Numbered from the whole stretch's first letter, positions 1-63,639 are shown. The stretch: 63,639 nucleotides of DNA, filler included, from Candidatus Woesearchaeota archaeon (GCA_018399355.1; 7 parts of 7 records of this genome joined end to end with filler, not necessarily neighbours in it); one strand, 5' to 3'. Notes: generated by a model from the letters alone, not told the origin. Made by a program: numbers and translations.

Positions 1-12
1 TAAATTAAATAT

Positions 13-231
13 ATGGAAATAGAAAAAATAGATACCAACCCAGCGATAATAACAGAAAAAAAAGAGGGTGATAATCTAATAAAAGAAACAACATACAAAG
101 AACCTAAAATACAGAAAGAAATAATAAACATTCCAGAACTACAAGCTAAGATAGATAAATATACAAGAGCAAAAGAACAATGGGAAGCTAACATAAAACC
201 CCAAGATATAAATACGATAATCTTATCCTAG
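13..231 (+). CDS. hypothetical protein (72 aa)
   Basis: ATG-started charged ORF with no recognisable motif; its 3' end overlaps the probable TATA box of the next gene. Confidence 0.35.
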   Translation: MEIEKIDTNPAIITEKKEGDNLIKETTYKEPKIQKEIINIPELQAKIDKYTRAKEQWEANIKPQDINTIILS

Positions 232-235
232 AGCC

Positions 236-1726
236 ATGGTTAAAAAGGAATATATATGGCTTGGCCTGATATTTGTTGTTGTCTTGGGCCTGAGGCTTTA
301 TTTTGCATTTCAGACTCCTTATTTTGATGAAGAAGCTTATTTTAACATAAAGCAGGTAGAACATATAACAAAGACAGGACTGCCTATTTTCAAAGATAGT
401 TTAAGCTATTCAGGGAGAAACCTCCTTTTCCAGCCTTTCTTCCATTATATTCTGGCTTTCTTTAACATTTTCATACCTTTAACACTTGTATGTAAGCTTA
501 TCCCTAATATACTCGCTTCTTTATTAGTTATCATAACTTATATGCTTGTTTTAAGGCTAACAAAAAATAAAACAGCTGCTTTGTTTTCTTCTTTTATATC
601 AGGATTCATCCCAATATATTTTGGAAGCACTATAAATAGTGTTTCAGCTTATACACTAATTATTCCCCTGATATTTTTTATTATATATTGTTTTTTCATG
701 ATTAATAATAACAAGAAATTCATAAATTATTTTATTGTTTCAGTGTCACTGCTGGCTTTTGCGCATTCATCTGCTTTTATCTTTATAATGGCATTTGTGA
801 TATACTTGTTGCTTGTTAAGTTTGAACATTTACCCATTAGGCGTTCAGAAATAGAGCTTATAATCTTCTCAAGCATGCTTATATTATGGATTAATTTTAT
901 AATTTACAAGAATGCGTTTCTTTTGCATGGGCATAACCTGATATGGCAGAATATTCCTCTGGAAATTCTGGGAAACTATTTTTCTGAAATCAGCCTTTTT
1001 GACGCAATTTATTATATTGGAATAATTCCTTTCTTGCTGGGATTTATTGTTATTTATAGGTATACTTTTAAAAAGAAAAGCAGGTATGTTTATTTTCTTA
1101 TAGGGTTTGCGCTTTCTTCTTTGTTTTTACTTTGGTTTAAGTTAATACAAGTTAATACAGGACTTATATTTCTTGGAGTTATTCTTGTTCTGCTTTTTGG
1201 AAAATACTATCCCGAATTAATCTCTTTTATAGACAAAACAAGAGTTTCAAGGTTCAAAAAGCCAATTATAGGGCTTATTTTTGCTGTTTTTTTGATTAAC
1301 TCTGTTTTGCCTTCAATCAGTTACGCTTCCCAGATGATAAGAAATTCACCTTCAAAAACAGAAATAAATGCTTTTCTGTGGCTTAAGGAAAACACAGAAG
1401 AAGATACTGTTGTTCTCGGAAGCCTTGATGAGGGGTACCTTATAAATGCATTATCTGAAAGAAAGAATGTTTTTGATAATAATTTCATGCTTATAAAAGA
1501 TGCTGAACAGCGTCTTGAGGATGCAAGAAAAATATATACAACAAATTATGAAACGGAGGCAATACGCCTTTTAAATAAATATAACATTAAATATATAATA
1601 ATCTCTAGAAAGGTTATGGAATATTATGGAATCACAGATTTAAGTTATAGTTCAAATGAAAAATGTTTTGAGCTTGTTTATGATAAAAGCACAAAAATAT
1701 ACAAGTCATTATGCAGGATGGATTGA
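236..1726 (+). CDS. GT-C-fold integral membrane glycosyltransferase (PMT/ArnT/STT3-like)
   Basis: N-terminal TM followed by an acidic loop (FDEEAYF), about 11 TMs, and a C-terminal soluble domain (WLKENT..DEGYLI..LLNKYNIKYI) typical of archaeal GT-C proteins. Confidence 0.7.
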   Translation: MVKKEYIWLGLIFVVVLGLRLYFAFQTPYFDEEAYFNIKQVEHITKTGLPIFKDSLSYSGRNLLFQPFFHYILAFFNIFIPLTLVCKLIPNILASLLVIITYMLVLRLTKNKTAALFSSFISGFIPIYFGSTINSVSAYTLIIPLIFFIIYCFFMINNNKKFINYFIVSVSLLAFAHSSAFIFIMAFVIYLLLVKFEHLPIRRSEIELIIFSSMLILWINFIIYKNAFLLHGHNLIWQNIPLEILGNYFSEISLFDAIYYIGIIPFLLGFIVIYRYTFKKKSRYVYFLIGFALSSLFLLWFKLIQVNTGLIFLGVILVLLFGKYYPELISFIDKTRVSRFKKPIIGLIFAVFLINSVLPSISYASQMIRNSPSKTEINAFLWLKENTEEDTVVLGSLDEGYLINALSERKNVFDNNFMLIKDAEQRLEDARKIYTTNYETEAIRLLNKYNIKYIIISRKVMEYYGITDLSYSSNEKCFELVYDKSTKIYKSLCRMD

Positions 1727-1728
1727 GA

Positions 1729-3177
1729 ATGAAACTAAATGAAAAGAATACATTAATTTATATTGTTATAACCACAATAGTTTTATCTTCATCTGTTCTT
1801 TTATTAAGGGAAATATTTTATCAAGGATTGATTGTTGGTGAAATGCCTTACTACCACATGGATTCTGCCAGGACAATCATAGAACAAGGAGGCCTAATAA
1901 AGGACAGCGGATATATTTTTTCTCCCTATCACTATTTTCTTGCATTTGCCGGAAAATATATTGGGATAGAGATTACATCAAAAATCATTTCTTTGATTTT
2001 AGGAATATTTTCCGTTGTTATCTTTTATTTACTTTTAAAGGATTTTAATGTGAATATTGAGGAAAGAGCGCTTATGGTGTCTATTCTTGTTTTTTCTCCA
2101 GCATTTATTTATCTCTCATCTTTTCCAAGCAATTTTTCAATTCCTATTTTTTTCACTCTTTTTGGAACATATCTTTTATTGAAAAAGAATATTTTTCTTT
2201 CTATAGTTTGTTTTTTTTCATTTGCATTTGCAATAACCTTTGGAGTGTTCAACTCTGTGCTTGTTATCTCAATAGTCATTGCATACATAACAAATGAAGC
2301 AATAAAACTTAAAAAACTAAAATCAAAAAAGATTCCATCCAGCTTAAGCAAGGCAGCTGTTTTTCTTTTGCTGTTTTTTATAATATCCTTAGCTTGCTTT
2401 TCGCTGTATCTCAAACCAAAAACAAATTTATTGCAGAAAGAGATTATTATCATCCAGGTAATATCAGACCTTGGCTCCTTAAATGGATTAGGAATTTTCA
2501 GCTTAATTCTTGGATTAGTCGGCTTTTCAATGATATGGAAAAAAAGGAAAGAGTTGCCATTATTATTTTTGCCCTTCCTAATAATAATTTTGTTTATATT
2601 TTATGAAAGCAATATAGTTGTTTATCTTTCATTTATAATTTCTGTTTTTGCAGGAAAGGCTTTTTTTGAGATAATTAAAATGAAATGGGAAATTAAGGCA
2701 GTTAAAAATCTTACAATAATACTGATAGTTTGTGGGATTTTGTTTTCAACTATATCCTATATCAACAGGATAAGCAAGATGAACCCAAACGAGGAGATTG
2801 CAGAAAGTCTTGAATGGCTTAACCATTATTCAATTCAGGATGAAATAGTATTCTCCCATTATTCAAAAGGATTTTGGATAAATTATTTTGCAAATACACA
2901 AGTAATGATTGATCAAAATTTCGAATATTTGCCAGATGCAGAAAAACGCTTTAACGATTCAAATGAGATATTTTATTCAAGAAACCTTGAAAGAACAAGA
3001 GAGCTTTTAAAAGAATACAAAATAAATTATATATGGATTGATAGCGAAATGAAGGAAGGCCTTGTATGGGAAACACCAGATGATGGCCTGCTTTTCTTGT
3101 TTAGAAATAACGAAACATTTAAGAATATATATAATAACCAGGGAGTAGAGATATGGGAAGTAAAAGGTGTTAATTAA
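1729..3177 (+). CDS. GT-C-fold integral membrane glycosyltransferase paralog
   Basis: Same architecture as the upstream gene (GEMPYYH loop, multi-TM, LEWL..SHYSKGFWI..LKEYKINYI); ATG 2 nt after the upstream stop. Confidence 0.65.
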   Translation: MKLNEKNTLIYIVITTIVLSSSVLLLREIFYQGLIVGEMPYYHMDSARTIIEQGGLIKDSGYIFSPYHYFLAFAGKYIGIEITSKIISLILGIFSVVIFYLLLKDFNVNIEERALMVSILVFSPAFIYLSSFPSNFSIPIFFTLFGTYLLLKKNIFLSIVCFFSFAFAITFGVFNSVLVISIVIAYITNEAIKLKKLKSKKIPSSLSKAAVFLLLFFIISLACFSLYLKPKTNLLQKEIIIIQVISDLGSLNGLGIFSLILGLVGFSMIWKKRKELPLLFLPFLIIILFIFYESNIVVYLSFIISVFAGKAFFEIIKMKWEIKAVKNLTIILIVCGILFSTISYINRISKMNPNEEIAESLEWLNHYSIQDEIVFSHYSKGFWINYFANTQVMIDQNFEYLPDAEKRFNDSNEIFYSRNLERTRELLKEYKINYIWIDSEMKEGLVWETPDDGLLFLFRNNETFKNIYNNQGVEIWEVKGVN

Positions 3178-3178
3178 A

Positions 3179-4426
3179 ATGGATTTGCCTAATATAATAC
3201 TATCTGTAGTTTACGTGATTACTCTATTTTATACTGTTTTTTGGCTTATAACTTTTATTGACACCAAGGAAGATAAAAAACATAAAATCAAGCATAATCC
3301 TCTTGTTTCAGTTATTGTTCCAGCTTATAATGAGGAAAAATCTATAAAAGAAACCCTTGATTCACTGATTAGATTAGATTACCCAAAGGAAAGAATAGAG
3401 ATAATAGTTGTTAACGATGGCTCAAAAGACTTAACAGCACAGGTTACAGAAACATTTATCTCAGACAATCCTGGTTGTGATATAAAGCTAATAAATCAGG
3501 AAAATCAGGGCAAATGGGTGGCAATGAACAACGCATTGAAATCTGCAAAAGGAGAGTTTTTTGCATGCCTTGATGCAGACTCTGTTGTTAAGAGCGATGC
3601 ATTAAAGAAAATGACGCCTTATTTTGAGGATAATAATGTTGCAATAGTTCTTCCACTGATAAAAGTAAAAAAACCAAAAAGCATACTTCAGAGATTTCAG
3701 CATTATGAATATATCATTAATTTTTTCTATAAAAAGATAATGGGATGCCTGAATTGCATCCATGTTTCTCCAGGACCTTTCAGTATTTACAGAAAAAGCG
3801 TTTTAAATCAACTAGGAGGATTTAAGGAGGGGCATAACACCGAAGACCTTGAGATTGCATTAAGAGTCCAGAAAAACAACTACAAGATAATTCAGCTTAT
3901 GAATGCAGAGGTTTATACTTCTCTTCCTGGAAATTTTAAGGAGCTTTATCATCAGAGAAACAGATGGAACAAAGGAGCTCTTCTAAATGCCTGGGACTAC
4001 CGAAAGATAATATTCAACAAAAAGTATGGAGATTTTGGGATGATGCAGATGCCGGTTGTCATATGCTCTGGATTTCTTGCAATGACTATAATGCTAATGC
4101 TTCTTTATTTTAATATATTGAAGCCTGTTTTAACTAACTTTTATAACTTAAGCCTTGTTGATTTTGACATAATGCTTTTTATATCTAATTTTAAATTCAG
4201 TATAAATTTCCTTGATTTCAATTATTACAAAGCAATAATTATGATTGTTATACTCACAATAACTTTGATTGTTGTAACTCTTGCTCACAAACACACAAAT
4301 GAAAGGATTATGAAATTTGGATTTTTCCCTCTTGTTTCATATCTTTTCTTTTACTACCTTTTCCTTGGCTTTGTTTGGGTAGGGGTTACAAAGGATTTAA
4401 TACTTAAAAAAACTAAAAAATGGTAA
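3179..4426 (+). CDS. processive GT2 glycosyltransferase (IcaA/PgaC/CesA-like)
   Basis: NDGSKD, CLDADS (DxD), NTEDL (TED) and QRNRW (QxxRW) motifs; N- and C-terminal TMs; AGGTG SD before ATG 3179. Confidence 0.85.
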   Translation: MDLPNIILSVVYVITLFYTVFWLITFIDTKEDKKHKIKHNPLVSVIVPAYNEEKSIKETLDSLIRLDYPKERIEIIVVNDGSKDLTAQVTETFISDNPGCDIKLINQENQGKWVAMNNALKSAKGEFFACLDADSVVKSDALKKMTPYFEDNNVAIVLPLIKVKKPKSILQRFQHYEYIINFFYKKIMGCLNCIHVSPGPFSIYRKSVLNQLGGFKEGHNTEDLEIALRVQKNNYKIIQLMNAEVYTSLPGNFKELYHQRNRWNKGALLNAWDYRKIIFNKKYGDFGMMQMPVVICSGFLAMTIMLMLLYFNILKPVLTNFYNLSLVDFDIMLFISNFKFSINFLDFNYYKAIIMIVILTITLIVVTLAHKHTNERIMKFGFFPLVSYLFFYYLFLGFVWVGVTKDLILKKTKKW

Positions 4427-5118
4427 GAGAACTAAATAAAAAGAGGTACTTAATAGCAGGAATCATAACAGCAGTTATATTTTTATTAGGCATAATGCTT
4501 GGAATGGTTGTTGAAGGGCAAAGAGTACAGTATATTGATAAGATAAACAGAATTGAAAAACTTGATTACACCAGCCTCCAGATTCAGTATGCTTACATTG
4601 AGCAGTTAAGCAGAGAGGAAAACTGCAAAGCTGTTTCAAAAACATTTGAAAGCAGTGTAAAAAGCCTTATTGAAACAAGCGAGCGCCTTGAAAGATATGA
4701 AAAAAATGCCAACCTTAACAAAGAAGAGTTTAAAATTCTTAAAAGAGAGTATATGCTGGCCCAGCTTAACTACTGGCTTTTGGCCCAGAGAACAAAAGAA
4801 ATATGTGATAGTGATTTAGTTACAATACTATATTTTTATTCTACTGACAAGGAATGTCCTAGGTGCGAAGAGCAGGCGTTTATCTTGACTTATCTCAAGC
4901 AAAAATTTGGCAATAATCTATTAATTTTTTCACTTGACTCAACATACACTGACGAGCCAATGATAGAGATGCTTAAGCAGCAGTATGATATGCATGAGTA
5001 TCCCACTCTGATAATTGAAAATAGGAAAGTGGAGGGTTTTGTTTCAAAGAGCGAAATATTAAGCATGATCTGCAAAAAATACAGTGAAAAAACATCTGAA
5101 TGTGAAGGGTATTATTAA
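4420..5118 (+). CDS. membrane-anchored thioredoxin-fold protein
   Basis: N-terminal TM, helical region, then YFYS..CPRC and YPTL (cis-Pro) motifs. Confidence 0.65.
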   Translation: MVRELNKKRYLIAGIITAVIFLLGIMLGMVVEGQRVQYIDKINRIEKLDYTSLQIQYAYIEQLSREENCKAVSKTFESSVKSLIETSERLERYEKNANLNKEEFKILKREYMLAQLNYWLLAQRTKEICDSDLVTILYFYSTDKECPRCEEQAFILTYLKQKFGNNLLIFSLDSTYTDEPMIEMLKQQYDMHEYPTLIIENRKVEGFVSKSEILSMICKKYSEKTSECEGYY

Positions 5119-5576
5119 CTTTTGATTTTTATCAAGTCACCCAAAGTTATTTCTTCTGAAGCTGATTTTATTGTTTCTGTTTTCTTGTCTTCGTATTCTT
5201 CAACAAGTTTTATTTTTAAGAATCTTTCAAGCTTTCTTGCAATATCAATGCTTGGCTCAAACGAGCCAGTCTCAAGGTTATGCACAAGGGATTCTTTTAG
5301 TGAAAGCTTTTTTGCAAAATCCTTTTGCTTTATTCCAAGCTGCTCTCTCTTTTTCTTTATCTTTTCGGCAAAATCAGGGACAATAACATCTATTGTCTGT
5401 TTTTTTGGATCTCTTGGCTTTATTTGCCTTATATTATTGTTTTTTTCATCAGAAACAACCCTTTTTTCAACTATTTTTCCGTATCTTGCACAGTTTCTGC
5501 ATACATTAAGCTCTGTTCCTTCTACTATAGCACTAAAAAGATTTTCCTCTTTGGCTCCGCAAAGGTCGCATTGCAT
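5115..5576 (-). CDS. mbf1: archaeal multiprotein bridging factor 1 (Zn ribbon + HTH)
   Basis: MQCDLCG..VEGTELNVCRNCARYG Zn ribbon, Cro-type HTH, C-terminal TLGD; GGGGTGA SD before ATG 5576. Confidence 0.9.
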   Translation of the reverse strand: MQCDLCGAKEENLFSAIVEGTELNVCRNCARYGKIVEKRVVSDEKNNNIRQIKPRDPKKQTIDVIVPDFAEKIKKKREQLGIKQKDFAKKLSLKESLVHNLETGSFEPSIDIARKLERFLKIKLVEEYEDKKTETIKSASEEITLGDLIKIKS

Positions 5577-5684
5577 AGAATTCACCCCATATTATCCATG
5601 TTAGTTTAGATATTTATAACTTTTGATTTGTGCTTTTATTAGGTTAATTATTTAAATACCTTTTATATTATTGTTTTCAATTAA

Positions 5685-6794
5685 ATGAAAATGACAAAAA
5701 TATCAATACTAAAAACAAAGCCAGAGACAGTGATAAAAGAATATAATAAGCTTTTGAATCTTGCAGACTACACTAAATTTATAAAGAAATCAAATGATAC
5801 TGTTCTTAAGCTTAACCTAAGCTGGTCTTTGTACTATCCTGCATGCTCCACTGAGCCATGGCAGCTTGATGGATTGCTTAATGCAATGAAAAAAGACGGC
5901 TATGACTTTAAAAAAATCCATCCTGTGGAGAACAGGACTGTTGTTACAGATGTGTGGAAAGGAGCAGAAGGCAATAAATGGCTTCCAATACTAAAAAAAT
6001 TTAACCTTAAATATGAGCCCTTAACAGAAACAAAATGGGTAAATTTCAAACCAAAGGCAGAAATGCTTGCCTTAAATGATGTCTTTAAGCCATATGGTTC
6101 AAAGTCAAAATCAGAGCCAGTTTATTCTATACCAAAGATGTTTATTGGAAAAAATGTGATTCATCTGCCTACAATAAAAACCCATGGACATACGCAGATG
6201 ACAGGGGCAATGAAGAATGCTTTTGGTGGCTTAATTACCACTAGAAGGCATCACTGCCATAAAAAGATACATGAAATATTAGTTGATTTGCTTGCAATAC
6301 AAAAAGAGATACACCCAGGGATTTTTGCAGTTATGGATGGAACAGTTGCAGGAGATGGAGCTGGACCAAGGACAATGATACCAAAGATAAAGAATACAAT
6401 TATTGCAGGCTCTGACCAGGTTGCAATAGATGCAGTCTCAGCACATATGATGGGTTATGACCCATTAAAGATACCATTCATAAAGATTGCTCATGACCGC
6501 GGCCTAGGCTGCGGAGATATTGATCAGATTGATTTGAAAGGCATAAGCAAAAACGAATTTAAAAAAATAAATTATCATTTTAAGACAAACAAAAGTATTG
6601 TTATTTACTGGGACCAGATGCTTAGAAGAAAGATAAAGTTTATTGAGCCATTGTTGTTTCATACTCCTCTTTTCAAAATGTGTATATTTGGGTCTGCATT
6701 TTATCATGATTACATCTGGTATAATCTTATAGGAAAGAAAAGAATAAATCAGTTTATGAACACTGAATGGGGCAAACTCTGGAAAAAATACTAA
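5685..6794 (+). CDS. DUF362 domain protein
   Basis: LKLNLSW, HLPTIKTHGHT..TGAMKNAFGG, MDGTVAGDGAGP and DQVAIDAV motifs of DUF362. Confidence 0.8.
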   Translation: MKMTKISILKTKPETVIKEYNKLLNLADYTKFIKKSNDTVLKLNLSWSLYYPACSTEPWQLDGLLNAMKKDGYDFKKIHPVENRTVVTDVWKGAEGNKWLPILKKFNLKYEPLTETKWVNFKPKAEMLALNDVFKPYGSKSKSEPVYSIPKMFIGKNVIHLPTIKTHGHTQMTGAMKNAFGGLITTRRHHCHKKIHEILVDLLAIQKEIHPGIFAVMDGTVAGDGAGPRTMIPKIKNTIIAGSDQVAIDAVSAHMMGYDPLKIPFIKIAHDRGLGCGDIDQIDLKGISKNEFKKINYHFKTNKSIVIYWDQMLRRKIKFIEPLLFHTPLFKMCIFGSAFYHDYIWYNLIGKKRINQFMNTEWGKLWKKY

Positions 6795-6795
6795 A

Positions 6796-7254
6796 ATGAC
6801 AAAAATAATTAAAAATATAACAGATATTTTTTTCAAACAGATTACTGACTTTGGAGGGTTCTTTTTTTACTTTCTTATTTTGGGAACATGCCTTTTTTTG
6901 AATGAGTTAGAGCTTTTTTTTAATCTTTTTTTAAGTTTTATTTTTATCATGGCCATAGGAATATTGATAAAATTAGTTTATTTCAAAGACAGGCCGAAAA
7001 AACAAAGAACAACAAATCTTTTTGAAAAGCTTGATGCGTCAAGCTTTCCCTCTGTTCATGCAATGAGGGCAATATCCATTGCATTCTGGCTTTCATTGTT
7101 TTTTAACAATATCTTTTTTACAATTTATTGTTTTGCGATTGCAATAATGGTTATGTACTCAAGAATTTATTTAAAAAAACATTATTTTATTGATGTCTTA
7201 GGAGGTGTTTTATTTTCAGGAATAATAAACATTTTAATCTGGTGCTATTTATGA
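6796..7254 (+). CDS. PAP2-family membrane phosphatase
   Basis: KLVYFKDRP (Kx6RP), SFPSVH and SRIYLKKHYFID (SRx5Hx3D). Confidence 0.85.
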   Translation: MTKIIKNITDIFFKQITDFGGFFFYFLILGTCLFLNELELFFNLFLSFIFIMAIGILIKLVYFKDRPKKQRTTNLFEKLDASSFPSVHAMRAISIAFWLSLFFNNIFFTIYCFAIAIMVMYSRIYLKKHYFIDVLGGVLFSGIINILIWCYL

Positions 7255-8123
7255 AAATAAAGGATTTTATAAGTTTAATCAGGGTAAGACAGTGGTACAA
7301 GAACCTTGTAATCTTTCTTCCTTTAATATTTGGAATGCAGCTTTTTAATTTATTTTCCATAAAGCAAACTTTTATAGGGTTTTTTTCACTTTGTTTTATA
7401 TCTTCTGCGAACTATATAATAAATGATATAAAAGATAGAAAAAGCGATAAAGAGAATCCTGAAAAAAAACACAGGCCCATTGCTTCGGGATCTGTAAGGC
7501 CTTTTATCGCTTTATTGCTGATGATTATTTTTCTCTTTTCAGGACTATACGCAGCGTCAACACTTTCATTTGTCTTTGCTTTGTTTGCATTGTCCTTGTT
7601 TTTGTTGACGCAGATTTATTCCTTTTTTTTAAAAAAACATGCATTTGCAGACATCCTGATAATTTCAGTTAATTTTGTTTTAAGGGCAATAAGCGGAGCA
7701 TTTGTTATTGCAGATGGCTTTGAGCCTTATATCAGGGTTTCATCATGGCTCATATTATGCCCTTTTTTCCTTGCACTATTTTTGGCAACAAGCAAGAGAC
7801 AGGCAGAGGCAATACTTTTGAAGGGTAACTCAAAAAATCACAGACCAGTCCTTGATTTTTACACAAAAGAAATAACCTCTGCGCTTATAATAATCTCAAC
7901 AACGCTTCTTATAGCATCATATTCATTATATGTTTTCTTCAGCCCTTATCCTAATTTAATATTCACCCTGCCTTTTGTACTTTATGTAATCTTTAAGTTC
8001 TTTTATTTTGCAGAGAAAGGCCAGAAGATAGCAAGACATCCTCATCTTGTTTACAAAGACATTGGAATAGTAATCTCGGGCATGATAATAGCTGCAATGG
8101 CCTTCGTTTCAATATACCTTTAA
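7251..8123 (+). CDS. UbiA-family polyprenyl-phosphate 5-phosphoribosyltransferase (DPPR synthase-like)
   Basis: RVRQWYKN, YIINDIKDRKSD..P.KKHRPIASG and LFLATSKRQAE, signatures of the Rv3806c-type UbiA subfamily; ATGA overlap with the PAP2 stop. Confidence 0.85.
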   Translation: MKIKDFISLIRVRQWYKNLVIFLPLIFGMQLFNLFSIKQTFIGFFSLCFISSANYIINDIKDRKSDKENPEKKHRPIASGSVRPFIALLLMIIFLFSGLYAASTLSFVFALFALSLFLLTQIYSFFLKKHAFADILIISVNFVLRAISGAFVIADGFEPYIRVSSWLILCPFFLALFLATSKRQAEAILLKGNSKNHRPVLDFYTKEITSALIIISTTLLIASYSLYVFFSPYPNLIFTLPFVLYVIFKFFYFAEKGQKIARHPHLVYKDIGIVISGMIIAAMAFVSIYL

Positions 8124-8134
8124 ATTAAGAAAAA

Positions 8135-10171
8135 TCAAGAAAAACTTATATAATCAATGAAGCTTATTATTTCTTCTAAGTTTTCCTCTGTTATAATATC
8201 CACAGGGATATCAATCCCAATCTCATTATCTCCCTTTGAAAGCATAAAATACATTTCCTTTAAGTAATCTAAATCATACATCTCTAAATTGCTCCAGTCT
8301 TTAACCATATAGATATCTATCTCTTTTCTTTTAATCGGAACTATTGTTGTATCCCATGAGCCGGTTATTGTTGATTCGATGTTTTCTGTAATTTCTATTT
8401 TTTTGTTTATCCAGTCATCATCTCTTGGGATTATTGAGGTTATTTTTTTACTCGCAATGTTTTCTATTTTATTGATGTAATCAAATGTATCAGCATCTTT
8501 TGAAGTCATGATTCCTAATTCAGTTTCATTTAAGATTCTTAAAAAATTTATAGAGCTATTATTTGGCATAGTTTTGTTTGAAACCAAAACCAAGGTGTGA
8601 GATAAATTATTTTTTTTGATTTCCTGAATTATAACTGAAAGATAATCCATATTTTTTATTTCTCCCTCTTCTGTGATTTTTGCTTCATTGAGCCTTATGA
8701 AAACACTCTTTTCAGCTTCTGGAAGGGAAACATAATTTATTTTTTTCAAGCATTCTTGTTTTGATATTTTTTGCAGTTCTTTTGTCAATATTATTGTTGT
8801 TTCTCCATGAAGATAGCCGCAATCCTCGATGTTGTTTTTAGAGAGAATATAACTTAACCTGTTATTAAAACTTTCAATGCAAAAATTATCATTTTCAGGG
8901 CATGGATAACAATCAGGATTAAAAATAAGCCATTGGGATTTGTTTTCTTTTAGATATGCTAAATATATGTGGCCAAGATTTGGCCCAGGAAGCATTTCTG
9001 CTTTTGAATCTAAATAAATCAAAGGCAATGCACTGTTAGTTATTATTTTTTCATTTGGATAACTCTTTATCAATTCAGCTATCTCTGAATTATGTTCTGT
9101 TCCATCTTTTAATGCAGAATTGACTGAAAAAACAAGTCCCTGAATAAATATCAATGCGATCAGCCAGGGTAAAAATTTCTTGTGTTTTTTTATTATGATA
9201 TAAGCACCATAACCAGCAAAAGGAAAAAGAAATATTATAACAGGAACCATATAGCGCGGCTCATACCTTGGAACCATTAACGAAAAATACAAAAAGAAAA
9301 GGATTATGCATGATGCAAATAGCAAGTAATCCTTTTTCTTGAATTTCAACAGTTGTTTTATTCCTATTAATGAAAAAATTAGAAGAATTGCATCTGTTGT
9401 TATTATACTCATCAAATATTTTAATATTCCTCCATTTCCATAGATCCATGCCTGGCCGCTTATGTGGGATGAAGCTTCAAGCAATGGTCCAAAAATCCTG
9501 CCAAAAAAAGTTCCTGAATAATGAAAAAAATTAAATGTAAAATAAGGTATTGATATTATTAATATTCCAAAGACAAACTCGATTATTTTTGCAAGCTTTT
9601 TTTCTTTGATTATAATATAAAATAATATGGGCAGAACAACAGCTATTGCAGGAAATCTGAAAAGAAAGCCCCCTCCTATTGCAATTCCCGCAAAAAGATA
9701 TTTCCTATCAATAGCAAGGGAGCAAGCCAAAAGAGCTAATGCATAGGCAGGAATGTCTGTGAGGATATAACCTCCGTGCCTTAGCATTAAGATGCTTGCT
9801 GAAAAGAAAATCATGGCCCATCTTGCGGAATTTTCATTAAAAACTTTTTTTGTTGTATAATAAACAATTGGAATTGCTGATATTGTTAGAAGCATCCCTA
9901 AAATTCTCCCTGTGAAAAGAGAATTAAAAGGAACCCACTGAAGAGGTATTAGTAAAAAAGGAAGGGCCAGAGGCCTTATTCCTTCAAAATATCCGATTTT
10001 TCCAAGGCTTGCGAAATATTTTGATATCCCAACATAAACACCCTCATCAAAGAAAACAACTCCGTTTGTGTAAATTATAAGTTTAAACACAAAATATAAA
10101 ATGCAGCATATTATTATGAAAATTAATGTTTTTTTCTTTAAATAATCTTTATTATGGTTATTTTTTTTCAT
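8135..10171 (-). CDS. GT-C (PMT_2/ArnT-like) glycosyltransferase with large C-terminal extracytoplasmic region
   Basis: FFDEGVY loop after TM1, ILTDIP, FLFRFP and PRYEPRY motifs; about 11 TMs. Confidence 0.8.
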   Translation of the reverse strand: MKKNNHNKDYLKKKTLIFIIICCILYFVFKLIIYTNGVVFFDEGVYVGISKYFASLGKIGYFEGIRPLALPFLLIPLQWVPFNSLFTGRILGMLLTISAIPIVYYTTKKVFNENSARWAMIFFSASILMLRHGGYILTDIPAYALALLACSLAIDRKYLFAGIAIGGGFLFRFPAIAVVLPILFYIIIKEKKLAKIIEFVFGILIISIPYFTFNFFHYSGTFFGRIFGPLLEASSHISGQAWIYGNGGILKYLMSIITTDAILLIFSLIGIKQLLKFKKKDYLLFASCIILFFLYFSLMVPRYEPRYMVPVIIFLFPFAGYGAYIIIKKHKKFLPWLIALIFIQGLVFSVNSALKDGTEHNSEIAELIKSYPNEKIITNSALPLIYLDSKAEMLPGPNLGHIYLAYLKENKSQWLIFNPDCYPCPENDNFCIESFNNRLSYILSKNNIEDCGYLHGETTIILTKELQKISKQECLKKINYVSLPEAEKSVFIRLNEAKITEEGEIKNMDYLSVIIQEIKKNNLSHTLVLVSNKTMPNNSSINFLRILNETELGIMTSKDADTFDYINKIENIASKKITSIIPRDDDWINKKIEITENIESTITGSWDTTIVPIKRKEIDIYMVKDWSNLEMYDLDYLKEMYFMLSKGDNEIGIDIPVDIITEENLEEIISFIDYISFS

Positions 10172-10179
10172 TTAAACTA

Positions 10180-10282
10180 TTAAGAATCGTTTATTACACT
10201 AACAGCAATCTTTCTCTCGCTTCTTGGGCCATCCAGTTCAAAAAAAGCAATCTGCTGCCATGTTCCCAACTGCAACTTTCCA
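10180..10282 (-). CDS. yjbQ: YjbQ/UPF0047 family protein, 3' fragment (cut by contig end)
   Basis: Manual translation GKLQLGTWQQIAFFELDGPRSERKIAVSVINDS* matches the LGTWQ..F.E.DGPR signature; not in the ORF track. Confidence 0.8.
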
Positions 10283-10382
10283 NNNNNNNNNNNNNNNNNN
10301 NNNNNNNNNNNNNNNNNNNNNNNNNNTTAATTAATTAANNNNNNNNNNNNNNNNNNNNNNNNNNNNNNNNNNNNNNNNNNNN
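10283..10382. other. artificial contig linker
   Basis: N44-TTAATTAATTAA-N44 (stops in all frames). Confidence 0.98.
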
Positions 10383-10590
10383 TTAATTCTGCCTTTTCGC
10401 TTGCTCTTATCTTAACTGATGAATAATAATCTTTTTCCTTTAATCCTAAGCTAAGCCCAAGATTAGGGGCATCAACATCACAGTCTGCAACAACAATCTT
10501 TTTTTCTCTTGCCAGCATTACAGCTAAGCAAGATGAAACAGTTGTTTTTCCTGTTCCTCCCTTCCCTGAAAAAATTGTTATTGTTTTCAT
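10383..10590 (-). CDS. MinD-like P-loop ATPase (COG1149 type), 5' fragment
   Basis: [10 protein letters not shown] and [11 protein letters not shown]; truncated by linker; paralog of 12001-12846. Confidence 0.8.
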
Positions 10591-10606
10591 TTGCAACCAA
10601 GTTAAG

Positions 10607-11233
10607 TTAATTAAAAATACTTTTTATTGAACCCATAACCTTATTTAAACTTTCATAAAAAACATTATATAAATTGATAAAAATATTTTTAGAAGGTTCT
10701 TCAGGAACCATCACATAAATTTTCTTTGTTATGCCATACTTGTTATCAGAATCTTTTTCACATGAAGACTCTTCATCAACACAAACATGAACATTAAAAA
10801 CATATGTTCCTTTTTCTGCTTTTTTTGGAATTTTAATACCTATTAAAATATTTCTTTGTTTATTTGAATCAATATTAATCTTACCTTTATTTATGATTTC
10901 AAACTCAAGTTTTGTATCTGGGTAATCTTTATAATATTCCCTCTCTAAATTTATGTAAAACTCTTTTTCTTCATCATATGTATTAAATATTCCAAGGGTA
11001 AAAAAACCAACTTCATTTGTTTTTATTAATTGGTTATTTGGTGAAATACATAATTTTTCTGAACTATCACATAAGATATATTTCAATTCCTTTTCCCCTT
11101 TTGGAAATGGAAATTTCAAAATTGGTTCATAAGTGAGGTTATAAACATATCTAAAACAAAACAAAAACATAACTATCAGTAATAATATGATTATAAAAAC
11201 GTTGTTTGATATTTTGAATTTTTTGTTTTTCAT
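10607..11233 (-). CDS. membrane-anchored hypothetical protein with beta-rich extracellular domain
   Basis: N-terminal TM; beta-strand pattern ([19 protein letters not shown]). Confidence 0.55.
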
Positions 11234-11234
11234 T

Positions 11235-11426
11235 TTATATTTTTTTTATTGAACCATCAGGCATCATATTATCCGGATGATATTTTCCCTTTTCATCATA
11301 TTTGTATCTTTTGCAGTTTTTCCAGTTTTCATCTGTTTCACAATAGCTTTTTCTCCATTTATCTGTTATCTTTCCTTGTTTTTCCAATCTTCTTAGAGGG
11401 CATATCTTTAACCATTTGCAGGTCAT
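11235..11426 (-). CDS. small Cys-rich protein coupled to UDG
   Basis: 63 aa, C-x5-C-x19-C-x8-C plus HPDNMMPDG; ATG directly abuts the UDG stop. Confidence 0.7.
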   Translation of the reverse strand: MTCKWLKICPLRRLEKQGKITDKWRKSYCETDENWKNCKRYKYDEKGKYHPDNMMPDGSIKKI

Positions 11427-12017
11427 CTACTCACCTAATAATTTTTTTAAAACTAAAAAATCCTGCTTTAAAGTATCTTTCATGTTTGCGTTATAAGTTG
11501 CAACAGCAGGATGATATAATGGAACTATTTTTATTACATTAAACAAGGTGCTCACATTAAATACCTGGCCATGAATCTTGCTTATTCCCTTTATTTTATC
11601 CTTTAAATTGAATTTTTCCATTATATAAGCAGTTGAAAAATTACCCAATGTCCCTATTATCTTTGGATTTAATATCTTTATTTGATTATCAAGGAAGGGA
11701 GAAAACTGATTTATTTCCTCTTTTGTAGGATTTCTGTTTTTTGGGGGTCTTAACTTGACAATATTTGTTATGAAGATATCCTCTCTTTTTAGCCCTGCAT
11801 TATTTAAAATCTCATCCAGTATCTTTCCTGCAGCCCCGCAGAAAGGTTTTCCAGTAATTGACTCATTATATCCAGGAGCTTCCCCTATAAGAATTATATC
11901 AGGATCTAACGAACCCTCACCAAAAACAGGAAAAGTGCCTTCTTCATATAAGGGATGTTTTTTGCAAAACTCATTGCATTCTTTTTTTAGTTTTTTAATT
12001 TCATCTTGTTTTTCCAT
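11427..12017 (-). CDS. udg: family-4 uracil-DNA glycosylase (Fe-S cysteines largely lost)
   Basis: VFGEG, IGEAPG..E..G.PF.G.AG, RPP.NRNP and YHPA motifs. Confidence 0.9.
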   Translation of the reverse strand: MEKQDEIKKLKKECNEFCKKHPLYEEGTFPVFGEGSLDPDIILIGEAPGYNESITGKPFCGAAGKILDEILNNAGLKREDIFITNIVKLRPPKNRNPTKEEINQFSPFLDNQIKILNPKIIGTLGNFSTAYIMEKFNLKDKIKGISKIHGQVFNVSTLFNVIKIVPLYHPAVATYNANMKDTLKQDFLVLKKLLGE

Positions 12018-12846
12018 TTTGCAAATCTTCAGCTAATTTTTTTATGCTTTTGTGGCTTACTGGTTTTCCTTTTGAGTATGATTCCATTATTGATTTTTCA
12101 TAGGGAACTTCAGCAATAATCTTTGTATTGAATTTACTGGCTAATCTTTTTATAAGATTTTTGTCTCCAACATTTGCCTTGTTTAATACAATGTTTGAAG
12201 GAATCTTTAATACCCTCAATAATTCTAAAATTAATTTAAGGTCATGCTCTCCTAAGGGAGTCGGCTCTGTAACCGCAAGAGCTATTTCACTTTTTTCTAA
12301 TGCAGCTATGACATCACAATGCGTTCCTGCAGCAGTATCAACCAGAATAAAATCATACTTTTTGTTTTTTGATTTAATATAATCATTTAAAGCATTTATA
12401 ACAAATTCAGATGACGGCTGATTCGGCTCTAGCTCTGCTGACAAAAAATCAATATTTCCTTTTTTTCCTTCATATATTGAGCCAACTTTTTTATTATCTT
12501 TTCCTATTGCATTTGTAGGGCATGCAAACATACATGCTCTGCATCCATTGCACTGCTCTGGAATAAAAATTGGATATTTTCCTTTTACAAAAACAATCGC
12601 ATGCTGCTTGCAGACCATGCTGCACTTCCCACATTTGATGCACTTCTTAAAATCCCATTTTGGTATTAACTGAAAAACATCCTTTATTTTTTTTCTTTTA
12701 ATTGAGAGAATTAAATGATCATTTGGGCAGTCTGCATCTGCATCTATCAAAAGAATTTTATTTTTCTTTGAAAGCTCAACAGCAAGAGATGTTGCTATTG
12801 TGCTTTTTCCAGTTCCCCCCTTTCCACCTGTTATGGCTATTTTCAT
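12001..12846 (-). CDS. MinD-like P-loop ATPase with inserted 2x[4Fe-4S] ferredoxin domain (COG1149)
   Basis: GGKGGTGKST, DADADCPN, CIKCGKCSMVC, CNGCRACMFACP, DTAAGTHC and VTEPTP. Confidence 0.9.
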   Translation of the reverse strand: MKIAITGGKGGTGKSTIATSLAVELSKKNKILLIDADADCPNDHLILSIKRKKIKDVFQLIPKWDFKKCIKCGKCSMVCKQHAIVFVKGKYPIFIPEQCNGCRACMFACPTNAIGKDNKKVGSIYEGKKGNIDFLSAELEPNQPSSEFVINALNDYIKSKNKKYDFILVDTAAGTHCDVIAALEKSEIALAVTEPTPLGEHDLKLILELLRVLKIPSNIVLNKANVGDKNLIKRLASKFNTKIIAEVPYEKSIMESYSKGKPVSHKSIKKLAEDLQNGKTR

Positions 12847-12894
12847 AATAAAAAAGAAGAATTCAAAATATTTAAATCTTTACAATAAAATTGC

Positions 12895-14004
12895 TTAGAC
12901 CATGCCCAAACTTAATGCAATAATCATTCCTATTCCAAGCAGCAATATTATTATTCCTGCAATAAGGTGAAGTGTTTTAAGCTTGGTTGTTCTCCACTCT
13001 TCTGCCTTTTCTGTTGTTGCAAGACCGAAGTGTATAAGCAACGTTATTCCAATCATAGGGAGTATAAATATAAAGTTATAAAGCAACAGCAGTAAAAACG
13101 CATAATCCCTCGTTGCAACCTTTGAAAGAAGGCCGAGTATTACAATATAGGGCCCAGAAGTGCATGGAAGCAAAAACAGGCTTATTAAAAAACCCATGAA
13201 AAATGCACCTGGAACAGAGGTTATGCTCCTTATCAATGCCTTTAATTTTGGTCTCCAGGACATTGGAACCTCCATAACAAACCATTTCCCATACCAAAAA
13301 TAATCCTTTAAGTTAAACAATCCAACTAGGATTGCAAGAACAGCGACAACAGCATAAAAAGAGTGTGTTAGTCCAGATGCCTGTATTGCTGAAAACAAAC
13401 CAATGCCCATAAGCAAGTAAGATATGTAAATAGAAATGCTGAATGCAATACCTGCAAGCAAAGCCTTTTTCCTATCTTTTGTTGCAAGTATTGTTGTCAT
13501 CAATATTATCAAAACAGCAAATGCACACGGATTTATTGCATCTACTGCAGCAGCAGAAACAACCGCAGGAATAGTTAGCTTTTGAATTACACTGCTCTGT
13601 GTGCAGTTTGTATCCTCTAGTTTTGTCATTGGTGAGCAACATCCCTGTTCAATGCAGGTTTTTATTTCAGCTTCAATTTGATTTCCTATTGCATCATTAA
13701 ATCCAACAAAAGCCTTTTCACCCATATAAAAAGTTGGAACTCCCTCTATCTTTTTGTCGTAAGCTCTAGATATATTTTCAAACAATTCCCTGTTTTCCTG
13801 GCTATTGTATGTTTCATATCTCTCAACATTTAAAGAGGGATATTTTTCTTCCATATTATCAAGGAATGACTCTGCTTTTGCACAGTGGGGGCACCCCTGC
13901 CCATAAAACATAAATAAATCAACTTCACCATTATTTTCAGCAGCATAGCCCATAGATGGAACTATTAAGAACATTAAAAACAAAACAAACATTACTTTCT
14001 TCAT
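12895..14004 (-). CDS. thioredoxin/glutaredoxin domain fused to DsbD/CcdA-type membrane domain
   Basis: Signal peptide, GCPHC, GVPT, then TM domain with DAINPCAF and LPCTSGPY; GGAGG SD favours ATG 14004. Confidence 0.8.
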   Translation of the reverse strand: MKKVMFVLFLMFLIVPSMGYAAENNGEVDLFMFYGQGCPHCAKAESFLDNMEEKYPSLNVERYETYNSQENRELFENISRAYDKKIEGVPTFYMGEKAFVGFNDAIGNQIEAEIKTCIEQGCCSPMTKLEDTNCTQSSVIQKLTIPAVVSAAAVDAINPCAFAVLIILMTTILATKDRKKALLAGIAFSISIYISYLLMGIGLFSAIQASGLTHSFYAVVAVLAILVGLFNLKDYFWYGKWFVMEVPMSWRPKLKALIRSITSVPGAFFMGFLISLFLLPCTSGPYIVILGLLSKVATRDYAFLLLLLYNFIFILPMIGITLLIHFGLATTEKAEEWRTTKLKTLHLIAGIIILLLGIGMIIALSLGMV

Positions 14005-14067
14005 TTTAGCCTCCATATTGCCTCGATTATTAGGAAATATTTATATATTCCTGTTTGTTTAAGAATG

Positions 14068-14106
14068 TGAAACAATATATAAATCCTTGTTTCATGTTTT
14101 GAAACA
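14068..14106. promoter_or_regulatory. candidate operator: TGAAACA/TGTTTCA boxes around a TATA box in a divergent promoter
   Basis: TGAAACA 14068-14074, TATATAAA 14076-14083, TGTTTCA-N5-TGAAACA 14088-14106. Confidence 0.55.
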
Positions 14107-14112
14107 TTAAAA

Positions 14113-14604
14113 ATGAGAATAAAAATAAGTGAACATAAAAACATGCTTTTAGTAATAATGATAATAGCTGTATTTATCTTTATAGTTTCTTTAGCATCTC
14201 TTTATACCCAAAGAGAAATCTCGTGCGGAAGGGCAACAACATGCACAATTCCATTGCCCTTCTTAATACCAATAACTGCCTCAATGGGGCTTTTTGTAGG
14301 CACTTTTGTATTTTATTTCATGGAATCAAAGATAGAGAAGCAGGATGTTAAGATAAGCGAGTCATCAGATGTTATATCAAGGCTTTTAAGCGCAGATGAA
14401 AGAAAATTAATCAATATCCTGGCTGAAAATAATGAATTAACCCAGTCCAAGCTTACATCTCTTTCTAAAATGCCAAGATTAAAAGTTTTCAGGACAATTG
14501 AAAAACTAAAACAAAAAGATCTCATTGAAAAAAAAGAAAAGGGAAAGCTAAGGATAATTAAACTAAAAGATGATTTTAAAAATTTAGCAAAAGAAATGAA
14601 TTAA
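14113..14604 (+). CDS. membrane-anchored winged-HTH transcriptional regulator
   Basis: Two TMs flanking a C-x5-C loop, then LSADERKLI..LTQSKL..KVFRTIEKL wHTH. Confidence 0.75.
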   Translation: MRIKISEHKNMLLVIMIIAVFIFIVSLASLYTQREISCGRATTCTIPLPFLIPITASMGLFVGTFVFYFMESKIEKQDVKISESSDVISRLLSADERKLINILAENNELTQSKLTSLSKMPRLKVFRTIEKLKQKDLIEKKEKGKLRIIKLKDDFKNLAKEMN

Positions 14605-14930
14605 TGCCCGCAGCTTTCTTGTAAATCCTGTATTTTATCAAGGTTTTCTATTACTTCCTTAACTATTGAAAATGGACCTGTCTTTAACTTAATATCAAGA
14701 TTTTTGCATTTTTCCATTGCTCTCATTCCCATTCCAAAGCAATATATTGCATCAACCTCATGGCCTTCCAAAGACTCAACAGGGGCGCATCCTTCAACAT
14801 TTTTAACATCAATAAAACTTAAATCATCTTTTTCTGAATCATAAACTGCTAAATACTGCACATGGCCAAAATGTTCTGCTATCTCTGACTCTTTCCCTTT
14901 ATTGTCAAATACTGGCATAGCAATTCTCAT
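14601..14930 (-). CDS. NifB/NifX-family (FeMo-co-binding-like) protein
   Basis: MRIAMP, EHFGH, CFGMGMRA and C-terminal SCGH. Confidence 0.85.
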   Translation of the reverse strand: MRIAMPVFDNKGKESEIAEHFGHVQYLAVYDSEKDDLSFIDVKNVEGCAPVESLEGHEVDAIYCFGMGMRAMEKCKNLDIKLKTGPFSIVKEVIENLDKIQDLQESCGH

Positions 14931-16165
14931 TTTTTCCTCCTTGTTGGAATTTTAAGTTTTTCCAACCTTTTTTCTTTAAAATTATTTAAAACAGTTTTTA
15001 CTTTTTTTCCTTTTGTTTTGTAAACCTCAACAAGGTTATCCCTTAGAGTGTGAAATGATATTTCGCCCATCTCCTGGGTTATCAATACATCAATATTCTC
15101 TTTTAAAACGAATCTTGCTGCCGAGAGACCTGCCCTTATGTTTTTATTCTTAAAAGGATTCTTCTTAAAATAATGTGAAACTGTATTTTTTCCATTAACA
15201 TCAACAAAAATAAAATGTTCAGCCCTTCCAAAATGGTTGATTACCTCTGATTCAAGGCCTTTTTTATTTTTTACAGGGATCACAATCTTTTGCTTTTCAG
15301 TTTTAAAGGGCTCTATATGTATAGTGAAAGACTCAACTTCATTTATGTTTTTCTGGATTTTTTCCTCTATCTTGTCTGAAACCTCATGGGCCCTTTCAAC
15401 ATCAACAAATTTTCTTATCTTTACATGTGCATCACCAAATATGAATGGCCCTGCTGCCCTTAATCTTATATGTTTTACATCCTCTACTCCATTTATTGAA
15501 ACTATTATTTTTTTTATTTTTCTCTCTGTTTCATTGCTTGGACAAACATCCATCAAGGCAAATATGGCATCCTTTGCTGTTATTACTCCCATTCTTAAAA
15601 CAATAATAGAAATGATTATTGAAAGACCTCCTTCAATGTAAGGGATATTTTTAAAATATATAACTACAAATATTATTATGGAAACAAAAAAGTCCTTTAA
15701 TCTGTCTTTTCCGCTTGCTATCAAGCTTTGTATATTCAGTTCATTACCTTTTTTCTTTAAGTATAATGAAATAATTAAAGAGATTACTGCTGAGAGAGCA
15801 ACAACCACAAACGCAACAAAACCATAATCTGTTTTTGTTGGCGAGATTAATCTTTCATAACTGCTTATAAGAAGATTTATTGCTGCATAAACTATTAATC
15901 CTCCAATAAACAAAGATGCAATGCTCTCTGCCTTATAATAGCCATATGGAAACTTCTCATCCGGCTTTTTCTGCGCTATTTTTAATCCAAAAAAAGATGC
16001 AAAACTTGATGCAATATCTGTTGCTGACTCAAGTGCATCTGCAATCAAAACAACACTTCCTGACAAAAAACCAACAATTCCTTTAATTAGTGCGAGAAAA
16101 AAAGAAACAAAGCTGGATAATATTGATATTCTCTCTCCCTTTTTTAAAATTTCATTTCTTTCCAT
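14927..16165 (-). CDS. cation diffusion facilitator transporter with C-terminal NifX-like domain
   Basis: SGSVVLIADA, FPYGYYKAE, dimerisation domain ending IHIEP, then HFGRAEHF..EMGE NifX domain. Confidence 0.9.
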   Translation of the reverse strand: MERNEILKKGERISILSSFVSFFLALIKGIVGFLSGSVVLIADALESATDIASSFASFFGLKIAQKKPDEKFPYGYYKAESIASLFIGGLIVYAAINLLISSYERLISPTKTDYGFVAFVVVALSAVISLIISLYLKKKGNELNIQSLIASGKDRLKDFFVSIIIFVVIYFKNIPYIEGGLSIIISIIVLRMGVITAKDAIFALMDVCPSNETERKIKKIIVSINGVEDVKHIRLRAAGPFIFGDAHVKIRKFVDVERAHEVSDKIEEKIQKNINEVESFTIHIEPFKTEKQKIVIPVKNKKGLESEVINHFGRAEHFIFVDVNGKNTVSHYFKKNPFKNKNIRAGLSAARFVLKENIDVLITQEMGEISFHTLRDNLVEVYKTKGKKVKTVLNNFKEKRLEKLKIPTRRKK

Positions 16166-16340
16166 TTTGATTTTTTTTGAAAAACAAAAGAGTGATTAAA
16201 AATACAACTATTATAACAATCCAAAATATTGTAAGGTTATATAATGAAAATGCGAAAAATCCAATATTTAGTATTAGCACTGCTGCAAGAAATATTGCTA
16301 TTACTTTTCTTGCTTTTAGTACATTAATACTTTTATCCAT
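16152..16340 (-). CDS. small two-TM membrane protein
   Basis: 62 aa hydrophobic ORF overlapping both neighbours within the operon. Confidence 0.55.
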   Translation of the reverse strand: MDKSINVLKARKVIAIFLAAVLILNIGFFAFSLYNLTIFWIVIIVVFLITLLFFKKNQNGKK

Positions 16341-16735
16341 TAATTGAACCCTCTTCTTTTAAATCCCTGTTTTGCAACACCCATAATCCCAGGGGTTTTT
16401 AATTCTTCAAGCTCCCCTTTTATGAAAAGATCTGCATCTTCCTTTACAGTCTTGCCTTTTGATTTATATGTTTTTATGTTTAACTGGTTTAAAACATCAA
16501 ATGCCCTCGGTCCAAATGAGCCAGATATAACTGCCTCAACTTTTTCATTTCCTATTGTTTGGGCAGACATTACTCCTGCACCCCCTGGCTGCATTACAGC
16601 CTCATTTTTTATTGCCTTTATATTTTTTATTTCATTGTTCTCAATATCCAAAATAATAAAATAAGGGCATCTCCCGAAAAAAGGGCTTGGCTGGCTTTCA
16701 ATATTATTTCCTGTTGAGCTTACTGCTATTTTCAT
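16340..16735 (-). CDS. NifB/NifX-family protein
   Basis: MKIAVSS, FGRCPYF, GGAGV.SAQ and GSFGPRA. Confidence 0.9.
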   Translation of the reverse strand: MKIAVSSTGNNIESQPSPFFGRCPYFIILDIENNEIKNIKAIKNEAVMQPGGAGVMSAQTIGNEKVEAVISGSFGPRAFDVLNQLNIKTYKSKGKTVKEDADLFIKGELEELKTPGIMGVAKQGFKRRGFN

Positions 16736-16738
16736 TTT

Positions 16739-17230
16739 TCATACCTCCGATAGTTTTTCAACAGCTAATCCTTGTGCTATAGACATGATAATCATTACTA
16801 TTATTAAAATTATTGTGTATTGAAGCCCAAAATATACTATTAATAATGGAAAAAGGGCAGGTTTTACTGCTGTGCTATAAAGAAAGGCAGTAATAAACCT
16901 TGTTTTAATTCCCTTGTTTTTTAAATCTTTAAGCAAGGGGTACCACATGAATATTGGGCCAGTTGAGATTAAACCAGCGCCTATTGCCAAAATCCATGTT
17001 TTTACACCAGTGTATTTTCCCAGGTTTTTAGTGAAATAATCCTTATTCATAAAATAGGTTGTTATAATCATCAATGCAAAAACAAGGAAAAGCACAGGAA
17101 GGATATTACATATCATTGATGAAAAAAGATTTATTGATAAAATAAACGAATTTCTGTCTAAAACTCCAATTGCAATATAAACAATTAAGACAAGAAACAA
17201 AAATATCCATCCACTATTTTTCTTTTTCAT
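16739..17230 (-). CDS. permease subunit (DUF318/ArsP-like half)
   Basis: Multi-TM; GLISTGPIFMWYPLL. Confidence 0.65.
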   Translation of the reverse strand: MKKKNSGWIFLFLVLIVYIAIGVLDRNSFILSINLFSSMICNILPVLFLVFALMIITTYFMNKDYFTKNLGKYTGVKTWILAIGAGLISTGPIFMWYPLLKDLKNKGIKTRFITAFLYSTAVKPALFPLLIVYFGLQYTIILIIVMIIMSIAQGLAVEKLSEV

Positions 17231-17646
17231 AATGCCCCCTCAATTAATACAGTTACTATTGCCACTATTACTGCAAAAAAGAAAGCAGTTATATTTCTTG
17301 TAATTGCAAATCTTTTTCCAAGTGTCATTGATTCAGCAGGCAGCTGAACTATTCCAACTGTAACCCATGCAACTAAAAATGCAGTAACTGCAACCAGGCT
17401 TATTCCCTGCTTTAACATTTCCCCTCCAATAAGATAACTTACTATTGGGCTTCCTGCAAGAATACTTCCAACAGCACTTCCTATAAAAGGGTCAATTAGA
17501 ATGTTATTCTTAAACACAGTTGAATAAAAAGTTTTTGGGATAAGGATATTTGCAAGACTGACAAGAAGCATAACACCAAACAAAATAGGCAATGTCTGGT
17601 AAATTGACTTTGCTGATTTTATCAATGAATCTTTTAATCTGTTCAT
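17227..17646 (-). CDS. permease subunit (DUF318/ArsP-like half)
   Basis: GSILAGSPIVSY, AFLVAWVTVG..QLPAE..LG.RFA..RN. Confidence 0.7.
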   Translation of the reverse strand: MNRLKDSLIKSAKSIYQTLPILFGVMLLVSLANILIPKTFYSTVFKNNILIDPFIGSAVGSILAGSPIVSYLIGGEMLKQGISLVAVTAFLVAWVTVGIVQLPAESMTLGKRFAITRNITAFFFAVIVAIVTVLIEGAL

Positions 17647-18359
17647 TTAACCTCGCATATTTTTTCAATTTTATCTGCTATTGGATTAAACAGTTTTTTT
17701 ATTTCATGCGGATTTCCACTATCTCCTGATTTTCTTATTTCTGCATCCAGTTTTATTCTTCCAATAAAAGCAATCTTCTGCTTTTTTGCTGTTTCTTCAA
17801 CCCCTCCCTCCCCAAATATCTCTCCAGACATGTTTTCAACCAGGCCTATTATTGGAATCTTTAGCTTTTTTGAGAAATCAATGGACTTTATTCCGTCTAA
17901 AAGTGAAACTTCCTGGGGTGTTGAAACTATCACTGTTCCTGTTATATCTTTTAATAACTGCGCTATACTTAAGGGTTCATCTCCAGTCCCTGGCGGCAGA
18001 TCAACTACAATGTAGTCTAATTCTCCCCATTCAACATCATCAAGAAACTGTTTTATTATGTTGTGCTTCATTGGCCCTCTCCATATACCTGCATTCTGTT
18101 TTTTAAGAAGAAAGGCCATAGACATAACTTTTAAATTATCATTATACTTTATTGGGATCATCTTATTATCCTGAGTCTCTAATTCTTTATCATCAAGTTT
18201 TAGCATTTTTGGGGCATTTGGGCCATGGACATCTACATCCAACAAACCAACCTTAAACCCTTTTTCTGACAAAGCATAAGCTAAGTTTACAGCTATTGTT
18301 GTTTTTCCAACGCCCCCCTTCCCACTCATAACTAATATCTTCTTTTTTATATTGTCCAT
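17643..18359 (-). CDS. mrp: Mrp/NBP35-family ATPase lacking the C-terminal CxxC
   Basis: SGKGGVGKTT, DVDVHGPN, IWRGPM, DLPPGTGD, STPQ and ENMS. Confidence 0.9.
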   Translation of the reverse strand: MDNIKKKILVMSGKGGVGKTTIAVNLAYALSEKGFKVGLLDVDVHGPNAPKMLKLDDKELETQDNKMIPIKYNDNLKVMSMAFLLKKQNAGIWRGPMKHNIIKQFLDDVEWGELDYIVVDLPPGTGDEPLSIAQLLKDITGTVIVSTPQEVSLLDGIKSIDFSKKLKIPIIGLVENMSGEIFGEGGVEETAKKQKIAFIGRIKLDAEIRKSGDSGNPHEIKKLFNPIADKIEKICEVK

Positions 18360-18396
18360 CTTTTACACCTTCTATTTATATAAAAAATAAAAAAAA

Positions 18397-18768
18397 TTAC
18401 TGTTGCTTGTCTTCAAGCTCCTTTATCCTTTTCTTTATTGTGTCTAATTCTTGGCTTAATGCTTTCTGCTCTTCCTCTATTGCTTTTGAGTCTTCATTTA
18501 GCATTGAAAGCTCTTGCTCTTTTGTGGGTTGTACTGACTGTTGCGAATATTGTGCATAGGGTTGTGCTGGTGCAACTCTTTCCACTGGTGCAAAATCAAG
18601 TGTTCTCCATCTGAATCCCCTCCCAAAGCCACGACTAAATCCTCTGTTAAAAAATCTTCTTGATCCTGGGTTTGCGTAGCCTGGGCTGTTGTATCCTGAG
18701 CAAAGTCCCATTCTTCTTCCTGTCATTGGGCCCATTCCATTTGGCCCTGTTCCATCTCCTGCGGGCAT
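18397..18768 (-). CDS. DUF5320 family protein
   Basis: MPAGDGTGPNGMGPMTGR..G.C, RG-rich middle, C-terminal coiled coil; GGAGGT SD before ATG 18768. Confidence 0.85.
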   Translation of the reverse strand: MPAGDGTGPNGMGPMTGRRMGLCSGYNSPGYANPGSRRFFNRGFSRGFGRGFRWRTLDFAPVERVAPAQPYAQYSQQSVQPTKEQELSMLNEDSKAIEEEQKALSQELDTIKKRIKELEDKQQ

Positions 18769-18796
18769 TTTATTTACCTCCAAAATTTTTATATAT

Positions 18797-19285
18797 TTAC
18801 CCTCTTACCATTCTGGTATTGCATTTAGGGCATGTTAATTCAGAGCATGGCGCCCCTGGCTGTTTTGCTTCTTTGTAACCGCAGCTTGGGCAAACACAGT
18901 TTGCTGGCGGAATTCCGCGGCCTCGCCCTGCTCTACCTCCTCCTCTTCGGCCTGTGAAAGGCCCTTGTCCTAATGGTCCTGTTCTATCTCCTGCTGGCAT
19001 TTTATAGTTACCTCCTTGAATTTTTATGGCCTTGCCATTAATTATAGCATCTGAAACCTTTTCCCTTGCTCTTTTTAATGTTCTGTGAAATGTTGACTGG
19101 TGTATATTCATTTTTTTTGCTGCCTTAACCTGGTCTAGTTTTTCCAAGTCCTTTAACCTTAGTGCTTCAGCTTCATCAACAGTCAATATTACCTCTGTTA
19201 ATCTTGCCAATGGAACAGCCCTTGGCTTGAAATAATGAAAATCAGGGTTGCACCATATATGTCTGCGTTTGAATGGTCTGGCCAT
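18797..19285 (-). CDS. DUF134 DNA-binding protein fused to a DUF5320-like motif and a Zn ribbon
   Basis: MARP..R, DEAEALRLKDL..Q..AA..M.I.QSTF.R, IKIQGG; then MPAGDRTGP and CVCPSCG..C....CPKC. Confidence 0.88.
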   Translation of the reverse strand: MARPFKRRHIWCNPDFHYFKPRAVPLARLTEVILTVDEAEALRLKDLEKLDQVKAAKKMNIHQSTFHRTLKRAREKVSDAIINGKAIKIQGGNYKMPAGDRTGPLGQGPFTGRRGGGRAGRGRGIPPANCVCPSCGYKEAKQPGAPCSELTCPKCNTRMVRG

Positions 19286-19318
19286 ATTATGCATATATAT
19301 GCATAATTACTATATAAA
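19286..19318 (-). promoter_or_regulatory. TATA box plus perfect 22-bp palindromic operator of the DUF134 operon
   Basis: ATTATGCATATATATGCATAAT at 19286-19307, between TTTATATA (minus strand, 19311-19318) and ATG 19285. Confidence 0.7.
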
Positions 19319-19351
19319 TGTTTTGGTTTTTTTCAATGAAAGAATTCAATT

Positions 19352-19645
19352 TTATTTCAATTTTTCAAGATATTTCTTTAAATCTTTATAATCTCTTTTT
19401 CTTTCTAATAAACATACAAGAATTATATTTGGGTCTAATACTGCATAAATTAATCTTGTTTCTTTTTTTCTTATGTTTAACCTTACTCTGAAGACTTTAG
19501 AAAAAAGAAGAGAATGTATCTTTTTGTATCTATAAGGGTTTTCTTTTATCAGTTTTATCTTGTCTTTTATTATTTCCTTTGTTTTTTTGTCTATATCTTT
19601 TAATTGTTCCTTAAAAATCTCTGTGGATTTAATTGTGTAACTCAA
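19352..19645 (-). CDS. RelE/ParE-family toxin
   Basis: 97 aa basic protein: F.EQLK.ID..IK.KI.LIKENPYR..RLIY..RKRDY. Confidence 0.75.
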   Translation of the reverse strand: MSYTIKSTEIFKEQLKDIDKKTKEIIKDKIKLIKENPYRYKKIHSLLFSKVFRVRLNIRKKETRLIYAVLDPNIILVCLLERKRDYKDLKKYLEKLK

Positions 19646-19896
19646 GATAACTCCCTCATAATCTCTTCTTCAGAAACAAGTTTTTTCTTTAAAATTGAGG
19701 TTTTTAGAATTTCATCTATAATTTTTATTTCTTCCTCATTGAAATTTTCATCATATTGGTTTTTTTCGAATATTTTTTCCCTTATACTTTCTGTTGCAAG
19801 TTCCTGTATATTTCTGAACCCAAAATTAGATATATATCTTTGCGCTGCGTGGAAAAGGTTCTCATTCAGTTTTAGATTTATTTGTTTAGTAGCCAT
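19642..19896 (-). CDS. antitoxin (ribbon-helix-helix-like)
   Basis: QINLKL beta-strand, GFRNIQELA.ESIR, acidic C-terminus; ATGA overlap with the toxin. Confidence 0.7.
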   Translation of the reverse strand: MATKQINLKLNENLFHAAQRYISNFGFRNIQELATESIREKIFEKNQYDENFNEEEIKIIDEILKTSILKKKLVSEEEIMRELS

Positions 19897-19977
19897 AGAT
19901 ACCTTTAGATATCTTATTATATTTAAGCTTTTTGCTTTTTTTAGCTTGATATGCTTAGAAAAGTATAAACATTTTGA

Positions 19978-20238
19978 CTACTTTCTTTTCTTGTAAATCT
20001 TATCTCTGTTGTCAAAGTCAATCAGGTATATTATATTCTTTCTTTTGTCATAGGAATACAGCAGTCTAAAAGGAGGAATATATATTTTTCTTTCATTATT
20101 CCCATATTTAAGAAAATCACCTGTTTCAGGGGATTCAATAATTTTTCTGATTTGTTTTTTAACTCTTTCCTTTGTTTTGCTGTCTTTAATTTTTTTAATT
20201 GCCTTTTCAAATTCTGGTTTCCTTATAATCTCTGTCAT
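19978..20238 (-). CDS. RelE-family toxin
   Basis: FEKAIKKIKD..KQIRKIIESPETG..PPFRLLY..FDNRDKIY. Confidence 0.85.
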   Translation of the reverse strand: MTEIIRKPEFEKAIKKIKDSKTKERVKKQIRKIIESPETGDFLKYGNNERKIYIPPFRLLYSYDKRKNIIYLIDFDNRDKIYKKRK

Positions 20239-20254
20239 TTTTTGATTATAGCTT

Positions 20255-20539
20255 TTACCATCCCTCTAAATCTTTTAAGAATTCTTCCTTGGATTGTTTT
20301 ACTATATTGCCTTTTTTTATATCTTCCCAGAATCTGCCTGCAATCCTTATATCCTCTAAATCTTCCTTTATTCCTTCAATATTTTTTGCTTTTAGTTTTT
20401 CCATTGCCTGAAATACCAATTTATCATTATCTTTAAAAATAACCATTTTCTTTCCTTTTTTAAGCTTTAGGCTGTTTCTGAATTCGAGGGGAATGACTAT
20501 CTGTCCCCTTTCTCCTATTTTTGATACTTCAATTTCCAT
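20255..20539 (-). CDS. AbrB/MazE-family antitoxin
   Basis: SKIGERGQIVIPLEFR..L.LKKG; acidic tail; AGGTGG SD. Confidence 0.85.
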   Translation of the reverse strand: MEIEVSKIGERGQIVIPLEFRNSLKLKKGKKMVIFKDNDKLVFQAMEKLKAKNIEGIKEDLEDIRIAGRFWEDIKKGNIVKQSKEEFLKDLEGW

Positions 20540-20550
20540 TTAACCACCTA

Positions 20551-20575
20551 ATATGATTAGTATGATTAATCATAT
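20551..20575. promoter_or_regulatory. palindromic operator upstream of the AbrB antitoxin
   Basis: ATATGATTA-N7-TAATCATAT between the minus-strand CTTAAATA TATA box and the SD. Confidence 0.6.
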
Positions 20576-20599
20576 TTAAGCCTTTCGCTTGTTTTTGAA

Positions 20600-20652
20600 T
20601 TAAAATAATTTTGAAAACTCATCATAAACATTTTTTCTGTGCCCTATAAACA
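20600..20652 (-). CDS. RelE-family toxin, 3' fragment at contig end
   Basis: Manual translation FIGHRKNVYDEFSKLF* carries the RelE C-terminal GHRK.VY motif. Confidence 0.6.
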
Positions 20653-20752
20653 NNNNNNNNNNNNNNNNNNNNNNNNNNNNNNNNNNNNNNNNNNNNTTAA
20701 TTAATTAANNNNNNNNNNNNNNNNNNNNNNNNNNNNNNNNNNNNNNNNNNNN
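20653..20752. other. artificial contig linker
   Basis: N44-TTAATTAATTAA-N44. Confidence 0.98.
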
Positions 20753-20893
20753 CAGGAATTCAAAAGCAGCACAGGGATAAGGCCCACAAAAGAGATGAAA
20801 GACTTAAGGGCCAAAGTGACTGAAACGCCAAACAAATATATAATAAACATACTTAAGGAAATAGAAAAAAGAGAAAGCGAAAAACAATCTTAA
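20753..20893 (+). CDS. 3' fragment of an unidentified gene
   Basis: Open frame from the contig start: QEFKSSTGIRPTKEMKDLRAKVTETPNKYIINILKEIEKRESEKQS*. Confidence 0.45.
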   Translation, partial: QEFKSSTGIRPTKEMKDLRAKVTETPNKYIINILKEIEKRESEKQS

Positions 20894-20975
20894 AAAATAA
20901 TTAGACGATTTTACATATTATACAAGAAAGGGGATACAGTGTCTCCCAAATTAATATGGCCTCATTACTCTGAAT

Positions 20976-22307
20976 TTAATCATTTCCTTCAACAACTTCC
21001 CAGTGGCCTCCTTTGTCAGGACCTATTCTTTTTATTTTCCCTTCACTTTTTAACTTTTTAAGATTGTATTTTATTCCATCCTCAGTAATATTGCCAATTA
21101 GTTCTGATAACTCCTTTCTGGAATATTTTGGATTTTCTTTAAGCAATTCTAAAATTTTCTGGGTAGTTTTCTGGGTAGTTTTCTGGGTAGTTTTCACCCC
21201 AGTTTTCAACCTAGTTTTCATCTCAACAAAGAAATTATGCTCATCAAAACTGAAATCAACCTTGTTATTGTTTTTTTTGCAGTAGTCCCTTATTCTTTTT
21301 ATGCCTGTGCCAACCTTTTCCATAAAAACAGTTTTTGACAGCAAGTCTGCAAGCAATCTGTTTCTTGGTCTGCTTGCCTTGCCAAAATCCTTTTCAGGCA
21401 AAGAATGAACCAATCCGCCTGGATTATTGACTATAACATTATTCCTTAACTTCTCAACAGCTACCTCTCCGTTCTCAAAATAATCCCTGTGGATTAATGC
21501 ATTAACTATTGCCTCACGATACGCCTCTTCAGGATATTCAGGGAACTCAACTCTTTTTATGCCTTTAATTTCAAACTTCACTGGTATGTGCTCTTTAAGA
21601 AAATTAACTGCATATTCTATATTGCCGATAATTCCCTTATCAACCTCCTTTCTGTCCAGGATATCAACCCTTTTATCTCCCCTGAAAAGAATGCACCTTA
21701 TTTTAGATGTAGGTATATACTTTGAGGGATTTTTAGCAAAAAACAGAACACCTGCATTAGTCATATTTTTATTTTTCATCACTTTCAAATTAGCTAACAT
21801 TCCATTTCTATCTAAATTATAGGATATTTTTGCTAATCTCAAATAATACTCAAACTTTGAGTCATCAAAATCATTGAAATCAAATTCATCGCATATCTGT
21901 TCATCAAACCTTATCTTTCCTTCTTTAACGCTTAACTCCAATATCTGATCTCTGCTCAATTTCTGTGAATTTGGTCCAATTCTCATATAAAAACCATCTG
22001 AGCATTGGTATGGCTTATTGATTCCCTCAGGAATATCCACAATCAAAACAGAATTAACTTCTTCTAATCTCATTTTTATAAATGGGTCGCAATTCTTTGC
22101 AATATCAGTTATTCTGGATTTAAGCTCATTTGTGATTTTTATGCCATTAATCTCTCCTTTATCATTCACTCCCAAAAATATTCTTCCTCCGCTTGCATTT
22201 GCAAACGCAACAATTTCCTTGGCAAATTTCTTATCTATGTTTTCCTTAAACTCAACGAACTGCCCTTCTCCTTCCTGTAAAACCAGTTTCAGTTCTTTAA
22301 TATTCAT
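20976..22307 (-). CDS. Schlafen/AlbA_2 + HATPase_c_4 + wHTH protein
   Basis: EGQFVEFKE, VAFANASGG.IFLGVND, REAIVNALIHRDY, NPGG, MEKVGTGI and RIGPDKGGHW. Confidence 0.88.
   Translation of the reverse strand: MNIKELKLVLQEGEGQFVEFKENIDKKFAKEIVAFANASGGRIFLGVNDKGEINGIKITNELKSRITDIAKNCDPFIKMRLEEVNSVLIVDIPEGINKPYQCSDGFYMRIGPNSQKLSRDQILELSVKEGKIRFDEQICDEFDFNDFDDSKFEYYLRLAKISYNLDRNGMLANLKVMKNKNMTNAGVLFFAKNPSKYIPTSKIRCILFRGDKRVDILDRKEVDKGIIGNIEYAVNFLKEHIPVKFEIKGIKRVEFPEYPEEAYREAIVNALIHRDYFENGEVAVEKLRNNVIVNNPGGLVHSLPEKDFGKASRPRNRLLADLLSKTVFMEKVGTGIKRIRDYCKKNNNKVDFSFDEHNFFVEMKTRLKTGVKTTQKTTQKTTQKILELLKENPKYSRKELSELIGNITEDGIKYNLKKLKSEGKIKRIGPDKGGHWEVVEGND
21155..21219. repeat. in-frame 12-bp tandem repeat (KTTQ)n
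   Basis: TTTTCTGGGTAG x3 perfect plus two degenerate units (TTTTCACCCCAG, TTTTCAACCTAG). Confidence 0.9.
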
Positions 22308-22328
22308 ACATTTTAAAATATTTATTTC

Positions 22329-22376
22329 TCTTTATTACTCTTTTGCAGATTTCACCGGAAGATTAACGGAAATAAA
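22329..22376. repeat. 48-bp direct repeat, copy 1
   Basis: TCTTTATTACTCTTTTGCAGATTTCACCGGAAGATTAACGGAAATAAA, identical to 23124-23171. Confidence 0.92.
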
Positions 22377-22548
22377 ATAAACCCAAGAACATACTTAAGG
22401 AAATAAATAAAAGAAGTTCAAAAACAGATTGAAAATGCAAGAAAAAAGTTCGAACCATGCTGCGCTCTCTCTTCGGTAAGGATATTTAATAAGAATTTAG
22501 ATATTATGTACAATCAGAATTAGTGCTAAAGTGTATAAAAGCTGCTCT

Positions 22549-22809
22549 TTAATAGATACTGTCATGGAGGTCATAATCCAGAAGTTTAACAACTTTATGT
22601 TCTTCATCTATTTCATAAGTTAAAACAAAAGATTTATCGATATGAACTCTTCTTGCCTCTTTCATATCTCCTCTAAGTGGCTTAAAATGGTATGGATTTT
22701 CTATAATCTGTTCAATTTTCTTGACAATTATCTGCATTTGTTTTGGATTTTTCTTCCCAAGCTTAGAAAAAATTCTGTCTATATTGGGTTTTGTGGCAAG
22801 AGAGTACAT
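22549..22809 (-). CDS. RelE/YafQ-family toxin
   Basis: KKIEQIIENPYHFKPLRGDM...RRVHIDKSFVLTYEID..YD.HD.IY. Confidence 0.88.
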   Translation of the reverse strand: MYSLATKPNIDRIFSKLGKKNPKQMQIIVKKIEQIIENPYHFKPLRGDMKEARRVHIDKSFVLTYEIDEEHKVVKLLDYDLHDSIY

Positions 22810-22812
22810 TTT

Positions 22813-23046
22813 TTATTCTATGTCATACCTCTTCTTAAAATTTTCAAGACTTCCAATATGGATAGTTTTCTGTTTCCTGATTCTTTCAAGTTTTTTTAGA
22901 TACTCTTGTTTAGCTTCAGGTTCTTCTTCAACTACAGACCTCATAAAAAAATCTATTTGTTTACTCATGCTAATACCATTTCCTTTACAAAAATTAGAAA
23001 ATTTATTATATACTTCCTCTTGCACATTAAATGTTTTTAATACCAT
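22813..23046 (-). CDS. antitoxin (RHH-like)
   Basis: KTFNVQEEVYNKF..FCK..GISMSKQI; 3 nt upstream of the toxin; AGGTGA SD. Confidence 0.75.
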   Translation of the reverse strand: MVLKTFNVQEEVYNKFSNFCKGNGISMSKQIDFFMRSVVEEEPEAKQEYLKKLERIRKQKTIHIGSLENFKKRYDIE

Positions 23047-23064
23047 TTTATCACCTTATTTAAC

Positions 23065-23084
23065 ATTAAATAAAGTTATTTAAT
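23065..23084. promoter_or_regulatory. palindromic operator upstream of the antitoxin
   Basis: ATTAAATAA-N2-TTATTTAAT between the minus-strand TTTAAATA TATA box and the SD; AT-rich, so weaker evidence. Confidence 0.45.
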
Positions 23085-23123
23085 ATTATTTAAATCTTTC
23101 TATTTAACAGTCTTATCATTCTT

Positions 23124-23171
23124 TCTTTATTACTCTTTTGCAGATTTCACCGGAAGATTAACGGAAATAAA
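23124..23171. repeat. 48-bp direct repeat, copy 2
   Basis: Identical to 22329-22376. Confidence 0.92.
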
Positions 23172-23197
23172 CTAAAGAACCAGAATATTAAAAACAA

Positions 23198-25813
23198 TCA
23201 CTCTTTCCTATATTCCTCAACAACGCTTCTCCAGAGCATGTCATCGGCCTTCTCATCCAAAAGGGCCCTAAAAAACCTATCAGAATCGTCTATCCAGGAA
23301 AGCAACAACTCAACTCTTTTGGAAAATGTTTTAAAAGCGCTTGATGCAGGCTGTTTCATATCAAGCTCATAATCCAAACTGCCTGTATTAATGCTCCCTC
23401 TCAATCCAGCGTAACCAAGTGCAACCTTAATCTTATCCAAAGCAACACCTTCCTTAGCTGAAAAAACCCTTTTATAAGCCTCAAGCTGCTGCTTATGCTT
23501 GTAATTCTTTTTCTTATCTGTCTTCCAGTCAACTATTAAATATTCATCATTATTCTTAAAAACAGCATCAATATAAGACTGAAACCTTAAAGAACAATCA
23601 AAGCCAAGGTCTTTAAGCATGGGCTCAAACCTCATCTCAACACCAACAACCTCTGGATAATCCTTCTTAACTTCCTCAATAATCTTTTTAATATTATCAA
23701 CAAAAGGTTCAGCATCCTTGCTTATGGAATAATCCTCATTTAACAATATCTTTTTTGCAGCATCATGAACCTTAGTTCCAAGGTTAGTTGCATAGCTGAC
23801 ATCCCTTATCCTTAAAATACGCCTAACCAAATAATCATATGCATTTGAAGGAAGAGCGCTGAAGGATATATGCTCAATACCCTTAAAATAATCTTCAACA
23901 AAACCCTTTATCCAGTTGCTCTTAGAATCAAGTAATTCCCTTGCCTCATCAATCCTCTTATTCACAAAAAGATTAAAAGCCTTTTTCCTGCTTTCATCAA
24001 GCTCAAGGCATACATCCTCCTCAGCGTCAATAGTCTTAAGCTCAGAATAATCATTAAGATAATCATTAACCTTATCAGTAAGTATAATCAGTTTTTCTTT
24101 TGCCCTTGTGAATGCAACAAAATTTATCCTTAAGGTTTCCTCTTCAAGCTCTTCCTCAACATTTATATTTTCTGCCTTTAAAATCCCCTCAACAACACTG
24201 TCCTGGAAATTGCCGTTATTCCTTGTTTTTGAAGGAAGGTAAATAACATTCTCATACTGCATCCCCTTTGACTTATGAACTGTTGTAACAACAACATCCT
24301 TTTCAGACTCTGACTCATTTGACAAAAGGTCTGTTGACTGCAGATAAGCAACCAATGAATTAAGGCTCTTGTCCTCAAGAAACAATATTGCCTCCTGGTA
24401 AGCCCTCTGCATAGACACAGCAGCAGAAAGATACTCTTTTCCATAGCCTATAGATGCGGGAATTATCCTTTCCCTGAACAGAAAATTAACTTCCTCAACA
24501 TTTTTCACTCTTTCCCTTATTTCCCTGAATGCAGGGGCTCTCTCAAAAATCTTTTCAATATCTTTTTCAGAAGAAAGCTCAAATGCATCCTGTATAGTGC
24601 ATGGAAAAAAAGGAGTGAACATTGAATTTTTTATATCATTGATATTTTTGCTTAAAACACCCTTTAAAAAAGTTATAATATGTTTTCTTGCATCCTCTGA
24701 AGCTGAAAAAAATGTTGAGCTGAAATCAATATTGCGCGCAGAAAGCTCTCTTGAAAGCTCCATAATCTGGAAATTTGTCCTTGCAATAATAGCTGTCTTT
24801 CCCTCTAAACCTTTTGCAAGCTCGCATGCAGCAGCATTAATATTCTTTCTTCCAACATCATAAACAAAGGGCTTTTCCCCTTTCTTGCCATCTGCATTAT
24901 GCAAATCCCTTAATTCCTCCTTATGCTGCTGCTCTTTTGTTCCTGAAACAAAATAATCCCTTGCATAAAAAAGAATCTCATCAGTGCTTCTGAAGTTTTC
25001 AGAAAGCACTTTTTGTGTTGAATCACTGAATTTATTGAAATTAAGTATTGAGCCTCCCTGGAATCCGAATATAGCCTGTTTTTTATCACCTACAGCAAAA
25101 AATTCCTTTCCTGATTTAAGAGCAATATCTGCTTCCATAATATTAACATCCTGAAGCTCATCCACCAGAACATAATCAAAAACAGGATGCTCCCTTAGCT
25201 TAATAAAATTTATAAGCAAATCAGCATAATCAACGCCTCTTCTGTTTTTTATTTCCTCATAATGATGGAAAATATCAACAAAATATTCTGCAAACTTGTC
25301 TATCTCCTCTTTTGTATAGCTCTTTCCCTGCTCCAAAAACTGCTTTGTTTCAGAAATATTAATCTTATCAGGGGTTATCCCAAAGCTTTTAAGATACCTC
25401 ATAAGGTTTTCCATCTTTGGAATAATCTTATCAATAAGGTATTCATCAGAATAGTTCAGTATATCATGTTCCCTTAAATATATCAATATGGAATACCTTA
25501 ACAGATTTGTGCTGATTATCTCATTCTCTTCTATATTGTATAATGCATATGAATGGAATGTGAAAACATTAAGATTTGAAACATCAAAATCAATATTCTC
25601 CTCTTTCACAACCTTAAGTATTCTTTTTTCCATCTCTTTTTTTGCCTTTTCTGTGAAGGTTAAACATAAAATCTGCTCAGGATTAATTCCTTTTTTTAGC
25701 AGGTCTGCATATTTATATGCAAGAAGAAGTGTTTTTCCAGTGCCCGGATTTGCAGTTACTAAAACATTTCCCTGAATATCAATTATTTCCTGTTTTTCCT
25801 GGTTTATTGGCAT
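23198..25813 (-). CDS. UvrD/PcrA-like SF1 helicase fused to a C-terminal PD-(D/E)XK nuclease
   Basis: ANPGTGKT, LTFTEKA, VDELQD, VGDKKQAIFGFQG, NFRS, TVHKSKG, VAFTRAK; C-terminal E..F..IDAVF..IVDWKT..QL.AY. Confidence 0.9.
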   Translation of the reverse strand: MPINQEKQEIIDIQGNVLVTANPGTGKTLLLAYKYADLLKKGINPEQILCLTFTEKAKKEMEKRILKVVKEENIDFDVSNLNVFTFHSYALYNIEENEIISTNLLRYSILIYLREHDILNYSDEYLIDKIIPKMENLMRYLKSFGITPDKINISETKQFLEQGKSYTKEEIDKFAEYFVDIFHHYEEIKNRRGVDYADLLINFIKLREHPVFDYVLVDELQDVNIMEADIALKSGKEFFAVGDKKQAIFGFQGGSILNFNKFSDSTQKVLSENFRSTDEILFYARDYFVSGTKEQQHKEELRDLHNADGKKGEKPFVYDVGRKNINAAACELAKGLEGKTAIIARTNFQIMELSRELSARNIDFSSTFFSASEDARKHIITFLKGVLSKNINDIKNSMFTPFFPCTIQDAFELSSEKDIEKIFERAPAFREIRERVKNVEEVNFLFRERIIPASIGYGKEYLSAAVSMQRAYQEAILFLEDKSLNSLVAYLQSTDLLSNESESEKDVVVTTVHKSKGMQYENVIYLPSKTRNNGNFQDSVVEGILKAENINVEEELEEETLRINFVAFTRAKEKLIILTDKVNDYLNDYSELKTIDAEEDVCLELDESRKKAFNLFVNKRIDEARELLDSKSNWIKGFVEDYFKGIEHISFSALPSNAYDYLVRRILRIRDVSYATNLGTKVHDAAKKILLNEDYSISKDAEPFVDNIKKIIEEVKKDYPEVVGVEMRFEPMLKDLGFDCSLRFQSYIDAVFKNNDEYLIVDWKTDKKKNYKHKQQLEAYKRVFSAKEGVALDKIKVALGYAGLRGSINTGSLDYELDMKQPASSAFKTFSKRVELLLSWIDDSDRFFRALLDEKADDMLWRSVVEEYRKE

Positions 25814-25896
25814 TTGTTAAGATTAACTATTTGGATATATTATATAAAAATTTGTATTTAGCAAGTTTTTTATAATCTGAAATCAATTATATAAAA

Positions 25897-26067
25897 ATGT
25901 CAAAAAAGAACAACAAAAAACCCGAATACCTGATATTGTTTGTTATTGCCCTGGGCTTCTTAACCCTATTTTTCTTTCCTGAGCCTCAGACAAACTTTGT
26001 TTATTATGCTGCGACTGCGATTTTCTTCATCCTTATAATACTCTTTTTGGCTAAAAGAAAACAATAA
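25897..26067 (+). CDS. small two-TM membrane protein (56 aa)
   Basis: Manual ORF MSKKNNKKPEYLILFVIALGFLTLFFFPEPQTNFVYYAATAIFFILIILFLAKRKQ*, below the ORF-track cutoff. Confidence 0.55.
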   Translation: MSKKNNKKPEYLILFVIALGFLTLFFFPEPQTNFVYYAATAIFFILIILFLAKRKQ

Positions 26068-26117
26068 GCAAGCTTTTTATAGTTTCTAATTATCCTTGAC
26101 AAAAAGGGGTGGTTATC

Positions 26118-26666
26118 ATGAAAAAACCAAAAAATATTATTAAATATATTGTTGGACTTCTCACTGTAATTGTTTTAAGAATTGTTCCCCATCCGCCGAA
26201 TGTTGAGCCAATAATGTCAACAATGATGCCTTTTGCAAAAAGATGGGGAAGGTTAGCAGGATTGTTTTTTGCTGTTCTTGCAATCTTAAGCTTTGACTTA
26301 ATAACAGGAACATTAGGTGTTTGGTCAATCATGACTGCAGGAACTTACGCATTACTTGGTATTGCAGCAGGGTTTTACTTCAAGAATAAAAAAAGTGAGA
26401 TTAAGCATTATGTTGGTTTTTCAATTGTTGGAACATTGGTTTATGATGCAATAACAGGAATTGGAACAGGTGTGATTTTCTTTAATCAGTCATTCATGAT
26501 AACATTGATTGGACAGATTCCATTCACATTGTATCATCTAGGAGGAAACATTGTGTTGGCAGGAATAGTATCACCATTATTGTATAAATGGGTTTTAGAC
26601 AACCCTCAGTTGGAAACACAGCCGGTAATCAACAAGGTTAAGTCTTTGTTTGTTTCAGCAAATTGA
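26118..26666 (+). CDS. ECF-transporter S-component-like membrane protein
   Basis: RIVPHPPNVEPI N-terminal motif, about 6 TMs, QIPFTLYHLGGN; GGGGTGG SD. Confidence 0.7.
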   Translation: MKKPKNIIKYIVGLLTVIVLRIVPHPPNVEPIMSTMMPFAKRWGRLAGLFFAVLAILSFDLITGTLGVWSIMTAGTYALLGIAAGFYFKNKKSEIKHYVGFSIVGTLVYDAITGIGTGVIFFNQSFMITLIGQIPFTLYHLGGNIVLAGIVSPLLYKWVLDNPQLETQPVINKVKSLFVSAN

Positions 26667-26678
26667 TCTTTTATTAAA

Positions 26679-27125
26679 TTATTTTTTTGAAGATTTATAG
26701 AAAGATTCCAGTTTTTTTAAGTCTGGATGATTAAAAATTCCTTGTTCTATTGCCCACATCATAGTTTCTATCCTTGAAGACAAATCATCTCTTTTGTGCT
26801 TTACAGCTGAGTCATAAAGGCTCTGAAAAGCAATGCATGGAATCTCTCCGTATGTCCTTAAAAGGGATTTTTCTTTTTCATTGAATATCTCTTTGGCTTC
26901 TTTGCCCATCATCCTTAAAACATCGTTCCAGAATACCTTAAGTTCAGGATTAACCTTCTCACTTAAATCAATAATGCCTTTTCTTTCATACAGCTTAAAA
27001 ATATTTTTTACACCAGAATTCAATACTTTATCAATCATCTTCTCTGACTCTTTTGAATTAACGATATAATCAGAGATATAATCTATCTTATTAGCAATTG
27101 AATCATATGTTTCTCTATCAACCAT
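26679..27125 (-). CDS. hypothetical protein
   Basis: Helical soluble ORF; ATG 27125 is the likely start. Confidence 0.55.
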   Translation of the reverse strand: MVDRETYDSIANKIDYISDYIVNSKESEKMIDKVLNSGVKNIFKLYERKGIIDLSEKVNPELKVFWNDVLRMMGKEAKEIFNEKEKSLLRTYGEIPCIAFQSLYDSAVKHKRDDLSSRIETMMWAIEQGIFNHPDLKKLESFYKSSKK

Positions 27126-27227
27126 AAAAATGAATGTAAATCTAAACTTTAAAAATCTTTTGCTTGTAACCACTTTTTAATAGTTTAAAACGAAAAATAT
27201 AAATATTTAGAACACCCTATAATATGA

Positions 27228-27788
27228 ATGTCCAATATCCTCATAGTCCACGGGGCTTATGGGGGGCCTGAAAAGCATTGGATTCCATGGATAAGGGAAA
27301 AGCTCGAAAATTACGGTTACAACATCATTGTTCCAAAATTTCCAGACCCACAAAACCATGATCTCAACAGTTGGCTGATGGTCTTTAATGACTATCGAAA
27401 TTATCTAGATGAAAACTCGCTAATAATAGGGCACGACATAGGAAGCAATTTTATCCTCCATATTCTTGAAGATTTTAACAAAAAAATCAGGGCTGTATTC
27501 TTGGTTTCATGTTTTAAAGGAAGGCCAAACCATGAGAAATTCAAAAATATAAATCCTGAATTTACTGATAAAGAGTTTGAATGGAAGAAAATAAAAAACA
27601 GCTGTCACAGGATTTATCTTTATCACGGAGATGATAATCCATATATCCCAAAGAAAGATGCAGTAAGACTTGCGGAAAATTTAGAAGGAAATTTAAATGT
27701 GATAAGAAACGGCCGCCATTTAGACCAAAGCTCAGGCTATGTTGTATTTGATCTTTTATTAGAAGAAATAAAAAATGAATTATATTAA
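27228..27788 (+). CDS. RBBP9/YdeN-family alpha/beta hydrolase with altered catalytic residues
   Basis: IVHGAYG....HWIPW, GHDIG (for GHSLG), HGDDNPY and GRHL. Confidence 0.8.
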   Translation: MSNILIVHGAYGGPEKHWIPWIREKLENYGYNIIVPKFPDPQNHDLNSWLMVFNDYRNYLDENSLIIGHDIGSNFILHILEDFNKKIRAVFLVSCFKGRPNHEKFKNINPEFTDKEFEWKKIKNSCHRIYLYHGDDNPYIPKKDAVRLAENLEGNLNVIRNGRHLDQSSGYVVFDLLLEEIKNELY

Positions 27789-28900
27789 AGCATTTTTCTT
27801 ACTATCTCTGCTGTGTTTTTTGCATTGAAAGCGTCAAAGAATTTTAGAGCCTCATTGTATGCTTTTTCCTCTATTATCTTCTCTGTTTCAGGACTCACTG
27901 CATCTATCTTTTCAAGGAAGTGGATTATAGCTCTTTTGCTTTCTTTTCCAAAAATCTCATTCTCACTTTTGCCTGGCTTTGAATGATTTTCTATTGTCCA
28001 GTCCCATATTTCTTTGTAAAGCTCTGGCTCTTCTTTCTTGAAAATATCCCAGACAAGATTCATCCAGTGCGTTGCAACATTGCCCTTCCTTATATAGTCT
28101 CTTGGAAATTTGTCTTTTATTATGCTAAGGGGTGTTCCTGTTATGCCATGCTGTGCTATATTGACATCAAAACCTGCATCTCTTAATGCCTTTCCCACTG
28201 CTATTGTCTGCGGAATATCAATGGAAACCTGCTCAATTAAATTTCCCTCTTTGTCATAAGTGTTGCCGTGAGCAGATCCGTTTGCAATTGCAATGACATT
28301 CGGATCTATTCCCTTATCTTTTAGAACTTTAATAAACGTAACTGCTTCTTCAGGCGTTGTAAGAATTCTTCCTGAATCATTCTCCCTTCCTATTTCCCCT
28401 ACTTCAACCTCTAAACCAAAAGGTTCTTTCGTGTTTTCCTCTATGAACTTTGCAAGCTCAACAGTTGCCTTTATATTGTCTGAAAGCTCATCCTCAACTG
28501 TCTCGCCATTAAAATTAAAAAGGTGGGATGCATCTATTGCAAATGATGTAAAGCCTGCATCAATCTGCGCTTTAATCAGCTCTTTTGTTTGCTCTATATC
28601 CTCTGGAGTTCCTTTTTTTACTCCTATATGATCTGCGTGTAAAGCCCAGATATCATAATCAACTTCATCTGCTGCATTGCTGATTCTTTTTGCATATTCA
28701 GCAGGAGTCATTCCAGTATAGCCCCCCTTTGTGTCTGACTCTGACCTTGCTATTTCAAATATCAAAGCTGAATCTGTGTCTTTTGCTGCCCTTAATATTC
28801 CTCTTGCAACTCCTTTTGTAATTCTTACATTGCATGCCATTATTATTGTTTTTTCGTCTTTAAGGGATTTGAAAAGAACATCCCCTGAAATTGGTTTCAT
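27785..28900 (-). CDS. fba: class II fructose-bisphosphate aldolase
   Basis: LHADH, FAIDAS, EVEVGEIG, IANGSAHG, AQHGITG and KGNVAT. Confidence 0.88.
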   Translation of the reverse strand: MKPISGDVLFKSLKDEKTIIMACNVRITKGVARGILRAAKDTDSALIFEIARSESDTKGGYTGMTPAEYAKRISNAADEVDYDIWALHADHIGVKKGTPEDIEQTKELIKAQIDAGFTSFAIDASHLFNFNGETVEDELSDNIKATVELAKFIEENTKEPFGLEVEVGEIGRENDSGRILTTPEEAVTFIKVLKDKGIDPNVIAIANGSAHGNTYDKEGNLIEQVSIDIPQTIAVGKALRDAGFDVNIAQHGITGTPLSIIKDKFPRDYIRKGNVATHWMNLVWDIFKKEEPELYKEIWDWTIENHSKPGKSENEIFGKESKRAIIHFLEKIDAVSPETEKIIEEKAYNEALKFFDAFNAKNTAEIVRKML

Positions 28901-28912
28901 TTTTTCACCTCA

Positions 28913-29869
28913 TTAATATTTTGGCTCATCCTCGAAAACATGATGCGCTTCTATAAATCTTATTGTTCCGCTTTTCTGTCTCATCACAATTGAATGTGTT
29001 GTTGCTCCTGCTGGTGTAAAATCAACTCCTTTTAAAAAAGTTCCTGTACTTACGCCTGTTGCAACAAACATTGAACGATCAGTATTTACAAGGTCTTTTT
29101 CTGTCATCTTTTTGTCAAGATGTTTTATTCCCATGCTTCTTGCCCTTTCCCTTTGTTTTTCATCCTTAAATTGCAGTCTTGTCTGCATTTCTCCTCCAAG
29201 GCATCTTATTGCTGCTGCTGAAATAACACCTTCGGGAGCTGCTCCAATTCCCATAAGAACATCTATATCTGAGGTTTTAAGGCATGTTGATATAGCCCCT
29301 GAGATATCTCCGTCAGTTATTAACCTTATTCTTGCTCCTGCTTTTCTTATTTCATCAATTAGTTTAGTGTGCCTCTCGCGGTCAAGAACAACAACCATTA
29401 AATCCTTCACCTTCATGTTTTTTGCATCTGCAACTGCCTTAAGGTTGTCTTCAACAGATGCATCCAAATCAATTACTCCTCTTGCCTCAGGACCAACTGC
29501 TATTTTGTCCATATAAATATCCGGAGCGTGAAGTATTGTTCCTTTTGGGGCTGCTGCAAGGACGGATATTGCATTAGGTCTTCCGTATGCAACGCTGTTT
29601 GTGCATTCCAAAGGGTCAACTGCAATATCAATTTCCATGCCGTTGCCGTTGCCTATCTTCTCGCCTATGTATAACATTGGGGCTTCATCTCTCTCGCCCT
29701 CTCCTATCACAACTGTTCCGCTTATCTTGACATCATTAAAGACTTTTCTCATCATCTCTGTTGCAGCATGGTCTGCTGCATGCTTGTCTCCCCGACCCAT
29801 CCATCTTGCAGAAGAAATAGCTGCTGCTTCTGTAACACGCACAAATTCAAGTGCCAGGTTTCTGTCCAT
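28913..29869 (-). CDS. glpX: class II fructose-1,6-bisphosphatase
   Basis: VRVTEAAA, VVIGEGERDEAPMLYIGE, DPLECT, YMDKI and APEGVISAAA. Confidence 0.95.
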   Translation of the reverse strand: MDRNLALEFVRVTEAAAISSARWMGRGDKHAADHAATEMMRKVFNDVKISGTVVIGEGERDEAPMLYIGEKIGNGNGMEIDIAVDPLECTNSVAYGRPNAISVLAAAPKGTILHAPDIYMDKIAVGPEARGVIDLDASVEDNLKAVADAKNMKVKDLMVVVLDRERHTKLIDEIRKAGARIRLITDGDISGAISTCLKTSDIDVLMGIGAAPEGVISAAAIRCLGGEMQTRLQFKDEKQRERARSMGIKHLDKKMTEKDLVNTDRSMFVATGVSTGTFLKGVDFTPAGATTHSIVMRQKSGTIRFIEAHHVFEDEPKY

Positions 29870-29973
29870 ATTCTATCACCTTTTATAGTATGATAATATC
29901 ATACTTTTTAAATCATCATACTTTGTAATACACTTGTATTTATATTTTTCGATTTAAATTTATTTATTTTAAA

Positions 29974-30091
29974 GTGATTACAAAACAAAAAATTTATATA
30001 TTTATTACAAAAGATCCAAAATATGAAACAAAAGATTCTACACTTCTTGATCTTTATGCGGGCGTTGGGACCTTTGGGATAATAAATTCAG
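29974..30091 (+). pseudogene. TrmA/RlmD-like SAM methyltransferase fragment
   Basis: Frame reads ..KYETKDSTLLDLYAGVGTFGIINS (motif I) with no room for the usual N-terminal region; cut by linker. Confidence 0.45.
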
Positions 30092-30191
30092 NNNNNNNNN
30101 NNNNNNNNNNNNNNNNNNNNNNNNNNNNNNNNNNNTTAATTAATTAANNNNNNNNNNNNNNNNNNNNNNNNNNNNNNNNNNNNNNNNNNNN
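30092..30191. other. artificial contig linker
   Basis: N44-TTAATTAATTAA-N44. Confidence 0.98.
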
Positions 30192-30242
30192 GTTGCAAAT
30201 CCTAAATTTTCTGAATTTTTTATTAATTTTATATTTTAGATA

Positions 30243-30446
30243 TTAAAAACACTTTAGTTCTCGCACAAGAGTATATGTTTTTTTGTTGCAAAAATACGCT
30301 TTTTCTGTAATTTTCTTACAGTATTTGCAGTAATCACTTGGTTTCTCACAAAAACCATTTTTTTCATAGAGAGTAAAATCCAATGGAAGGATTTCGCATA
30401 GTTTTATTTCTATTTTATCAACTAATTTATCTAATGATTCCTGCAT
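30243..30446 (-). CDS. small Cys-rich hypothetical protein
   Basis: 67 aa, FCEKPSDYCKYC..YFCNKK. Confidence 0.5.
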   Translation of the reverse strand: MQESLDKLVDKIEIKLCEILPLDFTLYEKNGFCEKPSDYCKYCKKITEKAYFCNKKTYTLVRELKCF

Positions 30447-30549
30447 ATTTAATAAAAAGATAAGGCCATATAAATATTTTTTACAAATTGGATATATACT
30501 ATCTAAATTATCAATAAGATTTATAAACTTCTTGTGTTTTTAATAGGCC

Positions 30550-31971
30550 ATGGAAACTGATTACGGCCAGATAAATTTCAAATGCGGCATTGAGATTCAC
30601 CAGCAACTTGACACCCATAAATTGTTCTGCAAATGCCCTTCTTTGATAAGAGATGACAAACCAGATATAATAATAGAAAGAAAACTAAGGGCCAGTGCAG
30701 GAGAAAGTGGAGATATAGATAAGGCCGCTTTACACGAATCAAAAAGGGCCAAGCAATTTATTTATGAAGCTTATTCTGACACGACATGCTTGGTTGAACT
30801 AGATGAAGAGCCTCCGCATGATGTAAATAAAGAGGCTTTAGACATCTGCTTACAGGTAGCTTTAATGCTTAATGCAAAACCAGTTGATAAAATATGCTTT
30901 ATGAGAAAAACAGTTATAGACGGTTCAAATACCTCAGGATTCCAAAGGACTGCATTGATTGCAACAGACGGCTTTGTTGAAACATCAAAAGGGAAAGTAA
31001 AAATTGATACTATCTGCCTTGAAGAGGAAGCTGCAAAAATTGTTAAAAGGACTGAAAAAGAGGATACTTATAATCTTTCAAGACTGGGAATTCCCTTAAT
31101 TGAGATTGCAACTGCTCCTGATATAAAAGATCCAGCTCATTGCAAGGAAACTGCAGAAAAAATTGGGATGACATTAAGGTCAACAGGCAAAGTTAAAAGA
31201 GGATTAGGAACAATAAGGCAGGATGTTAATCTTTCAGTAAAAAATAAGGCCAGGGTTGAAATAAAAGGATTCCAAGATTTAAGAAATATGCCGAAGATTA
31301 TTGAGAATGAAACAAAAAGGCGGCTTAAAATAATTGAAAAAGGAGAAGAGCCAGAAAAGGAAGTAAGAAAGGCAAACAAAGATTTAACCACCGGCTTTAT
31401 GAGGCCCATGCCCGGAGCAGCAAGAATGTATCCTGAGACAGATGTCAAGACAATAAAGCCGGATGTAAGCAAAATAAAAATTCCAGAATTGATAACAGAT
31501 AAGTCAAAAAATCTTGAAAAAGATTTCAACTTAAACAAAGATCTGGCAGACTTAATAATTAAATCAAATAAAACAGAAATTTTCACAAAACTTGCAAAGA
31601 AATACAAAAATATAAAGCCGTTGTTTATTGCAGACACATTAATAAACTCAGAAAAGGAAATAAAAAAGAGGTATAAAAAAGAAATAGATGCAACAAAGCA
31701 TATAGAGGAAATTCTTGATTACCTTGAAAAAGCAAAAATTACAAAGAGCGCTGTTTTTGAGATTCTTGTTGAGATAGCAAACAAAAAAAAGCCGGATTAC
31801 TCAAAATACTTTCTAATGGATGAAAAGGAAATAAAAAAAGTTCTAAAGGAAATAGTTGAAAAAAATAAAAGTGCTCCATTTAATGCCTTGATGGGAGAGG
31901 CAATGGCCAAGCTAAGAGGAAAGGCAGACGGTAAAAAGATTGTTGAGTTGTTAAAAAAAGAAGTTAGCTAA
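30550..31971 (+). CDS. gatE: Glu-tRNA(Gln) amidotransferase subunit E (short form)
   Basis: GIEIHQQL..KLFC, CLVELDEEPP, MRKTVIDGSNTSGFQRT, RGLGTIRQDVN and PGAARMYPETD. Confidence 0.95.
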   Translation: METDYGQINFKCGIEIHQQLDTHKLFCKCPSLIRDDKPDIIIERKLRASAGESGDIDKAALHESKRAKQFIYEAYSDTTCLVELDEEPPHDVNKEALDICLQVALMLNAKPVDKICFMRKTVIDGSNTSGFQRTALIATDGFVETSKGKVKIDTICLEEEAAKIVKRTEKEDTYNLSRLGIPLIEIATAPDIKDPAHCKETAEKIGMTLRSTGKVKRGLGTIRQDVNLSVKNKARVEIKGFQDLRNMPKIIENETKRRLKIIEKGEEPEKEVRKANKDLTTGFMRPMPGAARMYPETDVKTIKPDVSKIKIPELITDKSKNLEKDFNLNKDLADLIIKSNKTEIFTKLAKKYKNIKPLFIADTLINSEKEIKKRYKKEIDATKHIEEILDYLEKAKITKSAVFEILVEIANKKKPDYSKYFLMDEKEIKKVLKEIVEKNKSAPFNALMGEAMAKLRGKADGKKIVELLKKEVS

Positions 31972-32422
31972 TTGGAAGCTTTATCATGTGCTCTTTTACT
32001 GTTGACAATAAAAGCTTTGTTTCGATTCTTTCCACAAAATCATAGGCCTGGATTTTTTTCAGAAATCTGTCTAAATCGCTTCTTTTCTTGAACTTTGCAA
32101 TGACTGTTGCGTCAAACTGGCCTGTGTTGTCATAAACAGCAAAAACATTCGGATGAATGGCAATCTTTTTCTCTGCATCTTTCAGTTTGCCCTCGGAAAT
32201 CCTTACATCAATTATTACCTGCATGTCATAGCCTATCTTTGAGTACTTAACTCCTATTGTGTATTTGGTTATTATTCCTTCTTTCTCTAATCTCTTTATC
32301 CTGTTCATCACTGTTGCAACAGATACTCCTGCTTTCTTGGCTATCTTCCTGTAAGACAGTTTAGCATCATCAATAAGCAAATTAAGAATTTTCTTGTCTT
32401 TATTGTCGATATCAACATCCAT
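31964..32422 (-). CDS. Lrp/AsnC-family transcriptional regulator
   Basis: D..DKKIL..L..DAKLSYRKIA..GVS..TV..RIKRLE..GII HTH plus RAM domain (TGQFD). Confidence 0.92.
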   Translation of the reverse strand: MDVDIDNKDKKILNLLIDDAKLSYRKIAKKAGVSVATVMNRIKRLEKEGIITKYTIGVKYSKIGYDMQVIIDVRISEGKLKDAEKKIAIHPNVFAVYDNTGQFDATVIAKFKKRSDLDRFLKKIQAYDFVERIETKLLLSTVKEHMIKLPIS

Positions 32423-32573
32423 TTTCAGTTAAACAAACATTTAATTCAGCTATTATTTTATTGTTAAATTTAAACTTTTATTTAAATTTTTTGTTTTTAT
32501 TATTATTTTGTTTAATAAATTCTACAAAAATTATAAATTTGTAAATATTTAATCCTTAAAATGAGGTGTTTAT

Positions 32574-34046
32574 ATGAAAAACAATGAATTCAAATACGAA
32601 TTAAGCTATAATCCTAAAGAAGTCAAGAAATGCGAAACTAGTTCTGATGTTTTAAAGATGTTAAAACAAAACAAAGATATTACCAATGTGAGAATATTTT
32701 TTTCAGATATTATTGGGAATATGCAATGTGATTTTTCTGTTCCAAATGATTGTGTTACAAAAGAAACATTAAAAGAAGGTTTTAGTTATGACGGGAGTTC
32801 GGTGGAAGGACAGGCAAGAATACAGGAAAGCGATAAAATTGCAGTACCTATTATTGAAAGCGCCATGATAACTCCATGGCAATATTCTCCAAAAACCCTT
32901 GGTCTTAGGGATAAACCGTGGAGGGAGCTAATAATGTTTTCAAAGCTTCATAATCCTGACGGCTCAAGATACGAAGGAGATGTGCGTTATGTGCTTGAGA
33001 AAACTCTTGAAAAAGCAAATAATGAAATTGGTGCTAATCATATGTATATCGGTCCGGAACTTGAATATTTTTTGTTTGATGCAAACGGCAAGGGAAGACC
33101 TGTTGTAAAAAATGGAATACCAGAAACTGTTGACCACGGAGGCTATTTTAAAGGTGGACTGCATGGACAAGTAAGAAAAGAGAGCCAGTTAATACTCCGG
33201 GCAATGGGTTACAATTTTGAGTATGACCATCATGAAGTAGCCCCATCACAACATGAAACCAATTTTAAATATCTTGATGCTGTTGATATGGCTGATTTTA
33301 TAATGCTTTACAAATATGTATTAAGAAGGACTGCAAATGAGTATGACTTATTTGCAAGCTTCATGCCAAAGCCGATAATTGGTGAAAATGGGAGCGGGAT
33401 GCACACCCACCAGTCTCTTTTCGAAGGCAACAAAAATATATTTTCTGATAATAAGAACTGTCTTTCTACCAAAGGAAAGCAATATATGGCAGGTCTTATG
33501 GAACATCTTCCTGAAATTACCTCAATATTAAACCCTTCTGTTAATTCATTTAAGAGAATTGTTCCGGGATATGAGGCTCCTGTATATATCTGCTGGGGCT
33601 CTCAAAACAGATCAAATGTTATAAGAATACCTGCATATAAAAAAGAAAAGGCATTAAGGCTAGAGTTAAGAAGCCCTGATCCTGCCTGCAATCCTTATCT
33701 TGCTTTTGCAGTAATGCTTTCGGCAGGGCTCAAGGGAATATCTGGAAAATATGGTCTTCCAGAGCCAGTCCATGAAAATGTTTATGAGATGCCTGAAAAT
33801 GAAAGAGAAAAAAGGGGTATAAAAAGCCTTCCTGGAAGTTTGGAAGAAGCGCTATCCTTAACTGAGAAAGGAAATATTGTAAAGGAAACAATTGGAGAGC
33901 ATCTTTATAATTGCTTTATTGATAACAAAAGAAAGGAAATTCAGGAATTAAAACAGGATGAATTTATCTATAAAGAAAAATACAGGGAAAAAGGACATAA
34001 GGGAATAACAAATTATGAACTGGAAAAACTTTTGCCTGTTTTGTAA
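32574..34046 (+). CDS. glnA: glutamine synthetase type I
   Basis: YDGSSVEG, GPELEYF, HHEVAPSQHE, FMPKP..GENGSGMHTHQS, PGYEAP and ELRSPDPACNPYL. Confidence 0.93.
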   Translation: MKNNEFKYELSYNPKEVKKCETSSDVLKMLKQNKDITNVRIFFSDIIGNMQCDFSVPNDCVTKETLKEGFSYDGSSVEGQARIQESDKIAVPIIESAMITPWQYSPKTLGLRDKPWRELIMFSKLHNPDGSRYEGDVRYVLEKTLEKANNEIGANHMYIGPELEYFLFDANGKGRPVVKNGIPETVDHGGYFKGGLHGQVRKESQLILRAMGYNFEYDHHEVAPSQHETNFKYLDAVDMADFIMLYKYVLRRTANEYDLFASFMPKPIIGENGSGMHTHQSLFEGNKNIFSDNKNCLSTKGKQYMAGLMEHLPEITSILNPSVNSFKRIVPGYEAPVYICWGSQNRSNVIRIPAYKKEKALRLELRSPDPACNPYLAFAVMLSAGLKGISGKYGLPEPVHENVYEMPENEREKRGIKSLPGSLEEALSLTEKGNIVKETIGEHLYNCFIDNKRKEIQELKQDEFIYKEKYREKGHKGITNYELEKLLPVL

Positions 34047-34093
34047 TCTTTAAAACAGCAAAATATATAAAGGTAAATTTAGACAATAAGAAT

Positions 34094-34864
34094 ATGATAG
34101 ATGTCTTGATTGCATTTCTTGTTGTATCTGTGATTATAAACCTGATTATGTTCATACCTGCATTTATTTTTAAAACAGACAAGCTAACAGACATATCATA
34201 CGGACTAAGCTTCTTGATTCTTTCAATGATAGCTATAAAGCTTAATAACATAACAACTGGCAAGATGATCCTTTTCTTTATGATTCTTGTGTGGTCAACA
34301 AGGATATCAATCTATCTTTTTGCAAGAATATTAGCCACAAAAAAAGACAAAAGGTTTGATGGAATAAGAGAGAATTTCTTGAAATTTCTTTCATTCTGGC
34401 TGCTTCAGGGTGTTAGTGTTTGGATAATATTAATATCTTCCTTGATATATATAAACACAGACTTTTACAATCTTGGAATTTTATCATTATTAGGATTTTT
34501 GATATGGCTCGCAGGAATATCAATTGAAGCTATAGCTGACTACCAGCAGGCAATGTTCTTCAAAAACCCAAAAAACAAGGGAAGCTTTATCTCAAAGGGA
34601 ATATGGAAGTACTCGAGGCATCCAAATTATTTTGGTGAAATGCTCTGCTGGATTGGAATTTATGTTTATGTTTTAGATGCTTTGTCATTTGTTAACGCAC
34701 TTATCGCAATAATAAGTCCTTTGTATATAATTTTCATATTGGTCTTTGTTACCGGCCTTCCAAAAGTGGAAAAAAGCGCAAATGAAAGGTTTGCAAAAAA
34801 CAAAGAATATCAAAAATACAAAAAAACAACAAGCATACTTATACTATGGCCTCCAAAGAAATAA
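34094..34864 (+). CDS. DUF1295 membrane protein (steroid 5-alpha-reductase-like)
   Basis: KDKRF, EAIADYQ and GIWKYSRHPNYFGE. Confidence 0.88.
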   Translation: MIDVLIAFLVVSVIINLIMFIPAFIFKTDKLTDISYGLSFLILSMIAIKLNNITTGKMILFFMILVWSTRISIYLFARILATKKDKRFDGIRENFLKFLSFWLLQGVSVWIILISSLIYINTDFYNLGILSLLGFLIWLAGISIEAIADYQQAMFFKNPKNKGSFISKGIWKYSRHPNYFGEMLCWIGIYVYVLDALSFVNALIAIISPLYIIFILVFVTGLPKVEKSANERFAKNKEYQKYKKTTSILILWPPKK

Positions 34865-34981
34865 GTTTAGATGCTCATTCTAAGTAAGACTAAGTAATAT
34901 ATATACTTGAGTTTAACTATATTTATATACTATTCTTTAATCCCTTTTTCTATATTCTTATGAAAATTGGGAGGTAATAAA

Positions 34982-37600
34982 ATGGCAGAAGAAAAATATG
35001 TATATTTCTTTGGAGAAGGCGGAAAAGAAATGAAAAACCTTCTCGGGGGAAAAGGAGCTAACCTAAGCGAGATGAGCAAGATAGGAATTCCTGTTCCGCC
35101 AGGTTTTACAATAACAACAAAAGTTTGCAATGAATATTATGAAAACGACAAAAAATATCCTGAAGGGCTTAATGTTCAGATAGAAGACAATTTAAACAAG
35201 CTTGAAGAAAAAACAGGGAAAAAGTTTGGTGACCCAAAAAACCCTTTGCTTGTTTCTGTAAGGTCTGGGGCTGCTGTATCAATGCCAGGAATGATGGATA
35301 CTATTCTCAATCTTGGATTAAATCCAGACACAGTACAGGGAATGGTTGAACTTACAAAAAATGAAAGGTTTGTATGGGATTCTTATAGAAGATTTATCCA
35401 GATGTTTGGGAATGTTGTTCTTGGAATAGGCCATGAAAAATTTGAAAAGATTCTTGACAGCATAAAAGAAGAAAAAGGAGCTGTCCTTGACACAGAGCTT
35501 GAAACAGAGGATTTAAAAAAAGTTGTAGAACAATACAAAAAACTGGTTAAAGAAGAAACAGAAAATGAATTTCCTGAAAAGCCAGAAGAACAATTGCAAA
35601 TGGCAATTGACGCTGTATTCAACTCATGGGATAATGAAAGGGCAATATCATACAGAAAGATGAATGATATTCCAGATAAAATCGGGACAGCAGTAAATGT
35701 ACAGTCAATGGTATTTGGAAACATGGGAAATGATTCCGGAACAGGTGTTGCATTTACACGTGACCCAAGCACAGGAGAAAAAAAGTTTTTCGGAGAATAT
35801 TTGATGAATGCCCAGGGAGAAGATGTGGTTGCAGGAATAAGAACTCCAAAGAAAATAAAACAGCTTGAGGATGATATGCCTGAAGTATATAATGAGCTGG
35901 TTGAGATTTATAAAAAGCTTGAACTACATTACAAGGACATGCAGGATATGGAGTTTACAATAGAAAAAGGAAAGCTGTATTTACTTCAGACAAGAAATGG
36001 AAAAAGAACTGCGCATGCAGCTGTGAAGATAGCTGTTGACATGGTTGAAGAAGGATTAATTACAAAACAGGATGCCTTACTGAGAGTAGAGCCAAACCAG
36101 CTTGACCAATTATTGCACAAAACAATTGATCCAAAAGCAAAAGTAGAAGTTGCCGCAAAAGGCCTTCCGGCATCTCCTGGAGCTGCTGTAGGAGGAATTG
36201 TTTTTGATGCAAAACGTGCGCATGATTTAAACGAAGAAGGAAAGAAGGTTATCCTTGTAAGGACAGAAACAAGCCCTGAAGACATAGAGGGAATGAATGC
36301 TGCAAGAGGAATTTTGACTGCGCGTGGCGGAATGACATCACATGCAGCAGTTGTAGCTCGTGGTATGGGTAAGTGTTGTGTTGCAGGATGCGAAAGCATA
36401 GTTGTAAGCGAAGAAAAGAAAGAGCTAAAGATAAACAACAAAGTCCTGAAAGAAGGGGACAAAATAACTCTTAATGGAAACACAGGAGAAGTGATAATAG
36501 GAGAACTTGAATTGATTGAGCCTGAATTAAAGGGAGAGTTCAAGACATTGATGGATTGGGCAGATGAAGTAAGGACATTAGGAGTAAGGACAAATGCTGA
36601 CACTCCAAAAGATGCAGAAAAATCCATTGAGTTTGGGGCAGAAGGTATTGGATTGTGCAGGACAGAACACATGTTTTTCCAGGAAGACAGGATAAGGGCA
36701 GTAAGAGAAATGATTTTAGCTGAAGATATTGTAGGAAGAAAAAAGGCATTAGATAAACTACTGCCTATGCAAAAATCAGACTTTTTTGAAATATTTAAGG
36801 TAATGAAAGGGCTGCCAGTTACAATAAGATTATTGGATCCACCTTTGCATGAATTCCTCCCAAAATCCAAGGAAGACATAGAATGGCTTTCAAGTGAGAT
36901 GGGAGTTACAGTAGAAAAAATAAACGAGAAAATGGATTCATTGCATGAGGTTAATCCTATGTTAGGGCATCGCGGATGCAGACTGGCAATAACATATCCA
37001 GAGATAGCAGAAATGCAAGTTCAGGCAATATTTGAGGCAGCATGTGAATCAGTAAAAGACGGAAACAAGGTTGTTCCAGAGGTAATGATTCCACTAATTG
37101 GAAATGAAAAAGAGTTCAACAATCTAAGGGAGCTTTCAAAGAAAAAAGCTGATGAAATAATAAAAAAGCATGATGTTGAGCTTAATTACAGGATAGGAAC
37201 CATGATTGAGGTGCCGAGAGCATGTATTGTTGCAGATAAAGTAGCAGAAAATGCAGAGTTCTTTTCTTTTGGAACAAATGACTTGACGCAGATGACTTTT
37301 GGATTTAGCAGGGATGATGTAGGAAAGTTTGTGCCTGAATACATAAGAAAAGGCATTCTTGAAAAAGATCCTTTCCAGGTTCTTGATCAGGAAGGAGTTG
37401 GAAATCTTGTAAGCATGGCTGTTGAAAAAGGAAGAAAAGTAAGAAAGGACTTAAAAATTGGAATCTGCGGAGAGCATGGTGGAGAGTCAAGTTCTGTTGA
37501 GTTCTGCCATAGGGAAGGATTAACTTATGTAAGCTGCTCACCATTCAGGGTTCCAATAGCAAGATTAGCAGCTGCACATGCAAAACTTAAAGAGGAATAA
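34982..37600 (+). CDS. ppdK: pyruvate, phosphate dikinase
   Basis: LLGGKGANL, SVRSGA..SMPGMMDT, GGMTSHAAVVARG, EGIGLCRTEHMF and FSFGTNDLTQ. Confidence 0.97.
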   Translation: MAEEKYVYFFGEGGKEMKNLLGGKGANLSEMSKIGIPVPPGFTITTKVCNEYYENDKKYPEGLNVQIEDNLNKLEEKTGKKFGDPKNPLLVSVRSGAAVSMPGMMDTILNLGLNPDTVQGMVELTKNERFVWDSYRRFIQMFGNVVLGIGHEKFEKILDSIKEEKGAVLDTELETEDLKKVVEQYKKLVKEETENEFPEKPEEQLQMAIDAVFNSWDNERAISYRKMNDIPDKIGTAVNVQSMVFGNMGNDSGTGVAFTRDPSTGEKKFFGEYLMNAQGEDVVAGIRTPKKIKQLEDDMPEVYNELVEIYKKLELHYKDMQDMEFTIEKGKLYLLQTRNGKRTAHAAVKIAVDMVEEGLITKQDALLRVEPNQLDQLLHKTIDPKAKVEVAAKGLPASPGAAVGGIVFDAKRAHDLNEEGKKVILVRTETSPEDIEGMNAARGILTARGGMTSHAAVVARGMGKCCVAGCESIVVSEEKKELKINNKVLKEGDKITLNGNTGEVIIGELELIEPELKGEFKTLMDWADEVRTLGVRTNADTPKDAEKSIEFGAEGIGLCRTEHMFFQEDRIRAVREMILAEDIVGRKKALDKLLPMQKSDFFEIFKVMKGLPVTIRLLDPPLHEFLPKSKEDIEWLSSEMGVTVEKINEKMDSLHEVNPMLGHRGCRLAITYPEIAEMQVQAIFEAACESVKDGNKVVPEVMIPLIGNEKEFNNLRELSKKKADEIIKKHDVELNYRIGTMIEVPRACIVADKVAENAEFFSFGTNDLTQMTFGFSRDDVGKFVPEYIRKGILEKDPFQVLDQEGVGNLVSMAVEKGRKVRKDLKIGICGEHGGESSSVEFCHREGLTYVSCSPFRVPIARLAAAHAKLKEE

Positions 37601-37602
37601 TT

Positions 37603-38199
37603 TTATTTTTTTTTTAAATATTTTAGATTTATCAGCATATCCCATGATTGAGGTATTTTCTTTGATGTTAAGTAATTGTCTATACATCTATCAGTAACAG
37701 TAAGGATTGGATTTTTTAGATAGGTAAATATTGTCTGGTTATAGTTAAGGTCGTCATCTAATCTTGATTTAATATCAAAACCTTCTCCCTTAATGATTAG
37801 TTCACTTGCATGGTTATCCTTTGTTGATAAAGAAACCTTTTCCTTTTTGCAAAGAGAATCAACATCATCAATTGTTTTTATTTCATCATCAGTTATATTA
37901 TCTGCATGTTTTTCATAAGCAATTGCTATTGTTGATATATCAATATAACGTTCTCCAAAAAAGGGATTATTAATTATTATTTGATATGGACTCCTAATAT
38001 TGACTGGAAATGCCTTATCATCATAATTTTCAGTAAGGTCGGGATTTCTTAGAATTTCCATCAGCCTTACTGGTTTTTTTGTTTTTAAGTAAACCCTACC
38101 GCTTGTGAGATAATAATTTTCGTCCTTTAGTATAAATGCTGCATTTAAACTAGATTCTCTTTCCTGTAAATTATTATCAACTTTGTAATCTAAATCCAT
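37603..38199 (-). CDS. hypothetical protein
   Basis: 198 aa ORF downstream of lysS; no motif recognised. Confidence 0.55.
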   Translation of the reverse strand: MDLDYKVDNNLQERESSLNAAFILKDENYYLTSGRVYLKTKKPVRLMEILRNPDLTENYDDKAFPVNIRSPYQIIINNPFFGERYIDISTIAIAYEKHADNITDDEIKTIDDVDSLCKKEKVSLSTKDNHASELIIKGEGFDIKSRLDDDLNYNQTIFTYLKNPILTVTDRCIDNYLTSKKIPQSWDMLINLKYLKKK

Positions 38200-38227
38200 T
38201 GTTTAAATTCAACTCGTTATAAGATAG

Positions 38228-39373
38228 TTATTTTTCTTCTGGTTTCATCATTGGAAAGAAAACAACATCGCGGACACTTTCCTGGTCTGTTAATATAGAA
38301 AAAAACCTGTCAATTCCCATTCCAAAGCCGCCAGTAGGGGGCATTCCGATTTCTAAAGATTCGATAAAATCCTCGTCTATCATCTGCGCTTCATCATCAC
38401 CCTCTTCTCTTAATTTCATCTGCTCTTCAAAACGTTCTCTTTGGTCAATCGGATCATTAAGCTCTGAGAAGGCATTCACAATCTCTGCCCCTGCAACCAA
38501 AAGAAAAAACCTTTGTGTCAGTTTTGGATTCTCCTTGTGTTTTTTTGCTAAAGGCGATATATCAATAGGCTGGTTTATCAAAAAGCAAGGCTGGAATAGA
38601 TCTGGCCTTACATACTGCTTGTAAAGCTGGTCCATTATTCTTCCGCGGCCAAAGCCTTCATCAACATCCAATTTTAAATTTTTGTCTTTTATTGCCTTGA
38701 TTAATTTCTCCTTTGTGTCTTCTTTATTTAAGTCAATTCCTGTTTTTTCTTTTACAATTTCAGTGTAATCTATTCTTGGCCACTTTCCATCAAAATCCAA
38801 GGTTTTTCCCTGATATTCTATCTTAAGTGTTCCAAATGTTTCTTTTAATACTTCTTTGATTAATCTTTCAGTTAAATCCATTAAATCCTTATAATCAATA
38901 TAAGCGCAATAAAACTCAAGAAGGGTGAACTCCTGCAAATGCTGTGTTGATATTCCCTCATTTCTGAAAACCTTTCCAAGCTCATAAACCTTTTCATACC
39001 CTCCAACAACAAGTCTTTTAAGATGAAGCTCTAGTGATATTCTTAAGTAGAAATCAATATCAAGTGTATTATGGTGTGTTATAAATGGGCGGGCATCTGC
39101 TCCTCCGGGAACTGCTTCCAAAACAGGAGTCTCAACTTCCATAAAATCTTCTTTGTCCATAAATTTTCTTATGTTTTTTATGAACTCTGTTCTTTTTTTA
39201 AATAATTCAAAAACTTCTCTGTTTGATATTAAATCAATGTATCTTTTTCTGTATCTTATTTCCTGGTCTTTCAGGCCGTGCCATTTCTCCGGAAGCTGAG
39301 CAAGGCTTTTTGTTAAAATTTCAAATGAATCAACATGAACAGTCACTTCTCCTGTTTTTGTCTTGAAAACAGT
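38228..39373 (-). CDS. lysS: class II lysyl-tRNA synthetase (5' end cut by contig end)
   Basis: FKTKTGEV, RYRKRYIDL, YLRISLELHLKRL..GG, FRNEG and GMPPTGGFGMGIDR. Confidence 0.95.
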   Translation of the reverse strand, partial: TVFKTKTGEVTVHVDSFEILTKSLAQLPEKWHGLKDQEIRYRKRYIDLISNREVFELFKKRTEFIKNIRKFMDKEDFMEVETPVLEAVPGGADARPFITHHNTLDIDFYLRISLELHLKRLVVGGYEKVYELGKVFRNEGISTQHLQEFTLLEFYCAYIDYKDLMDLTERLIKEVLKETFGTLKIEYQGKTLDFDGKWPRIDYTEIVKEKTGIDLNKEDTKEKLIKAIKDKNLKLDVDEGFGRGRIMDQLYKQYVRPDLFQPCFLINQPIDISPLAKKHKENPKLTQRFFLLVAGAEIVNAFSELNDPIDQRERFEEQMKLREEGDDEAQMIDEDFIESLEIGMPPTGGFGMGIDRFFSILTDQESVRDVVFFPMMKPEEK

Positions 39374-39473
39374 NNNNNNNNNNNNNNNNNNNNNNNNNNN
39401 NNNNNNNNNNNNNNNNNTTAATTAATTAANNNNNNNNNNNNNNNNNNNNNNNNNNNNNNNNNNNNNNNNNNNN
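39374..39473. other. artificial contig linker
   Basis: N44-TTAATTAATTAA-N44. Confidence 0.98.
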
Positions 39474-39494
39474 AATAATTTAAAATAAATATTT

Positions 39495-40475
39495 ATGAAA
39501 ACCAAAATAAACAACAATCTTCTTTATCTTTATTCTGAGAATTGCAGGGCATCTTTTTCATTCATAGCAAAAAAATTGCGTAAAAGCCCCCAGATTGTTA
39601 AATACTCTATAAACCAGCTTGAGAAAGAGGGCATAATTCCCTTTTACTACACTGTGGTTGACTACTCTTTGTTTAACATGCTTCTTTTCAGGGTTTATTT
39701 TAGAGGGGGTTACTCAAGGGGATTAGAGCTGAACTCGCTAATAAAAAAGCTTATTGAAAACCCTTCTGTTGTTTCTGTTTATGAAACAGGCGGACAGTAT
39801 GACCTTATTGTTGAATTTATGGCTGAAAACCCTTCAAGATTCAACAAAGAGCTTAAGCTTATTATCAGCGAAAACCCGGAACTCAATAACCATGACATAA
39901 TAATAAATGTTGTTTCACATATATACCCGAGGTATTACCTTTTAGGAAAAAACAAAATGAATTACTCTAATCCTCTAAAAGAGATAATAATTGGGGGAGA
40001 CAGGGAGTTATCAAAAATCTCAAAAAACCAGAAAAATGTGTTGATTGCCCTTGTAAAAAATCCAAGAGAAAGGATTACATCAATTGCCTTAAAGCTAAAG
40101 ATAAACGCAAAAACCGCGCTGTCTGTAATGAAATCCCTGGAGGAAAAAAAGATAATAAGGGGGTATAAAAGCAGTATCAAGACAGGAAAGCTCAATATAA
40201 TACACAACAGAATAACCTTAAAGCTTCATAACATTGACCCTTTAAAAGAAAAACAATTGATGGATTTCTGCATAAACACTCCTGAAATAACAAGGCTAAA
40301 CAAGACAATAGGACAGTGGGACATTGAGATAGACGCTGAAACTATATCTCAGATTGATTTCAGAGATATATACCTTAAGATAAGGGATGAATTCAAGGAT
40401 ATTATAATGCTTTTTAACAGCTACCGCATATACAATAAAATCAAGCACAAGTATATAAATGAAGAAAAAATATAA
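39495..40475 (+). CDS. tandem (double) Lrp/AsnC-type regulator
   Basis: Two HTH+RAM repeats (NCRAS..IAKKL..TGGQYDL; NPRE..SIALKL..IGQWDIE). Confidence 0.82.
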   Translation: MKTKINNNLLYLYSENCRASFSFIAKKLRKSPQIVKYSINQLEKEGIIPFYYTVVDYSLFNMLLFRVYFRGGYSRGLELNSLIKKLIENPSVVSVYETGGQYDLIVEFMAENPSRFNKELKLIISENPELNNHDIIINVVSHIYPRYYLLGKNKMNYSNPLKEIIIGGDRELSKISKNQKNVLIALVKNPRERITSIALKLKINAKTALSVMKSLEEKKIIRGYKSSIKTGKLNIIHNRITLKLHNIDPLKEKQLMDFCINTPEITRLNKTIGQWDIEIDAETISQIDFRDIYLKIRDEFKDIIMLFNSYRIYNKIKHKYINEEKI

Positions 40476-41099
40476 TTATTTCTTTTTTGTAACATGATAT
40501 TTGTTCAGAACCCTTGCATAAGTCTCGAAATCACTTGAGTTTTTGAATTCTTCCTTAACATCCTGAGGAAGTTTCTTGAAGAGTTCATTGACTATGTTTA
40601 AAACCTCAACAACATCATTGTCAAGCTCTTTTGCTTCTTCTTTTTCAGGTTCTAGCTCTGGCTCTTCTTCATTTGTTTGATCTTTCTTGAAAAGGCATGA
40701 AACCTTTCTTATTACCCTTGTAAAAAACCCGTCTGAATGCACAACTGCAACTTCCTCACACTCTGGCTCAGGAAAAGTTTCTTGTTCTTTAACAGGGTTG
40801 CTTTCATATTCAATGTTTTCAATATCTTCTTCTGTTGTTTTTTTCTTATTATGTGAAAAAAGCCCTAAAAACTTTCCAAAAAAATTTTCAAGGAACCCTT
40901 TTTGTTCCTCTATCTCAGGATTTTTGAAGCTTTCATCAGTGACATCAATATACTCTTCACTTAAGGGCTCAATCTTAACTTTTTTTTCTTTTTTCTCTAA
41001 AAAAGGCTCTTTAATTCTCTTAAAAAAAGACATTGAGCCTGATTTTCTTTTTTTACTAACATAATCATCCATCATACTGTTAAATTCATCATTCGCCAT
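40476..41099 (-). CDS. acidic low-complexity protein with repeated amphipathic segments
   Basis: Glu-rich linkers separating three FF/FL-basic segments; helical C-terminal domain. Confidence 0.65.
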   Translation of the reverse strand: MANDEFNSMMDDYVSKKRKSGSMSFFKRIKEPFLEKKEKKVKIEPLSEEYIDVTDESFKNPEIEEQKGFLENFFGKFLGLFSHNKKKTTEEDIENIEYESNPVKEQETFPEPECEEVAVVHSDGFFTRVIRKVSCLFKKDQTNEEEPELEPEKEEAKELDNDVVEVLNIVNELFKKLPQDVKEEFKNSSDFETYARVLNKYHVTKKK

Positions 41100-41259
41100 T
41101 TTTTACCCCTTTTATCTAAAAATAAGATATATTAAGAATAAAATCACCAAAAATATATAAAATTATCTATAACTGCATCAACCAAAAGCTATATAAACAA
41201 GCAATATTTCAAAAAATTAGCTATAATCTAACTTTAAAATAGCAAAAAAGAGTGATTTA

Positions 41260-44200
41260 ATGACTAGAATAAACAAGCTTGTAATAAGGGGATTTAAGTC
41301 CTTTGCCAAAAGAACTGAACTTGTTTTTGGTGAAAACTTTAATTGTATTCTTGGGCCGAACGGCTCAGGAAAATCAAATGTTATGGATGCCCTATGTTTT
41401 GTTCTTGGCAGAATGTCTTCTAAAAGCATGCGCGCAGAAAAATCAGCCAACCTCATATACAACGGAGGAAAAAAGGGAACTGCTGCAAAAGATGGAGAGG
41501 TAAGCATTTATTTTGACAACACAAGAAAAATATTTCCTTCTGATGATAAAGAAATAAAAATCACAAGAATTGTCAAGCAGAACGGACAAAGCATCTACAA
41601 GATAAACGACAAAAAAAGAACAAGGCAGCAAATTCTGGATATGATGTCAGTTGCAGCAATAGACCCAGAGGGATATAATATAATTCTTCAGGGAGATATA
41701 AATAAATTTGTTGAGATGTCTGCAAATGAGAGAAGATTAATAGTTGAGGAGATTGCAGGCATATCCATTTATGAGGAAAAGAAAAAGAAAGCCCTTAACG
41801 AACTTGAGAAAGTTGAAAATAAGCTTAATGAGGCAGATATAATATTAACAGAAAGGCAGACATATCTAAAAGAGCTGAAGTCTGAAAGAGACCAGGCCTT
41901 AAAATACAAAAATATGAGCGATAACATAAAGCAGAACAAGGCAACCTATCTTGATATCCAAATAAAGAAAAAACAAAATGAGAAAGAAAAGCTTGAATCA
42001 GAAATTGATTCATGCAAAAAAAAGATAGAAAAAACACAGAGTGAAGTAAAGGATATGAAGGAAAAAATCTCTGAAAAGAGAAAAGAAACCGACAAGATAA
42101 CCAAGCACATAGAAGAGGAAGGGGAAAAAGAACAGCTTGAGATGCAGAAAAGTATTGAAAAGCTCAGAGTGGATATTGAAACAAATAAGACAAGGATAGC
42201 AACATGTGAAAATGAGCTTGTGAAAATTGAATCAAGAAAAAACCAGCTTCAAAAAGACCTTAGCGAGATAAATGACAAAATTGATTTCCTGCATTCTGAA
42301 GTTTCAAGGCTTGAAAAAACAAAGGATGCAAAAAACAAGGATATAAAACAAATAGAAAATTCAATAGCAAGCTTCAAGAAAAAGCACAAGGTTGATAATC
42401 TTGAGGAAATAGAGAAAGAAATATCAAAAATAGAAAAAGAGGAAGAAGAAAGTCAAAAAGAAATACAGGTTCTGCGTGAAAAGCAGCAGCAGCTTTTAAG
42501 AGAAAAAGACAAAATAGAATACCAGATTCAGGGCATAGAAGATGCTGTTAAAAAAGTTCTTGATGTTGAAAAAGAAAACAAAGAAGCAATAAAAAACCTG
42601 AATGACAAAAAAAGCAGTTTCAAGAAAAAAACTTTAGATTTAAATAAGCTTCTTAATGAGGATTCTTCTCTTGCCGCCCAGATTTCAAAGGTAAGAGACA
42701 ATCTGTTTTCAGCTAAGGGAGAGCTTGAAAAGCTAAATGTAAAGAATATTGGAGCAAAGGAAAGGGCAGCCGGAAGTATAGCAGTTAAAAATATAATTGA
42801 GCAGAAAAACAAGATAAGGGGCATTTACGGCACTGTTGCAAGCCTCGGCCATGTGTCTTCAAAATACTCGAATGCATTAGAGGTTGCAGCCGGTTCAAGA
42901 ATACAGAGCATAGTTGTGGAAGATGACAAGGTTGCTGAAACATGCATAAAATTTCTGAAAGACAAAAAACTAGGCATTGCAAACTTCCTTCCTTTAAATA
43001 AAATAAAGGGAAATGAATTTAATGATCAAGCAAAGAAAATCCTTTCCTCAAACGGTGTGCATAACTTCGCAATCGATCTTGTTTCTTTTGACAAAAAATT
43101 CAAAAAAGCATTTTCTTATGTCTTTGGAGACACCCTTGTTGTTGACAATATAAGCGTTGCAAGACGCATAGGAATAGGAAATTACAGGATGGTAACCCTT
43201 GATGGAGACTTAATGGAAAAAAGTGGTTCCATGAGGGGAGGATACAGAAAAAAGACAGGAATCAGTTTTAAAGAAGAGGATTTCGCAAAGGATATTCAGG
43301 AATATGAAAACAAAGTTAATGAGCTTGAAGAATCTTTTAATGTCTTAACAAAAAGAAGGTCAGAGATTGAGGAATCAATAACCACTCTCAGGAATGAAAA
43401 AGCATCCCTTGAAGGAGAGATAATAAAGCTTGAAAAAGGCCTGCATCTTGAAAAAGGAGATACAGATGCAACAAAAAAGCGTAAGTCAGAGCTTGCTGAA
43501 AAACTCAAGGAAATTGAATCTGAAATATCTAAAACAGAAAAAGGCATAGAGCAAAGCAACAGAAACATTACTTCAGTAAAAACAAAAAAACAAGAGCTGA
43601 GGGCAAAAATCAGCGGTCTAAGAAACCCTACACTGCTTGCAGAACTTAACACATTTGAAGACAAAAAACAAGAGCTGAAAAATGAGATAATGGAAATTGA
43701 TTCCAAGATAAGTAGCATGAACACTCAGATAAATGACATCCTTGTGAGAGACAAGGAAAATATAACAAGAATCTTAAAAGAGCAGGAAAAAGAAAAAAAC
43801 CAGTTTTCATCAGAGCTTGAGCAGATAAAAGAGAAAATAAAAAAACAGGGCAAAGATCTTTCAGTAAAAGAAAAAGAACAGAAGGAATTCAGAACCAAGT
43901 TCAGGGGATTGTTTAATAAAAGGGATGAGCTCAACAAAGAAATAATAAAACTAGAGAGTGATATAAACAACAAAGAAGACCAAAACAGGGGAACAGAAAC
44001 AAGGATGAACAACATAACAATGAAAAATGTGGAAATCAAGGCAGAGTTATCAGGGATGGAAAAGGATTTCGAGCAGTATGAGGATGTTGAACTTGTAAAA
44101 GAAAGAAGTGAGGAATCCTTGAAAAGGGAAATAAATAAATTTGAATCAATGATAAATGATTTAGGAGCTGTCAACATGAGAGCTCTTGAGGTTTATGATA

Positions 44201-44751
44201 ACATCCAGAAAGAGTATGAAAAGCTCCTTGAGAAAAAAGAAAAGCTTTCAAGCGAGAAAAATGATGTTCTTTTAATGATAGATGAAGTTGAGGGAAAGAA
44301 AAAAGAGCTATTTATGGTTACATTTAATTCTGTGAATGATAACTTTAAAAATATATTTTCCAAGCTAAGCTCAAAAGGAAATGCATTTCTTTCTCTTGAA
44401 AATGAGAAAGAGCCTTTTGAAGGAGGAATAAGGATAAGAGTAAAGATAACAGGAAGAAGGTTTATGGATATACAATCCCTCTCAGGAGGAGAAAAAAGCA
44501 TGACTGCTTTGGCATTTATATTCTCAATACAGGACTACAAGCCAGCATCTTTCTATATACTTGATGAGGTTGATGCAGCCCTTGACAAACAGAATTCAGA
44601 AAAGCTCGCAAAACTTATAAGGAAATATTCTGAAAAAGCCCAGTATATTGTCATATCGCATAATGACGGCCTGATAACAGAAGCAGACATACTTTATGGG
44701 GTATCTATGGAAAAGAATGGAGTAAGTAATGTTGTAAGCCTTAAGATATGA
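41260..44751 (+). CDS. smc: chromosome segregation protein SMC
   Basis: GFKSF, GPNGSGKSN, coiled coils, hinge (GIYGTVASL..VTLDGD..GSMRGG), LSGGEKS and LDEVDAALD. Confidence 0.97.
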   Translation: MTRINKLVIRGFKSFAKRTELVFGENFNCILGPNGSGKSNVMDALCFVLGRMSSKSMRAEKSANLIYNGGKKGTAAKDGEVSIYFDNTRKIFPSDDKEIKITRIVKQNGQSIYKINDKKRTRQQILDMMSVAAIDPEGYNIILQGDINKFVEMSANERRLIVEEIAGISIYEEKKKKALNELEKVENKLNEADIILTERQTYLKELKSERDQALKYKNMSDNIKQNKATYLDIQIKKKQNEKEKLESEIDSCKKKIEKTQSEVKDMKEKISEKRKETDKITKHIEEEGEKEQLEMQKSIEKLRVDIETNKTRIATCENELVKIESRKNQLQKDLSEINDKIDFLHSEVSRLEKTKDAKNKDIKQIENSIASFKKKHKVDNLEEIEKEISKIEKEEEESQKEIQVLREKQQQLLREKDKIEYQIQGIEDAVKKVLDVEKENKEAIKNLNDKKSSFKKKTLDLNKLLNEDSSLAAQISKVRDNLFSAKGELEKLNVKNIGAKERAAGSIAVKNIIEQKNKIRGIYGTVASLGHVSSKYSNALEVAAGSRIQSIVVEDDKVAETCIKFLKDKKLGIANFLPLNKIKGNEFNDQAKKILSSNGVHNFAIDLVSFDKKFKKAFSYVFGDTLVVDNISVARRIGIGNYRMVTLDGDLMEKSGSMRGGYRKKTGISFKEEDFAKDIQEYENKVNELEESFNVLTKRRSEIEESITTLRNEKASLEGEIIKLEKGLHLEKGDTDATKKRKSELAEKLKEIESEISKTEKGIEQSNRNITSVKTKKQELRAKISGLRNPTLLAELNTFEDKKQELKNEIMEIDSKISSMNTQINDILVRDKENITRILKEQEKEKNQFSSELEQIKEKIKKQGKDLSVKEKEQKEFRTKFRGLFNKRDELNKEIIKLESDINNKEDQNRGTETRMNNITMKNVEIKAELSGMEKDFEQYEDVELVKERSEESLKREINKFESMINDLGAVNMRALEVYDNIQKEYEKLLEKKEKLSSEKNDVLLMIDEVEGKKKELFMVTFNSVNDNFKNIFSKLSSKGNAFLSLENEKEPFEGGIRIRVKITGRRFMDIQSLSGGEKSMTALAFIFSIQDYKPASFYILDEVDAALDKQNSEKLAKLIRKYSEKAQYIVISHNDGLITEADILYGVSMEKNGVSNVVSLKI

Positions 44752-45877
44752 GTTCTTTTAAAACCTTGTTTATCTCTTCTGCTGTGTTACCCCAGTTATA
44801 AAATGTCAAAATTGTTTTTCTTGCATTTTCTCCAAGAGACAATGCCTTGCTCTTGTCTTTCAAAAGCATATCTATTTTTTTTGAAAGGCCATATGAATCC
44901 TTTTTCTTGAAGAATATTCCGTTCTGGTTGTTTTTTATATATTCTTTTATGCTTCCAACCTTAGTTGAAATAACAGGCAATGCGCAGGACATTGCCTCCA
45001 TTGTGGAAAGTGAAGAAGTTTCAGTCAATGACGGCATAACATAAACATCCATTGCCTGAAGATAAGGCACTATATTTTCAGCGTATTCAACAACAATTAT
45101 ATCTTTCTTTGATTCCAAAATTATCCTAAGCTTGTGCACTCCCTTGCCAACTATAAGAAGCATAATGTCATCATAAGTTCTTCTCAGTCTTAGGAAAGCC
45201 CTGTAAAGAGTTATCAGGTTTTTTTCCAGGCCTATCCTTCCTGTAAACCCTATAACTGTTTTATTTGGGTTTATTCCTATTTTCTCTTTTACTTCCTTTT
45301 TGTCTTTAGGAGGAATAAATTTTGTCGTGTTTGTTCCAAGATAAACAATTTTCTTTTTGGTTTTTATATTGTGCCAGTTGAAAAGCTCAGCTACCTCTAA
45401 AGAAGGAACAAGTAATAAATCGAACTGGTTGTAAAGCATTATGGCAGTTATCTTTGTTATTGAATAAACCACGTGCCTGAATGGATTTTTGTATGAAAGG
45501 CTGCTTGAAAAAAGCTCCCATTCTATTGAATGAACATACCCCAACAATCTCTTTTTATATAGTCTTGCAAAGATTATCGCAGGAACTCCTATCGGACCTA
45601 TTGTTTGTGTCCATACTATGTCTGCTTTTTTTACTTCCCTGTGTATTATTCCTAAACGGATTTTTGCAGGGCTGTAGTCCCCTAACTTCATTCCGGACAA
45701 AGGTATTCTTATGATATTTATGTTTTCAAAATCTTTTGTTTCTCCACTGAAATCAGGAGCTATAACAGTTATCTCATATTCATTGCAGAGCCTTGGTATT
45801 ACCTCGCTGAGGAATCTTGCAATTCCATCCCACCTGGGAAGGAAATTTTCTGTTGCAATTAAAAGTCTTTTTTTCAT
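44741..45877 (-). CDS. GT4 glycosyltransferase
   Basis: ENFLPRWDG, FTGRIGLEKN, VMPSLTETSSLSTMEAMSC; ATGA overlap with the upstream stop. Confidence 0.9.
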   Translation of the reverse strand: MKKRLLIATENFLPRWDGIARFLSEVIPRLCNEYEITVIAPDFSGETKDFENINIIRIPLSGMKLGDYSPAKIRLGIIHREVKKADIVWTQTIGPIGVPAIIFARLYKKRLLGYVHSIEWELFSSSLSYKNPFRHVVYSITKITAIMLYNQFDLLLVPSLEVAELFNWHNIKTKKKIVYLGTNTTKFIPPKDKKEVKEKIGINPNKTVIGFTGRIGLEKNLITLYRAFLRLRRTYDDIMLLIVGKGVHKLRIILESKKDIIVVEYAENIVPYLQAMDVYVMPSLTETSSLSTMEAMSCALPVISTKVGSIKEYIKNNQNGIFFKKKDSYGLSKKIDMLLKDKSKALSLGENARKTILTFYNWGNTAEEINKVLKELIS

Positions 45878-46527
45878 CTTATCTTGTAAAACTTTTCTGC
45901 GCGTTTGCATTCATTTTTCATTCCATTTATAAGCGAACTGATATATGAAATTACATAAGGTATGAGCATGGCGTGAATCTGGCTTTTAAAGCAGTTAAGT
46001 GCTTTCATCTTTAAATTAAATGTTTCTGTAATATCTATGTAAACTTTGGGCATGTGCCTTTTTTTTATATCAACAACATTCCAAACATCAAATCCCAAAA
46101 GGTCTCCCTTGAAATCTATTTCATCAAGAATTTCCTTAACAGTATTGCATACCACTCTATGGTCTTCATGCACATCATCCATGACATGGGTAAATATCCT
46201 AAAAGGTTTTTTTTCCTTTATTATCTTTTTCAGTTTTTCTTTGATGTCTCTCTCTTGGATCCCTTTTTTAAAATTACCTTCTCCCAATCCAAAAAAAACA
46301 ACTCCTGAGCCACCAATAACCTTATCTGCTTCCTGGGCTTCCTTGACCCTTATCTCAACACTTACCTTTTTCTTAAGCCATATATGGGATATCTCTCCGT
46401 ATGAGAATACAACTGTAAAAATTTCCTTGCCTTCCTTGGCATACTTAATAAGCGATCCACCTGGACCAAGTATCTGGTCATCTGAATGGGCGCATACAAC
46501 AAGAACTGTTTCTTTTTTCTTGGCCAT
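45874..46527 (-). CDS. PIG-L/LmbE-family N-acetylglucosaminyl deacetylase
   Basis: CAHSDDQILGPGG, R.KEA, D.HEDH and FKSQ. Confidence 0.88.
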   Translation of the reverse strand: MAKKKETVLVVCAHSDDQILGPGGSLIKYAKEGKEIFTVVFSYGEISHIWLKKKVSVEIRVKEAQEADKVIGGSGVVFFGLGEGNFKKGIQERDIKEKLKKIIKEKKPFRIFTHVMDDVHEDHRVVCNTVKEILDEIDFKGDLLGFDVWNVVDIKKRHMPKVYIDITETFNLKMKALNCFKSQIHAMLIPYVISYISSLINGMKNECKRAEKFYKIR

Positions 46528-46572
46528 AATAACAATTAGAGATAGTTTATTAATTAAGCTTTCGATTTAAAA

Positions 46573-46646
46573 TGGGGCAGCGGGAATTTGAATCCCGGAC
46601 ACCATGATCTTCAGTCATGTGCTCTCCCAGGCTGAGCTACTGCCCC
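46573..46646 (-). tRNA. tRNA-Phe(GAA), intronless, CCA not encoded
   Basis: Full cloverleaf: GGGGCAG/CTGCCCC acceptor, GCTC/GAGC D stem, CATGA-CTGAAGA-TCATG anticodon arm, CGGGA-TTCAAAT-TCCCG T arm, discriminator A. Confidence 0.95.
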
Positions 46647-46667
46647 AAAAAAAGAATAAAAAATTAA

Positions 46668-47009
46668 TTATTCTTCGATAGATTCTTCAGATGTTTCTGA
46701 ATTATTGTCTCCTTCGTTCGCGTTTGCAACAACCTCAAGCTTTCCTGTTCTGCCTGATGTCAGCTGAGGTGTTCCCTGCCATTCATTAACATACCCATTT
46801 GTTATCTTGACTGTGTCGCCTACTTTCACTTTATCAATATCATCATTCCATAAAGTAAGCTCTATTTCTCCTGTCTCGTCTTTTATCTTTGCGTTTGCAA
46901 CTCGTCCGGGTTTGCCAAACTTGCTGAATTCTCGCACTTCTCCTATCTCAACAACCTCTGCTACGAGGTCAACATTTCCTTGTTTTACTTGTAGATCTTT
47001 TATTGCCAT
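46668..47009 (-). CDS. ssb: single-OB-fold single-stranded DNA-binding protein with acidic tail
   Basis: IKDL..GNV..V..V....REF..GRVANA.IKDETGEI.LTLWN..GDTVKITNGYVNEWQG. Confidence 0.88.
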   Translation of the reverse strand: MAIKDLQVKQGNVDLVAEVVEIGEVREFSKFGKPGRVANAKIKDETGEIELTLWNDDIDKVKVGDTVKITNGYVNEWQGTPQLTSGRTGKLEVVANANEGDNNSETSEESIEE

Positions 47010-47056
47010 ATATATTCACCTTTATCTTGGGAAAAATAAAAGCTTTAAAAATCTTT

Positions 47057-48511
47057 TTATTTAATCTGAGAAAAAGATGTTTCTTTTAGTATTAAACTCT
47101 CGATTATGTCTCTGAGCTCTGATATCTTTACTCTTACCTGCTTTGTTGTGTCCCTATCTCTTATTGTAACTGTCTTATCTTTCAATGAATCAAAATCAAC
47201 TGTTATGCAGAATGGAGTTCCAATCTCATCAGCCCTTGCATATCTTCTTCCTATTGAGCCTGAACGGTCGTATTTCACATTAAAGTATCTTTTTAAATTA
47301 TTTTTTATCTCTTTTGCAAGATTTTCAATCTCTGGCTTGTTCATCAGAGGGAATATCCCTGCTTTTATGGGTGAAAGCTTAGGGTCAAGATTCAGGACTA
47401 TGTTCCCCCTTTTCTTGTCATCATTATAAGAATCAAACATAAAAACAAGGAGTGCCCTCTCAACTCCAAGGCTTGGCTCTGCTGCAACATAAGGGACAAT
47501 TTTTTTATTTGTTTCCTGGTCAAATATACTTAAATCCTTTTTTGAGTGATTTATATGCTGTTTTAAGTCAAAATCACTCCTGTCCGCCATTCCTTGCAGT
47601 TCTTTCCACCCAAAAGGAAAGTTATATTCTAAATCCCAACAATCTGATGAATAGTGGGCAAGCTCATCTTTCATGTGCTGCCTTATTCTGAAATTATCAG
47701 GATTAGCTCCAAGGCTTATAAACCATTTGTGCTCTAAAGCAAGCCAGTAAGCAAGCCATTCTGTATTTATTACCTTATTTTTCAATGCCTGCTCTATTTT
47801 CATCTTCTTTGGCTTTTGATTCTTTTTTTGCATATCTTCTGAAAGAATATTAATCTCATGTTTCAGAACATCTTTTATGAATGGGCATTTTTTTGAATCA
47901 TCTGGGTTTACAAAATATTCTATCTCCATCTGCTCAAATTCTCTTGATCTAAAAAGAAAATCTCTTGGTGAGATTTCATTCCTGAATGCCTTTCCAATCT
48001 GCGCAATTCCAAAGGGCAATTTTAATCTTGAGCTTTCTGCAACCAGTTTAAAGTTTGCAAATATCAGTTGTGCTGTCTCAGGCCTTAAATAAGCTGCATT
48101 GCCTTCAACAGGTCCAACATTAGTCTTGAACATTAAGTTTATATCTCCCAAAACCTCATATTCTCCTCCGCATTCGCATTTTACCTTTCCTATCTCGCTT
48201 TTGTCTATCTTATTTGGTTTTTTGCATTTTTTGCACTTAACATAAACATCATTAAAATTAGCAACATGACCTGATGCTTCCCAGACTTTTGGGTTTGTTA
48301 TTATGCTTCCATCTATTCCAACTATGTCTTCTCTTTGCTGGACGTGGAATTTCCACCATTCCTTTTTTATGTTGTTTTTTATTTCAACACATTCAGGGCC
48401 AAAATCAAAGAATCCTGATAAACCTCCGTAAATCTCTCCGGACTGGAATACAAGGCCCTTTTTCTTGCAAAATGTGGCCATATCCTCAATTGAAATCTTG
48501 TTGTCTGTCAT
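47057..48511 (-). CDS. glyS: glycyl-tRNA synthetase (alpha2 type)
   Basis: EIYGG, YLRPETAQ, QIGKAFRNEISPR..FRSREFEQME, EPSLGVER and GSIGRRYARADEIGTP. Confidence 0.96.
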   Translation of the reverse strand: MTDNKISIEDMATFCKKKGLVFQSGEIYGGLSGFFDFGPECVEIKNNIKKEWWKFHVQQREDIVGIDGSIITNPKVWEASGHVANFNDVYVKCKKCKKPNKIDKSEIGKVKCECGGEYEVLGDINLMFKTNVGPVEGNAAYLRPETAQLIFANFKLVAESSRLKLPFGIAQIGKAFRNEISPRDFLFRSREFEQMEIEYFVNPDDSKKCPFIKDVLKHEINILSEDMQKKNQKPKKMKIEQALKNKVINTEWLAYWLALEHKWFISLGANPDNFRIRQHMKDELAHYSSDCWDLEYNFPFGWKELQGMADRSDFDLKQHINHSKKDLSIFDQETNKKIVPYVAAEPSLGVERALLVFMFDSYNDDKKRGNIVLNLDPKLSPIKAGIFPLMNKPEIENLAKEIKNNLKRYFNVKYDRSGSIGRRYARADEIGTPFCITVDFDSLKDKTVTIRDRDTTKQVRVKISELRDIIESLILKETSFSQIK

Positions 48512-48607
48512 TATAATCTTAATAATTAAACTCTCATATAAAATTGTTTCTATAAAATTATTTATAAAAAGTTGTCCCTTGCATACAACAACAAATAAAA
48601 AGAATTA

Positions 48608-48707
48608 NNNNNNNNNNNNNNNNNNNNNNNNNNNNNNNNNNNNNNNNNNNNTTAATTAATTAANNNNNNNNNNNNNNNNNNNNNNNNNNNNNNNNNNNNN
48701 NNNNNNN
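48608..48707. other. artificial contig linker
   Basis: N44-TTAATTAATTAA-N44. Confidence 0.98.
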
Positions 48708-50817
48708 TTTTTGGAGTAAATGTTGTTTTGTAAACATTTTCATCTATCTTGTAAAATGTAAATCCTTCTAAATATGGCTCATTTTCAGAGAAGACAAATA
48801 TTTCTACGCTGTCATCTATCCTTGAGTCTTTTACTTTTACACTGAAATCTTCTTTTCTGGTTGGATCTCCTATTGCCCAGTTTACTGTTCTTGTTATAAG
48901 CCTTGAATTTTCCCTTGCCAAAAGCTCTCCTGCCCATATTTCAGGATCAGTTGTCAATGCAGCAACCCTTCCCAAACCAAATCGCCAAACCGTTGCTATT
49001 GGATTTGTATTGTATGTTGAAATCAGCATTCTTGCTGAGCCTTTTGGAACCACCTGGTTATAGCCGGTTATCCTTGCATTAAGCTCAAGGTTCTGAGTTA
49101 TAAAATGATTTGAGTCAATCAAAATCAGTCCCATTTTGTCTGTTTCTTCATCTTCATGTTCTCTGTTAAAGATTATATTGATTTTTTCAGTTTCGGTTGG
49201 CTCAAAATATGCTCCTCCTCCTGCAATTGCAAAGTTTTGCATAAATTCCCTGTTTGTATCAAATCCAACCCCTATTGCATATGTTTTTATTCCCTGGGCT
49301 TTCATGATTCTTGCTCTTGAAATTGAATCTGCAGGATGTTGTGTTATTCCATCGGATATAACAATAACATTTTTGCTTCCTTTTGCAGACCTTAAAATCT
49401 GCTCTGCCCTTATAAGACCTGCGGAAATATAAGTTCCAGCCTGGGGCCCTGAAACTTTTATAGTTGATATAGTATAGTTTATCTCTGGTTTTCCTGATAT
49501 TGGTGAAAGAGGAGATATTAAGTAAGAATAAAAGTCAAAAGCTATCACTGCAACCTTGTCATCTTCTTTTAACCCACCTATAATTTGGGTTGCAACTGCT
49601 TTTTGCACATCTAATTTTGAGTTTCCGCTAACTCCTTTAAACTCATAATCAACTGAACCTGAAACATCAAGAAGTATGACAACATTCATTCCAGTATCAT
49701 CCTGTTTTTCTGCCAATCCAACCTTCACAGGAAGGATTGTCTCAAAAATAGAATCTTCATAACCGCCATAATCAAAAGAATTATCTCCTCCTATTACTAC
49801 AAGTCCGTTCCCATCAACAACATAATTGCTTATTAAGTCATTTTTTTCAGTTATCCAGCTGTTTTCCATATTGTAAATTATAGCAGCAGAATATGGCTCA
49901 AGGTCATCAGGAATATAGCTCTTTTTTTCAACTTCATACATTGTATCAAGGATTTTTGTGATCTCAACATCTTTTTGTGAAACAAATAATATTTTGGGTT
50001 TTGGAAGAACATGTATTGTCTTATAATAAACATTATTTTCAGAAAAATAGTCATCTGCTGTTATTGAAGCCTCTATTTTATGGTAGCCTGTGTTGAGTCT
50101 TTCCTTGATTTCAAATGTCTTTTGCCCAGATGCACTTTCCTCAATTATTATCTGGTCATTTAACATTATTTTAATATCATAATCTATATTAATTGGACCT
50201 ACATGATTTACATCAATATATATCTCAGCCTCATTACCGTATATAACCTCATCAGGAGCATCTATCACAACAGCAAGGTCTGAATTAATTGGATTTATAT
50301 TAACCGAGCTTATTGTTGTATTAAGAGATGAAGCAAGCATCATCACACTTCCTAAAGACGATCCCTTGTTGTTATTTCCATCACTGATTAAAAGCAGATT
50401 ATCATTTCCCTCCATATTATTGATTACAGCATCTCCTATTGGTGAATAATCTCCAGGGCATATGTTCTTCATCTGAGCAGGTATTTCCTTTTCAAGAGAA
50501 GATTTTATTTCACCAGCTATACCTGCATCAAACATACTAAATGATGTTGAGTTATCAGCAAGGATTGTTACTGAAGGGTTTCCTTCAATAAACCTTTCAT
50601 CAAGTGTAAAAGGCGAAGCAATTGCAATGATAAGAAGAATGAATATTATTGATCTTGATATTGTAATTAAAATCCTTTGTGTTTTTTTATCTTTTTTGTA
50701 TTTGTGTTCCTCTAGTTTATTTACAAAAACTATAAAGGTTTTTCTGATTATGATTATTAATACTATCAAAGCTAAAGGAATTAATGCAAGAGCCAAAGGA
50801 TATTTAAAATAAAAAAT
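48708..50817 (-). CDS. membrane-anchored vWA-domain protein with GATase-like domain (3' end cut)
   Basis: N-terminal TMs, DNSTSF/ISDG, DVSGSV..T..ISDG MIDAS, GLVVIGG and WRFGLGRVAAL; start is either TTG 50796 or non-canonical ATT 50817. Confidence 0.8.
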
Positions 50818-52580
50818 TATAAATCACCTCTTGATTTTATATATAATATTTCAAAAAGCATTAATAAAAGAGCTGCTGTTATAAAGTAAATATTGAGATT
50901 TAAAACAGCCTCCTCATGAGATGTTCCGGGAACAAATTCACTGTTTTCAAAAGATATTGTCTGTCTTCCAACATCTGATTCAATTTCATTGATTAAATTA
51001 ACTGCAATTTTTTTGTTTTCAGTTTCATAAATTCCTGTTTTTTTTATTTCAGGTTTTTGTTCTATATTAAAGTTGTAATCTCTGATGTCTCCTATGCCTG
51101 CAAGATGATTCAGAACATCATTCCAGAATATAGGATATGATGTCTGTGTTTTAAAGTCACTTTCCTTATCTAAAATTCCATAGTATAATATGTTTCCTTC
51201 CCCTCTATTAGTTATTGCAAATAAAGGGCTTGAATCATCTGCTTCTATTAATGATATTGAATTTTCTTTTATAGTCGATTTAAAATATCTTCTTGCTGTT
51301 GTAAAGCATCTTTCATTATCAAACTGGCTTGTGAAATCATTTAATAAAATTGCGCAAGCTTTCGTATTATTGCCTTTTTCATTAATTTCAACAGGAAGAA
51401 GCCATGAAATGCCCATTTCATCAATGCCTTCCTGTGCAGTTATTATCAAATTTTTTCCATTTCCCACTTCTCTGGCTATCTCTTCAAATGTTCCCGGAAG
51501 GATTAATTTTATATCTATTTCTCCTACTATTATAACATCATTTAATTCAACACCTCTAACTATAGGAGGTTCTTCTACTTGAAGATTAACTTCCTTGAAT
51601 GACTCAAGGGCTTTCATAAGATAGCTTTCTTTAGAGTTGGTTATAAGAAGAACATTTATTTGTTTTTTTTCAGGAGCACTTATGTAAACAGTATTGTCCA
51701 AGATAAAATCATCATCTGAGTTAATACTAATCTGGCTTATGCCTGTTAGAGTTTCAAAATCAAATTTTTCTGTTGATTTTGCGCTTATTTTTTTTGACTT
51801 TCTTTCAATTGCAATATCATCCTTGATAACTGCTGCTGTAATTTCAACTTCTTTATCATTGAAGTTTTTTACATCAGCAATAACTCTGTATTTGCTGATA
51901 TCAAGATTAACTATGCCAACATTTTCTGCACTTGTCCATGTGCTTACAAATTCAACCTCAATTCCTTTTGATGATATTATTCTTTTTGACTTGAGGATTT
52001 CGTTTGCATCATCAACTAAAAAATCGCTTATAACAACAATTCTTCCCTTTCTTCCTTCAAGTATAGATTCTGCCTCATAAAGCGCGCCCTCTATGTTTGT
52101 AGGGGTGTCCTTTGGCCTTATTGCATCTATTATTGTTGTGGCCTGATTTTTTGTTCCGTCTTCCAAGAATGTTTCAGGAATATCTGATGCAGAGATTATG
52201 CTGATTCTGCCCTGAAAGTAATCTTTGGCAATCTCAACAGATTTTTCAAACCTTGTTTTTCCATTGATTAAAGCCTGGGAGCTTGCGCTTGTATCTATTA
52301 TAATTACAGTATTTTCAGATGTTGCTTTTTCAGATGTTATTAAATAAGGTGATGCTATTGATAATGCGATAAGGCAGATAACCAGAATCTGGATAATAAA
52401 TAAAAGGTTTCTAAGAATTTTCTTGAAAAATGAGTCTTCTGCGGCATGTTTTTGGCCCTTCATAAAGAACATAAGAGACGGAATTACCTTTTCAAGAGGC
52501 TTTGGTCTCCTAAGATAGATTATTATTAGGGGTATTAAGGCAAGGAAAGCAAAAAGCCCCAGTGTATTAGCTATTAGCAT
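50817..52580 (-). CDS. BatA-type N-terminal TM + vWA domain protein
   Basis: LIPLIIIYL..P.P....PSLMFF BatA motif, IIDTSASS, VISDF and C-terminal TM ending RGDL. Confidence 0.85.
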   Translation of the reverse strand: MLIANTLGLFAFLALIPLIIIYLRRPKPLEKVIPSLMFFMKGQKHAAEDSFFKKILRNLLFIIQILVICLIALSIASPYLITSEKATSENTVIIIDTSASSQALINGKTRFEKSVEIAKDYFQGRISIISASDIPETFLEDGTKNQATTIIDAIRPKDTPTNIEGALYEAESILEGRKGRIVVISDFLVDDANEILKSKRIISSKGIEVEFVSTWTSAENVGIVNLDISKYRVIADVKNFNDKEVEITAAVIKDDIAIERKSKKISAKSTEKFDFETLTGISQISINSDDDFILDNTVYISAPEKKQINVLLITNSKESYLMKALESFKEVNLQVEEPPIVRGVELNDVIIVGEIDIKLILPGTFEEIAREVGNGKNLIITAQEGIDEMGISWLLPVEINEKGNNTKACAILLNDFTSQFDNERCFTTARRYFKSTIKENSISLIEADDSSPLFAITNRGEGNILYYGILDKESDFKTQTSYPIFWNDVLNHLAGIGDIRDYNFNIEQKPEIKKTGIYETENKKIAVNLINEIESDVGRQTISFENSEFVPGTSHEEAVLNLNIYFITAALLLMLFEILYIKSRGDL

Positions 52581-52645
52581 TAAGCACCTCTTTCATAAAA
52601 TTACTTATTAGAACAAAATCACAATATAAATATTTTGCCTTTTAT

Positions 52646-53212
52646 CTAAACAGAAATAAGGCTGTATTTTATTTTAATCCATCCGGAATTAATCTTTTTG
52701 TAGTTGTTAATCCTTTCAAAATCATCAATGCTCATACCCTCTGGCTTTGTGTAGTCAGATGTTGCCTGACCCATATTCTGCATCATTATTACTTTTCCAA
52801 GAAATTGATCAATATCTTTGTTTTCAACAATCGGCGCATCATACTCTCTTTTTTCCTTGTTTTTTTTAGTTGATTCCCAATTAGAATTCTGAAAATTTAA
52901 TTGTTTTTTGCCTATATTTGATATTAAGTAATCATCGTAGTTAAATCTAATATTTTGCTCATAAAAAGATTTTTCATGGATGATCCTTTGCATAAGAGAA
53001 AAATAGTTAAGGTTTTGATGAGATTTTTTATCTTTTTTTTGTAAATTTTTATGTTTTAATCCAGATAATACTACTGAATCAATATTAGTTGATTTTTTTA
53101 ATCTAGGCTTATTCTTTATTTTTTTCATACTATTTATTACTTCAATAAGGCTATTTTCAATTAATCTATTATTAATTTCTGTTTGATTACTCTTATTGGA
53201 TACCATATCCAA
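52646..53212 (-). CDS. hypothetical protein
   Basis: 188 aa ORF; no motif recognised; start uncertain. Confidence 0.45.
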   Translation of the reverse strand: MDMVSNKSNQTEINNRLIENSLIEVINSMKKIKNKPRLKKSTNIDSVVLSGLKHKNLQKKDKKSHQNLNYFSLMQRIIHEKSFYEQNIRFNYDDYLISNIGKKQLNFQNSNWESTKKNKEKREYDAPIVENKDIDQFLGKVIMMQNMGQATSDYTKPEGMSIDDFERINNYKKINSGWIKIKYSLISV

Positions 53213-53250
53213 CAGAAAACTATAAATAATATATAAATCTGTTGTTTGTT

Positions 53251-53844
53251 ATGCCTGGAAACAAACCAAATTATTCAAGGATGGATGTTCTAAGAACATT
53301 ATTATTAATTAACAAAAATACAAGCAGGGTAGAGCTCGTTGAAAAAATTAATCTTGGTGAAGGTACAGTAAGAAGCATTCTTGATTTAATGAAAGATAAA
53401 GAATTAATCATATCAACAAACAAAGGACATTCTTTAACTCGGAAAGGATTAAATTTTATTAAAGAGATAAATTCAATTATTGAAATAAAAGACATAGAAT
53501 TCAATGAGATTTATCCTGGAATGAATAAGTCTGTTATATTGATTAAAACGAGAGAGAGAAAAAGAATAAGTTTTGAGCACCGTGATATTGCGGTAAGACA
53601 TGGGGCAAATGGTGCAATTATATCTCAATTTAAAGAGAAACTTATTATTCCCTGTCCTAATATTGATTTCAAAAAAACTTATCCAAATGATTATGATAAT
53701 ATAATCTCGTCAATAGAGCTTAAGAGGGAGAATATTTTGGTTATATGCTTCGCGAATAAAAAGGAAAATGCAGAAAAAGGAGCCTTTGCTGTTTCATTAG
53801 AAATTTCAAAAAAACTGGATAATATAATCAGTAAGATTTGCTGA
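53251..53844 (+). CDS. wHTH protein (DUF4443/DUF2111-like)
   Basis: SR..L...INLGEGTVRSIL..GHSLT.KG; EHRDIAVRHGANGA. Confidence 0.75.
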   Translation: MPGNKPNYSRMDVLRTLLLINKNTSRVELVEKINLGEGTVRSILDLMKDKELIISTNKGHSLTRKGLNFIKEINSIIEIKDIEFNEIYPGMNKSVILIKTRERKRISFEHRDIAVRHGANGAIISQFKEKLIIPCPNIDFKKTYPNDYDNIISSIELKRENILVICFANKKENAEKGAFAVSLEISKKLDNIISKIC

Positions 53845-55273
53845 AATAAATCTTGTATTCTGCGGGCCTGCCGCACTTTATACACTTGCCTTTTTGTTTT
53901 TTTTCATCGAAAGTTATGCATCTTGAGGTTGCTCCGTCTGCTCCAGATTTAATTAATTCCTCACATTCTTTATCTCCGCAGAAAAATGCCTTTACTATTT
54001 TCTTTTTCTTTATCTGATTAACAAAATCATCCCATTTTTCAACTTCAACAATATTTTCATCAATAAGCTTTTTTGCCTTTTCAAAAAGGTTTTTCTGTAT
54101 TTTATCAAGAGTTTCCTTTAGCTTTTTGTTTATCTCATTAAAACCAACTGCTTCTTTCTCTCCTGTATCTCTTCTTACCATGATCACTTGGTTTTTTTCC
54201 ATGTCCTTAGGTCCTATTTCTATCCTGACTGGAACACCCTTTAGCTCCCATTCATTGAATTTCCATCCAGGATTATATTCATCCCTGTCATCAATTTTTA
54301 TGTTGTAGTTTTTTAAGGATTTTTTAATTTCATGTGCTTTCTCAACTATATTGCCCTTTGATTTTCCGATTATTATTGGGATTATAACAGCATGAACAGG
54401 AGCAACTCTTGGTGGAATTACCAATCCTTTGTCATCTCCATGGAGCATTATAACTGCACCAATCATTCTTGTGCTTATTCCCCATGATGTCTGCCATGGA
54501 CTATGATATTTTTCATCCTTACCGAGGAATTTTATGTCAAATGCCTTTGCAAAATTCTGCCCGAGCATATGTGATGTTCCCATCTGCAGTGCTTTTCCAT
54601 CCGGCATAAAAGCTTCCAAGGTTGTTGTATAAACAGCCCCTGCAAACTTTTCCTTTTCTGTTTTCTTGCCTGTTAAAACAGGAACGGCAAGGTAGTTTTC
54701 CATTAAGTCTTTGTACATATAAAGAATATCCATAACTTCCCTGTCTGCTTCTTCTTTTGTAGCATGCACCGTATGTCCTTCCTGCCAAAGAAACTCTCTG
54801 GTTCTCAAGAAGGGTTTTGGATACTTAAATTCCCATCTTACGATATTGCACCACTGGTTTATCAATAAAGGCAAATCCCTCCATGACCTTATCCATTTTG
54901 AATATGACTCATTTATTATTGTTTCAGATGTTGGCCTTATTGCAAGCCTTTCAGACATTTTTGTGTTTCCGCCGTGTGTAACCCAGGCAACTTCTGGAGC
55001 AAATCCCTCAACATGCTCTTTCTCTTTTGTTAACAGGTGTTCAGGTATAAGCAAAGGGAAATAGGCATTTTTATGGCCCGTGCTTTTAATCATATCGTCA
55101 AATATCTTTTGTATGTTCTCCCAGATTGCATATGCATTTGGCCTTAAAACCATGCACCCTGAGACAGAAGTATAATCGGCTAATTCAGCCTTCTGTACAA
55201 CCTGTGTGTACCACTCGCTTAAGTTTTCGGATTTTTTTACTGTAATTCCAATATTTTCCTTTTTCTTTGCCAT
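53828..55273 (-). CDS. proS: prolyl-tRNA synthetase, archaeal/eukaryotic type
   Basis: EWYTQV, EGFAPEVAWV, IRPTSET, FLRTREFLWQEGHT, SWGISTR, C-terminal Zn domain. Confidence 0.97.
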   Translation of the reverse strand: MAKKKENIGITVKKSENLSEWYTQVVQKAELADYTSVSGCMVLRPNAYAIWENIQKIFDDMIKSTGHKNAYFPLLIPEHLLTKEKEHVEGFAPEVAWVTHGGNTKMSERLAIRPTSETIINESYSKWIRSWRDLPLLINQWCNIVRWEFKYPKPFLRTREFLWQEGHTVHATKEEADREVMDILYMYKDLMENYLAVPVLTGKKTEKEKFAGAVYTTTLEAFMPDGKALQMGTSHMLGQNFAKAFDIKFLGKDEKYHSPWQTSWGISTRMIGAVIMLHGDDKGLVIPPRVAPVHAVIIPIIIGKSKGNIVEKAHEIKKSLKNYNIKIDDRDEYNPGWKFNEWELKGVPVRIEIGPKDMEKNQVIMVRRDTGEKEAVGFNEINKKLKETLDKIQKNLFEKAKKLIDENIVEVEKWDDFVNQIKKKKIVKAFFCGDKECEELIKSGADGATSRCITFDEKKQKGKCIKCGRPAEYKIYFSKSY

Positions 55274-55392
55274 ACCAACAATAATTTATGTTTTTATTTA
55301 AATATTTTGTTTATTGGAGACTGAGCCGCTGAGACTTTCAGAAGTGATTGCTCTTTTTTACGAACGAAGTGAAATTCTCAATATTAATTTTA

Positions 55393-55677
55393 CTATAGAA
55401 GAAGGTTAAAAAGTAAAATAAATAATGCAGTTATGATATAAACTATTCTTAAAGCAATTATTGTTCTATTGTAGTAGATATTATCCTTATACGGATTATA
55501 AAAAAGATGGGAAACTAAAAAAATACCAATTTCTACCCGAGATAAGAATCCTCTTTCTGGCTTTATTATTTTATTTATCAATAATCCTGCTCGAATGTTA
55601 AGAAAAAGTATAAAAAAGATTAGTATTAAAGACAAAGAGCCCATTAAATTAGCTAAAAAAAACCTATACATGTCCAA
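55393..55677 (-). CDS. small membrane hypothetical protein
   Basis: 94 aa with two to three hydrophobic segments. Confidence 0.4.
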   Translation of the reverse strand: MDMYRFFLANLMGSLSLILIFFILFLNIRAGLLINKIIKPERGFLSRVEIGIFLVSHLFYNPYKDNIYYNRTIIALRIVYIITALFILLFNLLL

Positions 55678-55731
55678 TTTTGATTTAGAATTATATAAAA
55701 ATGTTTGCGTTTTCGAATCATATTTCTCACA

Positions 55732-57159
55732 TTATCCTATAACCTTTTCCTCTGCCTGAGATTCAAGGGTTATCTCATTAACATCAATCTTATCTGCTTT
55801 TATTTTTTCCTTCAGTTTAAGATATATCAAGTATGTCATGATAAGGCCGAGAATCATCATAATTGGATAAGACCACCACAAACCAATTGCTCCAAGACCA
55901 AGAACAAATGCAAGAATATAGGCTCCCGATAGCCTAAAAACAAAATTATGCACTATGCTTATAACCATTGCAACATCTGTCCTCTTTACGCCTCTGAAAA
56001 AACCTATGAGTAAATGCCTTCCAAATCCAAATGCGATAAAAGGGGAAATTATTCTTAAAAAGGATGTTCCTAGATCTATTACATCTACATCTGTTGTAAA
56101 TGCAGATAATATATACCTTGAAAAAATAAAGGTTATGATGCTTATAAACAAGATTATGGGCAATCCAACTATAGTAGAATCTTTCAATGAGGAGAATATT
56201 CTTTTTAACTTTCCTGCGCCAAAGTTCTGCGCAACAACTGTTGATACTGCTACAGATATCCCCAATGAGGGAATCATAAAAAAACTGAAAAGCCTTGTGA
56301 CTATTCCAAATGCTGCAAGTACTATAGTTCCAAGCGAGCTTACCATTGAAGTTAGTATAAAAACACTTATTGATATCGAGCTCATCTCTAAAGATGTTGG
56401 TATTCCGAGCCTGAAAAGATCTTTTATTATATCCATTCTTGGTCTTATAAAACTAAAGTCTAACTTTATCCCGTAAGTGTTTTTAATTAAGTGGTAGATA
56501 GCAACAAAGCTTGCAATTGCCCTTGATATAACTGTAGCTAATGCCGCTCCAAATATTCCCATTTCAGGAAAAGGCCCTATTCCAAATATCATTAATGGGT
56601 CAAGAATCACATTGATTAAAACAGACATAAAAACAAATTTCATAGGGGTTTTTGTATTGCCAATTGCTCTTAATGCTGCCTCAAAAATATAGTAGGGTAT
56701 CATAAGCAAAAGGCCGACAAATATTGTCCTAAGATAGATAACTGCGCTTTGGTATACGTTTATATCAGAACTCAAAAAAGATACAATATAAGGTGTAAGG
56801 ATAAAGCCCAAAACTGAAACAATTATTAACAAAAAGAACAAGACAACAAATGACTGCGTAACTATTATATCAACCTCTTTTTTGTCTTTTTCTTTTTTTG
56901 TTTTAAAGGCTTTTCCCACTGCATGGGCTATCAATATTGAACTTCCAACACCTATTCCCATTGAAATAGATATTATAAGAAAAACAATGGGAAAGCTTAT
57001 GGTTACTGCTGCAATTGCATAACTTCCCAATTTTCCAACCCAGAAAGTGTCTGTTATGTTATAGGTTGACTGCAGCAAGTTTGAGATCATAACAGGAAGA
57101 GAAAGCATTAATATTACTTTTTTTAAATCGCCTTTTAGAATATTCCTTTCCTTTTTCAT
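55732..57159 (-). CDS. MATE-family efflux transporter
   Basis: LSLPVM..LLQ..YNITDTFWVGKLG, RAIGNTKTPM, NVILDPLMIFG and AQNFGAG. Confidence 0.92.
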   Translation of the reverse strand: MKKERNILKGDLKKVILMLSLPVMISNLLQSTYNITDTFWVGKLGSYAIAAVTISFPIVFLIISISMGIGVGSSILIAHAVGKAFKTKKEKDKKEVDIIVTQSFVVLFFLLIIVSVLGFILTPYIVSFLSSDINVYQSAVIYLRTIFVGLLLMIPYYIFEAALRAIGNTKTPMKFVFMSVLINVILDPLMIFGIGPFPEMGIFGAALATVISRAIASFVAIYHLIKNTYGIKLDFSFIRPRMDIIKDLFRLGIPTSLEMSSISISVFILTSMVSSLGTIVLAAFGIVTRLFSFFMIPSLGISVAVSTVVAQNFGAGKLKRIFSSLKDSTIVGLPIILFISIITFIFSRYILSAFTTDVDVIDLGTSFLRIISPFIAFGFGRHLLIGFFRGVKRTDVAMVISIVHNFVFRLSGAYILAFVLGLGAIGLWWSYPIMMILGLIMTYLIYLKLKEKIKADKIDVNEITLESQAEEKVIG

Positions 57160-57356
57160 CAGATTTTGGGAAAGGAGATTGTTTAAAAAGCTTTTTAAAA
57201 AACCACAGCAAAATATAAAAACATTAAACATATTTAAAAAATAATATGACCCATATTAATAATTTAATCAAAAAGTATATTGCGACAAAATATATTTCTA
57301 AGATTAATAATACCATTAAAAACTTTAAAGGGAAAAGAAAAGATCACCATCAAGGG

Positions 57357-57456
57357 NNNNNNNNNNNNNNNNNNNNNNNNNNNNNNNNNNNNNNNNNNNN
57401 TTAATTAATTAANNNNNNNNNNNNNNNNNNNNNNNNNNNNNNNNNNNNNNNNNNNN
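57357..57456. other. artificial contig linker
   Basis: N44-TTAATTAATTAA-N44. Confidence 0.98.
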
Positions 57457-57499
57457 TAATAAATAATTTTTTCAAAAAAAGAGGTTTTAAGGGTTAAAG

Positions 57500-60400
57500 A
57501 TGGCAGAAGATAAAAAAGATGATGAAATAACAATAGACTTGAGTAGCATATTCAGAAAGAAAAAACAAAGTAAAGATGAATCTTCAAAAGAGAAAATAGA
57601 GATTACTGAAGTTAAAGAATTAGATGAAAACAATGAATATACCCTAAAAGAATCGCAAGAACAAAACAAAAAAGAAAAGCCTGAACCAAAAGAAAAATCT
57701 GATGAAAAACAAGAAAAGAGCGATGAAGTTTCAATTGACTTAACCAAAGTAAAAAATTTCTTTAAAAAAGATAAATCATATTCAAAACAACAGGAAAAGC
57801 AGGATGATGGCTCAATAAATATTAGCAGTATATCTGAAAGCTTAAACAGACATAAAAAAGTCATTATTCCTTTGGTTATAATATTGATTTGTATGTTCTT
57901 CAGTATCTATTTCAGAAGCCTTCCTGCTCATCTTCCTGTAACTGATGACTGGGCAAGAAATACTGTTTATGAGTATTATAAATCCCAAATAAGGCAGGAG
58001 GTAAATGCACAGCATCCTCTCTTGCCAAATGCAAACAAAGAACAGATTATTAACGATGAGTTTAATAATATGCTCAATGAAAACAGCGCTGAAATACAGC
58101 AAAGCGTAAGAGAGGTATCTGCCGACTTTAAATCAAGATTGCAAGATGACCAACAACAAACATACCTTCTTGCAATTGACCCTTATTTCTGGTATAGGAA
58201 TGCAAGAAATTATATTGAAACTGGACTTGCTTATGACCTTGAAGTTAATGGAGTTTATTTTGACACTCACCGTATGGCCCCATTGATGGAAGAAGATATT
58301 GAAAAAAGAAAAGATACAGGTAGCCAGTTAGGACAATGGTTTGGCAAAAAATATCAGAACTTTCATGTATTTATGATTGTGTGGATTTATAGAATCTTAA
58401 ATTTGTTTAACAGCAGTATTTCGCTTATGGCCGCTGCATTTTATGTTCCGATTATAATCAGCCCATTGATGGTTATACCTGCATTTTTCATAGCAAGAAG
58501 AGTTGGAGGAAATGTCGCCGGTTTTTTTGCCGGGTTAATGGTTGCAATACATCCTTTTGTTTTAACTAGGACATCTGGCGGATTCTCTGACACAGACGCC
58601 TATAATGTTCTGTTCCCTCTTCTTATAACATGGGTTTTTATTGAAGCGTTTGAAACAAAAAACCTGAAAAAGAAAGTATGGCTCACTGTATTAAGCGGTT
58701 TTTTAATGGGGCTTTTCAGTTTTGCATGGAGCGGATGGTCTTTCATATTCAATGTCCTTCTTGCAGCATCAGGAATCTTTTTGGTATATCAGGCTGTGAT
58801 AAACAGAGAAATGATAAAAAAAGGAATATTAAATTTAATAAACTATTTCAAGATAAAAAATACAATGATAATCATAATAACTTTCCTTGTTTCATCGGGT
58901 GTTTTTGTAACTTCTTTCTCTGGGATAAGAGCATTTTTAAGGGGATTAACAGAATATATACAATTCGCCCAGATGAAAGACGTTGCTGTAACAAGCTTGT
59001 GGTATAATGTTTATACTACTGTTGCAGAAATGAATCCTTTATCATGGAAACAGATAGTGGAACAGATAGGAGGACAACTTCTTTTCTCAATAGCACTAAT
59101 TGGTATTTTTCTTACAATAGTAAAAAGAAATAAAGATGGAGGCATAAACCCTCTTTATGCTGTATTGGTTTCTGTTCTTTCATTTTTAGTAATATACTTT
59201 AGCTTCAGCTACAATTCATTTATGCTGTTTGTTGTATCAGTCATTGCAATAACCTTGTTTGTATTGTTAACAAATAAAGACATAGAACAAAAAATAGATA
59301 TAAAGACCTCATTGATAATAATAATCTGGTTTTTTGCAACAGCATACGCAAGCACAAAGGGAGTCAGGTTCATTTTGATTATGGCCCCTGCATTTGCTCT
59401 TGGATTTGGAATTGCCCTTGGCCTTATATATGACTTTTTTTCAAAATTCCTTTCAAAGGAAATGCATGTTGAAAAAGCTGTTTCAGCTATTGTGATGTTT
59501 ATACTTTTAAGCACATTAGTGATTTCTCCGATAAGCAATGCAAATCAAGTTGCAAGAAACCAAATTCCAAGCATGAATGATGCATGGTATGAATCATTAA
59601 CAATGATAAAAGAAAATTCCTCAGAAGATGCAATAATAAACTCATGGTGGGACTTCGGCCACTGGTTTAAGGCAATAGCTGATCGCGGTGTAACTCTTGA
59701 TGGAGGGGGCCAGAATCAGCCTCAAGCACATTGGCTTGGAAAACTGATGATTACATCAGATGAAAAAATGTCTGTTGGAATATTAAGGATGCTTGATTGC
59801 GGAAAGACATATGGCTTTGACGCAATAGATGAAGAGTTTAATGACACTTTGAAAACAATAAACACATTGTATGAAATAATTCCTGTTGAGAGGGATGAGG
59901 CCAAGCTAATTCTGCTTGACAAACAATTTAGCGAAGAAAAAGCCGAGAAGGTTCTTGATTATACTCACTGTGAAAATCCTCCTGAAAATTATTTTATAAC
60001 TTCTGCAGATATGGTAAACAAGGCAGGAGTATGGGGACACTTTGGATCATGGGATTTTGAAAGGGCAGCTATGTATCAAAGAGTAAAAAAAATAAGAGAT
60101 GGACCAAAGGCAGTAGACATTCTAATGAAAGAGTTTAACCTTTCAGAACAAAAAGCAGATCAGTATTTCTATGAAATACATAATCAGGATGCAGACCAGT
60201 GGGTTACAGGATGGCCTGGCTATATAACCAGCTTAAGATCATGCAGCAATACAGGCAATGACAGTATACAGTGCATACACAATATGGGAGCTCAATCACT
60301 GGCCTTCAACATAAACCTTACAACAATGGAAGCTGTGATTCCTGCAGTGCAGGGTGATGTTTATCCTTACTCTTTAGTTTATTCAACAGAAGATGGAATA

Positions 60401-60643
60401 AAGGAAAATAAATATGATGAATATGCAATACCTTACTCAATTGCAATAATAAGATCAGGCAATACATACCAAAGTATAATGATGGCACCTGAGCTTGCAA
60501 CAAGCATGTTCACAACATTGTTTTTCTATAATGGAATTGGTTTAGAGCACTATGAAAAGTTCCATGATACAACTGATATTACCGGCTCAAGAATAATTGT
60601 CTGGAAGATAAACTGGGAAGGAAAAGTTGGAACAGATGAATAA
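57500..60643 (+). CDS. aglB: oligosaccharyltransferase AglB/STT3
   Basis: AIDPYFWYR, GFSDTD (DxD), TVAE, SWWDFGHW (WWDxG) and DMVNK (DK motif). Confidence 0.93.
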   Translation: MAEDKKDDEITIDLSSIFRKKKQSKDESSKEKIEITEVKELDENNEYTLKESQEQNKKEKPEPKEKSDEKQEKSDEVSIDLTKVKNFFKKDKSYSKQQEKQDDGSINISSISESLNRHKKVIIPLVIILICMFFSIYFRSLPAHLPVTDDWARNTVYEYYKSQIRQEVNAQHPLLPNANKEQIINDEFNNMLNENSAEIQQSVREVSADFKSRLQDDQQQTYLLAIDPYFWYRNARNYIETGLAYDLEVNGVYFDTHRMAPLMEEDIEKRKDTGSQLGQWFGKKYQNFHVFMIVWIYRILNLFNSSISLMAAAFYVPIIISPLMVIPAFFIARRVGGNVAGFFAGLMVAIHPFVLTRTSGGFSDTDAYNVLFPLLITWVFIEAFETKNLKKKVWLTVLSGFLMGLFSFAWSGWSFIFNVLLAASGIFLVYQAVINREMIKKGILNLINYFKIKNTMIIIITFLVSSGVFVTSFSGIRAFLRGLTEYIQFAQMKDVAVTSLWYNVYTTVAEMNPLSWKQIVEQIGGQLLFSIALIGIFLTIVKRNKDGGINPLYAVLVSVLSFLVIYFSFSYNSFMLFVVSVIAITLFVLLTNKDIEQKIDIKTSLIIIIWFFATAYASTKGVRFILIMAPAFALGFGIALGLIYDFFSKFLSKEMHVEKAVSAIVMFILLSTLVISPISNANQVARNQIPSMNDAWYESLTMIKENSSEDAIINSWWDFGHWFKAIADRGVTLDGGGQNQPQAHWLGKLMITSDEKMSVGILRMLDCGKTYGFDAIDEEFNDTLKTINTLYEIIPVERDEAKLILLDKQFSEEKAEKVLDYTHCENPPENYFITSADMVNKAGVWGHFGSWDFERAAMYQRVKKIRDGPKAVDILMKEFNLSEQKADQYFYEIHNQDADQWVTGWPGYITSLRSCSNTGNDSIQCIHNMGAQSLAFNINLTTMEAVIPAVQGDVYPYSLVYSTEDGIKENKYDEYAIPYSIAIIRSGNTYQSIMMAPELATSMFTTLFFYNGIGLEHYEKFHDTTDITGSRIIVWKINWEGKVGTDE

Positions 60644-61292
60644 AACATGGATTATTATTCCTGCAAAGAATGAAGAAAAAAATATTGGGGATGTAGTCAT
60701 TAAATCTAAAAATTTCTGTGAAAATGTTGTTGTTGTTGACGACGGCTCAGATGACAAAACAGAGGATATAGCAAAAAAACGAGGGGCTGTTGTTTTAAGG
60801 CATATAGTCAACCTTGGAAAGGGCGCTGCATTAAAGACAGGATGCGATTATGCATTAAAAAATGGCGCTGAAAAAATAGTTGTTCTTGATGCAGACGGCC
60901 AGCATGATCCTAAAGAGATTCCTGAATTTGTTAAGGCGCTTGAAAAGGCAGATATAGCATTTGGTCAGAGAAAACTCAACAAAAAAATGCCTTTTGTTTT
61001 TAGAATAGGAAACTGGATGATATTCAGGATTACCAGTTTACTGTATAAAATGAAGGTATTTGACACTCAGTGCGGCTACAGGGCTTTTACAATAGATGCA
61101 TATAAAAAAATAAGATGGGATGCTGTAGATTATTCAATGGAGTCAGAGATGATAGCAAACGCAGGAAAAAACAATCTTCAATATATCCAGGTGCCCATTG
61201 AAACAATATACTCTGATAATTACAAGGGAACTACTGTTATTGATGGATTAAAGATAGTGCTTAATATGATGTGGTGGAAGATTATCAGATAG
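60636..61292 (+). CDS. GT2 polyprenol-phosphate glycosyltransferase (DPM1-like)
   Basis: IIPAKNEE, VDDGSDD, NLGKGAA, LDADGQH and DTQCGYRAF. Confidence 0.9.
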   Translation: MNKTWIIIPAKNEEKNIGDVVIKSKNFCENVVVVDDGSDDKTEDIAKKRGAVVLRHIVNLGKGAALKTGCDYALKNGAEKIVVLDADGQHDPKEIPEFVKALEKADIAFGQRKLNKKMPFVFRIGNWMIFRITSLLYKMKVFDTQCGYRAFTIDAYKKIRWDAVDYSMESEMIANAGKNNLQYIQVPIETIYSDNYKGTTVIDGLKIVLNMMWWKIIR

Positions 61293-61323
61293 TTTTTTAA
61301 ATAAAAACAGTTTTTATGTTAAA

Positions 61324-61656
61324 ATGATTTACGGGCTCCAGATTATTGGAATATTCTTTGCATTTATGATGCTTTACCTTACTTTTCTTTACTACAAAAA
61401 AGACTCTTACGGAAGAAAAAGCCTTTTTATATGGTTCTGCGTCTGGATATTCTTTCTTATAATGGTTATGTTTCCCAAGATGATTTACGGTCTGATGGAA
61501 ACATTTCAGATAAACAGGACAGTTGACTTTTTTGTTATCGGCGGTTTTTTGTTTTTCTCTGTAATAATATTCTACCTTTATGTTGCTGTAAAAACCACGC
61601 AGAAAAAGGTTGAGGCAATTGTAAGGAAAATTGCAATTAAAAAAAATAAAGATTAG
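61324..61656 (+). CDS. DUF2304 family membrane protein
   Basis: 3 TMs, RTVDF, C-terminal VRKIAI; typical partner of DPM1-like GT2. Confidence 0.75.
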   Translation: MIYGLQIIGIFFAFMMLYLTFLYYKKDSYGRKSLFIWFCVWIFFLIMVMFPKMIYGLMETFQINRTVDFFVIGGFLFFSVIIFYLYVAVKTTQKKVEAIVRKIAIKKNKD

Positions 61657-63532
61657 TTAACCCTGAATATAAAGGCGTGCATTGGCTGTGTTTCTTGTGT
61701 TGGGTATACAACCTGGAAATATTGAGGATGTTCCACTATCTCCTGAAGCATAAAGTTTGTTTCATTCTCTCCAAACTTGTTAACGCAATGCAAATCAATT
61801 ATAAAGTATTCATAATTTCTTGTTTTAAGCCAGGATTGTATTTCATCTGCTGATTTGTTAAAGAAACTTTTCTTGAAATGCTGATAATTAATATCCCATG
61901 GCTCTGCAAACTTGTCAAATGCCAAAACTTTTGCCTCTTTAGTGCAAGCAGTAAATACTTTTGTATGATATGGAAGAGGTTTTATATGATTAAGATAAAT
62001 CTGCATCTCATCATGCGATACCCAATCAACTCCAGGTGGCCAGTAAGATGTCTGGACTTTGTATTTAGGATATCCTGATGTTATCAATATTCCAATAATC
62101 AGCATAATATAAACAAACAAAATAAAAAACTTATCTATTTTTAGTTTCTTTAAAAAGTTTCCAATGTTAAAGAAGCCCTCAGCGCATATCAAAACAACAG
62201 GTATTGAAAATGCAGCCCACCATCTATGGGCCATAACAACAGGAAAGGGCATTCTGTTGCCATGAACTCCTATAAAGCAGATAATAAGCCATAAAAAAGC
62301 AATTGCTTTCCAGCTGTTTTCTTCAGAAAATATTTTTGAGGGCTGTTTTATCCAGCTAAAAATAAATACGAGCAATGAGAATACAAGCAAGATAAATAAA
62401 AAAATCCAATTCCAGTGGGATTGTCCATCTTGCTAACTGTTCTTGCAATTATGAAATCACTCCATGTGTAAACTGCTCCTCCTCCTGCATTTTTTGCTGC
62501 TATACTTCCTAAGTCTTTAAGATTAACACTATTTCTCCCTGCAGCTGTTTCCAATCCAAATTTTGCAACAGCAGGAATCCAGAACAATGAGAATCCAATC
62601 ATAGCTCCTAAAAAACCAGCAAGAATTATTTTCCATAAAATTTTCTTCTTTGATATTGAATTAACCAAAAAATAAACAGCAAACATAATGCCAAATATAA
62701 ACGGATTAGACATTTGAGTCATTATCATTGCTGCTATTGCGACCATTGCAGGAATCATCCATTTCCAGTCTTTTTCTATTCTTTCAAGGGCATAGAAGGC
62801 AGGAAAGAACAGCAAGATAGCAAGTGTTGATGCCCATATAAAATGACCCATAAAGCAGGGGATTACCAATAAAAAGAATGTGGCTAAAAGAGCCTTTTCC
62901 CTGCTTTTAAGAAAAGTTATTGCAAAAAAGTAAAACAATATTCCAATTAAGGATATAAGTAAAACATTAAAAAATTTTAGAGTCCAAATAACATTGTTAT
63001 TTAACTGGTGGATTGTGCCCATAATTATATCATATCCTGGAGGATATGGCTCAAGATAATACTTGCCAAGGTATTCTGTTAATTCCGGGTCTAAAGAAAT
63101 TTTATGTGTCTCTTTGATGTATTTAACACCTTCTGCATGAAACCAAGGATCATCATCTTCAAGGTAAGGGTAAACAAATGCCCCATGATGATACACTAAA
63201 AAAAATATTGTGCTCATTATCAAAACTATTATGATATAAAGGCTGGATTTTTTTATTTTTAAAGAAGGCTTGCTGAAAGAAATTTTAGGGATTCCTTTTT
63301 TCAATATAGAATAAAAGGGAATTATTAAGCTTAAAAATAAGAATATTGGCCAGTAAATTGGTATATTTAGTATGTTGAGTATAACCCCAACTATAGGAAA
63401 AACACCTAATCCAAAACCTAAGCTCATGAAGAAATTTTCTATATTATTATCTGGTTTCTTAAGAAAAAAGGTTATACTATAACCAAAACAAAAACATACA
63501 ACAAAAAAATACGCTATTGATATTATGCTCAT
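61653..63532 (-). pseudogene. GT-C-fold glycosyltransferase split by a frameshift in a T7 tract
   Basis: ORF 62348-63532 (EDDDPWFH, EPYPPGYD) and ORF 61653-62390 join into one frame if the A7 run at 62398-62404 is A8. Confidence 0.75.
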
Positions 63533-63639
63533 ATTAACCCCTTTTAGTTTATTTTGTTTTTAGTTTATATTTATATAGTTTTTTATCCAAATTAATTTTT
63601 CTGTTATCCCGAAACTACTACACAAACCAAAACTACTAC

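Follow-up and report, generated by a model that had tools for sequence, protein, structure and literature searches.

Known Systems for Lipid-Linked Pentofuranoses

Within the literature searched, lipid-linked pentose routes have been characterized only in bacteria, and our searches turned up no characterized archaeal version, in agreement with the preliminary description of the locus presented here. In the mycobacterial decaprenyl-phospho-arabinose pathway, the PAP2 protein Rv3807c and the decaprenyl-phosphate phosphoribosyltransferase (DPPR synthase) Rv3806c act together with DprE1/DprE2 and the GT-C transferases Aft/Emb (PMC10994848). The pentofuranose side chains of Citrobacter youngae O1/O2 are instead built by a three-component system, comprising the synthase ORF15 (PPPRS), the MATE flippase ORF14 and the transferase ORF12 (GT136), alongside the SDR epimerase ORF13; neither archaea nor DUF362 proteins are treated in the text and supplement text of that work (PMC11127046). 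Annotated haloarchaeal cassettes, found on a Halostagnicola larsenii plasmid and in a phage-like element of Halanaeroarchaeum, resemble the archaeal loci described below in combining an annotated decaprenyl-phosphate phosphoribosyltransferase with a PHP phosphatase, in Halostagnicola with a GT-C nearby. They differ in that an NAD-dependent oxidoreductase/epimerase stands where our locus has DUF362, and no DUF362 gene was among the annotated cassette genes seen.

Layout of the Archaeal Locus

The window, that is, the whole stretch of 63,639 nucleotides analyzed, contains one contig (G000:C26:1-10282) that carries all four genes of interest, while the DNA outside this part is other DNA set off by runs of N. 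The genome is Woesearchaeota-like (918 kb, 97.5% complete), and the nearest named relatives of its UbiA protein are Woesearchaeota/Nanoarchaeota. The contig shows the following features:

236..1726, plus strand: GT-C-like protein 1, a multi-TM member of the linked block (E 9e-5 for a weak match of STT3 type; ~8 TM by hydropathy)
1711..3177, plus strand: multi-TM GT-C-like protein 2 of the linked block, a paralogue of the preceding protein (shared BLAST cluster)
3167..4426, plus strand: glycosyltransferase of family GT2, a membrane protein in the linked block (PF00535, E 9e-36)
4420..5118, plus strand: thioredoxin-like protein with a membrane anchor, also in the linked block (TraF-like match)
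5115..5585, minus strand: HTH protein, a recurring neighbor of the block (HTH_3)
5651..5658, plus strand: TTTAAATA, TATA-box-like element picked out by eye, 27 nt before the DUF362 start
5685..6794, plus strand: soluble DUF362 subfamily protein, 369 aa (PF04015), with a LarA racemase/epimerase fold, candidate pentose-remodeling enzyme
6796..7254, plus strand: PAP2 phosphatase, 152 aa (PF01569, E 1.3e-16)
7251..8123, plus strand: predicted UbiA-fold polyprenyl-phosphate phosphoribosyltransferase of the DPPR-synthase type, 290 aa
8135..10171, minus strand: GT-C glycosyltransferase, 678 aa (PMT_2), with a membrane domain and an extracytoplasmic tail, candidate acceptor-side transferase

Both the open reading frames and the Pfam matches (E 1e-22 for DUF362, 1.4e-25 for UbiA, 3e-11 for PMT_2) bear out the coupling first described: DUF362 and PAP2 are 1 nt apart, the PAP2 stop overlaps the UbiA ATG as ATGA, and UbiA converges on the GT-C gene with 11 nt between the stops. 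All four genes are intact; the length of UbiA is counted from the ATG at 7251, while the ORF lister begins at a GTG at 7242. In the linked block, GT-C-like protein 1 is a recurring UbiA neighbor in related loci, protein 2 found no match in the Pfam search, the GT2 protein is PgaC-like (164 bits, below the cut-off) and the thioredoxin-like cluster occurs in nine related loci. The HTH protein is presumably archaeal MBF1-like, and a like-annotated HTH cluster adjoins UbiA in 13 loci.

The UbiA Protein

The translation carries the DPPR-synthase signatures previously reported (RQWYKN, NDxxDxxxD..HRPIASG and KRQAE), and the proposed assignment to the DPPR/polyprenyl-phosphate phosphoribosyltransferase type is upheld by a quick tree, in which UbiA falls in a 41-row clade (SH-aLRT 98) that also holds the Rhodococcus DPPR synthase and a NoeC-like protein and is separate from MenA, MqnP, CyoE and the DGGGP-synthase clade (5 rows, SH-aLRT 100). 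Among NCBIfam models, PRK12324 scores 201 bits (cut-off 234, which a Corynebacterium control likewise fails to reach) versus 31 bits for DGGGP synthase. The protein matches PDB 8j8j with E 9.6e-26, and its profile scores 158 bits against this structure and 32 bits against the DGGGP synthase 6m31. On its sequence, the protein thus groups with DPPR synthases and not with DGGGP synthases.

Gao et al. name 13 substrate-binding residues of the solved DPPR synthase (PMC10994848), of which 10 are identical in UbiA when aligned to 8j8j. The Mg/pyrophosphate residues R22, N73, D77, K87, R90, Y138 and K143 correspond to R11, N58, D62, K72, R75, Y123 and K128, while K28, Y70, Y157 and K191, at the 5'-phosphate and polyprenyl phosphate, correspond to K17, Y55, F142 and K182. 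K28, Y70 and K191 bind ribose 5'-phosphate and polyprenyl phosphate, and the position of Y157 is Phe in some mycobacteria (PMC10994848). These three are conserved in 84/85, 85/85 and 85/85 relatives, respectively. Q135, a ribose O3 contact, is replaced by Thr120 with a Gln one place on; among the archaeal-clade rows, 72 of 85 have Thr/Ser at this position, and among the bacterial rows 15 of 19 have Asn. The cleft lysine K208 is Pro199, the only one of the pyrophosphate, Mg and 5'-phosphate contacts to be lost. It is very probable that UbiA makes polyprenyl-P-ribose-5-P, and judged by sequence it likely represents, in archaea, the pentofuranose system described from bacteria (Kelly 2024).

Conservation of the Gene Module

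Our survey set comprised 301 genomes of the order, 60 of which hold a DPPR-type UbiA. The DUF362 subfamily occurs in 16 genomes, all of them with UbiA and 15 with the two genes adjacent, and is missing from the other 44 UbiA genomes. UbiA was also found in 50 of 80 DUF362 metagenome loci (29/40 among loci of at least 5 kb) and in 21 of 25 DUF362 loci of one bacterial phylum. The synteny survey did not sustain the expected conservation of the trio: DUF362 and PAP2 occur jointly in none of 56 archaeal UbiA loci and in 4 of 80 DUF362 loci, never in the order seen here, and PAP2 alternates with a PHP phosphatase next to UbiA (6 and 7 of the 56 loci, both in none). Conservation extends to the pair DUF362 plus UbiA and not to the exact DUF362-PAP2-UbiA trio, and no gene of the locus is linked as tightly, or tells as much, as DUF362. 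The surface-glycan setting stands, as UbiA occurs in surface-glycosylation loci, with GT2/GT4 in 36 of the 56 and GT-C-like genes in 25.

The DprE1/DprE2-type epimerization to arabinose suggested earlier found no counterpart here: FAD_binding_4 (PF01565) has no match in this genome, and a DprE1 search with one query was positive in 1 of 301. That genome (G221), the sole one with DprE1/E2, is without the DUF362 subfamily.

Comparison with Described Systems

Judged by analogy, the Citrobacter system is a closer model than the mycobacterial pathway. Both it and the archaeal locus have a UbiA-fold synthase, with the residues of loops II and IV in common, a phosphatase activity (predicted here), a GT-C with an extracytoplasmic tail and an optional auxiliary enzyme present in some loci only. 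They differ in the phosphatase, which is a separate PAP2 here (PHP in relatives) and a fused HAD domain in Citrobacter, in the optional gene (DUF362 versus SDR), in the archaeal host and in the flippase. No flippase gene lies within the archaeal locus; an EamA/SMR-like pair of small genes on contig C6 is a candidate, and its cluster lies within 8 kb of UbiA in 7 of 56 archaeal loci. With the mycobacterial pathway, the locus shares 10 of the 13 named residues and a PAP2 gene directly before and overlapping the synthase gene, as in the Rhodococcus locus. It differs in lacking DprE1, in the Q135 and K208 replacements and in having no arabinan wall, and its GT-C is not specifically Aft/Emb-like.

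The DUF362 Protein as a Candidate Epimerase

The structure model of DUF362 (pLDDT 90.3) finds its best folds in the LarA family (Z 14.0-15.7; next 5.6), with an rmsd of 3.0-4.3 over 215-232 residues, and both families belong to Pfam clan CL0471 (PMC11770544). An H167-x9-K177-x14-H192 pattern is present in 43 of 43 aligned rows and matches the spacing of LarA His174/K184/His200 to within one residue; H-x9-K-x14/15-H turns up in 12% of shuffles. In one relative, an intein splits the motif between K165 and T166. Unlike the fold, the sequences are distant (8-14% identity): profile-profile comparison with 10 LarA homologues by hhalign fell short of significance (probability 2% and 0.1%), equivalents of LarA His108 and R75 were not located, and a sequence search of the PDB gave no match at E 10. 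LarE was above the cut-off in none of five genomes tested and LarC in one; both are missing from the genome studied here, which therefore does not make the LarA nickel cofactor. The proposed substrate, a lipid-linked sugar, also sets DUF362 apart from LarA. Viral contigs yielded 40 pattern matches, none of them a DUF362 relative, and plasmids just two weak matches.

The LarA racemase fold makes DUF362 a candidate epimerase. Its action on the lipid-linked sugar made by UbiA is slightly favored; that it does so as an epimerase is a tentative proposal. Equally speculative is the broader idea of a single-protein LarA-fold hydride-shuttle epimerase, converting lipid-linked ribose to another pentofuranose independently of DprE1/DprE2 and of the nickel-pincer cofactor. 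This would be a third epimerization route, common to DPANN archaea and several bacterial phyla, and many such symbionts would use PRPP not derived from their own PRPP synthase.

Two other roles were rejected. DUF362 co-occurs with PHP in 21 and with PAP2 in 4 of 80 loci and is thus no replacement for the phosphatase. PRPP synthase is commoner in DUF362 genomes (13/16) than in other UbiA genomes (22/44), so DUF362 is no substitute for that enzyme either.

Proposed Mechanism and Alternatives

We infer every reaction of the module from the protein families, their residues, the fold and the linkage of the genes. UbiA would load a polyprenyl-phosphate carrier with ribose-5-phosphate taken from PRPP, PAP2 would remove the 5'-phosphate, DUF362 would remodel and possibly epimerize the lipid-bound pentose, and GT-C would attach this pentose to a surface glycan on the outer side of the membrane. 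We consider this complete scheme probable.

PAP2 displays KxxxxxxRP, PSxH and SRxxxxxHxxxD, which we take to be the PAP2 motif definitions, and shows a weak likeness (E 0.002) to the Rhodococcus PAP2 adjoining its DPPR synthase. By its sequence, it likely acts either as the 5'-phosphatase for the ribose or in recycling of the lipid carrier; a role as phosphatase for the UbiA product is given a little better than even chances. The GT-C model (residues 1-455) matches STT3/PglB/AglB/ArnT/ALG9 folds (E ~1e-6) and resembles arabinosyltransferases no more closely than it does other GT-C enzymes. What suggests a pentose donor for this enzyme, as first claimed, is its linkage, and the chances that it is the pentose transferase are evenly balanced. 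With an AglB encoded on contig C41, N-glycans are one possible acceptor.

A loose collection of neighbors around a UbiA that makes lipid-linked ribose is unlikely. PAP2 would then recycle polyprenyl pyrophosphate, as its best NCBIfam match, undecaprenyl-diphosphatase, might suggest (far below the cut-off), although a second PAP2 (contig C25) could handle recycling. PAP2 or PHP is found in just 13 of 56 loci, yet the two alternate next to UbiA. GT-C would take hexose donors from GT2, and another transferase would move the pentose. Members of the GT-C family were found in 43 of 60 UbiA genomes but also in 85 of the 241 others, further GT-C-like genes exist in the genome, and the facing gene is on the opposite strand; against this, GT-C lies within ~2 kb of UbiA in 17 of the 43 genomes with both, and a single full-length relative was found (L030, 37%), its gene sitting immediately upstream of a UbiA gene.

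Less likely again is that the donor of the archaeal clade is not self-made PRPP (being host-derived, from reverse APRT/UPRT, or another sugar phosphate, perhaps one furnished by DUF362), or that the module is idle here. The earlier assumption of PRPP as source drew no backing from co-occurrence: PRPP synthase is found in 35 of 60 UbiA genomes versus 182 of 301 overall (Fisher p 0.77), and 21 of the 25 negative UbiA genomes, including 17 with a completeness of 90% or more, are also negative with PF13793. In the only PRPP synthase gene of this genome, codon 48 is followed by an in-frame TAG, which the contigs of run X1, leaving 1022-1091 of L003 uncovered there, neither confirm nor exclude. A TAG read-through code was ruled out, with long ORFs ending in TAG 63, TAA 376 and TGA 115 times. 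APRT- and UPRT-like genes, named by sequence, are present, and a PRTase occurs in 4 of 5 PRPP-synthase-negative genomes. While the Thr/Ser at Q135 throughout the clade would fit another donor, the retained contacts, the richness of DUF362 genomes in PRPP synthase and the four intact genes speak against this alternative.

A role of UbiA as ether-lipid (DGGGP) synthase or quinone prenyltransferase is highly improbable. In its favor, UbiA is the sole UbiA-family gene of the genome, many relatives are automatically named "4-hydroxybenzoate polyprenyltransferase", and passages of a DPANN paper take a Woesearchaeota UbiA, perhaps of another family, as lipid/quinone related (PMC8204110), but the tree, the profile scores, the retained PRTase-specific K28/Y70/K191, the presence of both DGGGP-synthase-type and DPPR-type UbiA in four archaeal genomes (G309, G310, G312, G313) and the absence of GGGP synthase, HMG-CoA reductase and DXP reductoisomerase from this genome all stand against it. 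Two cis-prenyltransferases are present; since the last two enzymes are absent, carrier precursors must come from outside.

If the proposed module is correct, about one-fifth of the sampled genomes of the order would put pentofuranoses on their surface, which bears on the contact of these symbionts with hosts and viruses. DUF362, a large family without a known reaction, would gain a defined substrate and might uncover LarA-fold chemistry that uses another cofactor. Public archaeal records already annotate the core enzyme as DPPR synthase, which makes its presence less of a surprise.

Organization of the Locus

The four genes discussed here occupy the right half of a single 10,282-nt contig and probably represent an archaeal form of the lipid-linked pentofuranose system described in bacteria, of which the DUF362 gene is a novel, testable part. 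For the route as a whole, no archaeal version was found in the open-access literature searched, and the same search found no reaction for any DUF362.

5685..6794, plus strand, DUF362 protein
6796..7254, plus strand, PAP2 phosphatase
7251..8123, plus strand, UbiA protein, predicted DPPR-synthase-type polyprenyl-phosphate phosphoribosyltransferase
8135..10171, minus strand, GT-C transferase

Inspection of the ORFs, the sequence and Pfam matches bore out the four reading frames, both junctions (a 1-nt gap and an ATGA overlap), and the sequence motifs reported in the preliminary description. The source genome is 918 kb in size and 97.5% complete; its relatives carry the names Woesearchaeota or Nanoarchaeota. 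The left half of the contig contains two multi-TM GT-C-like genes, a GT2, a thioredoxin-like gene, and an HTH gene, and is part of the same recurring block as the right half. The order GT-C-like, GT-C-like, GT2, Trx-like, GT-C, UbiA recurs in three further loci (L012, L024, L031), and a fourth (L146) carries the block plus DUF362, PAP2, and AglB. Past the N gap, on other contigs, positions 10327–16165 hold what we take, by eye, to be ParA/MinD-like ATPases with a ferredoxin insert, NifB/NifX-like small proteins, a cation-efflux fusion, and a uracil-DNA glycosylase.

Identity of the UbiA Protein

The top NCBIfam family of the UbiA protein is decaprenyl-phosphate phosphoribosyltransferase (201 bits, below the cut-off of 234), while the DGGGP synthase model scores 31 bits. 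Public records already give archaeal members the former label. The single sequence matched the mycobacterial enzyme, in its two structures, and nothing else in the PDB; a 36-sequence profile scored 158 bits against that enzyme and 32 against DGGGP synthase. In a quick IQ-TREE phylogeny of 58 rows, with SH-aLRT support only, the protein fell into a 41-row clade (SH-aLRT 98). Other members of this clade are a Rhodococcus DPPR synthase, a NoeC-like protein, and one from Halostagnicola; DGGGP synthases, MenA, MqnP, and CyoE lie outside it. Both the DPPR and the DGGGP type coexist as paralogues in four archaeal genomes.

Of 13 residues of the mycobacterial enzyme named by Gao et al. (PMC10994848), 10 are identical in the PDB-match alignment; the changes are Y157 to Phe, Q135 to Thr, and K208 to Pro. 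Across 85 archaeal-clade rows taken from the loci, one of them labelled a bacterium, K28 is kept in 84 and Y70 and K191 in all 85, and the Q135 position is Thr or Ser in 72. The source genome gave no match to GGGP synthase, HMG-CoA reductase, or DXP reductoisomerase at its 97.5% completeness. A lipid-synthase reading was rejected on the profile scores, the tree, the paralogues, the kept residues, and these three missing matches. Two cis-prenyltransferases were found in the source genome; the second (L007, G000:C9:1269–1988) is a divergent, cis-prenyltransferase-like gene whose family match runs across a TAA.

PRPP Supply

PRPP synthase shows no enrichment among UbiA carriers (35 of 60 vs 182 of 301 genomes of the order). 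A looser search picked up 4 of the 25 UbiA carriers that had been negative, and likewise 4 of 20 controls. In 21 genomes, 17 of which reach a completeness of 90% or more, the UbiA synthase is kept and no PRPP synthase is detectable. The sole PRPP synthase gene of the source genome is interrupted:

G000:C3:165–1205 (L003), minus strand, PRPP synthase with an in-frame TAG at 1059–1061 after 48 codons

The TAG may reflect a pseudogene, a strain variant, or an assembly error; contigs from run X1 leave this position uncovered. PRPP could come from reverse PRTase reactions or from host supply; PRTase genes were detected in the source genome and in some genomes without PRPP synthase, and a search of one such genome (G159) gave no PRTase match either. 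Because of this pattern, our confidence in the pentofuranose reading was lowered.

Distribution and Gene Neighborhood

At a threshold of E 1e-20, the UbiA profile found a match in 64 of the 301 genomes of the order; 60 carriers with E ≤1e-50 were counted, two of them with partial or frameshifted copies (G067, G163), and four weak rows (G152, G180, G200, G259) were dropped. Since the gene is absent from all four same-family genomes, its distribution is patchy. Eight unpublished genomes (G112, G121, G132, G183, G208, G210, G245, G274) entered only the background tallies for DUF362, PRPP synthase, and GT-C; none is among the 60 UbiA carriers or the 16 genomes with the DUF362 subfamily described below.

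Around 56 archaeal UbiA loci, the neighbors were GT2/GT4 genes (36), GT-C-like genes (25), the DUF362 type of the window (16), PHP (7), an EamA/SMR pair (7), and PAP2 (6). DUF362 and PAP2 occurred together in none of the 56, so the unit that is conserved is not the DUF362–PAP2–UbiA trio, presented earlier as a coupled operon. As the phosphatase, loci have either PAP2 or PHP, and in Bacillota a divergent PAP2 (DUF212) takes this place.

The GT-C family is present in 43 of 60 UbiA genomes vs 85 of 241 others, lying within about 2 kb of UbiA, by match coordinates, in 17 of the 43; it is thus linked to UbiA yet not dependent on it. A model of residues 1–455 has the GT-C fold, no nearer AftA/AftB than STT3, ArnT, or ALG9.

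The DUF362 of the window belongs to a tight subfamily in the tree (58–79% identity), found in 16 of 301 order genomes at E <1e-100; a further 44 rows, with E values from 1e-15 to 1e-28, represent different DUF362s and were not counted. All 16 genomes are among the 60 UbiA carriers (Fisher 1e-12, overstated as kin are not independent), and in 15 the two genes lie within about 0.8 kb, the remaining one being cut by a contig end. Searching from the DUF362 side, UbiA was present in 50 of 80 metagenome loci and in 29 of the 40 of at least 5 kb. Of 121 genomes from the bacterial phylum to which G304 belongs, 45 were positive for DUF362; 21 of their best 25 loci hold UbiA, or 19 of 23 without the unpublished G345 and G374. 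In five loci (L013, L015, L017, L023, L034), a second DUF362 type (~346 aa), paired with an FAD amine-oxidase-family gene, adjoins UbiA and the first DUF362.

Candidate Role of DUF362

According to PMC11770544, DUF362 and LarA belong to one clan, and the LarA residues His108, His174, K184, His200, and R75 are named. The DUF362 model (pLDDT 90.3) matched LarA-family racemases with Z 14.0–15.7, the next row being 5.6; Foldseek agreement was weak, and hhalign gave no significant match to LarA. H-x9-K-x15-H occurs in 9 of 10 LarA homologues fetched and H-x9-K-x14-H in 43 of 43 DUF362 rows, a pattern that turns up in 12% of shuffles. The nickel-cofactor genes of LarA were not found in the source genome. 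Longer DUF362 genes, in which a large insert lies close to this motif, were seen in L050:5319–7949, L218:689–3406, G136:C16, and several bacterial-phylum genomes; in L050, the insert is a LAGLIDADG intein between the K165 and T166 equivalents, two residues before the motif His.

In LarA chemistry, a carbinol is oxidized and the hydride is given back on the opposite face; a one-step 2′- or 3′-epimerization of the pentose would call for chemistry of this type. Section 12 of Kelly et al. (PMC11127046) describes optional epimerases as the way in which pentofuranose systems vary their pentose. For the alternative, epimerization by DprE1/DprE2 as in mycobacteria, a single DprE1-like query matched only its own genome among the 301; one query may overlook relatives, and some FAD_binding_4 protein is present in 12 of 59 UbiA genomes. 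The genome with the DprE1-like gene (G221) is without a DUF362 of the window's type. Taken with the LarA-like fold, LarA chemistry, and the optional epimerases elsewhere, this favors DUF362 as a candidate pentose-remodelling enzyme; that it acts specifically as an epimerase is possible, though less likely than not.

In G221 (L131, G221:C7), a cluster of DprE1-like, DprE2-like SDR, and GT-C-like genes lies about 4 kb from UbiA and is predicted to give this DPANN archaeon an arabinofuranose route of the classical type. Synthase–PHP–SDR cassettes were also observed in cultured haloarchaea, on a Halostagnicola plasmid (L265:2957–8526) and, as HLASA_2008–2013, on a phage-like element (PMC4866403). 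These cassettes offer a tractable model and a possible analogue of seroconversion.
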